Below, piece by piece: positions 1-64,000 of a stretch of DNA of 64,000 bases. How positions within the stretch are numbered: position 1 is the stretch's first letter; every line of letters begins with the position of its first letter. The notes under the pieces were generated by a model that searched no databases, was not told where the DNA came from, and worked only from the letters and a program-made list of their open reading frames with translations. The position numbers and the translations under genes were made by a program. The DNA is from Vitrella brassicaformis CCMP3155 (taxonomy: Eukaryota; Protista; Chromerida), in NCBI GenBank assembly GCA_001179505.1, contig CDMY01000243.1:1-64000 (forward strand). The letters are read 5' to 3'.

Positions 1-170
1 GGCGCCACTGTGGCATCATACAGGTGGAAGCGTGTTTGTAGGTCAAGGGCAGGAAGCTGTCTAAGGCGACGTCGATATACCGCTAGCGCACGGCACTCAC
101 CAAAGCAACAAGCAATCCGGAACGCGAGCTCAACTGCGAGCTAAGCGAAAAGCGAAGGAAAGAAACGAAG

Positions 171-2430
171 ATGGGTGAGTAAGGGTGAGTAAGGGTGAAT
201 CCAGACACTTACAGAGCGGTAACCAGACACATATCTATCACGGTCGATCGTGCTTTCTGCTCAGATCCAGGTTACCCGCCAGAGGTGAAGGAGGAGCCGC
301 CAGACGAAGACCATGCCGCCGCACACGAGCCAATGGGACCGTCACAGCCGTCACACCCTGTGCACATCAAGCAGGAACCAATGGCAGACGCACCACCACC
401 TCAAAATGAGCAGCAGCACGGCTATGAAGCCCAACAGATCCATCAGCAGCAGCAGCAGCAGCAGCAGCAGCCGAGAGAAATGCAGCGGTCCGTAGGAAGA
501 GAGAGAGAGAGATGGATCGGCGCATGTGTGTGTGGGTGTGCGCGAGTGTGTGTTCAGAGGCCCCCCGGCGCGTTATCCTGTTCATCATCAAGGCCCTCCC
601 CCACCGCGGCCACCCCCTGGTCCCAGCTTCAGAGAACGAATCGGTACACACCCTTATATCCACCCTGCCCCAACAAACGCGCAAAGGCGCCTGTGCGCCT
701 CGAGGCGGGTCTGTCTGTCTGTCTGTCTGTGACCGGTGTGTGCGTCAGCGCACGGCCCCCATGTGCGCTACTTCCTGATCAAGAGCAACAGCGGCGAGAA
801 CCTCAGCACCAGCATGGTCAGTGTCAGTGAGCGGGGCAGTGGGGCTGTCGGCAGAGGGTGAGTGCACGTGTACAAGGCATTCTGTGTGTATGTGAGTGAG
901 TGCAGGAGTTGGGTGTGTGGGCGACGATGCAGCGGAACGAAGAGAAGCTCATCCAGGCTTTCAGGGTAAGAAGCAGACAACCAGGGATCGATTCTCTCTC
1001 TCTCTGTCTGCACAGGGAACGAACTTATGCGTGTGTGCGTGCAGTCGTCCTCCGATGTGGTGCTGATCTTCTCCCTCAACGACAGCGGGGCCTTCCAGGG
1101 CTACGCAAGGATGAGAAACGAGTGAGGACGCTCATTCACCACACATATGGTGTCACGTGGCTGTGGGTCTGGGTCTGTGTGTGGGTCTGTGTGTGGGTCT
1201 GTGTGTGGGTCTTGTGGATGCAGGCCGGGCCAGTCGTCGATCAGGGATGTGTTCGTCAAGCCCAACGGGCAGACCTTCAGGGCCAGACACTTCGACATAG
1301 AGTGGATCGAAACGTATGTACGTACGTACGTGGGTATTCGACAGTACACACACACACACACACACACATACACATGAATATGCACGTGCCATGCTGTGTG
1401 TGCGCAGCCACGATGTGCCGTTCCAGCTGACGGGCCACATAACCAACCCCCTCAACGACAACAGACCCGTCAAGATCGGCAGAGACGGACAGGTAGGTGA
1501 ACACACTCACACATGAATATGATTGACGCCGCGTGTCATGATTAGTATGTTTCTTTCCTGTGTGTGTGTGTGTGTGTGGGCGCCGGCCGGTTGCAGGAGC
1601 TCTCCCCTGACTGTGCGCGCGCCCTCCTTGCGCTGTTTGACCAACACGGCAACCTCGGTACAGGTGTACTGCACCCCAGCCATTGAGAACAGGGAAGGGC
1701 AATCATCGCCTTCGTCTGCACAGGCCCCCCTCCCCCTCCCCCACTCCCCTCCCCAATCCCCCCTCCACATGGCCATTTCCATGACGACCGGCCGCCACCG
1801 ATGCCACACCCACACCCACACGACTATTGGGGCTATGACGGGTCAGCCAGCCAACCAGCAAGGTGCGCATCCTTTGTGTCTGAATCTCTCTGGAGATGGG
1901 TGGATGTGTGTGTGTGTGTCAGGCCTCCACCCCCAATGGCCATGAGCCGGCCGCCAGGGCCCTATCGCCCTCCCCCCGGACCACAGCAGCCTCCGGTGCC
2001 ATTCAGCTACCAGGACGGGTGGGTGCAAACATACGAGACACTGATTAACGCTCTAAATGCCTCTGTCTGTCTGTCTGTCTATTTTCAGGCCGCCTGCATC
2101 TGCTGAGGGTCCGGCGCCAGAAGGTGGTGGGGGCGGTGATGAAGGCAAGAGCGGGAAGAAGCGCAAGAGGGACCTGAAGCGTGGCGACTACTGCTGGATC
2201 ATCGCAAACATGGTAGGTATACCGTCTGGCACCTGATTGCATTGACACCTCACACCACACTCAGCAAACAGATCGGTTTATCCGGATGGTGCGTGTGTAC
2301 GTGTGTATGTGTGCATGTGTGTGTGTCTGCACAGTCCTATGAGGAATATCTCGACGCCTACCACCGATGGGTTGCTTTCCAGCAGCAGCAGCAGCAGCAG
2401 CGGACGGCCGGTGGTCCGCAGATGGCGTAG
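171..2430 (+). CDS. YTH-domain m6A reader (YTHDC1/CPSF30-YTH-like), multi-exon, with polyQ/Pro-rich flanks
   Basis: Spliced exons give RYFLIKSNSGENLSTSM / ELGVWATMQRNEEKLIQAFR / SSDVVLIFSLNDSGAFQGYARM / FDIEWIE / HITNPLNDNRPVKIGRDGQ / ELSPDCARALLALF, the canonical YTH motif order. ATG at 171 is followed by a GT-AG intron that joins in frame to GYPPEVKEEPP. Confidence 0.93.
1166..1211 (+). repeat. Short tandem repeat (GTGTGTGGGTCT) x3 plus a partial unit, in a YTH intron
   Basis: Directly visible: gtgggtct gggtct (gtgtgtgggtct)x3. Confidence 0.8.
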
Positions 2431-2972
2431 CTCGAAGGGAGATGATGATTGCTGTCCTCGATGGTAGGGCCTGTCGCGCATGTGTGCTGGCTACACTATC
2501 ATGCCTGACCTCCTTCCTACGGCTCGACCGTCCCCCCAGCCAGTGCGTCAGCCGATCAGTTGGGGGAGGGAAATGGCCAGTGGCTCGCCGACTTGTGCTC
2601 TTATACATGGATGGATGTCGGCACTTCTATACTATGTGGGGAAACGGTTCGCCGCGCGAATGACCGTCGAATTGTTGAACTACTGAATGCGGTATCGCTC
2701 GTGTAGGGATGGATAAAGTCTCACCGCACCACACATGGGACATGGACAAATCCGTCCCCCAGGGGCTCCCCCTCACGGGCCACAAAACACCACACGCACA
2801 TTCACACACAAACACACACACATACACACACTGTGTCGCTGGTCGCATTATCTTCTACTTTACACACAGACACGCGCACACAGACACACACACGACCCCA
2901 TCCCCCCCTCGCCATTCCGCAGACTCACACAGAAAGACCGACATACGGGCGGCATCAAGGACTCGCGAATCC

Positions 2973-3152
2973 CATCTGCTGGTGTGGCTTTCAATCGACA
3001 GTCCGTGCGTGAGTGACACACTCCATCCGCAGCATCGGTTTGCGCGAATGGAGCGGCCGACCCACACACAGATGGACAATCGAAAGGCACACTCACACAG
3101 ACAGACAGACAGACAGACAGACAATCACAGTAGAAGCACCATCCCTCCCAAG
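2973..3152 (-). repeat. Dispersed structured repeat, copy 1 (inverted relative to 6088-6251)
   Basis: Its reverse complement matches 6088-6251: about 70/78 nt in the core and 19/20 nt in a terminal block (manual count). Confidence 0.85.
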
Positions 3153-3631
3153 CATGTAAAAGCACGCACGCATAGACCTCTCTTCTCTTCTCTCTGTGTC
3201 GCCCCCCTCTGTGCCTCTCCCGGCCGCGTCTGCAGAGGAAACCCGATGCTGCCGTATCGTGACAGCACTAGATCGCCTCTGCAGCCCCTGGTCAAAGACG
3301 CACAGGGGGAGACACTTTGCAGAGAAAACAGCCCATCATGTGCCAGCCAGAAACCACCCCGTGCACCCATATTTGCTGCCTCCATGTCTCCATTCATTGA
3401 GCGACACACGCGTGCCGTCAAATGGCGCACCACGCGAAAAAGGTGCGGTCGCCACCACATGAACACACACACATGCACGTCAGCAGCATTATCACGCAAT
3501 CAAAACCCGAATAAAGAGGCGCACAGGCGCGCAGGTGCTATACCGTGCTGAGCGAGGCCACTCGCTCGTCTCACATGAACACGTGCATCGATGCGACATG
3601 GACTGCGATATGTGTCTGTAAGTGTCCCTTC

Positions 3632-4145
3632 TTAAAGGTTGAGAGGGAACTTGTGCACGTTGATCTCATAAAGCCAGTCGAAGTACTTAACAGCCTGCAC
3701 GGTATGGTCATCCCAACACACACGAAGAGACAGAGACTGTCGGTTTGTTGTGCAGTTGACGGCAGTTTGCGGCCGGCCTTGTGCTGACTGACCTTCTTGG
3801 GAAAGTTTCGGAGGTCGAACCTGCTGAGCTGACCTGCGGAGTCAAACCGGTGGGGGGACCGTGCCGCCTCATCGCGGATGAAATCCGACAACCACCTGAC
3901 AGACACAAAATGCACACGCAGCCGTGAGGGGATCATGCCTCTCTGATCCATCACGTGTGTGGTCGTCACCTGAGTGCTCGTTTGGTCTGGTTGTTGGGCG
4001 CTTGGGTGTGGTCGACGTTCCAGGGCAGGACCTCTGGATGGAATTGGGTGGCGTATATGGGCAGGTGGGGCTGCCGCGCCTCCATAGCCGAGATGAAGGG
4101 ACGGCCGATGCGATCTGTGTTGACGGCCAAGGCGCTGAAGCAGAC

Positions 4146-4179
<34 letters not shown>

Positions 4180-5289
4180 GGTGTGTCCGGTGCGTCTGTG
4201 GATGTGCTGCTAATGTACCGAAAGCTGTGTGCAAGGCCTGTCTGGATGAAGTCGGTCGGACTCACACCCCACTCGTGGAAGTTGGTGGTCGAATTCTGAC
4301 CAACACACAACACACATTCTCCCAACAAGTAGCCCTTTCCGTTTCTCCCTGCCTTTGCCCATCTCACCTGGTCTCTGAGTGCCATGACCACCTCTTCTGG
4401 CGCCTCGCCGAACAGGCGAGAGTACCTCTCAGTGCCGTGTGTGAGTGGCAGGGGCAGCACCAGGCTTTCCGCATCGGTGCGGGTGAGGATCTGCCAGCCG
4501 CCCTCAAGCACTGCCAACACTGCACACACAAGAGGCGCACACTGGCGTACGGATGCGTGTCTGTCTGTCGAGTGTGTGTGTGTGTACCTTCAAACCCTTG
4601 ACAAGTGCCCCAGATGACGAACGAGTTTGGTCGTCTGGCGTTCATCTGGACGGCCTCGTCGTAGATGAGCTGAGCGGTCCGCATGTACTCGTTGGGATGC
4701 GACGAATTGACGATCGAGTGGCCGCCTTGAAACATCACACCGTTCACCTGCACGCCATTTCACGGCACCACACACGCATCACTTGACTCACATGAACATG
4801 TAGCAGCGGTGCATGCGCCTCGCTCACCCTTCTGAGCAGCTGTCTGAGGGTGTTCTCTGGCGCATCGTACGGCAGAGGGATCACACGGGAGCCGCCCTTG
4901 TCTAGCCACTCGACAAATGACCCTCCTGCAAACACACAAAGCGACACACACGCACAGGCGCCCAAACACCAGCGGATAAAGCCACATAAGGCAAGTGCCC
5001 GGCTGCCTCGCTGACCTATATACGATGTGCCCGTGAGATTGAAGGCCTCCCTGAAGCTCTCGTCCGTTGGATTAGTTACAACACCTATCACAGGTCGGGC
5101 AGATGTGGGCGGCGCATCCCCGATCAGAGAGGGCTGGTAGTGCGGCCCGTGTAGCATGACGGCGGTCAGCGTGACGGATGCGATGGCCGCCAGACAGAGC
5201 ACCAGGATGACCACAGCGGAGGGCCGTGCTGACGAGGCGGCATCATCATGTGACACCAGCAAGGGCGCGCTGAGGGCGTGGCCCTTCAT
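3632..5289 (-). CDS. GGH: Gamma-glutamyl hydrolase (peptidase C26, class I glutamine amidotransferase-like) with N-terminal signal anchor
   Basis: PVIGVVTNP, TSYI, SFVEWLDKGGSRVIPLPYD, VNGVMFQGG, catalytic WGTCQGFE and ATQFHPE; hydrophobic segment VVILVLCLAAIASVTLTAVML; last exon AVKYFDWLYEINVHKFPLNL*. Confidence 0.92.
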
Positions 5290-5521
5290 TCCGAGTCTGG
5301 CAATGGCAGGGCGCCTCCTGATCTTTTGTCGTCGTCTTCTTGCGGGACACGAAAAAGGATCGGGCGCCGATCGCCGTCGGAAAAGAGCAGCGAAAGAGAG
5401 GCAGGAGGGCAGGAGATCCTCGAGTAGCAGGTGAGCGTGGCTTTCATCTCAAAGATCTTGGAAAAAGGTGACGTGCATCTGCGTGTGTTTGCAGTTGCTT
5501 GTTCGGTATTCAGCAGGGCAG

Positions 5522-5980
5522 ATGTCGGCCGAGTCTGACGCCAGCGGCACTCGCACCCCGCCTGCCAACTACGAGGAGACCCGGCTCGGCATGTATCGAG
5601 AGCTCCTGAAGCGTGACGCCGGGCTGGCGAGTGAGCAAGACGCCTACGGCCGCACGCCCATCCACCACATGGCCGCCACGCCCACAGCCTTCTCCCAGCG
5701 CTTCCTGCAGAGCTATCTCGACCTCCTCACATCACACGGGGCGCAGGTCGACCACCGAGATCTGGCTGGCAAGACGCCGTTGGAGCTGGCGGCCGTGTGC
5801 CTGAGCGAGCAGCAGAAGGGCAAGGCGGCGCAGGACGCCATCGAGCGGCAGACGGAGGTGATTCGGATGCTGCTGCGGAAGGGTGCGTGTGTGGATCTGC
5901 TGCCCAAGGCGACGCCCCAGCAGCGGCACGTGAGGGGGTTGGTCAAGAAGATCGATGAGGAGGTCAAGCAGGCCGACTGA
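5522..5980 (+). CDS. Ankyrin-repeat protein (short, intronless CDS)
   Basis: DAYGRTPIHHMAA, GAQVDHRDLAGKTPLELAA and IRMLLRKGACVD are ankyrin repeat signatures. An upstream GT-AG intron is probably in the 5' UTR. Confidence 0.82.
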   Translation: MSAESDASGTRTPPANYEETRLGMYRELLKRDAGLASEQDAYGRTPIHHMAATPTAFSQRFLQSYLDLLTSHGAQVDHRDLAGKTPLELAAVCLSEQQKGKAAQDAIERQTEVIRMLLRKGACVDLLPKATPQQRHVRGLVKKIDEEVKQAD

Positions 5981-6087
5981 CTGACTGACGGACTGCCAGT
6001 TTTCAGTTTTGCTGCATACGAAATGAATAGCTTCCTTTTGTACCCACGTTGATGCTTTTGTAACGTCTTGGAAAGACACGTGGAGAT

Positions 6088-6251
6088 ATTGGGAGGGATG
6101 CTCTTGCTGTGTGGCTTGTCTGTCTGTCTGAGTGTGTCTTTTGATTGTCCATCTGTGCGGGTGTCGTCCGCTCCGTTCACGCAAACCGATGCTGCGGATG
6201 GAGTGTACGACACCTGTCTGAATGGCCAAGCGAAAGACACACCAGCAGATG
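6088..6251 (+). repeat. Dispersed structured repeat, copy 2
   Basis: Matches the reverse complement of 2973-3152, including the identical core CGCAAACCGATGCTGCGGATGGAGTGT. Confidence 0.85.
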
Positions 6252-6568
6252 ATGTCTACGGACGGCTGCTCGGTGGCGGCTCTGTTTTCTCTGTCCATGT
6301 GTCTGTCGCCCGTTGGCCAAGAATGACTGGCCCTGTTTTGATGCATGTCCGTGTTTGTCGGTGTGTGTGTGTCGAGTAGGGGTGGGTGATCTGTGGCGAG
6401 CTGACGGAAGTGACGGATTTGTTTGTCATCAATGCATCGATTCCATGCATGATTTATTAGACTTTCTCCGTGCATACCAACCAATGAATGCACGTGGACA
6501 CGTCACCCATTGCACGAACGCCTTCCTGACGAACGCAACGTCCATGGATTCGATCCAATCAGCAACTG

Positions 6569-8190
6569 CGTTCGTTCGTTCGTTCGTTCGTTTGTTAACG
6601 GACACCGAGGTCCCGGCCTCTGAGGGCAGATGCTGTGTCCATGAAAGCGTTTGTCATATCGAGAAAACTAAGCTGACGGGTGCAAAGAAAGCCAGCGCTT
6701 GCGAGAAGCCACGGCCATCAAAAGAAACTGAGCCAACGCACATTGCACAGGGAGAGAGCGCGAAGTAAGCAATGACCATGCGAACACCAGGGCATCACAA
6801 CGAGCGAGATCCCACCAAAAATACACCACACCATCCGGTGCAGTCAATCCATACATGCGAACAACACGGAAGACCTCCCTACGTGGAGAGCTATAGAGCG
6901 GGCAATAGAAAAGCACATGCAACTCATCCTCAACAGGCGGCACAAGCCACGGCATCGGCCAGCTGGCGGGAGGGCAAGTAGCAGCGCAGAATGGGCAGAA
7001 GCGTAGGAGACGAGACCGATGAGTCAGCCGACCATCTGTGACAGCACAAGTATAGGTGCCGGTGCGGAATGAAAACAGCATACGGCGCTCAGCAGAGGGG
7101 AGAGAAAAATAACATGGGAGAGTGGACAGGGGGTGAACTAGACGATAAAGCCAATCCTGACCAGACTCAAGAATAAAATCACGCAGGAATGCAGGCACAT
7201 ATGTGGGCAGACAGACAAGACAATCGCGATCGAGGCAGCAACGCTGGTTACGAGAGGCAAAAATCCGGCGAACCACCGGGAATGTGTGAGGGAAGTGATG
7301 ATTGAAGAAGGCTGACGCAGTGAAAAGGCATTGTCGTGCAAGGAAGAGAATACGACTGCGAGCAGTAGACCTACTATAACCCCGCCATGGCAACAGACAC
7401 AGAGGAAGTGAAGCAAGGGAGAGGGGTGGAGGAAGAGAAGGCGCGTCACGCAGTACGGTATGATTGGCGCGAATNNNNNNNNNNNNNNNNNNNNNNNNNN
7501 NNNNNNNNNNNNNNNNNNNNNNNNNNNNNNNNNNNNNNNNNNNNNNNNNNNNNNNNNNNNNNNNNNNNNNNNNNNNNNNNNNNNNNNNNNNNNNNNNNNN
7601 NNNNNNNNNNNNNNNNNNNNNNNNNNNNNNNNNNNNNNNNNNNNNNNNNNNNNNNNNNNNNNNNNNNNNNNNNNNNNNNNNNNNNNNNNNNNNNNNNNNN
7701 NNNNNNNNNNNNNNNNNNNNNNNNNNNNNNNNNNNNNNNNNNNNNNNNNNNNNNNNNNNNNNNNNNNNNNNNNNGACGAATCCCATCGTGCGACCAGTGT
7801 GTCAGAGTAGTATGCCTTTGTGAGGCCGACATGAAGATCACGCAAAACAGCGTCAGTAATGGGACCCACATTGGAAATGAGAGTGCGATGACCAGCATAG
7901 CTGAGCAGGGCAGCAAAGCGAGCATACACGTTGTGCTGCTGTCTGTACAGATATGTATGATCCGTCTGCATGTTGCTGAACTGACGGGTGGATGTGTACG
8001 CTGCCTGAGCCTCCAGAAGGGCCTTTTGTGCCAAAGGCCCGCAGCGGCCATTCCATACACGACACAAAAACCCTAGCTGTCTGCGACGCGCTTCATACGT
8101 GACAGAGAAGCGACCGGTCTCACTCAACAGAGCATCATTGCTGACACGAGACGACGCGTGTGCAAGGGGGTGGAGAAGAGGCAGTCCAGC
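6569..8190 (-). mobile_element. 5'-truncated non-LTR retrotransposon (LINE) ORF2 3' end, interrupted by an assembly gap, with (AACG)n tail
   Basis: Post-RT segment SNDALLSETG...RRRQLGFLCRV at 7775-8150. C-terminal PCYF...RMLFSFRTG...RFCPFC...VEDELHVLFYCPLYSSPR is the zinc-knuckle-like end typical of LINE ORF2. Stop at 6668, then ~70 nt of 3' UTR and the tandem tail at 6569-6596. Confidence 0.8.
7475..7774. other. Assembly gap (N run)
   Basis: About 300 N. Confidence 0.99.
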
Positions 8191-8344
8191 TCTGCGCGGG
8201 ACAGCCGCACGTGACAAGCAGAGTAAGAATCATCGGGAAAACACAAAGATCGCCGTCCATGTCCAGTTTGTTTTTCCCCCGTGGCGTGTTGCTTGTCCAC
8301 AGGCCTGTGATTCATTCATTCATCTGTGCGGTGGTGAATGCGCG

Positions 8345-11300
8345 ATGAAGGTGGTCGGTCTGATATCTGGAGGCAAGGACAGCATCTTCAATCTGCACTG
8401 CTGCGTCGCCATGGGCCACGACCTCGTCGCACTGGCACACCTGAAACCGCCACATCACACACGTACGGAATGAATGGCCCGATGGATGGACGGATGGACG
8501 AGTGCCCAGCACGCAGCTATCTCATTTCACCGACACGCTCACATTGACACATGCGCTGTGCTTCTGTCTGTGGCTGTGTGTGTGTGTGATTCAGTTGAGA
8601 GCGACAGCTGGATGTACCAGAGTGTGGGTGCCGAGGTGGTGGAGGCGATAGCCACCTGCATCGACAGACCACTCATACAACGAACTATCACCGGTACGCA
8701 CCGTTGAGGCAGGCAGCACACACACGAACACACAAGTCCCTTCATCACCTCACCCTGCCTGCAGGTGTCCCGCGTGCCACCGGCACCCTAGGGTACGACG
8801 TGACGGCTGGCGACGAGGTGGAGGACCTCAGATTGCTCCTGCAGAGCGTCAAGGTGACTGACTGACTCATGTGGATGGCATCCCACCCGCTCCACTCCAC
8901 TCACAGCCAGCAACGTGTGTGTGTGTCAATGTCAGGATGCCTACCCGGATGTGTGTGGTGTGGCGTGCGGTGCCATTCTGTCCGACTACCAGCGACTGAG
9001 GGTGGAGCACGTCTGCGGCCGGCTGGGCCTCTGCGTACTCGCCCTTCTGTGGAAACAGCCGCAGGTACGACTGGAGGGGCAGCGACCGACCGAGCAGTCA
9101 GTACGGACACGCGGATCTGCTCGCGTCTGTGACATTCATTCAGGTGGCTCTGCTGGACCAGATGATTGCTTGTGGCATGGAGGCGGTGCTCGTCAAGACA
9201 GCCAGCATGGGTGGGTAAGGCAGTGAGTCGGCAAGGACACGGGCAAGACGTGCACAGGGGTGCTCCGTCCTTCAGGTCTGAAGCGTGCCCATCTCGGCAG
9301 GACCATCGCCGACCTCAGACCACACTTCCACCAACTGGTAAGCAATCTACCGCCAGTTCTGGGGGGCCAAGTAGCTGGTTTCAGAATTTGTGTGTTTCTC
9401 ATCTTTGGTCAGCACGGCGCTTTCGGCTTCCACGTGTGTGGTGAGGGCGGCGAGTACGAGACCATCACAACAGACTGCCCTCTCTACAAGAAGCGACTCG
9501 TCATGTAACCGCCCATTCTCGCCCACCTCATGCTCGTGCTCATGTCTGTCTGTCTGTCAGCGACGCAAGCGAGACGGTGACCCACACGGATGACGGCATC
9601 GCGCCAGTGCTTCTGCTTCACGTCACCAAATGGCACCTGGAGGACAAAACGCCCTCGCCATCGCCCCTCGCTGCCCCCATGCAGCCCTTCATCTCCCTCG
9701 AGCGGTATCTCACTGACGCATCCTTCCAGCGGGCGGCCATACGCCGGGCGGATGTCGCCGATAATGGGGATGCCTTGACGCGCACACAGTCGATGGCGGC
9801 AAGAGAGGCGACGTGGAGAGAGCATCAGGTGCAACGGGCGGGAGGGAGTGGGCAAGGGATGGGCGGGGTCGGTGTGTGTGTGTGATGGATGTCGGTCGTG
9901 TGTGCAGGGGTTGGTCTGGACGTCAGAGCTGGATGTGTCGAGTCTGCCTTCGATGGACGGGGAGGACGGCTTGTCCCCGGTAGCTGACGAGGAGGAAGCG
10001 GTCACTCAGAGCAGGCGCCTCTTCACCCGGTTGAAAGGTGGGTAGCAGACAGACAGAAGGAAACCATACACACATACACACGTGCCTTTCATCCGTCCAC
10101 TTCAGCGTGGCTGTCCCGTGAAGGTCTCTCCCTCCAGGACGCCGTGCACGTGGCCCTCCAAGTGTCCGAACTCTCCCTCTTCACACGCATCAACGCCATC
10201 TACGCGGGCCTCTTCCCATCCTCCCCGCCGGCACGCTACTGCATCCAGACACACCTGCCAGCCGGCACTCATATCAGGGCAAGGCTGCTGATGCATCGCG
10301 GAGGTGGTGGGCACATGCGGCGGCGGCATCTGCACGTGCAGTCGATATCCACATGGGCGGCGGCGTGCATCGGGCCCTACAGCCAGGGAGTGGCAGTGGG
10401 CCGGGGGAGGGGTGCTGAAGGCGAGGGACAGTGTGGGGGTGGGGTGGCGTGGCTGTCGGGAGTGATCGGGCTGATCCCACATGCGATGAAGAGGCCCGAG
10501 GAGGCTGATGTACAATCATGGTGAGTGAGCAAGGACACACCACACCGACACAGGCGCCTTCATTCCTCACTCTGAGTGTCTGCCTCCTGTCAGTTCTTCA
10601 CTACTTTATCCGGCACCCACCCAGCAGCCCCTCTCGTATTTCCTGCCTGCAGAAGTGGAGGTGGCTTTGGCCCTCAGGTCTGTGCGCAACGTGCTGACGG
10701 AGATGCGCACATCCCTACTTCACCTCGTCAGCCTCCTGGTCTTCACCAGCGACCCAGCCATCGACTTCGACGCACTGGAGGCCATGCTCAGGCGTCTCAT
10801 GGCTGCCAACAGGATGCCTGCATCTTCGGAAGGCGACAAGCGGCCTTCGCGGCCTTATGTGGGGGGCAGCCGCATTCTTGGGAAGGATGAAAGCGACTAC
10901 ATAGAAGAAGAGAAGGGCCGTGACCGTTATGGCGATGTTGTAGAGCGGCCTTCGTCGCCTCCCGTGGCTGTGACGCTTGTGTTTGCTCGAGTGCCGGCTC
11001 TCCCGCGTGGCTGCAGCGTTGAGCTGGCCCCTGTGGCTGCGGTACCCCTGGCTGCAATGGCATTGCAGCACAGGACGGGCCGCATCGAGTGGGAAGGCTG
11101 GGAGATGGGCGTCACGGCCACATGGGACTATGGCAGGCTGATGGCCATCGCCATCTCGTTGGGTGTCTCTCGTGCAAGGCCAAGGCCAGACGCTGAAGGT
11201 GACGACTTGCCCCTCGCCGTGCGTGCGAGTATGTGGGTGCTGCGGCAGCTTGTGGTGGGCGTGGGGGGGGTGTCGGTGGACTCGCTGACGGCAGTGGATG

Positions 11301-11557
11301 TGCTGTGTGCCCCATGCTGTGAGCTGGACCGTGATGGCGTGTGTGCGTGTTGGGAGGGGGAGGGCGGGTTGTCTGCCATTGATTCGCTGGAAGCGAGCTA
11401 TAAGGTGTGCATGGGGGTGAAGGTGGTTGATGAGGCAGGGACGATTGGGTCGTGCCCCGCTATTTTGGTGGTGCCCGTGTGTCGACTGGACGGGGGTGCT
11501 GACATGGTCATCATGTGTCACGCTGTGCATGGCATGGAAGGAAGATTGAATGAGTGA
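8345..11557 (+). CDS. DPH6: Diphthine--ammonia ligase with two C-terminal RidA/YjgF-like domains
   Basis: MKVVGLISGGKDS, ESDSWMYQSVG, DEVEDL, GAILSDYQRLRVEHVCGRLGL, HVCGEGGEYET; Rid-like INAIYAGLFPSSPPARYC, HLHVQSISTWAAACIGPYSQ and VPALPRGCSVE. Confidence 0.95.
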
Positions 11558-12500
11558 CGGACGCTTGGAATATATATGTGTTGTCCCATCGATCGTCCGT
11601 CCATCCATCGCCTGTCCACCTGTACACACACTGACAGACACATATTAAGCGACTGACTCAAAGATGCAGACAGACAGACTGGCTGAGAGTTCAGCGGAAG
11701 GCAGGCAGGCAGACAGGCAGGCAGCCACAGCAAGCAGAGGAAGGACACAGTAGATAGAGGAGACACAGGGAGGCAGGCAGCCAGCCAGACGTTCCTCTTC
11801 GATCCCGGCCTGCAGGGCCTTGTAGGCTGATTGATGAGCGGAACAAGCAACGAAAACAAGACAGACAGACGGGCAGCAGTCCAGGAAGGGGTAGGTACCA
11901 CACGCACTCACTCTAAGACAACCAACGCCCCTATCGAGCGCTCATACACTTCTTGGATAAACGAACGAAAGCCACACAGACCATTTCGCATCGCCCTAGA
12001 GGTCATGTCATGAGAAGAAAAAAACATCAGACACGACAACGACCCAGCGCACGACTGGCCGACCGACACTCCTGCCCCCTCGCCCCTCCCTGCCTCTCCC
12101 CATCCATCCCACCCCCCGCCACACAAACACACATAAATGATGCACGCAAGCAGTGTGGCTCTTCCCTCTCCGACCAGCCTTCTCCCCACCCCCTTGGGTC
12201 AAAGTCCCGCAGCCACCTCAGTACGTCCCCACACACCTGCCTGCCCAGTTGACAAACGAGACACGCGCACACGCGACGGACGGCCCTCCGAAGCACAAGT
12301 AGTGCTTGATCAAACTCGGGCCGCATTCCCCACGACCGTTTCCCCGCCCCACACGTCCACGCGCCTCACACAATTACAACCACACATTAACACATTAACA
12401 CACAACCACGCCAAGAAAGCCACCGAGGACATGATCGAGCGGGCGAACATGACGAGCGGGCTAAAATGGAGGCACTGGTCATCTTAGCCCGCTCGATCAT
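11518..12500 (-). CDS. Possible small spliced hypothetical protein (3' end uncertain)
   Basis: Canonical GT-AG junctions join in frame as MIERAKMTS...WLSW/RAWTCGAGKRSWGMRPEFDQALLVLRRAVRR/VCGDVLRWLRDFDPRG/AMRNGLCGFRSFIQEVYERSIGALVVL/DLQGPAGRDRRG. No recognisable domain. Confidence 0.35.
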
Positions 12501-12519
12501 TTGCTCAGTGGCTTTCTTG
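12412..12519. repeat. Imperfect 42-bp inverted repeat (hairpin) with 24-nt loop
   Basis: Arms 12412-12453 and 12478-12519 are complementary at 37/42 positions (manual count). Confidence 0.9.
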
Positions 12520-12664
12520 ATCTTTCGTTGTCAGTCAGTCAGTCAACACGAGCCAGGATTGATAAAAGGATACATACAGCACAAACAAACGAATCAATCA
12601 GTCAGTCACCGGCGCGCATCGAGAACAAGGCGCCACCACGAACTCCCACCAGAGCTCTATCTAT

Positions 12665-13608
12665 CTAGTTGACCCATTCTTGTCGCTGCCAGAACTTATC
12701 AGCGTCGGCTATGAAGTCCTGCTGGTTGGCACGCCACTTATCCTGAACACATGAATGAATGAATCACACAGAAGCCCCCAGCGGTGGAGGCGACATCCAC
12801 ACACACATGAGGGTGCCTGTGTATGTGTGTTGGCACAACCAAGGACCGACCTGTGTTGGTTTGTCGAAGTTGGTGTAGAGTGTGCCGTTGACAATGTCCC
12901 ACGCGTCAGGGTCCGTCGACACGTACGCGCCGAAGGTCATGGCGTACGCACACCACCCGCCGTATCTCGGGAGGTACTTGGCGGGGTCGGCGAGGAATGT
13001 GGCCTTGTTCTCCTCTGTTGAAAAGGCGAACTTGGCACCGTGGTGCTCGGCTTCGATCTCGCCAATCTTGCCCGCCACATGCTGCACACAACACACCCCG
13101 CCCATCACATCACACACCGATGGGTGGATGGATGGATGGATGGATGACACACCGGTTCTCTCGCTGGCTCACATTCATCCTGTTGTGTAGGTGTGCTTAC
13201 CGGCGCGTTTTTGTCGTCGAGCGAGAAGTAGGCCACAGGGTCGGCGCCGCTGATGACATAGCCGTTGTCGGCGACATAGTAAGAGGCCTTGCCGCCGCCG
13301 CCCTCGACCACAAACTCCTGGGGCGGCACGGCATCACCCCCACCCAGATGCATCGGCAGCACCACCGCCAAAACTACAGCTGTGTCACACACACGCAGCA
13401 GACACGCAGCGCAATAAACTGAAGTGTCTGTCAGGGCTCCTCTCTCTTGGCCGTGACTCATACCTGCAGCCACAAGAACTGTGAGGGTGACGAACAGGAT
13501 GATCTTTGTTCTCCGAGAGAACTTTTGCTTGAAGGGCGTGGTAGAAGTCTCATCGCTCGTGCCTTTCTCGATGTCCTCGTGACCAACAGTAGTGCCAGGC
13601 GATGACAT
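12665..13608 (-). CDS. YHS-domain protein of the bacterial YHS (seleno)protein type, with N-terminal membrane anchor; 3 introns
   Basis: ISGADPVAYF, FAFSTEENKATFLADPAKYLPRYGGWCAYAM, TDPDAWDIVNGTLYTN, KWRANQQDFIADADKFW; TM segment IILFVTLTVLVAA/AVVLAVVL. Confidence 0.88.
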
Positions 13609-13874
13609 GATGAATGCGACAGATCTGAATAGAATCTGGGCGAAAGGCGGCTCGGAAGAAGGATATGGCACGAAGGACGGATGCACGCTCAGCTGCTCTC
13701 CCTAAACCTGCGCTCCTCGCCAAAAGGGGGAGAAAGAGAGAGCCTCAGAGGAGCTACTTTTGCGGGATTTAGGGCGGGCGTCAAACGCATCAGCTGAGGG
13801 ACCTCTGTGTGAGAGCCTCGTCCATCCATTTCTGGCAACCATGTAAGAAGAGCATCTCCCGCAACAGCCGCCGG

Positions 13875-16800
13875 ATGGAGGTGAGGCCAGACCTGCCGCC
13901 GCTGCCCGCGCGGGGATGGCAGCGCACATTGAGCAGCGGCATCGCCGACCACAATGGATCAGCAGGGGCCGCTCTGAAAGACGCCAACATCGTCGTTCCA
14001 ACGGGGCCTTCAGTGACGCGCAAAGTGGTGGTGCGACGGCCTGCGTATCGCTCCTTTGATGATACCGCTGCGGTGGAGACCTCACCTGAGCGTCGGGAGT
14101 GGGTGCAGAAGGGCGAGCGTGAGAATCTTTCGGGGGGAGATGGTGCGTCGAAGGTCGGCCATGCTGCAGCGACACAGGTACACATGGGTGTGGCCTGTTT
14201 GTCAAAAGTGTTCGTTCGTATGTGTGTCGTGTCGTGTGTGGGGTCAGGTTGGCGAGTCTTTGGACCGCATAGTTTTCATTCACCCTGACAAGCCGCCTGT
14301 CATCTACTCGCACATCGCTCCCGAGGACCGCTACCCCACCACCTCTCCCCTAGCGAGCCTGGTCCCCTCCCGGGCTGCCGACACGTCGGCCACACACATG
14401 CAGTCGCAATACACATCGAAGCCCAAGCCGCCCACACGCCCGGGTGGGAACAACACGACAACACACCCAAGGATGGGGGGAAATGAATCCGTCCGTGTCT
14501 GCTCTGTGTTCGTGGTCATGCAGTCGTGAAGGTCGAGCCCGGTCGGCTGGCCAAGCGTCACGACCCTGTGGCGATGGGTGCTAGGTATCGTCAGGAATGG
14601 CAGAACTTGCCGCGGGTCGTCACGGGGCGTGCGAGGCCCCGACCGGCCACCGACGTTTCACGGCGACTGGGTGAGATGCGGGGCGATGAGGGACGCTTCT
14701 TGTGAGAGTCATGCACTGGCTATGCACGTGTGTGTGTGTGCGTGTGACCTCAGGTTTTGACGATACACATCGTGGCTGATACGATCACCCTGCTGACCGT
14801 AGCTGATAGCAACAGTCGGCGTTGTGCATAATTGTCTATACTTGTTTATTTCCACATGTGCAAGGCAGGCAGCATGCTTCTTTTGGGGGGCTGCAGACAG
14901 ACGGTGTGTGTGGTTTCCTTTGCCCTTTATTGTTTTATCTTTGGTGTGTGCAGTGCATTGGTGTAAGTACCATGTGTGTATATAGACATATACTCGCTCC
15001 GCCCCTGTGCCGGCATGCGTGGACTGAAATGTCGAGTGAGTGGCTGGCTGACGGGCTGTCTGATGCTCTCTCTCCTACTTGTGAACAGACAGACAGGAAG
15101 AGAGGCTGCCTCGCCTCGCGCGTCGCCTGGTGTCCTTCCTGTCTGTGGATGGGATGTCAAGATGGATGGCCGATACGGAAAGGGAGGGAGGGTAACGCGT
15201 CAGTGACCGGGGTGTGACATGCTCATGCTTCATGTGTGGCGGACAGACTCTGTCTGTATTCCAATAAATACTGCCGGAAGAGCCTGGCCAAGAAGATCGC
15301 AGCAGATGATGATCCGCATGCAGAGCAGCCGCAGCCCCCAGACCCCCACCCACCGTCTCCGAGTCCGAGACTCTCCATTGCTTGCTCCTTTTCCTCATGA
15401 TGTATGTAACTGTTGGTCAAGATTCGAGTCCCGGCGATGGGTTTCCTTCAAGCTCAAGCCGGACATTTGTCAGGCGAGGCAAGAGCACGGCCTACCGGAT
15501 GCGCAGGTTCACCCCACTGATGCAGCAGGAGAGAGGCGACGGGACCTACCTTCAACAGCAGCCAGAGAGCTACGCGCTACCCCATGAATGGTACAGGTGA
15601 GAGAAGAGCCTAGAACCCCGCTGATCTGCCGTTCCTCTGTCTGTGTTTGCTTTCGCCAGGCAATGGAGCGCTGCTGTCCCTGTGAGCATCCCCTCGTCTG
15701 CCCCTCCCCCACCTCCCCATCCCGTCACGCCCGCGCCACCTGACGCCTCTCCAGAGCTTCAGGGCGCCACGCTGACTGTCAGCCCTCCTCGGTGGCAGCC
15801 GCCCGTTCCTTCCCCGGCGCCATTGAACTGGGGAGACATTCAGAAGGGCGTCACGGCCCTGTCGTCGCCATCTGTCACGCCGCAGGTCGTGCTGCCGGCT
15901 GGAGGAAGGGATGGCGACACAGCAGGAGAACCAGATGGGGCTGCTCCTGTTGTGACCCACGAGACCGTGAAGCCACAGGTGGGGGAGAAGAAGGTGGTGA
16001 GGCTGAAGAGCACCAAGGGGCGCAAGGGGCTTCGCGAGAGGGCTCCCTACAAGACCCGTATTCCCGCCGATTATGATGGGGGACACTCAGCAGAAGGAGA
16101 GGAAGAGGACTGGGGCCGACTGTCTCCGCAGAATGCCGTCCTGCCGCCTCCGTTTCAACCCCCAGCAGTGACGGCTGTGCAGCCCCCGAAGATCACCGAC
16201 TTGGAGGGTTTGATGTCTCTGCCGACTGTTGTCGTCCCTCCCGAGAAGTTGCTCCCCGAGAGACAGCCATTCAGCGCAAGAGAGCCGCCGGTTGATGTCA
16301 CGGCTGTTAATCATGACGACCGGCCTGTCAGGGGCCCAAAGCAGTGGACGGCGAAGGGCGGGGATGCAATATGGATTCCCCTGACGCCTCCGCAGGTGGA
16401 ATCGAAGGCACACACGGCCAAAAAAGGCAAGGTCACGACGAAGAGGCCAAAGACAGCGTCTTCGATCCTTCAACCTTCAAAGGACGTGAGCCCTTCTTTT
16501 CCATTACAAACCACGCGGAGCAGAATCTCCACTTCTGTCTTTTTTGGCAGGATATCTATGTCAACCGCCTCAAGGCGCTGCGTCTCCACACCGGGGTTCC
16601 CACGCGGAGCCACTCTATCCCTGTGGAGGGCAAGGGCGACAGGGAGGAGCACCCTTTACTCTCACCGCTTCCCAAGGATTTGCCGCAGAGCCGTCTCTGT
16701 GCCTTCCACTCTCAGCCGAAGCGGACGCCCCTCATTTCCCGCCACGAACCGCCCCCAAACGAAGTGAAGCCGGCGCGCCCAGCGACTGCCCCTCTCGGCC

Positions 16801-18581
16801 GATCAGTGTCGGTAGGTGCGCTTGCCAAGAAGTCGAAGGGTCAAGAGCCTCGTGAGCATGTGGTCAAGAGCCCGATACCGTTGACGCCGCCTCGCCGAGA
16901 GCCTGACAAGACGCAGCGAGAGGGGACGCCTGCGGATGGGTTGGCGATGAAGCAGCCTGTTATCTTGAAGGCCCCACCAGTCAAGACCATTGTGGCATCT
17001 TTCGAGGCCAAGGCAAAGCTGTCTTCTGCCAAGGAACTCTCGCCAGGCAAGACCAGCCTCATCATCGATGGCGGCAGCGCCTCACAAGTGACATCCTCCC
17101 ACCCTACCCCTACTAAGCAGAGGGCGATTGTCTCGGCCACCAGAGCACCTACAAAGGCACCCGTGAAGCCGCCATTAGCAGAGCCGCCGCCCAAGATCGA
17201 TCGCAAGACTGCGGCAAGGGAGCGGACAACGGCCTTGCAGAAGGCAGTGGAAGAGCCGCAGAAGCGAGGTGCGTCCCGCACGGATACGCACCCGATACTG
17301 CTGCAGAAAATGTCGAGCGAGAAGCTTGTGGTCTCGAGAGGGGACCAGACACTGAGCGAACACGAGATCCACGCTATGCTCTCGTTTGGAGGTCCGAAGG
17401 CACCTGTGGCTGAGGCGATACCAGCCCATGGACCGCCGCTACACGTGAAGAAACCTGCAGTTCCACTCAAGAGGCCGCCGGCGATCGAAGCCAAGGAGTC
17501 CATCGTCACACCAACGGCACAGGGCATCAGCCTCAAAGTAAAGGCACTAAGAGACCAACAAGCCGGTCTACCGCCGCAGTCAGAGGAATTACTGAAGATT
17601 CCCTCTCCAGCGCGGCCTGGCGAGGATGGCCAAATGGCGCTTCCGAAGCTCGGAGTGGTCTCGTCCCTCCAAGAGAGAATGGCGGCAAAAGCTCGACACG
17701 CCCCATCTGCCATTCACAGGCGGACCCTTCCCGTCAAGCCTCGGTCGTTCATGCCCAAGGCACCATTCCCGATGAGTCCCGCGCAGGAAGAAAAGTTGAG
17801 GGCATGGCTCGAAGAGACAGTGGCGCACCACCTGGCGCAAGTAAATGCCGTCCAAGTGGGCCTCACTCCTGGACAAATGGCAGGATCGCAGGTGCCAAAG
17901 AGTCGGTACAAAGCACCAGCGCCCAACATCGCACGAGTGGAGGCGCGAAGCCCCACAGCTCAGGTCAATGATGTCTCGAAGAACTTCGAGAGCCCGAGGG
18001 ATCAGCTTGTATCGCAGAGTAATGATGGCTCGCGTCCGGCCAGTTCCCAGTCGCCACCGCCTTCGTTGCGACCGTCGTCAGCCAGTGTACATCGACGTGA
18101 GGCGCTGAGCCAACAGAGCCGCGCTACCAAAGACGTGATGGCTGAGGAGGTCAGCGGGGCAGGCGAGAGACAAGGGAGACAGGCATACGTTAATCGTGTC
18201 TTTCTGACTGGCTGCGTCCGTGTATGTCAGCCGGTCGACGAACCTCGTCGCTTCGTGGCTCGTGTGGGCGGGGGTTTCATGAGCTGCTCCACCTTCCTAC
18301 GAGTCGGCACATCACGACCACAAACGCCACAGAGGCAATCACAAGGTCACGTCTCCATAAATTACTTGTGTCTGTCTCATCGTCTGAATGGGCGCCCTGT
18401 GCCCGTGTGTGCAGGTGCCGGCGTTGACGTCGATGTGTATGCTCTGGAGCACGACAGGACCTACCAGCTGACCCGTGACAGCGCCTATACGGCCTGCCTG
18501 GCGCGGCGCGTGGCGCCCCAGACGCTTATCGACGCCGCGCAACAGGCTGAGTTCAGCCAGTCGGTCAAGATAGTTGACTGA
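13875..18581 (+). CDS. Large Pro/Ser/Lys-rich low-complexity hypothetical protein (exon structure uncertain, could be two genes)
   Basis: Long ORFs 15643-16767 and 16344-18581 are joined by a GT-AG intron near 16487-16550. Additional 5' exons lie at about 13875-14650 and 15270-15597. Confidence 0.55.
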
Positions 18582-18838
18582 CGAGCCAAAGTTGGCATCC
18601 ACGTGAGCTGCGATAGCTGCATTTCCACGCGCTCTGCCGTCAGACGACCGCGGTCGAGTGGATCTGTATGTGGTATCCCATTCGTACATCATCCGTTCCC
18701 TGCTTAATTACGAATCCCATTCCGTCCAAAAGAGTCAGATGCGCTTCATGTGTGTCTCATTCAGCATCGTGACCTATCGCCTCTGTGCAAGTGCAAAGCA
18801 ACTCAAGGATGGCTGGCTGGCGTGCGGATCAGAAAGAC

Positions 18839-21259
18839 CTATAGCCTGGCGGCCCGAGTTGCATGAGGGCACAGCTCATAGAACGTCACTTTGCCGTATC
18901 GCTCATCGTGCAGTGCTCTTAGAATGAAGAGAACAATGTAAGGTAACAAGCCGCAGATTAGTGAGGCAGAGGCAGACAGGAGAGTCACCAGCCTGTATTT
19001 CACCACACCGGACTCCTTCTCGCTCCTCAAGATCGGCAGGTTGTGCAGCCGCACAGAAATCTTCAAGACATGACACACACACACGCAGAGACCCATAGAG
19101 ACACGACATTGGAGCCGCTCCCTTTTGATGTGCCTGCCCACCATGAACAGGACGACTTCGCATGCCATCTCGATGGCGACGAGAAGACACAGCCCGCCCA
19201 GCCTCTCGAACAGCCGCGGCAGCGAGGGAGACAGCAGCTGCTCCATCGATATGAGTAACAGATTGATGAAAACCATTAAGAAGCTCTCGGTCTGATTGTA
19301 GGCATGAGTTTGGTCCGCCAATGCACGAAGGTATCGTGGCTTGACGTCGAAGGCGATGAACTATGTGGCACACACACATTCACACACAAAGGAGACTCGT
19401 GTACATACATTGTATAACTGGCTCCATGTGTGGGCTGACATTGGATTGAAGATCGAGTGTCGACGTCATAGACGATACCCTGCTGGCTGACCGGGGCCTT
19501 CGTCGGCCAGCCCTCATGACTTGCTGATAGTGCTGACTGGGCGACCGGCGCGGTGTCTCGGCTGAGCTCAATCGACTCATGGACTTGCGCGATTCCTCCC
19601 AGCTCACTGCTGGCGTGCTGAATGCGTCGCTGCTTGTTGATTCAGCCATCAGATGGGGACAGTCCGCAGCCTTGGGAGCTTTGCATGTCTCAGCCTTTTC
19701 TGCCTCCGGGGTTGACTGGGCATCCCGACTGAGCATTCGGATGATGTTAGCGTGGAGTATGTCAGCATAGGGCACCACCAGATCGCCAAGGAGATCGTAG
19801 AGGGCGAACGAGAAAGACGATATGATCTTGCTGCTAAGATTCTCCATCTTCGCCTGTTGTAAGAAGGGCAGAGACATGAGGTACACACGGCTGTCTGCTG
19901 ATGCATGGTGCGGGCATACATGCCTGGAGTAGCCGCGGCAGGAATAGTGACCCGAAGCCGACGTAGAGCATAATAGCGTAGTTGCGCAGCGGCGGGCCGT
20001 CGCGCATCTTTCTGATTGTTCCACCGGCCACGGCCACCAAAGGCCAGGAGATCAGCAGACACAAAGACGCCACTCGGGCCCTCTCGGTGTCCGTCGTGGC
20101 CGCCTCTGCCTGTTTTACAAAAAGTAGTGACCAGAGCGTTAGGGCGACGACCGAGAGCAGCAGGACGAAGAACATTTGCAGCGCATAGAGCCACCTATGT
20201 TTGACGCCCTCCATGCTTCCCGCAGCACGTCCAAAGAAGCCCAGCCCCACAGCAAAGATCCAGAAGAGGTGCTCGAGCGCCACGAGGACCCAGGTGTAAC
20301 GCTGTCAGCCGACTGTGACTATGAAATAGTACGAGAAGGCGGCCGCCGAGGGCAAGAGGAACACAATCCACGTCTGTCGGAATCGTGCCCACAGCCTACG
20401 CAAGTGCATCCCCTCCACGATAAGTAGCATCCACACAATAGCGGCCACGATCATCACAGAAACCCGCACGTAGTCCACCGCTATGCCGACTCGCGCACTC
20501 TCACTTTGGCAGCTTTTCCAGTATGCAATTAGAATGCCGACCCACGGCAGTGCCATCATAAGGGAAAAGAAGGCTTGGAACAAGACCGCTGTGATAGCAC
20601 GGCGCAGAGATTGAGAGAAGGGCTCTGGCGAAAACCGAGAGCCAGCCACGACCTCCCTCACGTAAACGGTGTCTCCGTCATTTGTCACAGCGGGTTCGTA
20701 AACCAAGTGCGAGGTGAATTCCTCAAAGGCCGCGGGGTACCCTACACATCGGTGCAGCCAAGCAGAGGACTCACCAGGTTTGTACTGTTACCAGATTAGT
20801 GCTGTGTGCCAGAGCTCGTTTCTGTGGCTCACCGGCAGCCTTCTCGAACTCGCTCTTCATGATCAAAATAGCCATCTCCTCAGCCCTCAGTGAGGGCCCC
20901 TCTTCAGAGATGTCCGGAAGAGTGGTCGAATGTGAGCACGTGGGGTGAGTCAGATGCGGCTTCGCCTGCTCCCTGACGGCGCCTTGATGGTTGAAGTCGT
21001 TGCTCTTGCTGAGATGCGGAACTGCGGCCTGCTCGTCTTCTGTCGTGAGCTCTCCTGGCTGAACCCCCTGGCTGCATGGCGGGGGGGTGCAAATGTCTGG
21101 GTTGCTGAAGTCAACGAAGATCTCTGTGTCCCTTCTGAGAGCAGATCCATGGCTCCCCTCAGCTCTGTCGGATGGTTGTGGCTGCACATGGTCTTCTTGA
21201 TCATCGCCGGGGCTGATCGCGTCGCCGGACGGCCTCTTGATCATGTGTTCAGTGTTCAC
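18839..21259 (-). pseudogene. Multi-pass membrane protein, tandem paralog A; in-frame TGA at 20305-20307 (pseudogene or readthrough)
   Basis: Many hydrophobic helices. Shares LPDISEEG, EFEKAAGYPAAFEEF, RFxPEPF, YDLLGDLxVPYADILHA and MEQLLSPSL...IEMACEVVLFMVG with paralog B. Reads ...FIVTVG*QRYTWVLV with no intron at the stop. Confidence 0.7.
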
Positions 21260-21848
21260 TCCTGTCGTGGTAACCTTGGGAATGTCAGAGGAAATTGAAG
21301 ACCCCCTGTTCTCCTTTCGCCAAATTTGGGCGGTGGGGCTCGAGTCAATTTACAAATTCAGATCAATCTCCAGCGAGAAGTATGTATCCTGCTCATTCAC
21401 TCACCGCAAATCATGTCTATCGGACGTCATTTCTCTCCCATACATATCCCATTGCTTTTCTCCGAGTAGGTGTAAGTGTGAGTGTACTTCGCATGTCTGG
21501 GGCAAGTGGCATTCCCCGCGCCTACAAATCAAACATGCACCTATCATCATCTTCTGTGTCTGTGCAGCGCGGCACACACGAAGGTCCCACCGCCCACCTC
21601 GACTGAAAACCCCATATCAATCATCCCGATCACGCGTGCGCTCGGACGAAAAGACAGACATCCGTGTACGCATCCAATATGAATGCGTAATGCAATGCAT
21701 TGCTGGATCCCTTACAGACAGCCATACGTAAGCCAAAACTCAAAGCAGATGCCGACATCCCCCTCGCTCACAGCACGTTAGACCGCTGACACACGTCCAA
21801 AACGTCGTCCATAGCCCCTCAGCTGGCGAGCTATCCGTCTCCATCTTT

Positions 21849-24592
21849 TTATGTCAAAAGGGTCTCGTAGGATATATAGGGACACGGTTCAACCAAACGG
21901 ATATCGCCATAGACGGTCGGCTGCAGGCCACGAAGCAGAAAGGGGATGATGTAGGGTGTAAGTGAACATGCAAAGAGGGTGCACGCGGCAAACAAGGTGA
22001 ACAGTCTGCATTTCTTTACACCAGGCTCATCCTCGCTTAAACAAATAGGCAGGTTGTGCAGCCACACTGCCACCTAGACACATAAGATACACACACGAAT
22101 AGGAGGTACAGCCTGTGTGGAATGTCCCATGTGTCTCCCTCCCTTCTCCCTCTCACTAGCCAGGACTCGGACCCACCATGAACAGGACGACTTCGCATGC
22201 CATCTCGATGGTGACCAGGAGACACAGCCTGCCCGGCCTCTCGAACAGCCGGGACAGCGAGGGAGACAGCAGCTGCTCCATCAACATCAACGACAGATTG
22301 ATGAAAATGAGAACCAGGCTCTCGGCTTGGTTGTAGGCATGGGTTTGGTCCGCCAACGCGCGAAGGTACCTCGGACGGACGTCATAGGCCATGAAATTGC
22401 TCTGCAGATCGACCACGGACGTCACGGATGATAGACCGCTTGTTGTCGACCGCATGCGGCCTGCCCGCATCACACTCTGATAGATCTCACTCGACGATCG
22501 CCGCGGCTCTCCTTTGCCCGCACGGCTCTTGGATGCTCCAGTACTAATTGTTTTGCTGCTGCCGGACTCAGCAACGTGCTGCAAGCAGCCTTTAACCGCC
22601 TTGCAGGCCCCTGTCTTGTGTGCCGGCTTGGCTGATTGGTTGTCAGTTGTCACGTGTCCGTGTGAGCATTCGGATGATCTTGGCGTGGAGTATGTCAGCA
22701 TAGGGCACCGCCAGATCGCCAAGGAGATCGTAGAGGGCGAACAAGAAAGACGATATGATCTTGCTGCTAAGATTCACCATCTTCGTCTGCAAAAACATGC
22801 GGCGGATAAAAAGATAAAGACCAGCACAAAAACGTGATGCACACTGATATGTCATCCGGCTGCGTGACCTGTAGGAGCCGAGGCACGACGAGCGAGCCGA
22901 GACACTGACAACCACACTTTCGTGAGATGAAAAATCTTTCTCTCTTTATGTATATGCGACGCGTACAAGGTAGTAAATGACGCTGTAATTGTAGAGCGGC
23001 GGCCCATCTTTCATCTTTCGCACACTCCCATTCACCACGGCCACCAACGGCCAACAGGCCAGGAGACATGCGAACGCCACTCGGGCCCTCTCGGTGTCTG
23101 TCGCCGCCCTCTCACCTCTCGGAAGGAATATAGCAACCCAGAAAAATTGGCCAATCACCGAAATACTTAGAATGAACATCATTTGCAGTACGTACGGCCA
23201 TCGCCTCTTAACCACACTGGGCATGTCTCTTGTTGCTTGCCAGAATAGCCCAAATGGCGTCAGGATCCCCTCGCCCACATGTCCCAGTCTGTAGGTGACA
23301 GACGTGACGAAACAGGAAACATGCATTTGTTCTCAGCCTCAATGCTCTCAAGCTGCCTCCTTGCGTGTCTCACTTACGACAAAAACATGAGGGCATACGG
23401 CCGAAGTCGACGCTCCATGTAGAAAGCGTTGAATGCAAAATGGCATACTGCAACCGTCGTGCATCCATCCATCCATCCATCCATTCGTGGTCGTCATTCC
23501 TTCTTGTGTGTATGGATGTGTGTGCAGGAATGTGCGTGCACCTATAGGCAGCACGAAATGGTGCCACGTTCTCTGGAACCGGCGAAATAATCTCTCAAGG
23601 CGGTGTCCCTCAACCATCGCGAAGTACCATACGGTGAGGGATAAAGAGGCAATAAAAAGCCTTACGTAGTCTACCATGATCCGTAATGCTTTTGCCTTAG
23701 ATTCGCACGTTCGCCAAAGGGCGATCGGCAAGGGTATCTGTGCATGTGTACAAGAAGCGATGAATCGCACCCCTTCCATCCGTCTTCTTCCTGGAAAGTA
23801 TAGCCCACCATCGACAACGCCAAGACAGTGGCATACAGCACTTGTAGCATGACCACACGCACCACTCGCCGCAATGACCGCATGAATGGCTCAGGCGTAA
23901 ACCGAGTGCCGACCAGCACTTCCCGCAGGTGAATTGTCTCTCCGTCATCCGCTACGGTTTTCTGCTCATAGACCAGGTGCGATTCGAATTCCTCAAAGGC
24001 CGCCGGGTACCCTGCACATCGGTGCAGCCAAGCAGAGGACTCACCAGGTTTGTACTGTTACCACATAAGTGCTGTGTGCGAGAGCTCGTTCCTGTGGCTC
24101 ACCGGCAGCCTTCTCGAACTCCGTCTTCATCGCCTGGATGGCCATCTCCTCGGCCCTTTGCGGCCCCGGCCCCCCCTCCTCGGAGATGTCCGGAAGAGTG
24201 AAGGTCGACTGTGACATTGCATGATGGCTGGGCCTTCTGAAAGCATCATCGTTAACATGGACGCTCGCCGCCTCTCCTTGTCGGAGGTCAAGGTCCAGGA
24301 GGCAGTCGCTGCTCTGAATCTCCTGGCTGAGAGCACGGCCCTTCTCGGCGATGAGCTCTTGGGGCCTCCCTTGGTCCTCATGTAACCGCGTCGCGGATGT
24401 GTTCTCGCAGCTGGGGCCGACGGAGGTGTGCATGTCCTGCCGGAGAGCACATTGGCGCCGCCCCTCACCCCTGTCGGCTGGCTGCGACCGCCCCTCTGAG
24501 TCAAAGTTGCTGGGGCTGACTCTGGGGCTGGTACTGTCACCGTCTGTCGGAAGTGGAAGGACCATGGTAGTGGAACTCATCTCAGACATCAT
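21849..24592 (-). CDS. Multi-pass membrane protein, tandem paralog B (start approximate)
   Basis: Same motif series as paralog A, in the same orientation and with more introns; ends YISYETLLT*. Confidence 0.75.
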
Positions 24593-25288
24593 AATGGGAG
24601 AGAACGGGAAAGGGGTGCGACTGCAAGGCAAGCTCGCGCCCTCCCCACACAAGTGCGTTCCTCTGCAATCACTCACTCATGCGTGTTGCTCGCTGTTTCT
24701 GCGTGTGATTGATCCGATGGACACACACACACCACTGCATGGCCCATGCATGCGTCTGTCTGTGTCTCTGACTGACAAAAACACCGCACAACTTTGTACC
24801 TGCAGCAAGTACTCAGTGTCAGTCTGTACGTCTGTCTGTATTCACGTGTGTTATACGCAATATGTATATCTGTACATACACACACATGTATATATATGTA
24901 TATATACGCATGTGTGTGCACCGTACGTATACGTGTGTACGCGTATGCGTATGTGTGAGTGTCCACATGTTTCCACGTAAGGTAGCGAGTGGAGCGCCCA
25001 TCTGTGGACATGGTCCCTGGTCGCCAGGAAGTATACTGGAGTACAATAGTGGAGACGGTAAGACTGCACAAAAGAGCAAACACCACAACCAAGGCGTGCA
25101 CCGTGCTGCACACATGTCAAAACAGCCCCTCAGGTGTGTGTGGTGCCGGTGAAAAAAACGCGTACGCATGCATAGACTAAACATCACTATAACTATTACA
25201 AAATCCCATCTCTCCGCTGCACACACACACGGCTCCCCAGACTAAGTCCCCCTTGGTGCTGCGTGCTGCCGTTGGCGCGCACGGAACT

Positions 25289-27430
25289 CTAGTTGGCTGA
25301 CAGATAGACACACACACACGCACATGGGCCGCCCACCCGACCTTTTTGCGGATCGGTGCGTGTCCTGCTCTGCTCTGCTCTGCTCTGCTCTGCTGGACAT
25401 ACCCTTGAGCGTGTTCATGAGACTGAACCAGGCGGGCTTCTTGTTGAACTTGGCGTCGTAGATGAAGGGATGGTCCTCTGATGAGACACACACAGGCAGG
25501 CACGCAGGCAGGCAGGGGTGAATGGATGAGTGTTGGTGCATGTGCTGTGCCATCAGTGGCGGTTTGCTGGCTCGAGGTCTGTCCTTACTGGGCCGCCATG
25601 TCCATCTGTCCGACACGCCCCACGTGACGAACGCCGTGCAGTTGGGGGCCTTCATGCATACGCGAAGCATGCCAGCGAAGATTTTGGCCTGCACACGCGC
25701 AGAGACACAGGCAACCAAGAGAGATCAAACTAATACGGGCGGTGTTTGAGTGTGTGCTCCCACCTGCTGCTCCCGCTTCTTCTGGTTCCACCCCTGGCAG
25801 AACTGCCACTTGCCCTTGACAGGCCGGCCGCACGTCACGTCAACCTCAGTCAGCTGGACCTGCACGCGCAAGGGCACCCACCAACAGCCACACGAGACAA
25901 AGGGAGGCACAGGGGCTGTGTGGTGTCTCTCATCGCGTGTGTGGGAATGCACTCGCCTCCAATCCCATCTGGCCGAGCCGCTTGAAGTTCTGCGCCACGC
26001 CATTGTAGTCTGCGTGACCAACAGCATCGCACAACACACACACAGATATCAGGTCTCCTGGTCTATGCTGGTCCGTGTGGAGTGAGAACCGCTCCAGTCG
26101 AGGGAGAGATGACTGAGAAAACAAGAGCAAGCAAGCAAGCAGGAAATCGTGTGCGGGGATGTTGTCCTGTGATGTGTGCGGCTGCTCACGCCTGAAAGCC
26201 AACGCCGTCAATGGGGGCACCCCTGAGAAGAAACGAATACGGCACACACAGGCCACCATCCATACGCGCGCGCGTGTGTGTGTGCATATCATGTGAGTCG
26301 CCTCACCGTGCCCGCAGCTGCTTGACAATGTGAAATATGGCGTCGGCCTTGCCCTTCATCCAGCCCCGGGAGCTCTCGGCGCCGAAGTCGTTGTAGAAGA
26401 GGCGGGCGGGCTTCTTGAGGCGGCTGGCCTCGTTCTTGGCCACGCGATGCAGCACCTCCAGGTGGTCGGGGAACTTCTTGTACAGCATGCTCTTGCGCCA
26501 CTTGGGGTTCTTCGCAGGGCTCTTCTGGGTTTGCTGAGACGAAGGAAGCCACACAGACAAATGGAGGAGCGGATGGACGGATGGATGGTGCATGGGCGTG
26601 TGGGGTGTGTGTGTGTGTGCAGGTGGGTACCTCCAGGGCCTCGTTGGCTACGTCCCACGACTGCACGCGTGGCTGGGCGTATCGCTTGATGGCGTCCTTG
26701 GTGAACTTGATGAACAAGTCGCGGAACTGTTTCTGCGGCAGCGCGTTGACCCAGCCGGGTGTGGACGAGTACCAGGCGATGGCGTGGTAGCGATAGTACT
26801 GCCCCTCCTTCTTGGCCAGGTCCAGCAGCGCGTCGCACTCCTTCCAGTCGTAACCCTTATTCTTGACCCTGATCAGTCCAACAAAGAGGGGCAAAGCGGT
26901 GGTGAGATGTGCGTGTTGGAAGTGGATGGATGTGCATGTGTACTTCATGATCTTTCTCATCTTGCACTCAGACTTGGCCTGCAGGGCACCACACACACGG
27001 CAGATGGATTGATGGATTCACAAGGATCCATCCATTGTGTAAAATGCGATTACACCCGCACCCACACTTACATCCATCCATCCATCGACCCGCCCACGTA
27101 CCACAATCATGTTGAACTCTCGTCTGGTGATGTCCCTGTATTGCTTGAAGTCGTTCTGGTTGTAGATAGACACCGCACAGCCGAAGAAGAGGTTCTTGCC
27201 CCACGCTATGTGCCGAAAGGTCCCCGGTTGGCCCCTGCGGACGGCCTTCTTGGGAAACACGCTCTTCCAGTTGCTCACCTGGAGAAAAGGGGAGAACAAG
27301 ACCATGGCGTGGACGCATTCGTCTGATGCATCGGATCTTTGCTCACCTTGTTGATTCGGGGCACTTGGGCAATGCCGCGGTCAGGCAGCAGCGCCGTCAG
27401 AAGGGCGAGGACCACACATAGATTCCACAT
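25289..27430 (-). CDS. Secreted glycoside hydrolase family 10 (endo-1,4-beta-xylanase-like)
   Basis: Signal peptide MWNLCVVLALLTALLPDRGIA; REFNMIV, YHAIAW, acid/base WDVANE, LFYNDF, IDGVGFQAH, nucleophile VQLTEVDV, VTWGVSDRWTW, FIYDAKFNKKPAW. One intron is GC-AG (25860-25956). Confidence 0.93.
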
Positions 27431-27924
27431 GGTGATCTCGACCCGTACTACTGCCCCCTGAGCCAACCCCTCTCTCAGCTGGTCCACAAAGAGCTGATGA
27501 CAGGGGGAAGGAGAGGGCGAAGTTTACAGCTTCCTCAAAAGCTCGCAGAAATCTGGGCTAGAGTTGCGTGCGAGATCAAGGTGAAACACACACACGCGCA
27601 CGCAGATCCGGTAGAACAGGGTGGATTTCATGTATGCAGCATGCACTCGTACTCGGCACAGTTCAACAGAGAGTCTGCACATTCAGTCACGACCTTACAA
27701 ACCAACACAGGCGCACACCCCATGACGTCCCCCGCGGCCCCTCCATTACATACGAGAAACAGGCGGCAGCCCGACAGGCCACCGCCAACTAAGTCGGTTG
27801 ATTCTCTGTGTACTGTGCACGGTCGTTGGACGCCGAAAAAGAACCAAACCACATGCGGTGCGCATGTGTAGGTGCGTGTATCAGAAAGTGCGGCAGCGCC
27901 TGGAGGCCCAGCCATTCATTCCAT

Positions 27925-29750
27925 TCATCGCTGGGCCTCCAGGCGCCTGGGTATGTTCCGCAGGGACGTCAGAACCTCAGCAGACTTCTGGAGCAATCCC
28001 AACAACTCAGCCTCCCTGAACCGGACAGCAACAACAACAGACCGACAGCACGGCACACCAATCACAGGCAGCAATATCGCTGTCTTCCTCTCTCTGCCCA
28101 TCTTTTCCCGCCCCGATCTAATCTACACACCTGGCCACATCCAGCGGTTCATTGCCACTCTGGGGCTCCTGACACAGGCTCTGAGAATACCTGAGACGCA
28201 CAGACACCAATATGTAAGCAGTCCCGTGCGCCATCCATCCATCCATCCGTCGGTGCAGGCCGTGTCTTGTCTTCCCTGCTCCTCCCTCCTTCCCTCGCTC
28301 ACTTGAACATGCGGTTGAGTAAGATCTCCTCTGAGTATCTCATGGTGGCCTCAAAGCGACTGTTGAGGTCACTCCGCCTCCTCGGGTCCTCCCCGCCCCC
28401 ACCGCCCTCAGGCCCCTCGCCGTCTGACGCAGCCGGCTCGATCCTCTCCCGCTGGTGGTGATGGTAGTGGTGGTGATGGTGCGCACCATTGTGGGCGTGC
28501 TCGTTGCGCGCACTCACTGACGGGTCTGCCGCCACTCGCTCCGCATCAGCAGAAGGGAGGAAGGTGCTCTGCCCCGGGCGAGAGAGGGCAAGTCTGAGGG
28601 GAATGACCTGCGACGAGGCGTTGCTGGCGGTGTTGCCGTCCTCAGTGGTGGCGGCGTCGGCCATGATGGCCATCATCTGGTTGCTTCGTGCGCCCCTCTC
28701 CCTCTCCCTCTCCCTGCCCACTGGCTCCTCACGAAGAGAAGAGTGGGGGAGGTGAGGGTGGGCGAACAGGTCGCTGTTGCTGAGGTTGCTGTTGGAGTAG
28801 TGGTGGTCGGGTGGCATGTTGGCGTGTGCGTTGGGCGGGTTGGCGGGCTGAGGGGTGGGCAGCGAGGTGGGGCTGCCGCCGTCGTTGTCGGCGTCATCAC
28901 TGGAGAGGGATGCGCCGCCGGCCAGGGGAGGGGGAGGAGAGGGATCGCATGAATTGCGACCAGGAAGGGGATGTTGGAATGGCAACACCTCTGGAATATC
29001 TGCAATCACACACACCACACAAGGCGACCAGCAGATCTGATGAAGATCCATGCAATGCTCTCTTCTTCTTCTTCAGCAGCAGCAGCAGCAGCAGCTCACT
29101 TGAACGAATGTGGTTTGGGGTCTCTTCCACCTCAGCATCTTGCTGGCCGTCGTCGGGCTGCGACCCGCTTTCGCCTCCACTATCAACACCAGCCATGCCT
29201 CTCATCCTCGCGCCTCCCCCAGCCGACTGCTGAGGTTGGCTGAACGCGTGTGTGGGGGTCTCAGGGGTGCCAAGAGAGCCCTCCCGCTGCCGCCCGTCAG
29301 CACAGGACGACGCTGGTCGTGGCTCGGCAGCAAACGGGTCTGCGTCATTCTCATTGAGGCTTGACGGGTGTGTCTGGGAGAGGGGCGAGTGGGAAGAGTT
29401 GGTCTCGCCGCGGTTGTCGATATCCATGGTGTCTGAGTAGACGGCACTGCACGACGGACAGACCTTGCGTCCCTCTCGGTCTTGCATCAGAGGCACATTG
29501 CCGCCATCCTGCAACCACGGAGCGAGAGAAAGAGGGAGTGGGAGCAGGCACAGAGATATGTGGAGTGCAGATCTGGTGGTGTTGGTGTGGCATCTCTCCC
29601 TTCTGGCCGTACTGTACTGTACCTTCTGGCAGGTTTGCTCCAGATGGACAGCCTTTCATTTTCTACATTCGACAGCTCATCCATGCCAGTGCCCTCCAGC
29701 GTTTCCTCGCCATAAGCCATCCTCTTCTCCTCAACTCCTCTGGGGATCGC
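27925..29750 (-). CDS. SSSCA1/ZNRD2-like protein (Auto_anti-p27 Zn-ribbon-like), 5' end unresolved
   Basis: LEQTCQK/DGGNVPLMQDREGRKVCPSC resembles the SSSCA1 ribbon. A long disordered middle is followed by spliced C-terminal helices ILLNRMFK/YSQSL.../EAELLGLLQKSAEVLTSLR, similar in pattern to the SSSCA1 C-terminus. Confidence 0.55.
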
Positions 29751-30999
29751 AAAGACACAAGCTCGCAAGCTCGCAAACACACCTCCGCATTTCTGAGGCT
29801 TCCGACGCGCTTCAAGCAACATGGTAGGACTTGGGAGGCGAGGGAGAACAGAGATCTTTGTCAGAAAAGTTGTTGCGAGGCTCTGACGTGACATCCTTCT
29901 GTGTGTGTGGTGTGTGCGTGGCGTACAGGAGCAACCGAAGCTGGCGAAGGTTGAGAAGGTGCTTGGACGAACGGGCTCGCGAGGCGGTGTCATCCAAGTC
30001 CGAGTCCAGGTCAGTTCCTTCACACCCATTCAGCGCGGCCGACGGAGGATCCGCGTCCGCTTGTCGCCTCTGTGTGTGCCAGTTTATGGGCGACAACGAG
30101 CTGCAGGGCCGCTCCCTCATCCGGAACGTCAAGGGTCCTGTGAGGGAAGGTAGGCAACACCACACGAGGCGATGCAGGGAATCGTATGGACTCGCTGTGA
30201 AAGAGATGTCTGTCTGGGCGTGTATGTTTGCAGGCGATATCTTGGCCTTGCTCGAGACTGAGCGTGAGGCGAGGAGGCTCCGCTGAGGGGCGGCGTGGTG
30301 GAGCCGCACCCCTCTCACGGCTCCTGCCCATGCGCCGTGTGTTGGGCGTGATGTGATGTGGGTGCGGGTCGGTGCTTTCGTGGGCTGGCTTTCGTGTGTG
30401 GAGGTGGACATGGATGCCGTGATGGATGGACTTTAACCACTACTGCGTGGGACTCTGCGTGTTTGTGTGAATGCGCCCTACCTCTTGTGACCGACACAGA
30501 ACAACATGTGGTCAGTCAGTGTCTTATCCATCTCATGTGGTGTGCACGTCCCTGCCTTAAATCCACGAGTGGCAATCCATCCCGCCCACCAGTCGCAGAG
30601 TTTAATGGTTCTTGCACATCGAGAGGGTGCACTTCCATACACACAAGTCGTTCGGGTGAGTTGTGCGCCGAATGACTGACGACTGACTTACGCCCAAGGA
30701 ACACACGCCCTCACAGACATGACATGACATGACATGCACGGTGTCTATCCATCATCACATGTATGTAATGATCGCATCACAGCGCCCACCCGCGACGCCC
30801 CCCCCGCCCCCAAAAGTGCGAACAAAACTGTGTCTGTTGGTCAGTATGCAGCTGCCAGAAGGCAGGGCACAGACAAAGAGAGACAGAGAGAGACGAGGGA
30901 AGAGGGAGAGAGGCAGTCACAAGAGTGAGTCAGTGAGCGAGTGAGCGAGTGAGTCTTCATACTTAGACGGAGAAAAATGATATACATAGTCAGTCACAG

Positions 31000-31614
31000 T
31001 CAGTATGCCAGATGGATAGCTGGTGCAATGGATAGACAGACGTCGCTGTGGTGGATGGATGGATGAGTGATCGAGTCAGTCGAGGGACCACCGAACCGAA
31101 AACAGCCAGCCAACGCAGAGCGATACACAGACGAGACAGAGAGAATGGATGCAGAAGTGGCGGGCATGCACGCACCCATAATACGCCCCCGTGCATTCCT
31201 GTCAATCTCAATGAATGGTGTCTTTTCGTTATCCCTGTGAAGAGAAGGACGGCATATGTATGTATGTGGAATGGTGCAATGTGACGAGCAGTGTGTGTGA
31301 ACGTGTGCCTGCGTGCATATAAATGGCCACACACAATCAGAAGGCCAATGCATCCGGGTTCTAGAAAGCCGACACGCACATCGCCATCCTCGTATCGTAT
31401 CGCATCACAATTCCATCCGCCCCTCTCCGTGCGCACCAACTGAATTGAAGACAAATACGTCTCCCTCCCTCCCTGCCTGCCTGCCTGCCTGCCTGCGGCG
31501 TGTGCAGCCACTCACATCATGATGCATCGCGCCAACCGCCAAGCCAAAGAAAACCAGCGAGGAAAAAAAGGCCAATACATACGACACGACAAAGTTTCTT
31601 TTCCAATCCGTCAT
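31000..31614 (-). CDS. Small hypothetical membrane or secreted protein (3' exons uncertain)
   Basis: MTDWKRNFVVSYVLAFFSSLVFFGLAVGAMHHD is spliced in phase 0 to LVRTERGGWNCDAIRYEDGDVRVGFLEPGCIGLLI. Confidence 0.35.
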
Positions 31615-31774
31615 TCATTCGTTCATTAATGGTACGTTAGGGGCAGCTGTCGGTCCAGCCTCACCCACCCCACCCACATTACACAATGAATACAACAACA
31701 CACACAAATGCCCTCACACAATGGCCGCCCTCTCATCCCATCCATCAGTCAGTCCTTGTCAAGAAGCTAGCCCG

Positions 31775-34700
31775 CTAGCCCGTCTCCCTGTTCGGCTGCT
31801 GTTGCTGCTGTTGGGCGTGGGGTGTTCGGCTTCCCGCTGCTGCCTGCACGTGTGCAAAGGGATCAGTGAGAACAGCCGCTGGACCCTCACTACTCGGGGG
31901 CTGCTGCTGCTGCTGCTGATGCTGCTGAACGAGAGATGGTGGCTGTGGGGGCGGGGGCACAGATGGAGGAGGGGAGGCATGCTGCCGTGAGGGAGGCTTG
32001 GGGGAGCCAGTGTGCGGCACCACCCCACGCTGCTGTTGCTGTTCTCTCTCTAGAGGTGGGGTCCTCTCTCTTCCTGTGTCTTGTTGCGACAGCAGGGGAT
32101 GCCGCGTCACACTTCCCACCTCCAGCACATTCGGCGTCGACACACTGTTCGGAAGAGGCGGAATGCTGCTCTCGGGGGGCCGCCGCTGCGCCAGGGCCTG
32201 ATCACTGACGGGCAAAGGACCTGCTCCAGCAGCTGGCCCAGCAATGGAGACGGGAGGCGATGGGCGCACAGGTGACCCCGACAGTGGTGGGACCTCGGCT
32301 GCAGACGACGCAACGGGAGCGCCAGCAGCCGCCGCAGATGATAATGGCGGGAGATGCCCAAAAGACCGGCTGTTGTGCTGCCCCTTGTGCGCGGACGTCA
32401 TTGGTGGATGGATACCTGGCCGAGCGTCCGCCGTAGTGTGGCCGGGCGTTGCTGAGGCACTGAGCCCAGAGGGACTCCTGCTATCCTCCGACGACATTCC
32501 GGGGGCGTTCTGTTGCCAAACCAGCAACTGGAAAGCCGCGGGGGGCACAGATGGACCCATCACCTGGTTGTGTGGCTGCGGGCTGCCTGGGCTGGTCGCG
32601 GGTGCCGCTGGCGCTGCCTCAGGGGTCACAGTGTCACCTTGCTGACCATGTGGACGGTTTTCGCTGGCCCTGTGGACGTCTGTCGGCGCTGTCTGCTGAT
32701 GTCTCATCGATGGATGTGTCGATGCAGGAGGGGTCTGCGCCAGTGGCGGAAGTGCGGGTGGCGGTACGGGCATGGCCTGGGCTGTCATGGATGCCTCGGG
32801 AGATGACGCCGCCGATGGCCTCAGAGTCGACTCGCCCGATGAGGACCCCGACGGTCGCACCACTGGAAAGGGATTCACGCCCGGCAGCCGGTCCTCAGGC
32901 TGCCTCTGGACAGTAGGGGTCAGCACGTGTCCTCCCCTCCCGCTGCCCGGCACAATCTCAGGGGATCCTGTCGTTCCGGTACCGGCGCCGCCTGCACTCA
33001 CTGCTGCAGCCGATGGTCTCTCCTCGGGGCTGTCCTCCTGCCACAGCCTGTCCGGCACGGTCCTCTCTGGCCGGATGAGAGGTGATGGCACATCTGGTGC
33101 TGGCTCGGCAGCTGGCTCCTCATGCGACGCAACAGACGTCCGGTCCTCGCGAGGTCGGCCGGGAGGGACGAGCTGGGAGGAAGCAGACGGATGGTGCGTG
33201 TTGGTCCTGCTGTGGTCCTCATCTATAAGGCAAGGGCCCCGCGCCGCTTGAGGTGGCTGGGGAGGGAACGTGACACCGACGGGCACACGCGGGACAGCGA
33301 CAGGAGGCAGCCGTGCGTCGATCTGGGAAGAGGGGTAGGCCGCCGGAGGCCCCGCCGATGCAGCTGCTGTGTGGCCGGCGAGACTGTGCTGCTGCACTGG
33401 AACATGTTGGCTGTGTTGTTGTTGTTGTTGCTGCTGCTGCACCGGGATTTGGTCCAGAGGGGCCATGTGTTCTCTCTCGGTAGAAGAATGGTGCAGCGAA
33501 TGGTGGTGGACGTCTCGCCGAACACCAATCCCGCCCCCTGTCCCAGCGCTTGCCATCGCGCCGTGACCTCCCATCAGATGCGCGAGAGGCTGCGACCGAG
33601 AGCGGGAGTTCTGTGACTGCATCCAAGCCGGGGATGGCCCTGCCGCATCGTCGAGCAGCTCTGATGCCAGCGGCACGCGCTCGATAGGTCGCTCCTGATG
33701 GGCTGCAGCGAACGAGACGGACGGCGAGGCCTTGTGCGGCGACCTTTCGGGGGTGCGCGGGCCTTGATGAGGTGCATAGCTTCCTTGCTGTGCCATCGAT
33801 AGCGGTGCCTGCAATCAGAGAGACAGCATACACGACAAGCGATATGAGTCGCTCAGTGTTGTTTTCACGCACCTGAGGCCCCGCGTCAGCCTGGACTGCC
33901 TTGTTCTCGCCCGGACTTGATGCTGACGACACCGGCATGGTGCTGGCCGGGTGATGTGCGGGGTAGTGGCCACCCTGACCCGTGGTGGTCGTAGAATGAG
34001 ACGGGTACTCATATGGCTGCTGCTGGGGGATCGCCTGATGTGGGGCATGCGGCTGTGCAGCAGCAGCAGCAGCAGCAGCAGCGGCAGGAGCCGAGACGTG
34101 GTGGTAGCCCCCGACACTTGATTGTATAGACGAGGTGGCCTCTGGAGATCCTCTTTTCTCGAGGTCGTACCCGAAGTGCTGTCTCCCCGCCGCTGATGCC
34201 GCATGCTGGTTCGGTGGGACCCCGTGCATGACCTCTGGCGCTCTGGAAGGCAGACCTTGCTGCTGCCTGAACTCCTCTTGCCTCATCATCTCGCGTCGTC
34301 TCAATTCCTCCTGCTGCCTTCGCTGCTCCTCCTCGAGGCGATTCCTCTCCTCATCCAACCGCGTGTCGGCCGATGGGAAGTGGATCTCTGGATGCGCCGC
34401 ATGCTCGTGCTGAGGCGGGTGCGCCATTGTGGGGTCCGAAATCCCGTGTGGCGGGACACTCTGTGGCGGCAGAGTGTGCGCTCTGACGCCTTCCTGCCGC
34501 TGTGGGCGCGGTGCAGGTGGCTGAGAGCGGGGAGGGGACCGACCGAAGGAAGCAGGAATCGTGGCTGGAGGGGGGAAGTACCCGGCCTCAACATCACTCC
34601 CCCCGCGGCGAGGCGGCAGGTCGTCCCTACTGGGAGCAGGCCCTTGGGCAGAGTGCACTCTCCTGTTTTCAGGAGAAGGAATGGCATCAGGGAAAAGGTC

Positions 34701-37700
34701 CTTTGCTGGGTGAGCCGGCTGGGGTCCTGCGGGAGTGAGCAGGTGGTGCTGAGGGTGCTGCTCGGCAAGGTGCTGGTGCTGCTGTTGCATGTGGTCATAA
34801 TGCCGTCTCTGGTCTGGTTGGATCGGTTCGTGCCTCAGCTGCTCCTCCTGCCCGCGGAGCAGATCCCTCTGGCGCCGCAGGTCTTCCTCACGCAGCCTCT
34901 GCTCCTCTTCTTGGCGCCTCATCTCCTGTCGCCTAGCCTCCTCTTGTTGCCTCATCATCTCACGTTGTCTTATCTCCTCCTGTTGCCTTCGCTGCTGCTC
35001 TTCCTCCATACGACGCTGCTCGGCGAGACGACGCCTCTCCTCATCCAGACGTGGGTCGCCAGCCGAAACAGCGGCGTGGTGGTGTAGCAGCGGCTGATGG
35101 GCTGCCGAGAACTGAGGATCAGACGTCCCTGAGTGAGGGATTTGAAGTGGAGGGAATGGGGCGCCGACGGAATGCTGAGACTGCGAGTGAGGCACCGACA
35201 TCGGCAATGCCTCAGCCCTCGGTGGGCCCCCTCCGCCTGTCACCTCTGGTGTGGTCCTCAATGTGTCAGCTGATGATGGGTGAAGTCCAGCTGTGTCTCG
35301 TGCGCCGCTGGATGGCGATGGTGAGGTGTGGAAGGCGGCCTGCGGAGAAGGGGTTGGCTGTGGGCCCAGTTGAGGGGCATACCACATTGCAGATGACGAC
35401 GCCGACGACGCCACAGATGTTCGGTCGTGTTGCTGAGCAGCACCCAGCGCAGTCTTGTGCTGCATCTCCTGACCCGCCTGCCTTCCATGTCCCGATGAGC
35501 CGTCGATGCCCCCGTACCACGCGCCAGCCGAGGGAGTGGTGCCGCTCTCAGACGGTCGGAAACCAGCCATTTGCGAGTCGCGCTGGCCCTCGTAATAGGC
35601 CCCCTTGATCTCGCCCGGGGGCTGGAGCTGGGGATGAGGCTGATGAGGTCTCGGTTCGGGAGCCCTGTCGGCAGCAATCGAACCAGACACACGCTGCTCA
35701 GGGGAGCCGGCGGGCTGTGAAGCACGGCTGACTGGGGCTGGAGGGAGAATGTCGACCCCTTTCTCGGCGGTGGCGGGTGGATATGAGGAGTCTTCAGGAG
35801 GCCTTGCGTGAGGCTGTGGCGTCTGATGAACTGGTAACGCCGCTTGGCCCTGCATCGGTGGTGTTGCTGGTGCGACAGGCTGCTGCAGCGGCCGAGATGG
35901 ACCTGGCACTGGTACCGCGCTACTGGGGGGCAGTGGCGGGCGTCCTCCACGTGAGGGGTGGGAGGAGTCTCGGGGCACAGGGGCCGGTATACCGAACCAG
36001 TAGTTGCTGGGCTCCACTGGCGAGCCCTCCCGCGGGAGAGTCCGCAAGACGGCCGCTTCGTCGTTGAGACGCCTCTGCGTCAGCAATCGCGCCTCGTCGT
36101 CAGTGATCTTGGGGATGAGGTGGGACGCGTGGTTGGATGGCGGGTACTCCCGCTTGTAGGGATCCTTGCGCAGCGCCTCGTCCTCACTGTCCAGCGACTT
36201 GGCCGACGGCACAGACATCTGTGGCGGGCGGCTGAAGAGCTCGAGCTGCAGCGGGCGATTGTCCTGCAGAGCCGGTCCTGCTGGTAGCTGAATGCTACCG
36301 GCAAACGACACCGGTGCGCCCTCGCCAGGCCGCAAGGTGCCCCTCCATCCCGACGCTGCCTTTGGCTTGCCCACCTTGGCACCATGCATGCCTAGATTGG
36401 GTGAGGTGAGGCTGCCCTGGAATCCCGTTTCTTGCGGCACAGCGAGGGTCGTGTGTGGCCCCTGCCAGGCGAGGTTGGTGAGGCGCCCGGTGCTCATGAG
36501 GTCTCCCGCCTCCGGCAACGTGCTCGTGGTCGACCGCCGGCCCTTGTCCTTCTCCTTGTGACGCGTCTGCGGCTCTCGTGCGTGAAGGGCCCCGGTAGTT
36601 GGCGATCGCTGGGTGCCGAATGACGATGAGGGCAGCGTGGTCGGGCGTCCGTAGATGAGGGGCTCGCCGCTGTCCTGCCTGTCTGGGGGGAACCCTCCAT
36701 GGAACCCTCCACCATAGGCAAACCCAACAGGGCTGCCGACGCGGGGCGGGGACGCTGCGGCTGGCACCGGCCGGCCCAACTCCCGCAAAGGGTGAAACCT
36801 GCACACAGATCACAACACACATAGATCCAGTCAAGCCAGATCCCGCTGTGATTTGGTGTTTGGGTGTCCGTAGACCTACAGAGGGTACGTGTCTTCGTAT
36901 GAGGTCGGAGGTGACACTCGGCCGCCCGCAGCAGGAGCAGCAGCGGCACCCCCATACAACGACATAGACTGTGGCCCTTCGGGTATGCTGATGGGCAAGC
37001 GAGGTGGTCGGGGTACAGGCGGCTGGCCAAGGGCGCTCACAGCCATCCCTCCCAGTGCAGCATATGGCGTGGGCACTTCAGCTGGCCGTGGCTGCTCAGT
37101 CTTGCTGGCTACCGGCAACGAGGGGGCGGCCCGGTGCAGCCACTCAGCCGTCCTCTCGGTCATGCTGCCCGCCTGGGGCGGCTCCGCCACCGGCTGTGCA
37201 ACTGACGGCAGCGGCACTGAGAAGTCCCTGCTGGGCTTCGGCTGCACGGGTGCGCGGAACTCGGGGGCTATCGTGTTGGCAGGGGTGTAGGGAAACCCGT
37301 GGGACACTTCAGCAGCTGGGACGCTTGGCTGTCCAGGGAGAGGAGGGAGGGGAGCAGACACCGCCTCGGGCGGGACTTGAGCACTCGCCACGACATGCGA
37401 GTCCTGATCGAGCCGCCGGCCGTCCGGAAGGACGTAGTGGGCCTTGTTTTCATCGAGTGGCACCTGCTGCCAGAAGGGGCTGGGGAGGTTGGATTCCCAC
37501 TCCGGTCGCTCGGGCATCGGCTGGAGGTTGGATGCTGAGGCGAGCTTGGATGGCGGCACGGGTGCCGGCTGGCCGATGAAGGACGGGGGCTGGATCACGG
37601 TGAAGGGCACCGTGTAGGGCGTCTGCTGCGATGCCGCCCTGTCGGTGGTCGGCAGACGAGTCGCCATCGCACGAACCAAGCTCTGAGCACCGACAAAAGC

Positions 37701-40700
37701 TCATTATCTTGTGTGTTGTGCGTGTATGCCTCTTGCTAAGAGTGAGGCGCACACACCTGGACATGATAAGCGTTGGGCAGACAAAACTTCGCTTTCGACA
37801 TTTTGATGCCCACACTGCATGCAACAACATACGGGACAGGAGGGAAGAGAGCATCTATGCTTGACCCAGCTGGCTGCCTGTTGTCTGCTGTGCGCACGGC
37901 CACACACCTGACAGAGTAGTATACAGCTTGAGCAGCACTCTCGGTGTCGTCGCCCTCGTCCACACCGCCGCGGGCGCACCTCCCCGCCCTGTGCCTGGTT
38001 GTGTTGGGGTGTAGCTGCTGGACGCTCTTGGGAGTGATGTCGCTGGCTGATGGGTGGACAGATGATGCGTCATTGCTCATGGCACTCACGCCATTCCCCG
38101 TGGTGGACGCGGGGATGGAGTTGACGTCGCTTCCCTTGCGGTGCAGCACCTGTACTGATATCGGCCCCTCGATCTCGTCATCCCCCTCACCCAGAGTCAC
38201 GTCGCCTGCGCATTCATACATGACACGACACATGGCCGCTCCATGCCGCTTCATCCTGTCGACTCATCTGGGCGGGCATTCTACCTGCTGTTGATGCCGT
38301 GAGTCTGGGCGGCGACGCGCCTCCCGGGACCTCAAGCCGCGACGGCCGCGAGCCCGGCGATGACTGGGACGCATGAGAGGTGGGTGGGGAGCGGGGCGTG
38401 TGCAGCACGGATGCCTCCTTCTGGCCGGTGCCCGTGCTCGTTGAGGTCTTGCGAAAGCATCGGTCGACGCCAAACGTCTCGAAGACGTGGAAGATGTCCT
38501 CGTCGCGCCAAGGGAAGTTCCCTGGTGATAATTTATCATCCACACGCAACCGCATACGTGTGGCGTGGGGTGGGGTGGGGCTGGCTATGGTCGCTGAGTT
38601 CTGCACTTACCGATGCAGAGAAGGAAGTCGAGTTCGTCGAAGTGTTCGCCGAACTCAAGCGACAGCATCCGCTCCTGTACGCACAGCACATGGTGTTTGG
38701 GTGTGCGACTCATGCAATTGAGAGGTCTGTCGCTCGCTCACCATGAGGTGTGCGCGGCCGCAGTTGGGAGGCCGCACCTCCACCATCCTTGGCCCAAGCA
38801 CCACCTCTGCGTTGGAGTTGGCCAGCGGCCCAGCCCACAAGTGCACCAACAGGTCACGGGACTGCATACACGGCAGCAAACAAGCGAGCCGCGATGTGAC
38901 TCATGCAGCTGTCTGTCTGTCGGTGTGATCGTGCTCGCGTGCGTGTACCTGTTGTTGTCCAAAGTCGGGTAGCGTGTCGTCCCAGTACCACGTGAGGCTG
39001 ACGGTCGTGCGCTCGGTGTATGACCCGGGTGTGTGCTCCTGGAAGCTGTCGAATATCTCCTGCACACCGCTCACCCAGTCGAGGTCGGCCGCCTCGGACT
39101 CGCTCAACAGCTGCACCCACTCGCCCGTCCGCTTCCTGAACCATAAATGACACAGACAGTCAGTCAGTCAGACAGACAAGCAAGATGCTTTTGCGTGTCT
39201 TTATGTGTGTGTTGCTTGTTCACTGGCTGTCTGGCTCTTGAGTTGCTTGTGTGTGTATCACGACCGTACCTATAGACACATCCGTTTTCAGCGGCGAGGC
39301 AGACGGGGAGGTCCTTGAGGAGTCGCTCGAGTGTGGATCTGGGGTGGCTGCTGGTGATGATGACGGTCGTGTCGGGGTCGTTGCCCAGCAGAGTCAACGC
39401 CTCGCGCACCGCCTCAGGAATCTGGATCAGAGACTTGAAGCGCTTCATCGGCATCCCTTAAGGAAGCAATGCCATTGATCACAGAATCAATAGTGAGTGA
39501 AGCAATGAGCAATCAATCAATTAATGACTGCGTGACTCCCCCTCTGTGTGTGCTTGTGTGTTGTGTATGTACATACCTCTGTTGCCCCTGGCGGCGATGA
39601 GCGAGTCGAGAAGGTCGATGACGACCAGTCGCCTGGAGGACGCACGAAGATCCTCCAACACACGCTCAAACGCCAAGATGGGAGGCACCGCCGCACACAC
39701 CTACGCACCAATCACAACACACGGCAAACAAATCGACTTTGTGGTGGTCTGTCTGTCTGTCTGCCTGTTGGGTGTGTGTGTGTACCTCTTCGCTCTCGGC
39801 CGATGCTTCCCTGAGGGAGTTGATGAAGGTCTCGGCCCAGGTCTGGGAGGTGTGCGTGTGCACGTGACGAAAGGCATACCTACACTCACACACACACACA
39901 CACACACACACAGAGGAAGTGGATGCAGCACGTGTTGTGTGTGGTGTTGTTGGTAAGGCAACTCACTCGTGCCTCGACTGCCGTTCTTCAGGAGACATGG
40001 TGAGGGCCTGCTTGATGGCGTCAGCAGTCTCGTCCAGATTCCAGGGGTTGATGCGGATCGAACCAGCACCTACACACGCACACACACGCACAGCTACATG
40101 CTGCCCAGTCATCTGCTGTCTGCAGACTGTAGCTACCGAGCGACTGCGCAGCCCCGGCGAACTCGGACAGAATGAGCACGCCGTGTTTTCCCTCCTGGCA
40201 GGCTATGTACTCGTATGAGACGAGGTTCATGCCATCCCGGAGTGAGCTGATGAAGGCCACATCTGCCACGCGATAGAGCGCCACGAGCTCCTCGAAGGAG
40301 AGGGACTGGTCCAGGTAATGCACCGGTACCGATGCCAAGCCTCCGCGCTTGCCGATGATACGACCAACCAGCTCGTGGACCTGATCACACACGTGAGTGA
40401 CACATTCATTCGATGTTTGCTGTCCATCGGGTGTGCATCTCACCTTTGATTTCAGCCGTTGGTATTCGGGCACGACGGTCCTGGAAGGTACAGCCAGCTG
40501 CACGAGGACGCACCGGTCGATCCACTCTGAGTTCTTCTCCAGGAACTGGTCGAAGCCATTCAGCTTGTGCGGAATACCCTTCATGTAGTCCAGACGGTCC
40601 ACGCCCAATATCACCTGCACATACAGAAGTTAAGTCAGGTAAGGCCACCACCTCCCCCTCGTGCATCACATGAATCCACACGCACCTTCCTGTCACCGAA

Positions 40701-41814
40701 TTTCTGCCTGAGTTGCTGTATGCCGGCGATGACGGACGGCTGCTGCAGCTTCTGGGTGAAGGATTGAGGCTCGATGCCGATGGGGATGGTGGCGCAGTAG
40801 ACGAACACGCCGCCGATGGGTGACGCATCGATGCCCTGTGTGCTGCTCTCGATGCCCATGAGCTGCACGCAGCTGCTCAGGAAGTGCCGCATGTAGTCGT
40901 ACACGTGGAAGGCCACCAAGTTGGACGACAGCAGACCCGAGAGGATTTCAGTGCGAAAGGGCAGCATGCGGAACACCTCTTGTGAGGGGAAGGGCGTGTG
41001 CAGGAACCAACCGATCTTGGAGTCGTTCTTGCGGTCTCGGAGCATCTTGGGGACGAGCATGAGGTGGTAGTCGTGCACCCACACATAGTCGCCGTCCTCA
41101 TAGACATCGAGTATTGCGTCGACGAAGAGCTCGTTGGCCTTGCAGTAGGCCTCCCACTGCTCCATGGTGGTCTCGTTGGCCCCGTGGATGGCATCCATCG
41201 GCGGGGGGATGTAGTGGAACAGAGGCCACAAGACGTTGTTGGCGAAACCGTTATAGTACAGATCGATGATCTCTCGGTCCAAAAACACCGGGTAGCAGTT
41301 GCGCTTGCGGGCCTCGGCCACCACGCTCACCTGATCCCGCTCGAGGATCTCCGCCCCGGGCCAGCCGATCCAGACCATGTCGAAGCCCTTGATGCCCGAC
41401 AGAGCAGAGACGAGTCCGCCGCTGCTCACGCTGTAGCTGTACTCGCCGCTCTCGGACCGCTTGATGGTCATGGGCAGCCGGTTGGCCACGATCAGCAGCT
41501 TGCTCTGTGCCCGCTCCTCCTCGACCTCACTGCCTCCGCCATCGGGCGGGCCAGCCCCAGTGGGCCGCTCCTGCTGCTGCTGGTGGAGGTGGCGCTGCTC
41601 GCTCTGCACCTGCTGCTGCACCCGCTCCCTCTTGTGGATGTGGCGCTTGATCTGCTCCTCAACCAACGTGTCATCACGCTGCAGACGATGTGCCGGCAGG
41701 TACCTGCACACAGATGAACAGCCACACACAGGAATTGCCTCCCCATGAGTCCGTCGCTTTCATGTCGCGTGTGTGTCGGGCTTACGGGCCGAAAACGGAG
41801 GCGGGATGGGACAT
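31775..41814 (-). CDS. TPS1: Trehalose-6-phosphate synthase (GT20) plus degenerate TPP domain plus ~1,900-aa disordered C-terminal tail
   Basis: LLIVANRLP, SSGGLVSAL, WIGWPG, YYNGFANNVLWPLFHY, WVHDYHLMLVP, FLHTPFPS, LGVDRLDYMKG, SLRDGMNLVSYEY; TPP elements AAENG, DFLLCIG, VACSVGIKMSKAKF. Three further in-frame GT-AG introns (37683-37756, 36799-36888, 33809-33872) link to the tail ORFs. Confidence 0.9.
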
Positions 41815-42217
41815 GGCGAGGCGTGGCCTGAAAGCACAACGAACGGCGCACAAGCACATGCTTCGCCTGCTCAACATGACATCGCGCATTTCCTACCTGA
41901 TGAGCCGCTGCTGTGGCGATGCTGGACGAAAGCACAGTCAGTAGTAGTGCTGACAAGCCGAAGTAGTGGAATACAATCGAAAAGTGGCTGCTTGATGCGC
42001 TTGCGAAGCCAGGTAAGCGTAGTGGAAGATACGAAGCACAGAGAGTAGATTTTTTAATAGGATATGGTGCAGGCGGCTTCGTGAGATGCCGACTTCCATC
42101 GGAGCCGGAAACTCCGTCTTTTTCTCCCGAAAAAACCGCGAGCTGCAAGCTTAGCTCGCAGATCTTCGAGAATCTTCTCGAGAATCAACACAGAGAACCA
42201 TCAACACCACCACGAGA

Positions 42218-43147
42218 ATGGCACTCCCTGACAGCCCATCAACATTCAAAGCGTGGCTCATGGAGGCGTGGGATCTGTGCCTGGATGAGCACAAGGTAAT
42301 GGCGAACGATGCCACTGAATGGAACGATTGATGGATGGGCACGTGCCCTCTGCTACGTGGCGCTGCAGCGCGAGTGTGACCGGAAGGACCGAGAACGCCT
42401 CACGACACTCGCCAGATCATGCGAAGTGGCTGTCCTCAAGTGCGATATGCACCCCTCCTCAAAGACGCCGTCCATCAACGACTACAATCTGGAGGTCGAA
42501 TTGGCTTTCGCAGAGAGAGGAGACCGCACGGTCAAGATATTCATCGATATGGGCCGTCTTGTGCGCCTCGTGGAGGACGAGCGAGTCAGAGAAGGTGCCA
42601 GTGGCGATGAATCTGCTGTGGAGCTTGCGATGGATCTGAGTTGGAGCGTGCAGCTGAGCGGATCTGCCAAGGAGTTGCTGGCGGAATACCACGGCACCGC
42701 CAAGCTGTTTGACGATGGATCTGTGCCGCCCTGTGCGAGTGAGGAGCGTCACGACGTCGAGAATGGTGTGCTCGAGCGACTGCGGGACGCATTGGCGCCC
42801 AACATCGACCCGCCCATCCTGTTCCTCGATCTGCTCCCGTGCATCCCTTTGGACAAGTCGGTGTCGCCCTTCAAGTACCGCCTTGCACTGCTCGAAGACC
42901 GACTTGTCGATGTGAGCCGCTCATACGTTCCTCCCTCACACGAATGGATGACCGCTCTCTCTCTGGGGTGTGTGCGCAGGAGTGTTGGGACGAGGAGGAT
43001 GAGAGTGAAGCCCTCAAATCTTTGGAGGTGGCCAATGATGACGAGGAAGAGGAGGAAGATGAGGCCATGCCGCCACGCCCTGTCCCAGGGCCCGTCTCGG
43101 GTGTGCGCAGCAGCCAGAGAAAGAAGGCCAAGACCAAAAGTGGATAG
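42218..43147 (+). CDS. Hypothetical protein with acidic/basic C-terminus, divergent from TPS
   Basis: Exon 1 MALPDSPSTFKAWLMEAWDLCLDEHK|gtaatg; main exon ...LSWSVQLSG...LALLEDRLVD; last exon ECWDEEDESE...RKKAKTKSG*. Confidence 0.65.
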
Positions 43148-43761
43148 GTAGTCAATCAGTCGGTCGGCCGGCCGGCGACTTTCTGGGCGGATGGGACGAG
43201 TGAAAGGGATGGATGGATGGACGGGTGTGATGCATCAATTGTGTTGTTGTCGGCATGTCGTGGCATTTGGACACATGTACTGCAGGGGGTAGCGTAGCTA
43301 GCTAGCTGTACTGAGTGTGCGCTGGCAAGAATGTGGCACTGAGAAACTTCATGGATGCACTCCACTCCAACGAATCAGAACGTGACAAATATCCTATCCT
43401 CACGCGCCTCATACAAAACATCCAATCCCATACATACTTAATCGATTCGAATCAATCAATCAATCAGCACGCTAGCTGCACCGCTATATATATCGCTGGC
43501 TGGATGCGATGCATGTGAGAGCTGTCTGGTCTGCGGGCACGTACATGTATGTCCACACGCATTGCATTCTTGCAACGGCTCCAGAAACTAATTGCAACAG
43601 AACATCAACAAAACCGCTGGCCGGCGGATCGTCGCCCATCCAAAAGAGGGCGCGCCCTCAGGCTGCCGTAGGCCCCATGTCTGTCTGTCTGTCCATTGTC
43701 TGTCCATGTGGTTGGTGTGTATGCTATGGTAGGTACCCACACTGCAGCTAGTGCAGGTGCG

Positions 43762-46700
43762 CTACACGCCCGAGAACTGCAGTAGTTGTGTGAGGGTGTC
43801 TTGTGGGTCGCCAGTGAGTCTGTTGCGCAGGAGGGCGTGGAGCGGCCCGCCGCTCTTGAGCGTCTCCTTGGAACCGATCTTCTTCAACGCGTAAAAGGAC
43901 AATGTCACCTACACACACCCACACCCACACAGACGTAGAGCCAGGCAGGGAGGCGAGGCCTCCAGCCCAGTAGCGCAATGCATGCAATTTGTGTACCTCC
44001 GTGACGATGCGATCGATGGAGACGAACTCATCACCGAAGGCATTCCTGAAGACGACACACACACAGAGACGGACGCAGTGAGTGAAGTGCGAGGGCGTGT
44101 GTGTGGTGCTTGCTGGTCAGGCAGTGCAGTGCATCCCCTCCCTACCTGAGGAATTCTGTGATGCATCTTGCGTTATTGGGTTTTGACAGCGCATCCTTGG
44201 CCAGCTTGGACAATGCCCCAGACTTAACAACACAACAGCACGCACAACAAACCATTGATGGATGGATCGGTGGGCAGATGGCGGTTTGCTCGCCTCGCCT
44301 ACTTTGGGGTCTTTGAGTTCGATGGGGTCTCCCTGCTCGTCCTCCGCCGCCATGTACCTCATCCACCCCGCCAGACCCAGCGAGCAGTGGTGGATGTGCA
44401 GACCTCGATCACACAACTCCTGCACATCCACGCCCCATCCCATCGACACAAACGAACAGACGACTCCATCAAATCAACGCAGACGACTCCTTTCATCCGT
44501 CCTTACCATGACGGATTCGCGCATGGTGTTGTAGAACTTGGTGGATCCGTCCTCTGCGATGCGTGCGATCTTGTCCTTGATGAATCGGTTGCCGAACCGC
44601 TCCACAATCTTCTCCTTGTACCGCTCGATCTCGATCCGCACGTTCTTGACCGTCGGGGTCACCTCGTCCATATACGATCGCAGAAATGACGACACCAGCA
44701 CGTCAGCTACAGCATCGTCCACAAACCTGCACGGCACGGCAAGCAGACCGACAGACACACACACAGCCGGCCGGATGCATTCAGTTGAGATGGTGTGGTG
44801 TGGTGTGTGGTGTGTGGTTGCCTGTATCCGAGAAGGTATCCGAGGTAGGCGAGGACGCCGTGGCCGCCGTTGAGCAGGCGCAGCTTCATCAGCTCGTACG
44901 AATGCACATCCTTGACGAACATCGCACCCACCTGGTGGACACATACAAACAACCCAATCCAATCCAACAACCCAACACAACACAAGACACCATGGGGGCG
45001 GTGGGCTGGTTGGGGTGATCTCTCGTGTGTGTGCTGTGTGGCATCAATGTAGCCGCCCCCTCCCTCCCTCGTGTGGTAACAAACAGACATGTTCAAATCG
45101 CGGGCGGCCACACGAGAACTTGTCCTGCATTGTATGTCACACACACGTGCACCGCACCGGATACGCACCATTCGGTTGCGTGTTGTGTTGCGTTGTCGGC
45201 TGTTTCTTTCTTACCTCAATGACCCACTGTCTGAATTCCTCGGCCACGACAGGCCATTCGTCGAGGAGCAGGAAGTCCTGGGCCAGGATGTCGCGGTGCT
45301 CGGGGCCCGTCTGGGGCGTGATGCGATCAACCATCGAGCTGGGGAAGCTGCACAGATTGATGTGATGACCAGAAACATTTGCACACAGGCACGGAGAGAG
45401 AACGATGATAGGTGGGTGAGATGGGAGTGAGAGGGGCTTGCAGGCCCGCATGCCGCGGTGGGCTATAGTCACCAGACATTCTCTTCGACCCATTCCTTGA
45501 GTGCCCCCGAGGGGTCGTAGCGGCCGGCGAAATCCAACACCATTCGCCGAGCAACCTGAGAGAGGGGCACACACACATCCGACACGACAAGCTCCCCTCC
45601 CCAGCCATCCCATCCTTCTGTGTGTCGGTGAGTCAGTCAGTCTTACAATTCCGTTCTCCGGCAGGTTGTCGCAGGCCATGACGGTGAAGGGCACTTGGTT
45701 GGCGTCCCGACGGCGGATCAGACCCGCTGTGATGAACCCTATCGCACTCGACGGACATGACAGATCCTGAATGAACCCAGACAGAGAAACGGGGGACACA
45801 GAGAATGCGTGTGCATTCCCGTGCGTCGTTCTTTCCCTGCCTGCCTTGAGGTCGTGTTGTATGAGGGGGTTTTGGAAGTCGAGGCCGCCGTCCGTGGCCT
45901 GGCAGTAGCCCTTCTCCGTCACAGTGAGGCTGACGATCTTGGTGCGGGGGTCGCTCACACGCTGGATGGCCCGCTCGGGCTGGTCGGGGACGTACACGTA
46001 GTCCATCATCGAACCAACCACACGCGCAGCGTTCGACGTGCTGCTCCGCGTCAACACCTGCCCAACACACAGCACACACAAAGATGTGCATATCGGCAGA
46101 CGCACACGAAACGCCCCTCTACCCTACCACAACCACCAAGACTGACTGACCGTGTAGAGGTAGTCTTGGTTTCTGAGAGCGTCTCTCATTTTGGTGTCGA
46201 ATGGCATGAGGCCCACGCCGCAAAGGCCCCACTTGGGGTCCTTTGCGAGGGACTCGGCCGACTCGCCCCCGCCCCCTCCCCCGCCCGCCTTGGGGCTGCT
46301 GCTGCCGCCCGTCGCGTGCAGAGACTCGCGGGCCCTCGCCTGAGCCGTCAGCAACTCTGATCGATAGATAATGGAGAAGAGACGAGATGAGATGAGAGCT
46401 GGTTGGTTGGCCTGTGTGTGTGGTTGGTATGACTGACTGACTGACTGACCGTCCAGGTAGACGGCCTGGTGTGACCTGTGGAAGCCGCCCACACCGATGT
46501 GCATGATCCAGCAATCCACAGTCGAGGCGTCGCGGTTGTATCCTGCAGACCACACATATATATGAAGGCAGGAATGATGCTTGTCTTGTGTGTGGGAGTG
46601 TGTGTATCTGCCTGGCCTGCACCATCCCTGCACTGGAACCTAACCGTACCTACCGGGTATTTTGAGTTCGTGCCACCTATTGGCCTCTGAGAGTTTCTTG

Positions 46701-47461
46701 ATACGCGGCAGGTTGGCCTGGCAGATGGGCAGCAGCAGCGACTTCTTCCGCGCCTCGTCCAATGACAGCAGCGGCGTGTGCGGCGAAAAATAAAACCGCA
46801 GCCAGTCCTCCTCGTTGGCGAAGTGGTGCGGCGTGGTCGGGGCCGCACCCACAGCAGCAGCACCACCACCACCGGCGGCGGCGGCATCCTTGTCGTCGAT
46901 CAGCTGCTCATCGGCGAAGTCCTCACGGCTGGCACGCCGCTGGAAGTCGACGCGGGTCTTGGCGGTGGCGTCGCCCTTCCTCTGCTTGCGCTCAAACAGA
47001 TCCTTGGCCTCACCACGAGCACCTGAGCAGTGAGTGAACGGGACACATACACACACACAAGGGACCGACCATACGTTTCAATGGTGTGGTTGCTGCTTGC
47101 TTCTGTTGGCTGGACATCTGACTGACCCTTGGCTCCGTGGAGGCGCCAGTTCTGGTAGCCTGCAGCCACAGAAAAGCACATGTATGTCAGACACACACAC
47201 AGAGAGAGATGGATGCCGGGCCTTTCATTCATTCCGCGTGTGTCATGTATGTGACTGACCTTTTCTGAACTCGTTGGTCTTTTCGCGAATGCGGGCGATG
47301 GTCTCATAGCCGGGCAGCGATAAAGGCGCTGCCTCGTCAGGCAGGATGAGGTTGAGGGCGGCAAATTCATTCGACTCAGGGGTGATCTCCTCGCTCTCCC
47401 GCCGGTCGGGAAGCACTGCGGGGGCGCCGCTGCGCTCCTTGTCAACCTTGCTCTCCACCAT
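43762..47461 (-). CDS. Long-chain mannitol dehydrogenase family (M2DH-like) with ~150-aa N-terminal extension
   Basis: HIGVGGFHRSHQAVYLD, IVSLTVTEKGY, FTVMACDNLPENG, FPSSMVDRITP, VVAEEFRQWVIE, ELMKLRLLNGGH, RFGNRFIKDKIARIAEDGSTKF. Confidence 0.94.
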
Positions 47462-48282
47462 CGACAAACAAACGGCCGATACGCACGAAGCAACCGAAGC
47501 GGACGCTGGCGCCCGGATACTGTGAGAAAGGCGGCTGGTTGTGTATCCAGTATGCAAAGTAGCGGCTTAATTCGAAGATGCGTGTGGCCTCTGAGCGATC
47601 TGTATCTGCGCTAGGGCAGCGAAATGCACCGTGAAAGACTTGCAAGCTTGGGCTGGCTGGCGCAAGAGTGGAAGACAGGGGTGCACACAGCAGCTCGTAG
47701 CCCTTCTGCAGCTCGTCTGGCGTGGAGGGAACCCCCTGCTGAAGGATACACACACCCTTCCCTTCCGGACGAAGAGTGGACGGGCATCCATTCCATCCTG
47801 GAAGGCACCCACGGCAGGCAGCGGCATGGCATCAGGTGAGGGGGGAAGGGCGGATCGACATTGACGGAGGGGAGGGGCGCACACGCACTTATCTACTCGC
47901 ACAACCACACAATCCCATCGACCAGTGAGGCCAGTCAGTGTGTGTGCGCAGCCAGGGGGAGGGCACTCTAGCCGCCTGCACACGTGGCAAAGGCGCCCAG
48001 TGACGGTTTGTTGCCGTGTCTCTGTCAGGTTGAGATGACTGCGGGCGAGAGGGTCTCTCTGGAGGCATGGTGTGGTCAGGGCCGCCCCACTCTTTCATAA
48101 CTCAAGACCAACAGCGCGCCCGCCACACACACAGCCTCCTGGCCAGCCTGCAGCACCTGACAAGACCCTCTTCGACATCTGTACCAGCACGAACACCCCC
48201 AGCGTCTTCCCGCCCGCCCCAAGCCCACGCCTTGCCGACGAGTGAGTCGACCACCGCCGGCCGGTCCGTCGTGTCGTCAATT

Positions 48283-50875
48283 ATGGGACAGTACTTCTCT
48301 GCCAACACCGCCAACAACAACCAAGGGGGAGCTGCGCAGAGATACCAGAGACCACAAGCTGCACCAGGTGGTGCAGCCACAGCCATGGACACCGACTACT
48401 ACGCCCGACCGCCCCACCACCCCCCCACCAGTGGGCAGCCACCAGCCGCCAGCAGGTACCAGAGCCTCCGCGTGACGCCCTGCTCAAGGCCCACCCAGCA
48501 GCTTCAGCGACAGCAGCAGCATCAGCAGCATCCGAATCAGGCATCGCCCACCGAGATGCCCCCCAACAAGGGCCTGCTGATGGGCGACGCGCGGTTCCAG
48601 AAGTGCCTGTCTGGCGACAGCATCACGTCGGCGTGCAGCACCCACGTGCCGAGCAGCCCCAGCTCGAGCCGCAGCAGCAGCACGGGAGGCACCCCTGCTC
48701 ACTTCATCCTCAGTGAGATGACAGGCGGTCACCACGGTGGCATACCCGGTGGGCATGGACAGCTCAACGAGCTCTCCGCTGCCATGCAAATCGAGCCCAC
48801 CCACCAGCACCCCCACCAGCACTCACACCAGCACCACAATCAGCCGGCCAGGCGCAGCGTGACGTCGCCCGACGGATCAACTGTCCCTGTGGGTGGCGAC
48901 TACCACTGGGGGCAGCTGGGCCACCCGAGCCAGCAGCCCAGCCGTGATGCGGCGGGGGATGGGATGCCCAGCGAGCTGAGGAACACACTGCTGGCGTCCG
49001 CGGCGCAGGAGATGGTCGACTCGGGCTACTTCCCGGGCCAAGACGATGTCACCGACATGGCCAGCGCCTTCAGGAGGGTGAGCAAGCCACTCAATCGCCC
49101 ACTGACCAACACACAACGTGCTCGCTGCCTGTCTGTCTGTCTGTCTGCAGGCGCCGTCTCGTGTGGCGAGTGTCCCGAGTGACGGTGGTGCCGGCAAGAC
49201 GCCCGTGCAGACAGGCGCCTTCTACCCCTACCAGTCGACCCGCTCCACCCCCACCCCATCCCCGCCCCCCCTCCAGGACGAACATCCCCCGCCCTGCCCC
49301 CCCTTCGTCAGCCCCACACCACCACCACCAGCCCCCAGCGCTGCTGGGGTATACTCCCACACCCACACGCATCGAAGCGACAGGCGCCACAGCCTCGCCT
49401 CCGACTACGACGTGCGGGCGGCCCATTCATCGCACCAATCGCACCAATCGCAATATGCGTCGGTGTCTGTCTCATCGCACCATCAGCAGCATCAGCAGCA
49501 GCAGATGTTTCTCACGCCGCACGTGCGGCTGCGCGAGGCGGGTCTACTGCAGCAGCAGGACCCCCACCACAGCCTTAGCCGGGCGGGCACCTTCCCGCCA
49601 CCCTGCCCGCCATATAGCTTCGACCCCCGCTCACAGCCGGGCGGCGAGGGGAGCAACGACGGCTTTGACGTGTCGATGGAGGAAAGATCCCGGCGAGGTG
49701 GGCTGATGATGGGCGGGGCCTTTGGCGGGCGAGGCGACCAGATGCGTGACAGTGTGATGGACCGTGGTGGCCCACCCACGACCGGCCCCCCGTGTGTGTC
49801 GCCCTCGTCCCCCTTCCCATACATCCTCCCCACACACCCTCCTGGCCGCGGGATGCATCACGGCCATGGGCAGCAGCGGCGTGAGCGGGACGAGACGTGT
49901 GGGCCGTACCGGTTTGAGCCGCATGACCAGGAGAAGCTGGCGCAGCTGTCGCATGACGACCTCATCCAGGCGATATCATGCCTCCTGGGTGCTATCACCA
50001 GCAGCGACAGACAGCCAGGACAGGTCAGCGGGATGGATGGTCCATATGTATACCTGTCTCACAATTCGAGTCTACGTGTGGTTATGGTTGTGGTTGTGGT
50101 GTGTGTGGCAGGTGACGAAGTTTGACGCGGTGCGCGTGCCTGGGATCTCCGTGAGGGAGTACTTCATCAGGTGGGCGAGGTGTGTTGTGCAGGTGCGTGT
50201 AGGGGTGCATGGCATGGCATGTGTCGTTGTGTCGTTGTGTGGATGCAACCATCGGTAACGTGCAGGTTGGCTGAGTTCTTCAGCTGCAGCCCCACGTGTC
50301 ACCTGCTGTCGCTGATCTATATCGACCGCATCGTCAAGTGCACACCTAACTTCAAAGTCGACGCTCTCAACATACACAGGTATGTTGTACCAATCACACC
50401 TCAATCCACCCATCCATCCATACATCCATCCATCCAATACGTGCCTGCCTGCCTGCCTGCCTTCCTGCCTGCGCCAGGTTGCTGGTGACGAGCACCATGC
50501 TGGCCGCCAAGTTTTACGACGACAAGTTCCTCAGCAACGCCTATTATGCCCAGGTAGGCACACGAGCCCACTCTCTCTACTGCTGATATGGTATGGCTGA
50601 TAAATACGACTGGTCGGTCGGTGAATGTCCATCAATCCATCAGGTGGGTGGTGTGAGCACCAAGGAGATCAACCGGCTGGAGCAGCGGTTCCTAGCGCTG
50701 CTCGACTACCGCCTCGTTGTCGTCCCCCACGAGTTCCACCAGTACTCCAACTACGTCATCTCACTCGCACAGGGTACGGACGGCACCATCCACCATCCAA
50801 CTCAACTCACACAGACACACACACAGATATGGACTCTCTCCCTCTGTTTGTGTCTCAGTGATGCGTGGGGGCTGA
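48283..50875 (+). CDS. P/U-type (PHO80-like) cyclin with long His/Gln/Pro-rich N-terminus and MGxxxS start
   Basis: FDAVRVPGISVREYFIR, LLSLIYIDRI, NIHRLLVTSTMLAAKFYDDKFLSNAYYAQVGGVSTKEINRLEQRFLALLDYRL. Confidence 0.92.
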
Positions 50876-52661
50876 TAGGTGGACTCGACTGACGGATGGT
50901 CGCTCTACCAGGCTGCTTGCGCCGACGCACTGGGGGGCTGGTTGGTTGGTTGGTCGGTTGGTTGGTTGGGTGAGTGAGTGAGACGGTGGGACCGAGCGGG
51001 GAGCTCGGGTGGGATGAATGAATGGATTTATGTATACAAGCATTCATCGGTTTTGTTGGCTCACTCACTGTCTGCCTGCCTGCATACTTACAGGGATGGT
51101 GTTTGGGTGGGTGCATGACAGTTGCGAGGGGGGAGGGAGGGAGGGAGGGAGGGGAGTGGAATGGGATGGGTGGGAGTGGTCTCTATCTATCTAGCTGCCT
51201 ATCTATCTGGTACCTTTCTTCCTTCCTAGGCTCTCTACTGCTGCGGTGCGGGGCTCGGCTCATTTGTATGGGTGTGGGAGAGTGGATGAGTGGATCTATC
51301 TGTGGATCTGTGGATGTGATGTCTCTGTGTGCGTACTTACGTGGCTGTCCCGCTCTGCCTGCCTGTCTGATCGATTCGTTTGAATGAATGGAATGCTGCC
51401 CGATGGATGAATGAATGGATGGGATGGCGTGTGTGAGACCGACCGAGCTAGCGACCGACTGATCGCAATTGACCCTCTTCCTTCCTTGGTCGGTGTCTGT
51501 CTGTCAGTCTATCTGGCTGGCGTGGCCGTGTCGTTTTTGGCGCTCCATCCCGTTGCCCAGACAGACGTCTGGGAATGCACTGCACGCGAGAAAAAAAGGG
51601 CTATGGGCTTCCCGCTCGCTACTCGTTCATCTTCGCACTGCCCTTGCCAACGCACCGCGGGATTGTGGTGCATGGCCATGCAATCAAACGTGGTGCGGTG
51701 CCATTGGCAGCTTAGCTTGAGGGGGACGAGGAGCACAGAGGCGGCCAGCACAGCAAGCCAAGGAAGGTGGGACGGGACAACGGGATGAAAGCACGGAGGG
51801 AGGAGGGAGGGAGGTTGGCCACAGCGAGCTTTGATGGATGGATGGATTGGTGCGTGTCGGTCGCATGTCAGGGTGGCTGGCTGGGGTGGTGGGCGGATGG
51901 TGGATGGTGGAGGGGCTGAGTGAGTGATTCGTCAAGGTGGTTTTTCAAACCCCCCCTCATCTCACCTCACCACACCCCGCCATCCACCCGTCTGTCTGGT
52001 TTGTCTGTCGTCTGCCTCCCTGCATGGGTGGGTGTACGGGATGGATGGGCTCCCTCTCACTGGTCTGTCCGCATACTTTTTGCCCGCCTGTCTGCCTGTC
52101 CGCCTGCCTGCCTGCCTGCCACAGACACGTGTGGTGTCGATTTGTTGTCCTGACTTCTTCATCTGCCGTTGTGAGAGAGAAGGGAGCAGCCAGCCAGCCA
52201 GCACGTTTCTCGTAGTCAGTTGTGTCGCCCCGTTTCCGTAGTCAGTCAGTCAGTCGCCCTGATTGTTTTCGTTTGTTCGTTTCTTTGTCTCTGTGGGTGT
52301 GTTCCTTTGTTTCCCTTGTCGTAGGCAGGTAGGTATTGCCTTTGTGTAGAGAAAGGCACACAGGTACGTATATCTACATACCATTCGTCCCGTCCCATTC
52401 ACTCCCTGCCTGAGCGAGTCAGCCGGCGGGCCCTGTAGGCCACTCACTCACGCGGCGTGGCGTGGTTGGTTGATTGGATGGGGTCCATTGCTACAGAGGT
52501 ACTTACATGAGTTTCTGCGTCAGTTTTAAGCAAAGGGGTGGATGGATGGATGGATGTGTCAAGGCAGCAAGTATCTCCAGGCGGCTGGGTGGTGGTGGTG
52601 ATGTCTATGTGTGCAGGTGCGGCTGGGGTGGGGGGAGTGGGGGGAGGCAAGGAGAGAGAGG

Positions 52662-52694
<33 letters not shown>

Positions 52695-53843
52695 TGTGTG
52701 TGAATGTGCTGTGGATGAGCACTCGCTTTGACAGATCGTCAGACAGACAGACCGGAAGGGTTTTGGAGGGGCGGGAGGACGGGACGGACGGGACAGGACA
52801 GACAGGGCACTGATAAGGCAGGATGCGCCGCGCCACAAAAGGTCTGACGACTGGCTGAACGGATGAGATGATGGGTGTGCAGTGCACACACAGGTGATGT
52901 GATGTGATTGATGATGTGGAAATGAGGAACGGCGCAGACGGACAGGCTATTCGATTTTTGTACCAGTACCCCAGCCAGACACACAGAGAGAGAGAGGGAG
53001 AGAGAGGCGCACGGTGGCGGGCGGTGGACGGGGAATGGTTTCGTGACGGCTGCATCTGACTGGCTGTACTGTTCTGACCTGACCAGCATGTCTGAGCATC
53101 GGCCGCGTGGATCTGCCTGCCTGACACTGACTGACTGAATGCTGTCCTGTCCTGTGTTCCCTCCTCTCTCCCGTCCCCCATCTTCTACCTACCATCCTCT
53201 CTCTCTATTGCCTTATCTCTATCGCTCGCTATAACCACGTACCCACCCACTGCCGACCCACAGGTGTCCATCCATCTCGGCGGGCAGGCCGCACTGCATT
53301 GGAGCTGCGCCGTTGCCCGCCGTCATTCCGTGGTTGGTGGTTTGTTTGCCTCAAGCCAAAAGTGACTGACTGACTGACTGAGTGACTGAGTGAGACTGAG
53401 AGGGAGTGGATGGGTGTGAGTGTGTGTGTGAATGATTTGCTGCATGGCGCGACATATCATATCTACTTACCATTTGAGCTGCCACACACACACACTTATC
53501 TGCATCTCATCGCACCGCATCGCATGACATCGTCCAGTGAGTGGACCCCCTGGCTGATCCGCCCGTCTGTCTGTCTGTCCATGTGATCGCACATATTTTT
53601 CCACGCGAGCTGGCTTGGCACGGACGCTCATCCAGGTTATCAGGGCGGCGGACAGGACAGGACAGATCGCACGCGGCAATGGATGGATGGATGGATGCTA
53701 CTCGCCTCTCTCTCTCTGTGTGTGTGTGTGTGTGTGTGTGAGGGAGGGAGGAAGATTCGTGTATCGCTGCGATGGTCGATGTGCCTCGCCACTGTAGGGC
53801 GGGGCACTAACACACATTGGTTGGGAGGGAAGGGGGGGGGGAG

Positions 53844-54143
53844 NNNNNNNNNNNNNNNNNNNNNNNNNNNNNNNNNNNNNNNNNNNNNNNNNNNNNNNNN
53901 NNNNNNNNNNNNNNNNNNNNNNNNNNNNNNNNNNNNNNNNNNNNNNNNNNNNNNNNNNNNNNNNNNNNNNNNNNNNNNNNNNNNNNNNNNNNNNNNNNNN
54001 NNNNNNNNNNNNNNNNNNNNNNNNNNNNNNNNNNNNNNNNNNNNNNNNNNNNNNNNNNNNNNNNNNNNNNNNNNNNNNNNNNNNNNNNNNNNNNNNNNNN
54101 NNNNNNNNNNNNNNNNNNNNNNNNNNNNNNNNNNNNNNNNNNN
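53844..54143. other. Assembly gap (N run) flanked by G/C homopolymers
   Basis: About 300 N between poly-G and poly-C tracts. Confidence 0.99.
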
Positions 54144-54815
54144 CCTTCCCCCCCCCCCCCGCCCCTCCCCCCTCTCTGCCTTGCCGGCCACATGACGGCC
54201 ACACAAGTCGCAGTAAGAGGAAGATCAGGCCAGACGTACGTCATGTGTGCAGTGAGGAGTGCCGCGTGTGTGACGGCGGCGGCGCACTGACCCCATGGGA
54301 ATATTATATGGCCCCGTTGGTTGAGCTTCTTTCGTACGCTAGGCTACACACTGCCCGCGCATGCACTTTGATTGTCGTGCGTGCGTGTGTTGGCTGCACG
54401 GCCGGGCCGTGCCGGGCCAGCTGTCTGTTTGGGTGGAAAGGGCGGCTCCGTGTCGGATATGATAAGCCTCTTATTGGTTGGTTGGTAGTGGTGAGATGAG
54501 AGAGAACAGACGATGCTTTGCTTGCCTCCCTAGGTGCGTGCGTGCGTGTGTCCATTCGTTGGTCACTCACCCCTTGATGCCTTGCGATGCGATGCGATGC
54601 GTGCGAAAGGTGCAAACATGGCCCTTATCTTTATCTATTGTCATGTGGGTGCGGTACGTGCATGGAATGATGGAGCCAGCCAACCAACCAACCATTTCTT
54701 CCACCCCTCGCCGCTCTTATCTTCACAACCCAAAACGCAAACACACGATGGTCGTTTCACTACCTGCGGCCCTGTCCCATCGTCAGCTCGCAGCGGAGAT
54801 CGGTCGCAGAGCAAG

Positions 54816-56468
54816 ATGGTTTTGCCTCTCTTGTTCAGGATCTTCAAGCGCGGCAGGTTCTGGCTCAGGACACCAGTGAGTCTGATGGATCACACACACA
54901 CACACAGCGCTTCTGCTTGGCTGTGTCGGCCTTCCTGGCTGTCTGTGTGTGTGCAGGTGGCGTATGCGACCGGTCTATGTGGGTACGGACTGCAGTGGAA
55001 CGGAGCGCTCATCGGCAACATCAATATGGGCTTCGACTTCACCCTCTCGTCGCGCATCACCGAGCGGCTTCTGCAGGAGGGCTGCCGCAGCGTCATCGAC
55101 TTCGGCTGCGGCACCGCCGACATGATCAAGGAGCTCAACTACAGGGGCGTTCACGTACTGGGACTCGACGGTAGGATACGTCGTCTTAGGACAGCTGGAT
55201 GGATGGATGGACTTGTGTGTGTGTTTCTCGTGTGTGTGTCAGCCAATCCCAAGACGCCCAACATGTCACAGGGTGGGTGGGCAAATGACCGACCTGACCT
55301 GGGAAGCATCCATTGATTCGTTCGTTCGTTCCTTTGTTTGATGCATCAATCAGACTTTGGCGATGTGGTTGATCTCACGCACCCCTTCAAGATCAGCGAC
55401 GAGCAGATCAGAAAGCTGGGCGGCATGAAGGCGGCCGACTGGGGGCTCTGCATCAACGTCGCCGAGTTCGTCCCACCCGTACGCACCGTACCGCACTAAC
55501 ACGTGTGCACAGGAAGCCAAACAACACAGAACTGGCCGGTCTTTCGTTCGTCTGGGTGCGGTGCTTTCCCCCATTTCCTTTCCTTTGCCCGCCCGACCAC
55601 CGCAGAGCGACGAGAACGTGTTCCTGGCGAACTTGGACGCCTACTGCATGAGGGGCATCATCATGGCGTGGCCGAAGCGGGGCACTCTGTGGTTCGCCGG
55701 CACCTTCAACGAGCGCGACCCCCAGGAGGTGGTCGACATAATGGAGCAGCGGGGGTTCATCTACGACCCAGAGTTCAGCGAGTCGCTCAAAGACGGCACC
55801 CTGCCCGGCTGGGAGGTAGGTCAGCAAAGCCAACACGTCAGTCAAGTCACTTTAGTCAGTTAGGCATGCAATGCAATGCTGCCCTGCCGTTCGTTCGTTT
55901 GTTCCTCTCTCTGCCCACCCAGGGTGTCCACGGTGAGCACATGTACGTCTTCCGGCGGCTGACGCAGGAGCAGCGGCTGCTGCTCACCCGCAGCAAGGTC
56001 GCCCAGCGGATGCACCAGGAGCGGGTTGAGCGGGGCTCCTTCATCAACAGGACCAAGCGCAAGCTCGCCAGCATCTTCATCCCCGCCAGACGGCGGGAGA
56101 GCAAGTCCTGGCGGGCGGACCTGCAGTTCATCCGGCTCGAGGAATACCAGCAGGAGCTCGAAATGATCCAGGCCGGCAGCACCGACAAGAGGCCCCTCCT
56201 GCCACAGCCACAGCCACAGTCACAGCCTGGCCCGCCCCCACCACCCACCCCCACACAGCAGCCTGGCGAGAGGCGCGTCATTACGAGAGAGGGGAGGAAG
56301 AAGGCACAGACAGATGCTGATGGGGAGGGGCCTCCCCAGGCAGACGCCAGTCACGCCGCTGCACCTGACCCGTTGTCGCCGCGAGCGATCCTGGCGAGTC
56401 TTGTGGGCTCGATCTCTTCTGTGGGCGGGGCGCCTCAAGGAGGTGTGCAGGGGGGCGGGAGGGGGTAG
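54816..56468 (+). CDS. Class I SAM-dependent methyltransferase-like protein with Pro-rich tail
   Basis: Motif I VIDFGCGTA, then VLGLDG/NPKTP, DWGLCINVAEFVP, FLANLD...GIIMAW. Confidence 0.75.
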
Positions 56469-56968
56469 ATGGGATGGGATGAGGTGGGGCGAGACGTGTG
56501 TGCAGTGATTTCGATGGGGGTGACTGACACAGTGACTGGGGGTGGAAATGATTTGACGGTGGTCATATCTTGATATCATGATGGATGGCTTCATCGATCA
56601 ATCGATCCGTCAGCTAGTCAGGAGGTCCATTCTCTGCACACACAGGGAGGGAGGGAGGGAGGGAGCCACGGTCCATCCATGCATCCATCCAACCATTCAT
56701 CCGCCTAATTAGCCACTTAATTGCTTGATCGACAGCTACAAACAGCCAGCCAAGTGCGACACGCCACACACCACGCCACACCACCACCACCACCACCCCT
56801 TATCTCCGCACACGCACACAGAGAATGAATGGACACACCTTAACTGCCGTACTCCCTCCCTCGCCCTGGCTGGCTGATTTGCTATGCCGTCTGTCTGTCT
56901 GTCTGTTCTTTTGTATCTGTGTGTGGTGTGCGTGGTTCGTTTGTTTGCTGGTCTGTTTGTGTGGCTAG

Positions 56969-58308
56969 CTAAGGCTCTGGGTCTCGCTGCAGAGCGGGGG
57001 TGGGCTTGTCGGGCGTGGCCAACATGCTGCAGAAGGCCCCGAACAGGAACGATACGAACAGGTAGACGAACACACCCACAACCTGAGACGCACACAGACA
57101 GAGAGAGTGAGAGGAACCAAGGCGTGTTTGGGGTGTTGTGGCTGCACAGTGCAGTGGGAGCACTCACGAGGAACCCGACGGCGTTTCTGTATTGGCCGTC
57201 GACGATGGACTTGGGGCTCTTGACCCAGCGAATCAGGATGGGGTGGTCCGCAGATACTATGTCTAAACGGTGGCCACACACACACACACACACAATTAGT
57301 GAGTGTCCTCGCCTGCCCTCCCTCCCTTGTCTGTCTTGTGTTGGTTTCGTTCGCACTGTGACTGACCGTGGAAGGCCTCGGCCTTCTGGATGGCCTTGCG
57401 GTATGCGAGTGTGGGCGGCACCACCACACCCCCCTTGGCTGTCGTGTTGCGCGAATCGTCACAATGGAACCCACCACTGCAGTCAGTGCAGTGCACACAC
57501 AGACAACAAAACACACACACACACAGAGGGTCAGGCGATGGGCAGGCTGTCTTGTTGGCCATTCTATGATTGATGTGTGGGGCTGACGTCTTGTCACAGC
57601 AGCTCTGCCCGACGGCCCAGAAGTTGACCAAGTTCGTCTGGGGGGAAGGAAGGCGACACAGACACGACGATGGGATGTGGGAATGCATGCCATGGATGTG
57701 TGTGCGGATGAAGGCGGCCCACCTCCACGAGGTCAATGATGGGCGCCACACACCACACCTCACCTGCACACACACGCACACACGCAGGCACCCCCACGCC
57801 GCGTGCCTGTCTGTCTGTCTGTCTGTGTGCGTTGCGCCCCCCCGCCCCCACCCCCCCGCCACCCACCCTTAACGAATCCGACTGCCTTTTCGACGTCCAC
57901 CGAGGCGTTCTCATTGAAATACAACCGACCTGCAGCAAACAAATAAGGAGGGAAGAGGTGGCCGCAGGCAAAGTGAGACCGGCCTGGGTTGTCTGTCTGG
58001 GTTGTCCTCTGCCTGCCTGACTCCCTACCTGCGTCGGCGAATTTCTCTGCTTTGTCCGATGGCAGCACATTCTTATACGTGGCCGCTTCGTTGTAATTCC
58101 TGCAGGCGTCACACAGGAGTGTCTTGTATATGTATATGTGTGTGTGATCAGGAGCGATGGGTGCACCCGTCGTATCGTCCTAGCGCACCAGAAGAGTCTG
58201 ACGTTGGTCTTGTAGTTGATGTATCCGAAGTAGTAGGACACCACCACTGCAATGAGACACAGGGCGCCCAGCGGCAGCTCCACAGGAATCGCAGACGAGT
58301 AACCTGCG

Positions 58309-58345
<37 letters not shown>

Positions 58346-58768
58346 CAACATCACATCACAACACATCACATCACACACGACAGCCAGCCAAACCATCCAA
58401 ACCATCCATGCATCCATCCCTCTCTTTTTCTCACCGAGCAGCGGATCCCTCCGTGTGGACCGTTTCGCCGCCCCGAGCACCAGCACCACGACGGAGGCGG
58501 CGGCGAAGAAGGTGGTCACCACCAGCACGGCCAGTTTGGACTCATGGTAGGCGTAAACGAACAGCAGCTGAATGGTCAGGTACACCACCCACGGGATGAA
58601 CACCAGCAGACACGTCCACAGGGGACTGATGAGGAGGGACCTGTCGTCCCCGTCGTAGCCGCGCTTCTTCCGGGGGCGCCGGCCGGGCTGCTGGTTCAGG
58701 AACGGGTCGTTCTCGAAGCCTGCGCCGCCGATGGTCCCGCCGCCCGTCGTGTTGAGCAGCGACGTCAT
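56969..58768 (-). CDS. Multi-pass membrane protein with Cys-containing luminal domain (resembles an alveolate family; inference)
   Basis: TM helices LWTCLLVFIPWVVYLTIQLLFVY, LAVLVVTTFFAAASVVVLVL and LGALCLIAVVVSYYFGYINY; luminal CVAPI...VNFWAVGQSCC...FHCDD...AYRKAIQKAEA...PILIRWVKSP; terminal TM VFVYLFVSFLFGAFC. Confidence 0.7.
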
Positions 58769-58958
58769 TGCACACTACCTGGGCTGGCTGGTAGGTTATC
58801 TTTTATGCGCTGGCGGCCTCACAAGACCCAGAGATCTTTCTGTAGGAAACGGTCGCTGCTAGCCGCAGGAGCCCATCGCATCGCTACGTAAGCCTTTCAG
58901 GAAGTGTCGTAAATTTCGATCCGAATCTTTTCGTGGTGCCCGAGACCTGCGCGTCTAT

Positions 58959-60501
58959 ATGGACGTTCCGAGGCTACCCCTTACCATTCTCTCTCTTGTT
59001 TCCGTCAGATCTGCTTCGTATTCGGTTGCTCTGTCGACGGGCCGAAGACGCATCGGCACGATGACGACTGTAGAGAGGCTTGGGAGTAAGGTGGGAAGCA
59101 CGGCGGTGAGCGAGGAGGCTGCGGCCACCCTGAGGAGCTTCACGCTTGGAGATCAGCAGGTGCAGAAGGCCCTGGCTGATGGATGGACGTACAAGCAAAC
59201 AGACGTCGCCTACCAGGTGAGTGAGAATGAAACCAATGAATGCATGACAGATCCGATGGATGGATGGCTCGCCACACGCACTGCACACAACCGCATCGCT
59301 GCTGCACTGTACTAGCTGCATGTACTGCTGTATTCCCTTCCTGTTTTCAGGACGAGGGCACCGAGCTGATGGGTCTTGCCGTGTGGGTGGAGAGGGACGA
59401 TGCCTCACGACAGATACTCGGAGAGCGGCCATGTGTGCTCGTCTGCCCGACGGCTGTCGGCCTCCGAGAAGACTTTCTATTCGGCGCCCTCGACCGATAT
59501 GCAAGCCTGGGATATGGTCAGTCAGAGCACTGCAGTGGGTGAATCAATCAAAGGGAGGGAAAGGCAGCGACTGACTGACTAGCTGACCCTCATGAATGGG
59601 ATGTGATGTGTGCTCTCCCTTTGCTGTCTGTCGCACCACGCCTGTGTGTCATGGCATGGCATGGCATGCAGTGGCGTTTGGTGTTGACATGTACGGTGAG
59701 GGGGCCGTGTGGGACAAGGGCCGCTCCAGAGCCATCCGCCAGCCCCTCACGGCCGACCGAACCAAGCTCCAGCGGCGCATGGTGGCGGCCTATCAAGCAG
59801 CTCAGTCGCTTCCCCAAGTGCAGGAGGACAACATTGCTGTGGTCGGCTACTGCTTTGGCGGCATGTGTGCCCTCGACCTGGCGAGAGCTGGGGTTCCCAT
59901 GAAGGGTGTGGTGAGCTTCCACGGCGTCCTGGACAGGCCAGCTGTTGACAAGGGTAAGATGAATATATACAGGTGGGATACCACGTGTTAACGGCGGTTT
60001 GTGTGTGCAGTGCCAGGCGGTTTGTCCTGTCCTGTGCTGGTCCATCACGGCTCCGACGACCCCTTCATCAGCCCCGACCAGTTCCAGGCCTTCCAACAAG
60101 TGTGCTCACTAACATGTGCTATAGAGCGAATGAAGGCAGAACTCATGTGTGTCCGTTTCTCTCCTCCTTGTGTCGGGTGGATTTATTTTGAAGGAACTGA
60201 GTGACCAGCGCACCGACTGGCAGATCCACATCTATGGCGGCGCAAAGCACTCCTTTACGCGGCCAGAAAAGGTGACTGAATGGCACAGTTAAAGGGGCCG
60301 GCCACTCATCATGGCTGGAGGCAACGAATGGATGGACGAACGTGACGTGTACCTGGCGTGCATTCATTTCTGCAGGTGACCCAAGCTGACAGGGATGCGG
60401 GTCTGCAGTATTGCCCCAAGAGTGAGCGGCGGAGCTATCGAACCACCAAGGCCTTCCTGCAAGACATCTTCCCAGATTTCTCGTCCCCGATTCAGCAGTA
60501 G
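58959..60501 (+). CDS. Dienelactone hydrolase family protein
   Basis: Nucleophile elbow VVGYCFGG, VVSFHG, VLVHHGSDDPF, IYGGAKHSFT give the Cys-Asp-His triad. Confidence 0.92.
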
Positions 60502-60711
60502 TGCTGCCAAGCTAGCTGTGTGGCTGTGTCGTGTGGGAAGGACATGCGGTGTTTCAGTCATGTGTGTGTATCCAGTACGTGTGTGTCTGGCTAGCTAATG
60601 GATGGGACACACCAGACCAGGCCAAGGCAGGCTATGTGGATAGGATAGGATCGCTAGCCGAGCAACACAGGGTGTATGTAAGAACGAGCAGACTACGGGT
60701 GGATAAATCTC

Positions 60712-61440
60712 ATGCCTGATGGCTCGTCAAGAATCAAAGTAGCTGAATCTCGGATGCGCGTCGTTCTCTCCTTTTGGGCCTGCTCACCATCCGGCGCTTT
60801 TCAGCTCCCAGGAGCCCCCAGTGCGATGCCGCACCTCCTGTCTGCGGGCAGTCCCGCTGCATCGGCGTTTGTGGATGCGGCACAGCGTGGGCCGGGCTCC
60901 GTTGCGTGCGCTGGCACGACGTGGTGAGGGCCGACTGCATGACTGAACCTCGAGACAATCTCATCCTCGCTCATTGCAAATGACTGTCTGTGTTGTTTGG
61001 TCGAAGGTATTGGGTGGATGGCCCTTTGGACGTGCAGCAGGCCCGCCAGGTAATTAATGTCAGGGACGAAGGCGACGCCGTGTGTACGGTACATGTGTCT
61101 GGCCGACATGCAGGTGGTGAAGGGCTGTCACGACAGGCAGAGGGATGTGGCGTGTTTGCTGGCCGTTATGAAGGGCCAGCAGACAAGCAGCGAGACTCAA
61201 CTCGCCCTGACTGAGCCCCTTATCCCACTGCAAGATGCCCAGACAGAAATCGACTACGCGTGTGTGTCTCTGGCTGACGTAGAGCGGCTCTTGGGGCAGC
61301 TTGGCCCGCTGATAGAGGCGAATGTCTGTTTGGTGCAGTCGCCGCTCGCTTACCGCAACCTGGAGATCATGACGGCCAACCTGGAGATCCTTTTTGTTGC
61401 CCTCGCCCTCTCATATACAGCGCAACGGTCAGTTGCTTGA
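60712..61440 (+). CDS. Small hypothetical protein
   Basis: In-frame spliced exons ...AGTT/WYWVDGPLDVQQARQ/VVKGCHDRQRDVACLLAVMKG...; no recognised domain. Confidence 0.4.
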
Positions 61441-62170
61441 CTGTCGTGGATTGGATGGATGGACTAGTCCACTCGTGGGTGAGAAGGACATGCATACAAA
61501 GAGCGAAAGGAATGAACGGGGTCAACCCAACCACCATTAGAGCACACCATACCATGCCATACTGGTCCGCGTCCACATCCATCCATCGGTAGGGTGGGAT
61601 GGGGTGGGTGCCGACGGATACAGTACACGTACTGGATAAAGGCACGGTGCACTCACTCACCACACTACACCTTACCCCACCCCAGCGGTTCCACGGCTGT
61701 ACAAATACCCCCATCCATCCCCCTTGCACCACAAGCTCCTTACAAGCTCTTCCGGGCACATACCTGCCGACTGACTGTCTCCCGGACTCCCCACCCACTG
61801 CCTCCCTCCGGCCACCTGGCCTGGCGGATACCATACACACACAAAACAGCAGAAGACAAGGCAGCCAGCCAGAGAGGGGAAAAAGAGCCAAGCCAGGTGG
61901 TGGCTGGGTGGGGAAGGAGACACAGTGTGCCCGCCGCAGACCACTCAACAACTGTACGTACCTGATTGACTCTGCGTCCGCAGTGCACGCAGTGAGTGCA
62001 CTGCACGCCACCCACCCACTCACTCACCCACCCAATGGAGGCCAGCAAAACGAGACGAGACAGTCCCTCTGTCCCTCCCTCCCTCCTTCCGAGACACCCA
62101 CTGCACTAACTGCATCCTTTCCTTCCCCATACTCACACATGCACATGTGTGTATCATCTCTCCGGTCATG

Positions 62171-64000
62171 TCATGTCTTGTCCGCCCCACCCCTCTCCCC
62201 GCCCTCCCCCTGGCTCCCAACAGCAGCGTTGACCAACTGAAGGGCCGTTCCAGCCACTGCTAAGCGCATGGGAAGCAAGGGGACCGGCTGCTGTCTCGGC
62301 TGCTGTCTCGGCTGCTGCTCCTTCTCGGCCTTAATCTCGGTCAGCTGAGGCGATCTGCTGCGGTCGTCCGCCGATGGGGAAGGGTCGTCTCTGTCAGCAG
62401 CCTCGTCGCCGCTGTCCACATCTGGCAGGGACGAGGCGAGATGCAGCACATCGCCCAGATCCGGCGGGTGGTCGAGATGCAGCCCTGTGGCCCTGAAGGC
62501 TTGGTCGGCCCGGAGCCTGTCGACGCCCACCCGATAGCTCTCCAGGGCCCCTTTCAGCCGGGCGGTGGCCTCTTTGTACTGCCGCAGGTGCCGTCTCTTG
62601 ACCCTGAGCTCCTCCTCCAGAGGGCCGATCCGGTGCAGCGCCTCCCTCTTACGTCGCTGTGACTCCCGTGCACTGGCCCTGTTGCGCCTGATCCTCACGC
62701 ATGACCGGCAGTTGCACGAGGGGTCGTTGCCTTTGAGGGTGCAGCCGGTCTTGCTCGTGGTCGGATCCTCGGAAATGGGTTGCAGCGCGTCAGAGAGAAC
62801 CCTCGGATGCCTCTCTCGCATCGCCGTGGCCGTGTGGTTGACAATCGTGCTCGACCGTTTCCTGGGGCCAGGCGGCCGTGTCGGCTGGTCGGGCAGGCCT
62901 TCGTCCGCCAGCTCGCCCTTGGGTGCCACATCGGTGTCCATGGGCGTGGTGCCGGTGTCTGCCGACTTGTCTGCCTCCTGCATCCAGTGCCAGTCGGCGG
63001 GAGGGGGCTGGGGGAAGGGTGGGTGGGCGTATGGCAGGGGCACTGGGGCTGGGACATGGGAGTAGGAAAGGGGCGGCGCCGTCGCCAGGGGGGGCGGAAT
63101 GGCCGTGGCCGGGAAAGGGTCGCCTCTCTGCTGCAGGTACTGCATTATCGGCTGACAGCAACAAAGCAGCAACGACACACACATCACACATCCTCTCTGT
63201 CTGTCTGCCTGAAAGCTGCTGTCCGTTTGCTGCATACCTACCTACCTGGTAAGCGTCTGGCGGCAGCAGCCGCAACATGTTGATGACCTCCTGCGAGCTA
63301 TACCCCTGCAGCTGCCTGTGGAGGTCCTCCATCGACGGCGGAGACTCAAACAAGCAGGGCGGCCCCACACCCGCCGGTGGCAGGGGGTCCTCCTGCGGCA
63401 CAAACATCGCAAATTCCTGCCGCACGGCATCCCGGATGAGCGGCAGCAGCCCGAAGGCGTCCTTGAGGGCCGGCACACTATCCATGAGCTCGTGGAAGGC
63501 CATGACGCCGGGGCAGTAGAAGGTCCCATCCTGGGAGAACAGACTCTTGATGTCAGGGGTGGGGTCAGGGGTGGGCTGCCGCCCCAGCGACTCCAGCCTG
63601 TGGAACAGGAGGTTTAGCCGGGGCACCAGATCCACGCCGCTGAGGCCCTCCGCGCCGCCGCCATAGAAGCGATAGAGCAGGTTGGTCCTCTCCAGGGGCG
63701 GGGGCGGTGTTGAGGTGAGCTGCAGGAGCACGCACAGGTTGCGCAGGAAGCATCTGGGGGTGAGGTGGCCGGTGGCCGAGCCGTGGATGAGCGCTTGCAG
63801 GAAAAGATCTGCCGTGAGCTGGGAGAAGAGGGGGTGGGAAGATGGGGCAGACGGAGATGGGCCTGCAGTGTCGGTATCGTCGGCCTCAGACGGGTCCAGC
63901 CTGCACACACACACACACACACACACGTGTGCACACATGCCAGACAAGAGATGGAGAGAGTTCCCGTGAAGGCTCCCTCGTCACCTTTGGTTGAGTGCCA
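62171..64000 (-). CDS. bZIP-like protein with CNCRSC motif and upstream degenerate EF-hand-like domain; 5' end lies beyond the window
   Basis: Basic region VRIRRNRASARESQRRKRE is followed by a coiled coil. The upstream exon (to ~63900) joins in phase 0 (DAYQ|PIMQY). Confidence 0.7.

Follow-up and report, generated by a model that had tools for sequence, protein, structure and literature searches.

Plant class II TPS proteins and yeast Tps3/Tsl1 have a TPS-TPP-like build, with a regulatory, non-catalytic role ascribed to one domain or to both, and the degenerate domain in them is the synthase. Other systems close to the locus considered here are apicomplexan and fungal. Apicomplexan T6PS-TPases have been described as longer than 1,400 aa (PMC2935371), and the T. 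gondii homologue TGME49_297720 has 1,222 aa; recombinant assays of this Toxoplasma protein failed (PMC12607534). Phosphosites outside the catalytic domains of the T. gondii homologue alter starch accumulation under stress (PMC11414933). The Tps1 of C. neoformans carries a disordered insert of 92 aa, and the fungus did not require this disordered domain to tolerate heat or to survive osmotic stress (PMC11317593).

We analysed a trehalose-6-phosphate synthase gene in a 64,000-nucleotide stretch of Vitrella brassicaformis CCMP3155 DNA (hereafter the window); the published Vitrella assembly has 72,700,666 bp in 1,064 scaffolds (PMC4501334). The gene model runs on the minus strand from ~41814 to 31775 and contains 17 exons encoding 2,898 aa with zero internal stops, of which 978 aa belong to the enzyme and 1,920 aa (267+1+975+677) to a C-terminal tail. 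A product of ~3,000 aa had been proposed in the first-pass annotation; the order of size stands, and the model brings the figure to about 2,900 aa. Five of the 16 introns are backed by RNA joints and the other 11 are inferred only, those among exons 2-5 via homology plus GT-AG ends. The sole ATG from which consensus splice sites (donor and acceptor) lead into the GT20 frame is that of exon 1. A divergent neighbour gene lies only about 500 bp from the start.

Table 1. Coordinates of the features of the TPS-TPP-like gene and its tail, with the support for each.
Feature	Coordinates	Strand	Support
Exon 1, 29 nt, proposed start ATG 41814..41812	41786..41814	-	inferred only
Intron 1, 82 nt, GTAAGC..CAG	41785..41704	-	inferred only
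Exons 2-5, GT20 Tps1-type domain	39967..41703	-	PF00982 and fungal Tps1 homology
Exons 2, 3, 4 and 5 singly	41703..40686, 40614..40444, 40380..40137, 40069..39967	-	
Exons 6-14, end of TPS domain, linker, TPP-like (HAD IIB) domain	37757..39879	-	PF02358
Intron, 79 nt	38284..38206	-	RNA joint in X6
Intron, 93 nt	37907..37815	-	RNA joint in X6
Exon 14, 58-nt micro-exon, last enzyme exon	37814..37757	-	X6 joints
Intron 14, 74 nt, GT..AG, phase 0, enzyme-tail boundary	37683..37756	-	joint 37682->37757, X6 contig 12
Exon 15 (tail exon 1), 267 codons + 2 nt, P/A/S/V-rich	36880..37682	-	X6 contigs 12, 11
Intron 15, 81 nt, phase 2	36799..36879	-	joint 36796->36878 (cut +2), X6 contig 11
Exon 16 (tail exon 2), 975 aa, predicted disordered	33873..36798	-	X6 contigs 9, 10, 11 and X7 contigs
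Intron 16, 64 nt, phase 0	33809..33872	-	joint 33807->33872 (cut +1), X6 contig 8 and X7 contig 14
Exon 17 (tail exon 3), 677 aa + stop TAG 31777..31775	31775..33808	-	X6 contig 8, ~31897 to 34047

The synthase half matches the GT20 family PF00982 with 295.5 and 181.5 bits (cut-off 32.5), and its exons in succession cover profile positions 2-452. Its best solved relatives are fungal Tps1 structures (5hvm, E 1.6e-83 for the N-terminal half; 5huv, 1e-29 and 1.6e-17), and the exon ends abut in Tps1 numbering when aligned to them. Conserved stretches include GVDRLDYxKG, RDGMNLVSYEY and LSEFAGAAQSL, and alignment to the Tps1 structures of A. fumigatus and C. albicans shows all the substrate-binding motifs kept (N-terminal NRLP and SGGL, LWPLFHY, HDYHL, GVDRLDYxKG, PSR, RDGMNLV and SEFAGAA), where we take the roles of individual residues to be those known for OtsA and Tps1. 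Because these motifs are intact, the synthase half is probably an active Tps1-like GT20 UDP-glucose:glucose-6-phosphate glucosyltransferase.

The phosphatase-like half, which carries low-complexity inserts, gave weak matches to PF02358 (Trehalose_PPase) of 31.5 bits (38904-39167) and 26 bits (39167-39457) against a cut-off of 27, and a second search with PF02358 also matched it with 28 bits. The strand of HAD motif I reads LVVIDLLDSL in exon 7, with DLLDS in place of DxDGT, and the position of motif IV reads CIGNFPWRDEDIF across exons 11/12, with GNF in place of GDD; both are provisional readings from by-eye alignment to the canonical LDYDGTL and GDDxxDEDMF. The domain thus appears to lack the acidic residues of motifs I and IV, and probably has a structural or regulatory role instead of working as a phosphatase. 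We call it TPP-like, and not an active phosphatase, since neither DxDx(T/V) of motif I nor the acidic pair of motif IV (GDD/GDxxxD) was found.

The in-frame continuation of the TPS-TPP-like enzyme into a low-complexity tail of ~1,900 aa within one gene is supported by RNA contigs. The public run X6 is cDNA, since its contigs lack five GT-AG introns, and the DNA runs X1 and X3 are unspliced across the same stretch. One X6 contig (contig 12) spans 38109 to 37908, 37814 to 37757 and 37682 to 37094, joining the TPP-like exon, the micro-exon and tail exon 1, and further X6 contigs join tail exons 1-2 (contig 11) and 2-3 (contig 8); all three tail junctions keep the frame. The five GT-AG joints all occur in X6 and one of them (intron 16) also in X7. 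Across the micro-exon the spliced protein reads AVYYSVS, then VGIKMSKAKFCLPNAYHVQ, then SLVRAMAT. The first-pass annotation had placed a phase-0 intron between the TPP domain and SLVRAMAT, and 37756..37683 is an exact X6 joint. Its two further in-frame introns are also RNA joints (36879..36799 and 33872..33809), and the tail ORFs that it put at about 265, 970 and 680 aa were found at 267 (+2 nt), 975 and 677 aa, with the first tail base at 37682 and the stop TAG at 31777..31775 on the minus strand, in agreement with its coordinates. It also took the tail to follow the last TPP motif; the tail joint is right, but the ORF with that motif contains an extra 93-nt intron and the "VAC" of the motif is intronic. 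The GT donor of intron 15 takes its G from the end of a CTG codon and its T from the TAG at the end of the first tail ORF, so that splicing removes this stop. Annotation of the locus thus meets two traps, the micro-exon of 58 nt and the overlap between a splice donor and an apparent stop codon.

The coding frame has 0 stops over 267+975+677 codons, whereas the other frames of those exons have 4-38 each (10-38 in each of the five others for the exons of 975 and 677 codons). A random frame at this base composition would meet a stop about every 40 codons, and the open frame of the tail is therefore not due to chance.

It is unlikely, in our view, that the tailed mRNA is a minor form and that the main products are a tail-less enzyme of ~980 aa, made by retention of intron 14 or early polyadenylation, and/or a separate tail protein from an internal promoter. 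Retention of intron 14 would bring a TAG nine codons past the exon-14 donor (HVQ VCAPHS, then stop), and X7 contigs lie on the tail only. However, none of the listed RNA contigs retains an intron and every RNA junction is the spliced, in-frame form, among contigs that drop rare isoforms and within whose reach a single exon 1-to-17 molecule does not fall. Exon 17 has a word depth in X6 of 29.6, several-fold above the 4-8 of exons 13-15, which could reflect 3′ bias or an extra internal transcript; 3′ bias on an mRNA of ~9 kb gives such a pattern, and contig depth cannot rank the parts of one gene. GC3 also differs between the enzyme and the tail, being 0.63-0.72 in the tail, well under the 0.87 of the synthase exon, which points to weaker selection on codons or to a tail that is younger or of different origin. 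Against a separate gene, all three tail introns keep to the reading frame set by the enzyme upstream, as an independent gene would have no need to do.

For the composition of the tail (P 16%, A 11.6%, S 10.2%, Q 8.5%, G 7.4%, R 7.3%, H 4.8%), Pro/Ala/Ser/Gln-rich is a more exact description than the earlier "Pro/Gln/His-rich". In 55 of 60 consecutive 60-aa windows of the tail, P, Q, S, A, G, H and T together make up 52-82% of residues, and hydrophobic residues make up 10-27%. The polyQ and polyA runs noticed before are present, as Q8, Q6 and Q6 in the P/A/S/Q-rich tail exon 3 and as Ala10 in tail exon 2. Tandem DNA repeats are almost absent from the tail, and it holds 46 Ser/Thr-Pro sites.

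When tail exon 2 was predicted with AlphaFold2, 799 of 975 residues (82%) had pLDDT <50, and tail exon 1 gave a pTM of 0.14 with secondary structure nearly absent; low pLDDT alone is weak evidence of disorder because these predictions used a single sequence. Helices were predicted in tail exon 2 at 582-656 (mean pLDDT of 10-residue blocks 74-95), 661-680 and 810-847. Internal alignment of this exon showed a module of ~85 aa in two copies, each with a His-rich lead, D-x-RLDEER-x-RL and then an E/R/Q helix. The duplicated helices, of 75 residues and a 38-residue copy, read by eye, have a hydrophobic residue only about once per 5-12 positions. They may form either a charged single alpha-helix of the ER/K type, which has alternating E and R/K blocks, or a coiled coil, which has a heptad hydrophobic core. 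On these predictions the tail is an intrinsically disordered low-complexity region, with the duplicated charged E/R/Q helices as its only predicted structure.

Neither Pfam nor NCBIfam contains a credible family for the tail, and word searches with its sequence (including exon 3) came back blank. A search of 1.84 billion representative proteins yielded no credible relative for tail exon 2, only two marginal compositional matches (E ~1e-3), but it gave no self-match either, so that the coverage of chromerid proteomes in the protein libraries is uncertain and the lack of relatives is weaker than it appears. Within the Vitrella genome each tail exon is single-copy and exon 3 has no paralogue, and the other two synthase genes, at C261 and C86, lack such a tail and are followed by no long ORF. 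Of the 27 genomic matches to CBM20 (PF00686), none lies on C243, which carries this gene, or on C261 or C86.

We therefore favour, with a probability of roughly 0.7, a single nuclear gene that encodes a TPS-TPP-like fusion of the bifunctional type with a translated, lineage-specific, disordered low-complexity tail that has no catalytic role. The tail would be translated as a non-catalytic, lineage-specific extension such as other Vitrella genes also have, and might at most serve the synthase as a flexible spacer, a docking surface or a phospho-regulated appendage. A phospho-regulated tail would be loosely comparable to the Toxoplasma homologue, whose phosphosites outside the catalytic domains modulate starch accumulation.

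A functional condensate-forming or scaffolding module that links osmotic or desiccation stress to trehalose-6-phosphate synthesis seems quite unlikely. The length, disorder and low complexity of the tail, its short polyQ/polyA runs, its two charged helices and an open frame maintained through 1,920 codons all fit such a module, as do the non-catalytic phosphosites of T. gondii that affect starch under stress (PMC11414933). Prion-like Q/N enrichment over ~60 aa, however, was not found by residue counts: Q+N is 7.5-10.8% per tail exon, with a maximum of 17 in any 60 residues, and because it is at most 11% the tail is not prion-like by composition, which is mildly against a classic prion-like domain. 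In addition, we found no conserved relative that would indicate constraint on the tail sequence, and the disordered domain of C. neoformans Tps1 was dispensable for osmotic stress survival and thermotolerance (PMC11317593). Long P/Q/S/H-rich ORFs comparable to the tail are also present in nearby, unrelated genes in the window, and the designation of the tail as the strongest new-system candidate there was for this reason overstated.

Very unlikely, to our judgement, is a dedicated T6P signalling hub, in which an active Tps1-type synthase is fused to a dead phosphatase domain, so that T6P would be made and not removed in cis, while a phospho-regulated tail would tether the enzyme or raise its local concentration, for instance close to storage-glucan metabolism. 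If this were true, the two charged helices would be spacers or dimerising elements, and this alveolate solution would have a role analogous to that of CBM20 in the Toxoplasma homologue. The probability that a mis-assembly or a chimeric RNA contig fused two unrelated genes is negligible: two 300-N gaps lie elsewhere in the window and Logan contigs may be chimeric, but every RNA joint falls exactly on GT..AG and in frame, one of them in two runs, and the DNA runs X1 and X3, from two studies, cover 32400-38390 with no more than one differing letter per contig, none at the reporting threshold, and no indels, which makes an assembly artefact of the open frame unlikely, with the caveat that one run may be the source of the assembly itself.

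The tail is real and unusually large. If it is translated, as the preferred single-gene reading has it, about two thirds of a metabolic enzyme would be disordered sequence with no detected relatives, and nature would thereby offer a clean case in which to ask if extensions of this sort, common as they are among apicomplexans and related algae, do anything or are tolerated baggage. An intact synthase with an apparently dead phosphatase also bears on whether the output of an alveolate "TPS-TPP" is trehalose or mainly the signal T6P, a question that arises for the Toxoplasma homologue as well (PMC12607534).

Compared with known systems, the Vitrella GT20 domain aligns end to end with fungal Tps1 (5hvm, 5hut/5huv, 6jbi) and keeps the UDP-glucose and G6P motifs. 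Unlike the fungal enzymes, which stand alone at ~480-515 aa, it continues within one polypeptide into a TPP-like domain and then a further 1,920 residues. With the bifunctional apicomplexan T6PS-TPases (Cryptosporidium CpT6PS-TPase and T. gondii TGME49_297720) it shares an alveolate origin, the order of TPS then TPP, a gene with many introns and, outside the catalytic cores, large stretches of low complexity (PMC2935371, PMC11414933, PMC12607534). The Vitrella locus differs from the CBM20-TPS-TPP of T. gondii in having no detected CBM20 and no upstream room for one, and its 2,898 aa compare with 1,222 aa and >1,400 aa for the apicomplexan proteins, for which no C-terminal tail has been described. 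Like C. neoformans Tps1, it bears a disordered, lineage-restricted segment on a Tps1 catalytic core (PMC11317593), but in that fungus it is a 92-residue internal insert kept in close relatives, whereas in Vitrella it extends the C-terminus by 1,920 residues for which no relatives were detected. The first-pass statement that known TPS enzymes lack so large a tail agrees with the apicomplexan, C. neoformans and two Vitrella paralogue comparisons, in a survey that was not exhaustive. Finally, unlike plant class II TPS and yeast Tps3/Tsl1, the Vitrella protein has intact synthase motifs, and it is the phosphatase motifs that look degenerate.

The exons of the TPP-like domain of this minus-strand trehalose-6-phosphate synthase gene are joined in frame to the exons of its C-terminal tail in RNA. 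We aligned four public sequencing runs (X1, X3, X6 and X7), as assembled Logan contigs, over 32400-38390. The X1 and X3 contigs were unspliced, with at most one differing letter per contig and no indels across this interval, indicating that both runs represent genomic DNA. The X6 contigs skipped five intervals, each of which reads CT..AC on the plus strand and GT..AG on the minus strand, indicating that X6 is cDNA. One X6 contig (contig 12; 38109-37908, 37814-37757 and 37682-37094) ran from a TPP-domain exon through a micro-exon of 58 nt into the first tail exon, and two others joined tail exon 1 to tail exon 2 (contig 11) and tail exon 2 to tail exon 3 (contig 8); such contigs neither prove one full-length molecule nor exclude rare isoforms.

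Introns skipped in the RNA run X6 and GT20 paralogues elsewhere in the genome
Feature	Position	Length	Strand	Evidence or content
X6-skipped intron	38284..38206	79 nt	-	X6 contig joint
X6-skipped intron	37907..37815	93 nt	-	X6 contig joint
X6-skipped intron (intron 14)	37756..37683	74 nt	-	X6 contig joint
X6-skipped intron	36879..36799	81 nt	-	X6 contig joint
X6-skipped intron	33872..33809	64 nt	-	X6 joint, X7 as well
GT20 paralogue	C261:64141-66611		+	TPP-like part, motif I = FFDHEGTL
GT20 paralogue	C86:136182-137585		+	TPS only seen

The first-pass annotation had placed the enzyme-tail junction at 37683-37756, and an X6 contig joint fell exactly there. The three long minus-strand tail ORFs that it described (36876-37679, 33219-36806 and 31775-33814) are present in the ORF listing, Pfam matches to GT20 and Trehalose_PPase lie upstream of them, and the tail introns are canonical, since both a reading of the sequence and the X6 joints gave GT..AG ends with the frame kept. 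Two details required correction. First, the last TPP motif was said to be followed by the junction intron and then SLVRAMAT, and that junction is exact, but the ORF carrying the motif contains one more intron, so that its "VAC" letters are intronic. The sequence VGIKMSKAKFCLPNAYHVQ, the final strand of this TPP-like domain, comes instead from the micro-exon (37757-37814, minus strand), which is flanked by introns of 93 and 74 nt and has both junctions present in X6. It was hidden in the ORF listing because the upstream intron is open in frame by chance. Across the junction, the protein reads YYSVS/VGIKMSKAKFCLPNAYHVQ/SLVRAMAT, with slashes at the exon boundaries. Second, at 36876-36880 (minus strand) the 81-nt intron takes its GT donor from the last G of a CTG codon and the T of the TAG that comes next; the apparent stop of ORF 1 is therefore removed by splicing, and this overlap could mislead gene predictors.

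The resulting model has 17 exons, introns of 63-134 nt and a CDS of 8,697 nt (2,898 aa) with no internal stop. The RNA joints verify introns 12-16. The start codon (41814) and introns 1-11 are inferred, and these introns were placed with GT-AG sites, an unbroken frame and homology to Tps1 and TPP. As a check on the placement of the intron between exons 3 and 4, the two exons follow one another with no gap when numbered on Candida Tps1 (275-329 and 331-411). The tail amounts to 267+1+975+677 = 1,920 residues, and its exons contain no stop in the coding frame versus 4-38 stops in each of the five other frames. The product would be a protein of ~2,900 aa made from the spliced exons. The main alternative to this joined product is that isoforms without the tail, or with the tail only, predominate. 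Retention of intron 14 would lead to a stop nine codons past the donor, and the depth of X6 is greater at the 3' end, contig depth being no valid measure; the joints in X6 show the spliced form itself.

For the tail, the exons of the spliced model were searched one at a time, and the joined protein was used for counts of length, frame and composition. The tail exons gave no family match in Pfam and the tail no credible family in NCBIfam, where a carbonic-anhydrase match of 16.6 bits against a cut-off of 221 was discarded as noise. Word searches with each tail exon separately, which cover proteins of 0.55-1.75 times the query length and for that reason are uninformative on relatives of ~3,000 aa, came back blank. 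HMMER with the 975-aa exon against 1.84 billion representatives returned just two matches (E ~1e-3), both compositional, which we rejected as E/R-rich helices in unrelated proteins. The exon did not find itself in this library, meaning that either the deposited Vitrella model lacks it or the proteome lies outside the library, and coverage of chromerids there is accordingly uncertain. An ESM Atlas feature search with the helical module described below gave no usable match, and none of the tail exons has a second copy in the genome. These results confirm and refine the earlier observation, in that a known enzyme fusion carries an exceptionally long tail for which no relatives were detected.

By composition, the tail has P at 16%, A at 11.6%, S at 10.2%, Q at 8.5%, G at 7.4%, R at 7.3% and H at 4.8%, with Q+N at or below 11% and a hydrophobic content of 10-27% per 60-aa window. 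It contains 46 Ser/Thr-Pro sites, one Ala10 run and runs of Q8, Q6 and Q6. Tandem DNA repeats are almost absent, so the tail is compositionally biased yet non-repetitive. Single-sequence AlphaFold2 predicted essentially no structure for the 267-aa exon, and in the 975-aa exon it gave 799 residues a pLDDT below 50 and produced four helices only, the confident ones being the E/R/Q stretches at residues 582-656 (mean pLDDT of 74-95 in 10-residue blocks) and 810-847. Both belong to a module of ~85 aa that is duplicated within this exon (33873-36798, minus strand; exon residues ~550-660 and ~780-850) and consists of a His-rich lead, D(P/T)RLDEER(R/N)RL and an E/R/Q helix. The helices of this module are the sole confident secondary structure predicted in the tail. 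GC3 is 0.63-0.72 in the tail (31778-37682, minus strand) versus 0.87 in the synthase exon (40686-41702, minus strand), with introns at ~50% GC, which suggests differing selective regimes or ages inside one gene.

Neighbouring genes at 15643-18581 and 48067-50125 (both plus strand) also contain long open frames (335-745 aa) rich in P, S, Q and H, indicating that this genome commonly carries low-complexity coding sequence. The tail would be a lineage-specific, disordered and non-catalytic appendage, and could act as a spacer or as a docking region under phospho-regulation. A condensate or stress-coupling role, as first proposed, is possible and finds no support here.

Vitrella is a photosynthetic, free-living relative of the apicomplexan parasites. 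Its genome has two other GT20 loci, on contigs C261 (TPS and TPP) and C86 (only TPS seen). At both, a long ORF downstream of the enzyme is absent and other genes lie within a few kb, indicating that the tail is specific to the paralogue studied here. None of the 27 CBM20 matches in the genome falls at any of the three GT20 loci. An N-terminal CBM20 would have no room at the present locus because a divergent ORF starts at 42309 on the plus strand.

About 500 bp lie between the proposed TPS start and the beginning of this upstream ORF (42309-43151), implying that the two genes share a short promoter region. A second frame of the neighbour also looks coding at 42839-43147, so an intron in the neighbour is probable. 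The window also contains two assembly gaps, each exactly 300 N long (7475-7774 and 53844-54143).

The synthase domain is nearest to fungal Tps1 (5hvm, E 1.6e-83; 5huv, E 1e-29 and 1.6e-17). It keeps NRLP, SGGL, LWPLFHY, HDYHL, GVDRLDYMKG, PSR, RDGMNLVSYEY and SEFAGAAQSLG, which we take, from OtsA and Tps1, to be the substrate-binding motifs, and the enzyme would be active judging from its sequence. The phosphatase-like domain has low-complexity inserts and a weak PF02358 match. Read by eye, its motif I (39577-39700, minus strand) is DLLDS, not DxDGT, and the motif IV position (38521-38674, minus strand) has GNF, not GDD; a search of the PDB with the exon carrying motif I gave chance matches only. 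Because of the weak match and the altered motifs, we treat the domain as TPP-like. The catalytic acids of HAD enzymes seem to be missing from it and, provisionally on this by-eye reading, it is probably inactive.

Plant class II TPS proteins show the reverse pattern, whereas here the synthase motifs are intact and the catalytic acids of the TPP-like domain are seemingly lost. Published relatives are much shorter than the 2,898-aa Vitrella model: TGME49_297720 of T. gondii is a CBM20-TPS-TPP protein of 1,222 aa (PMC12607534, PMC11414933), and apicomplexan T6PS-TPases are described as exceeding 1,400 aa (PMC2935371). Tps1 of C. neoformans has a disordered insert of 92 aa, which neither thermotolerance nor survival under osmotic stress required (PMC11317593), in contrast to the 1,920 aa of the Vitrella tail.
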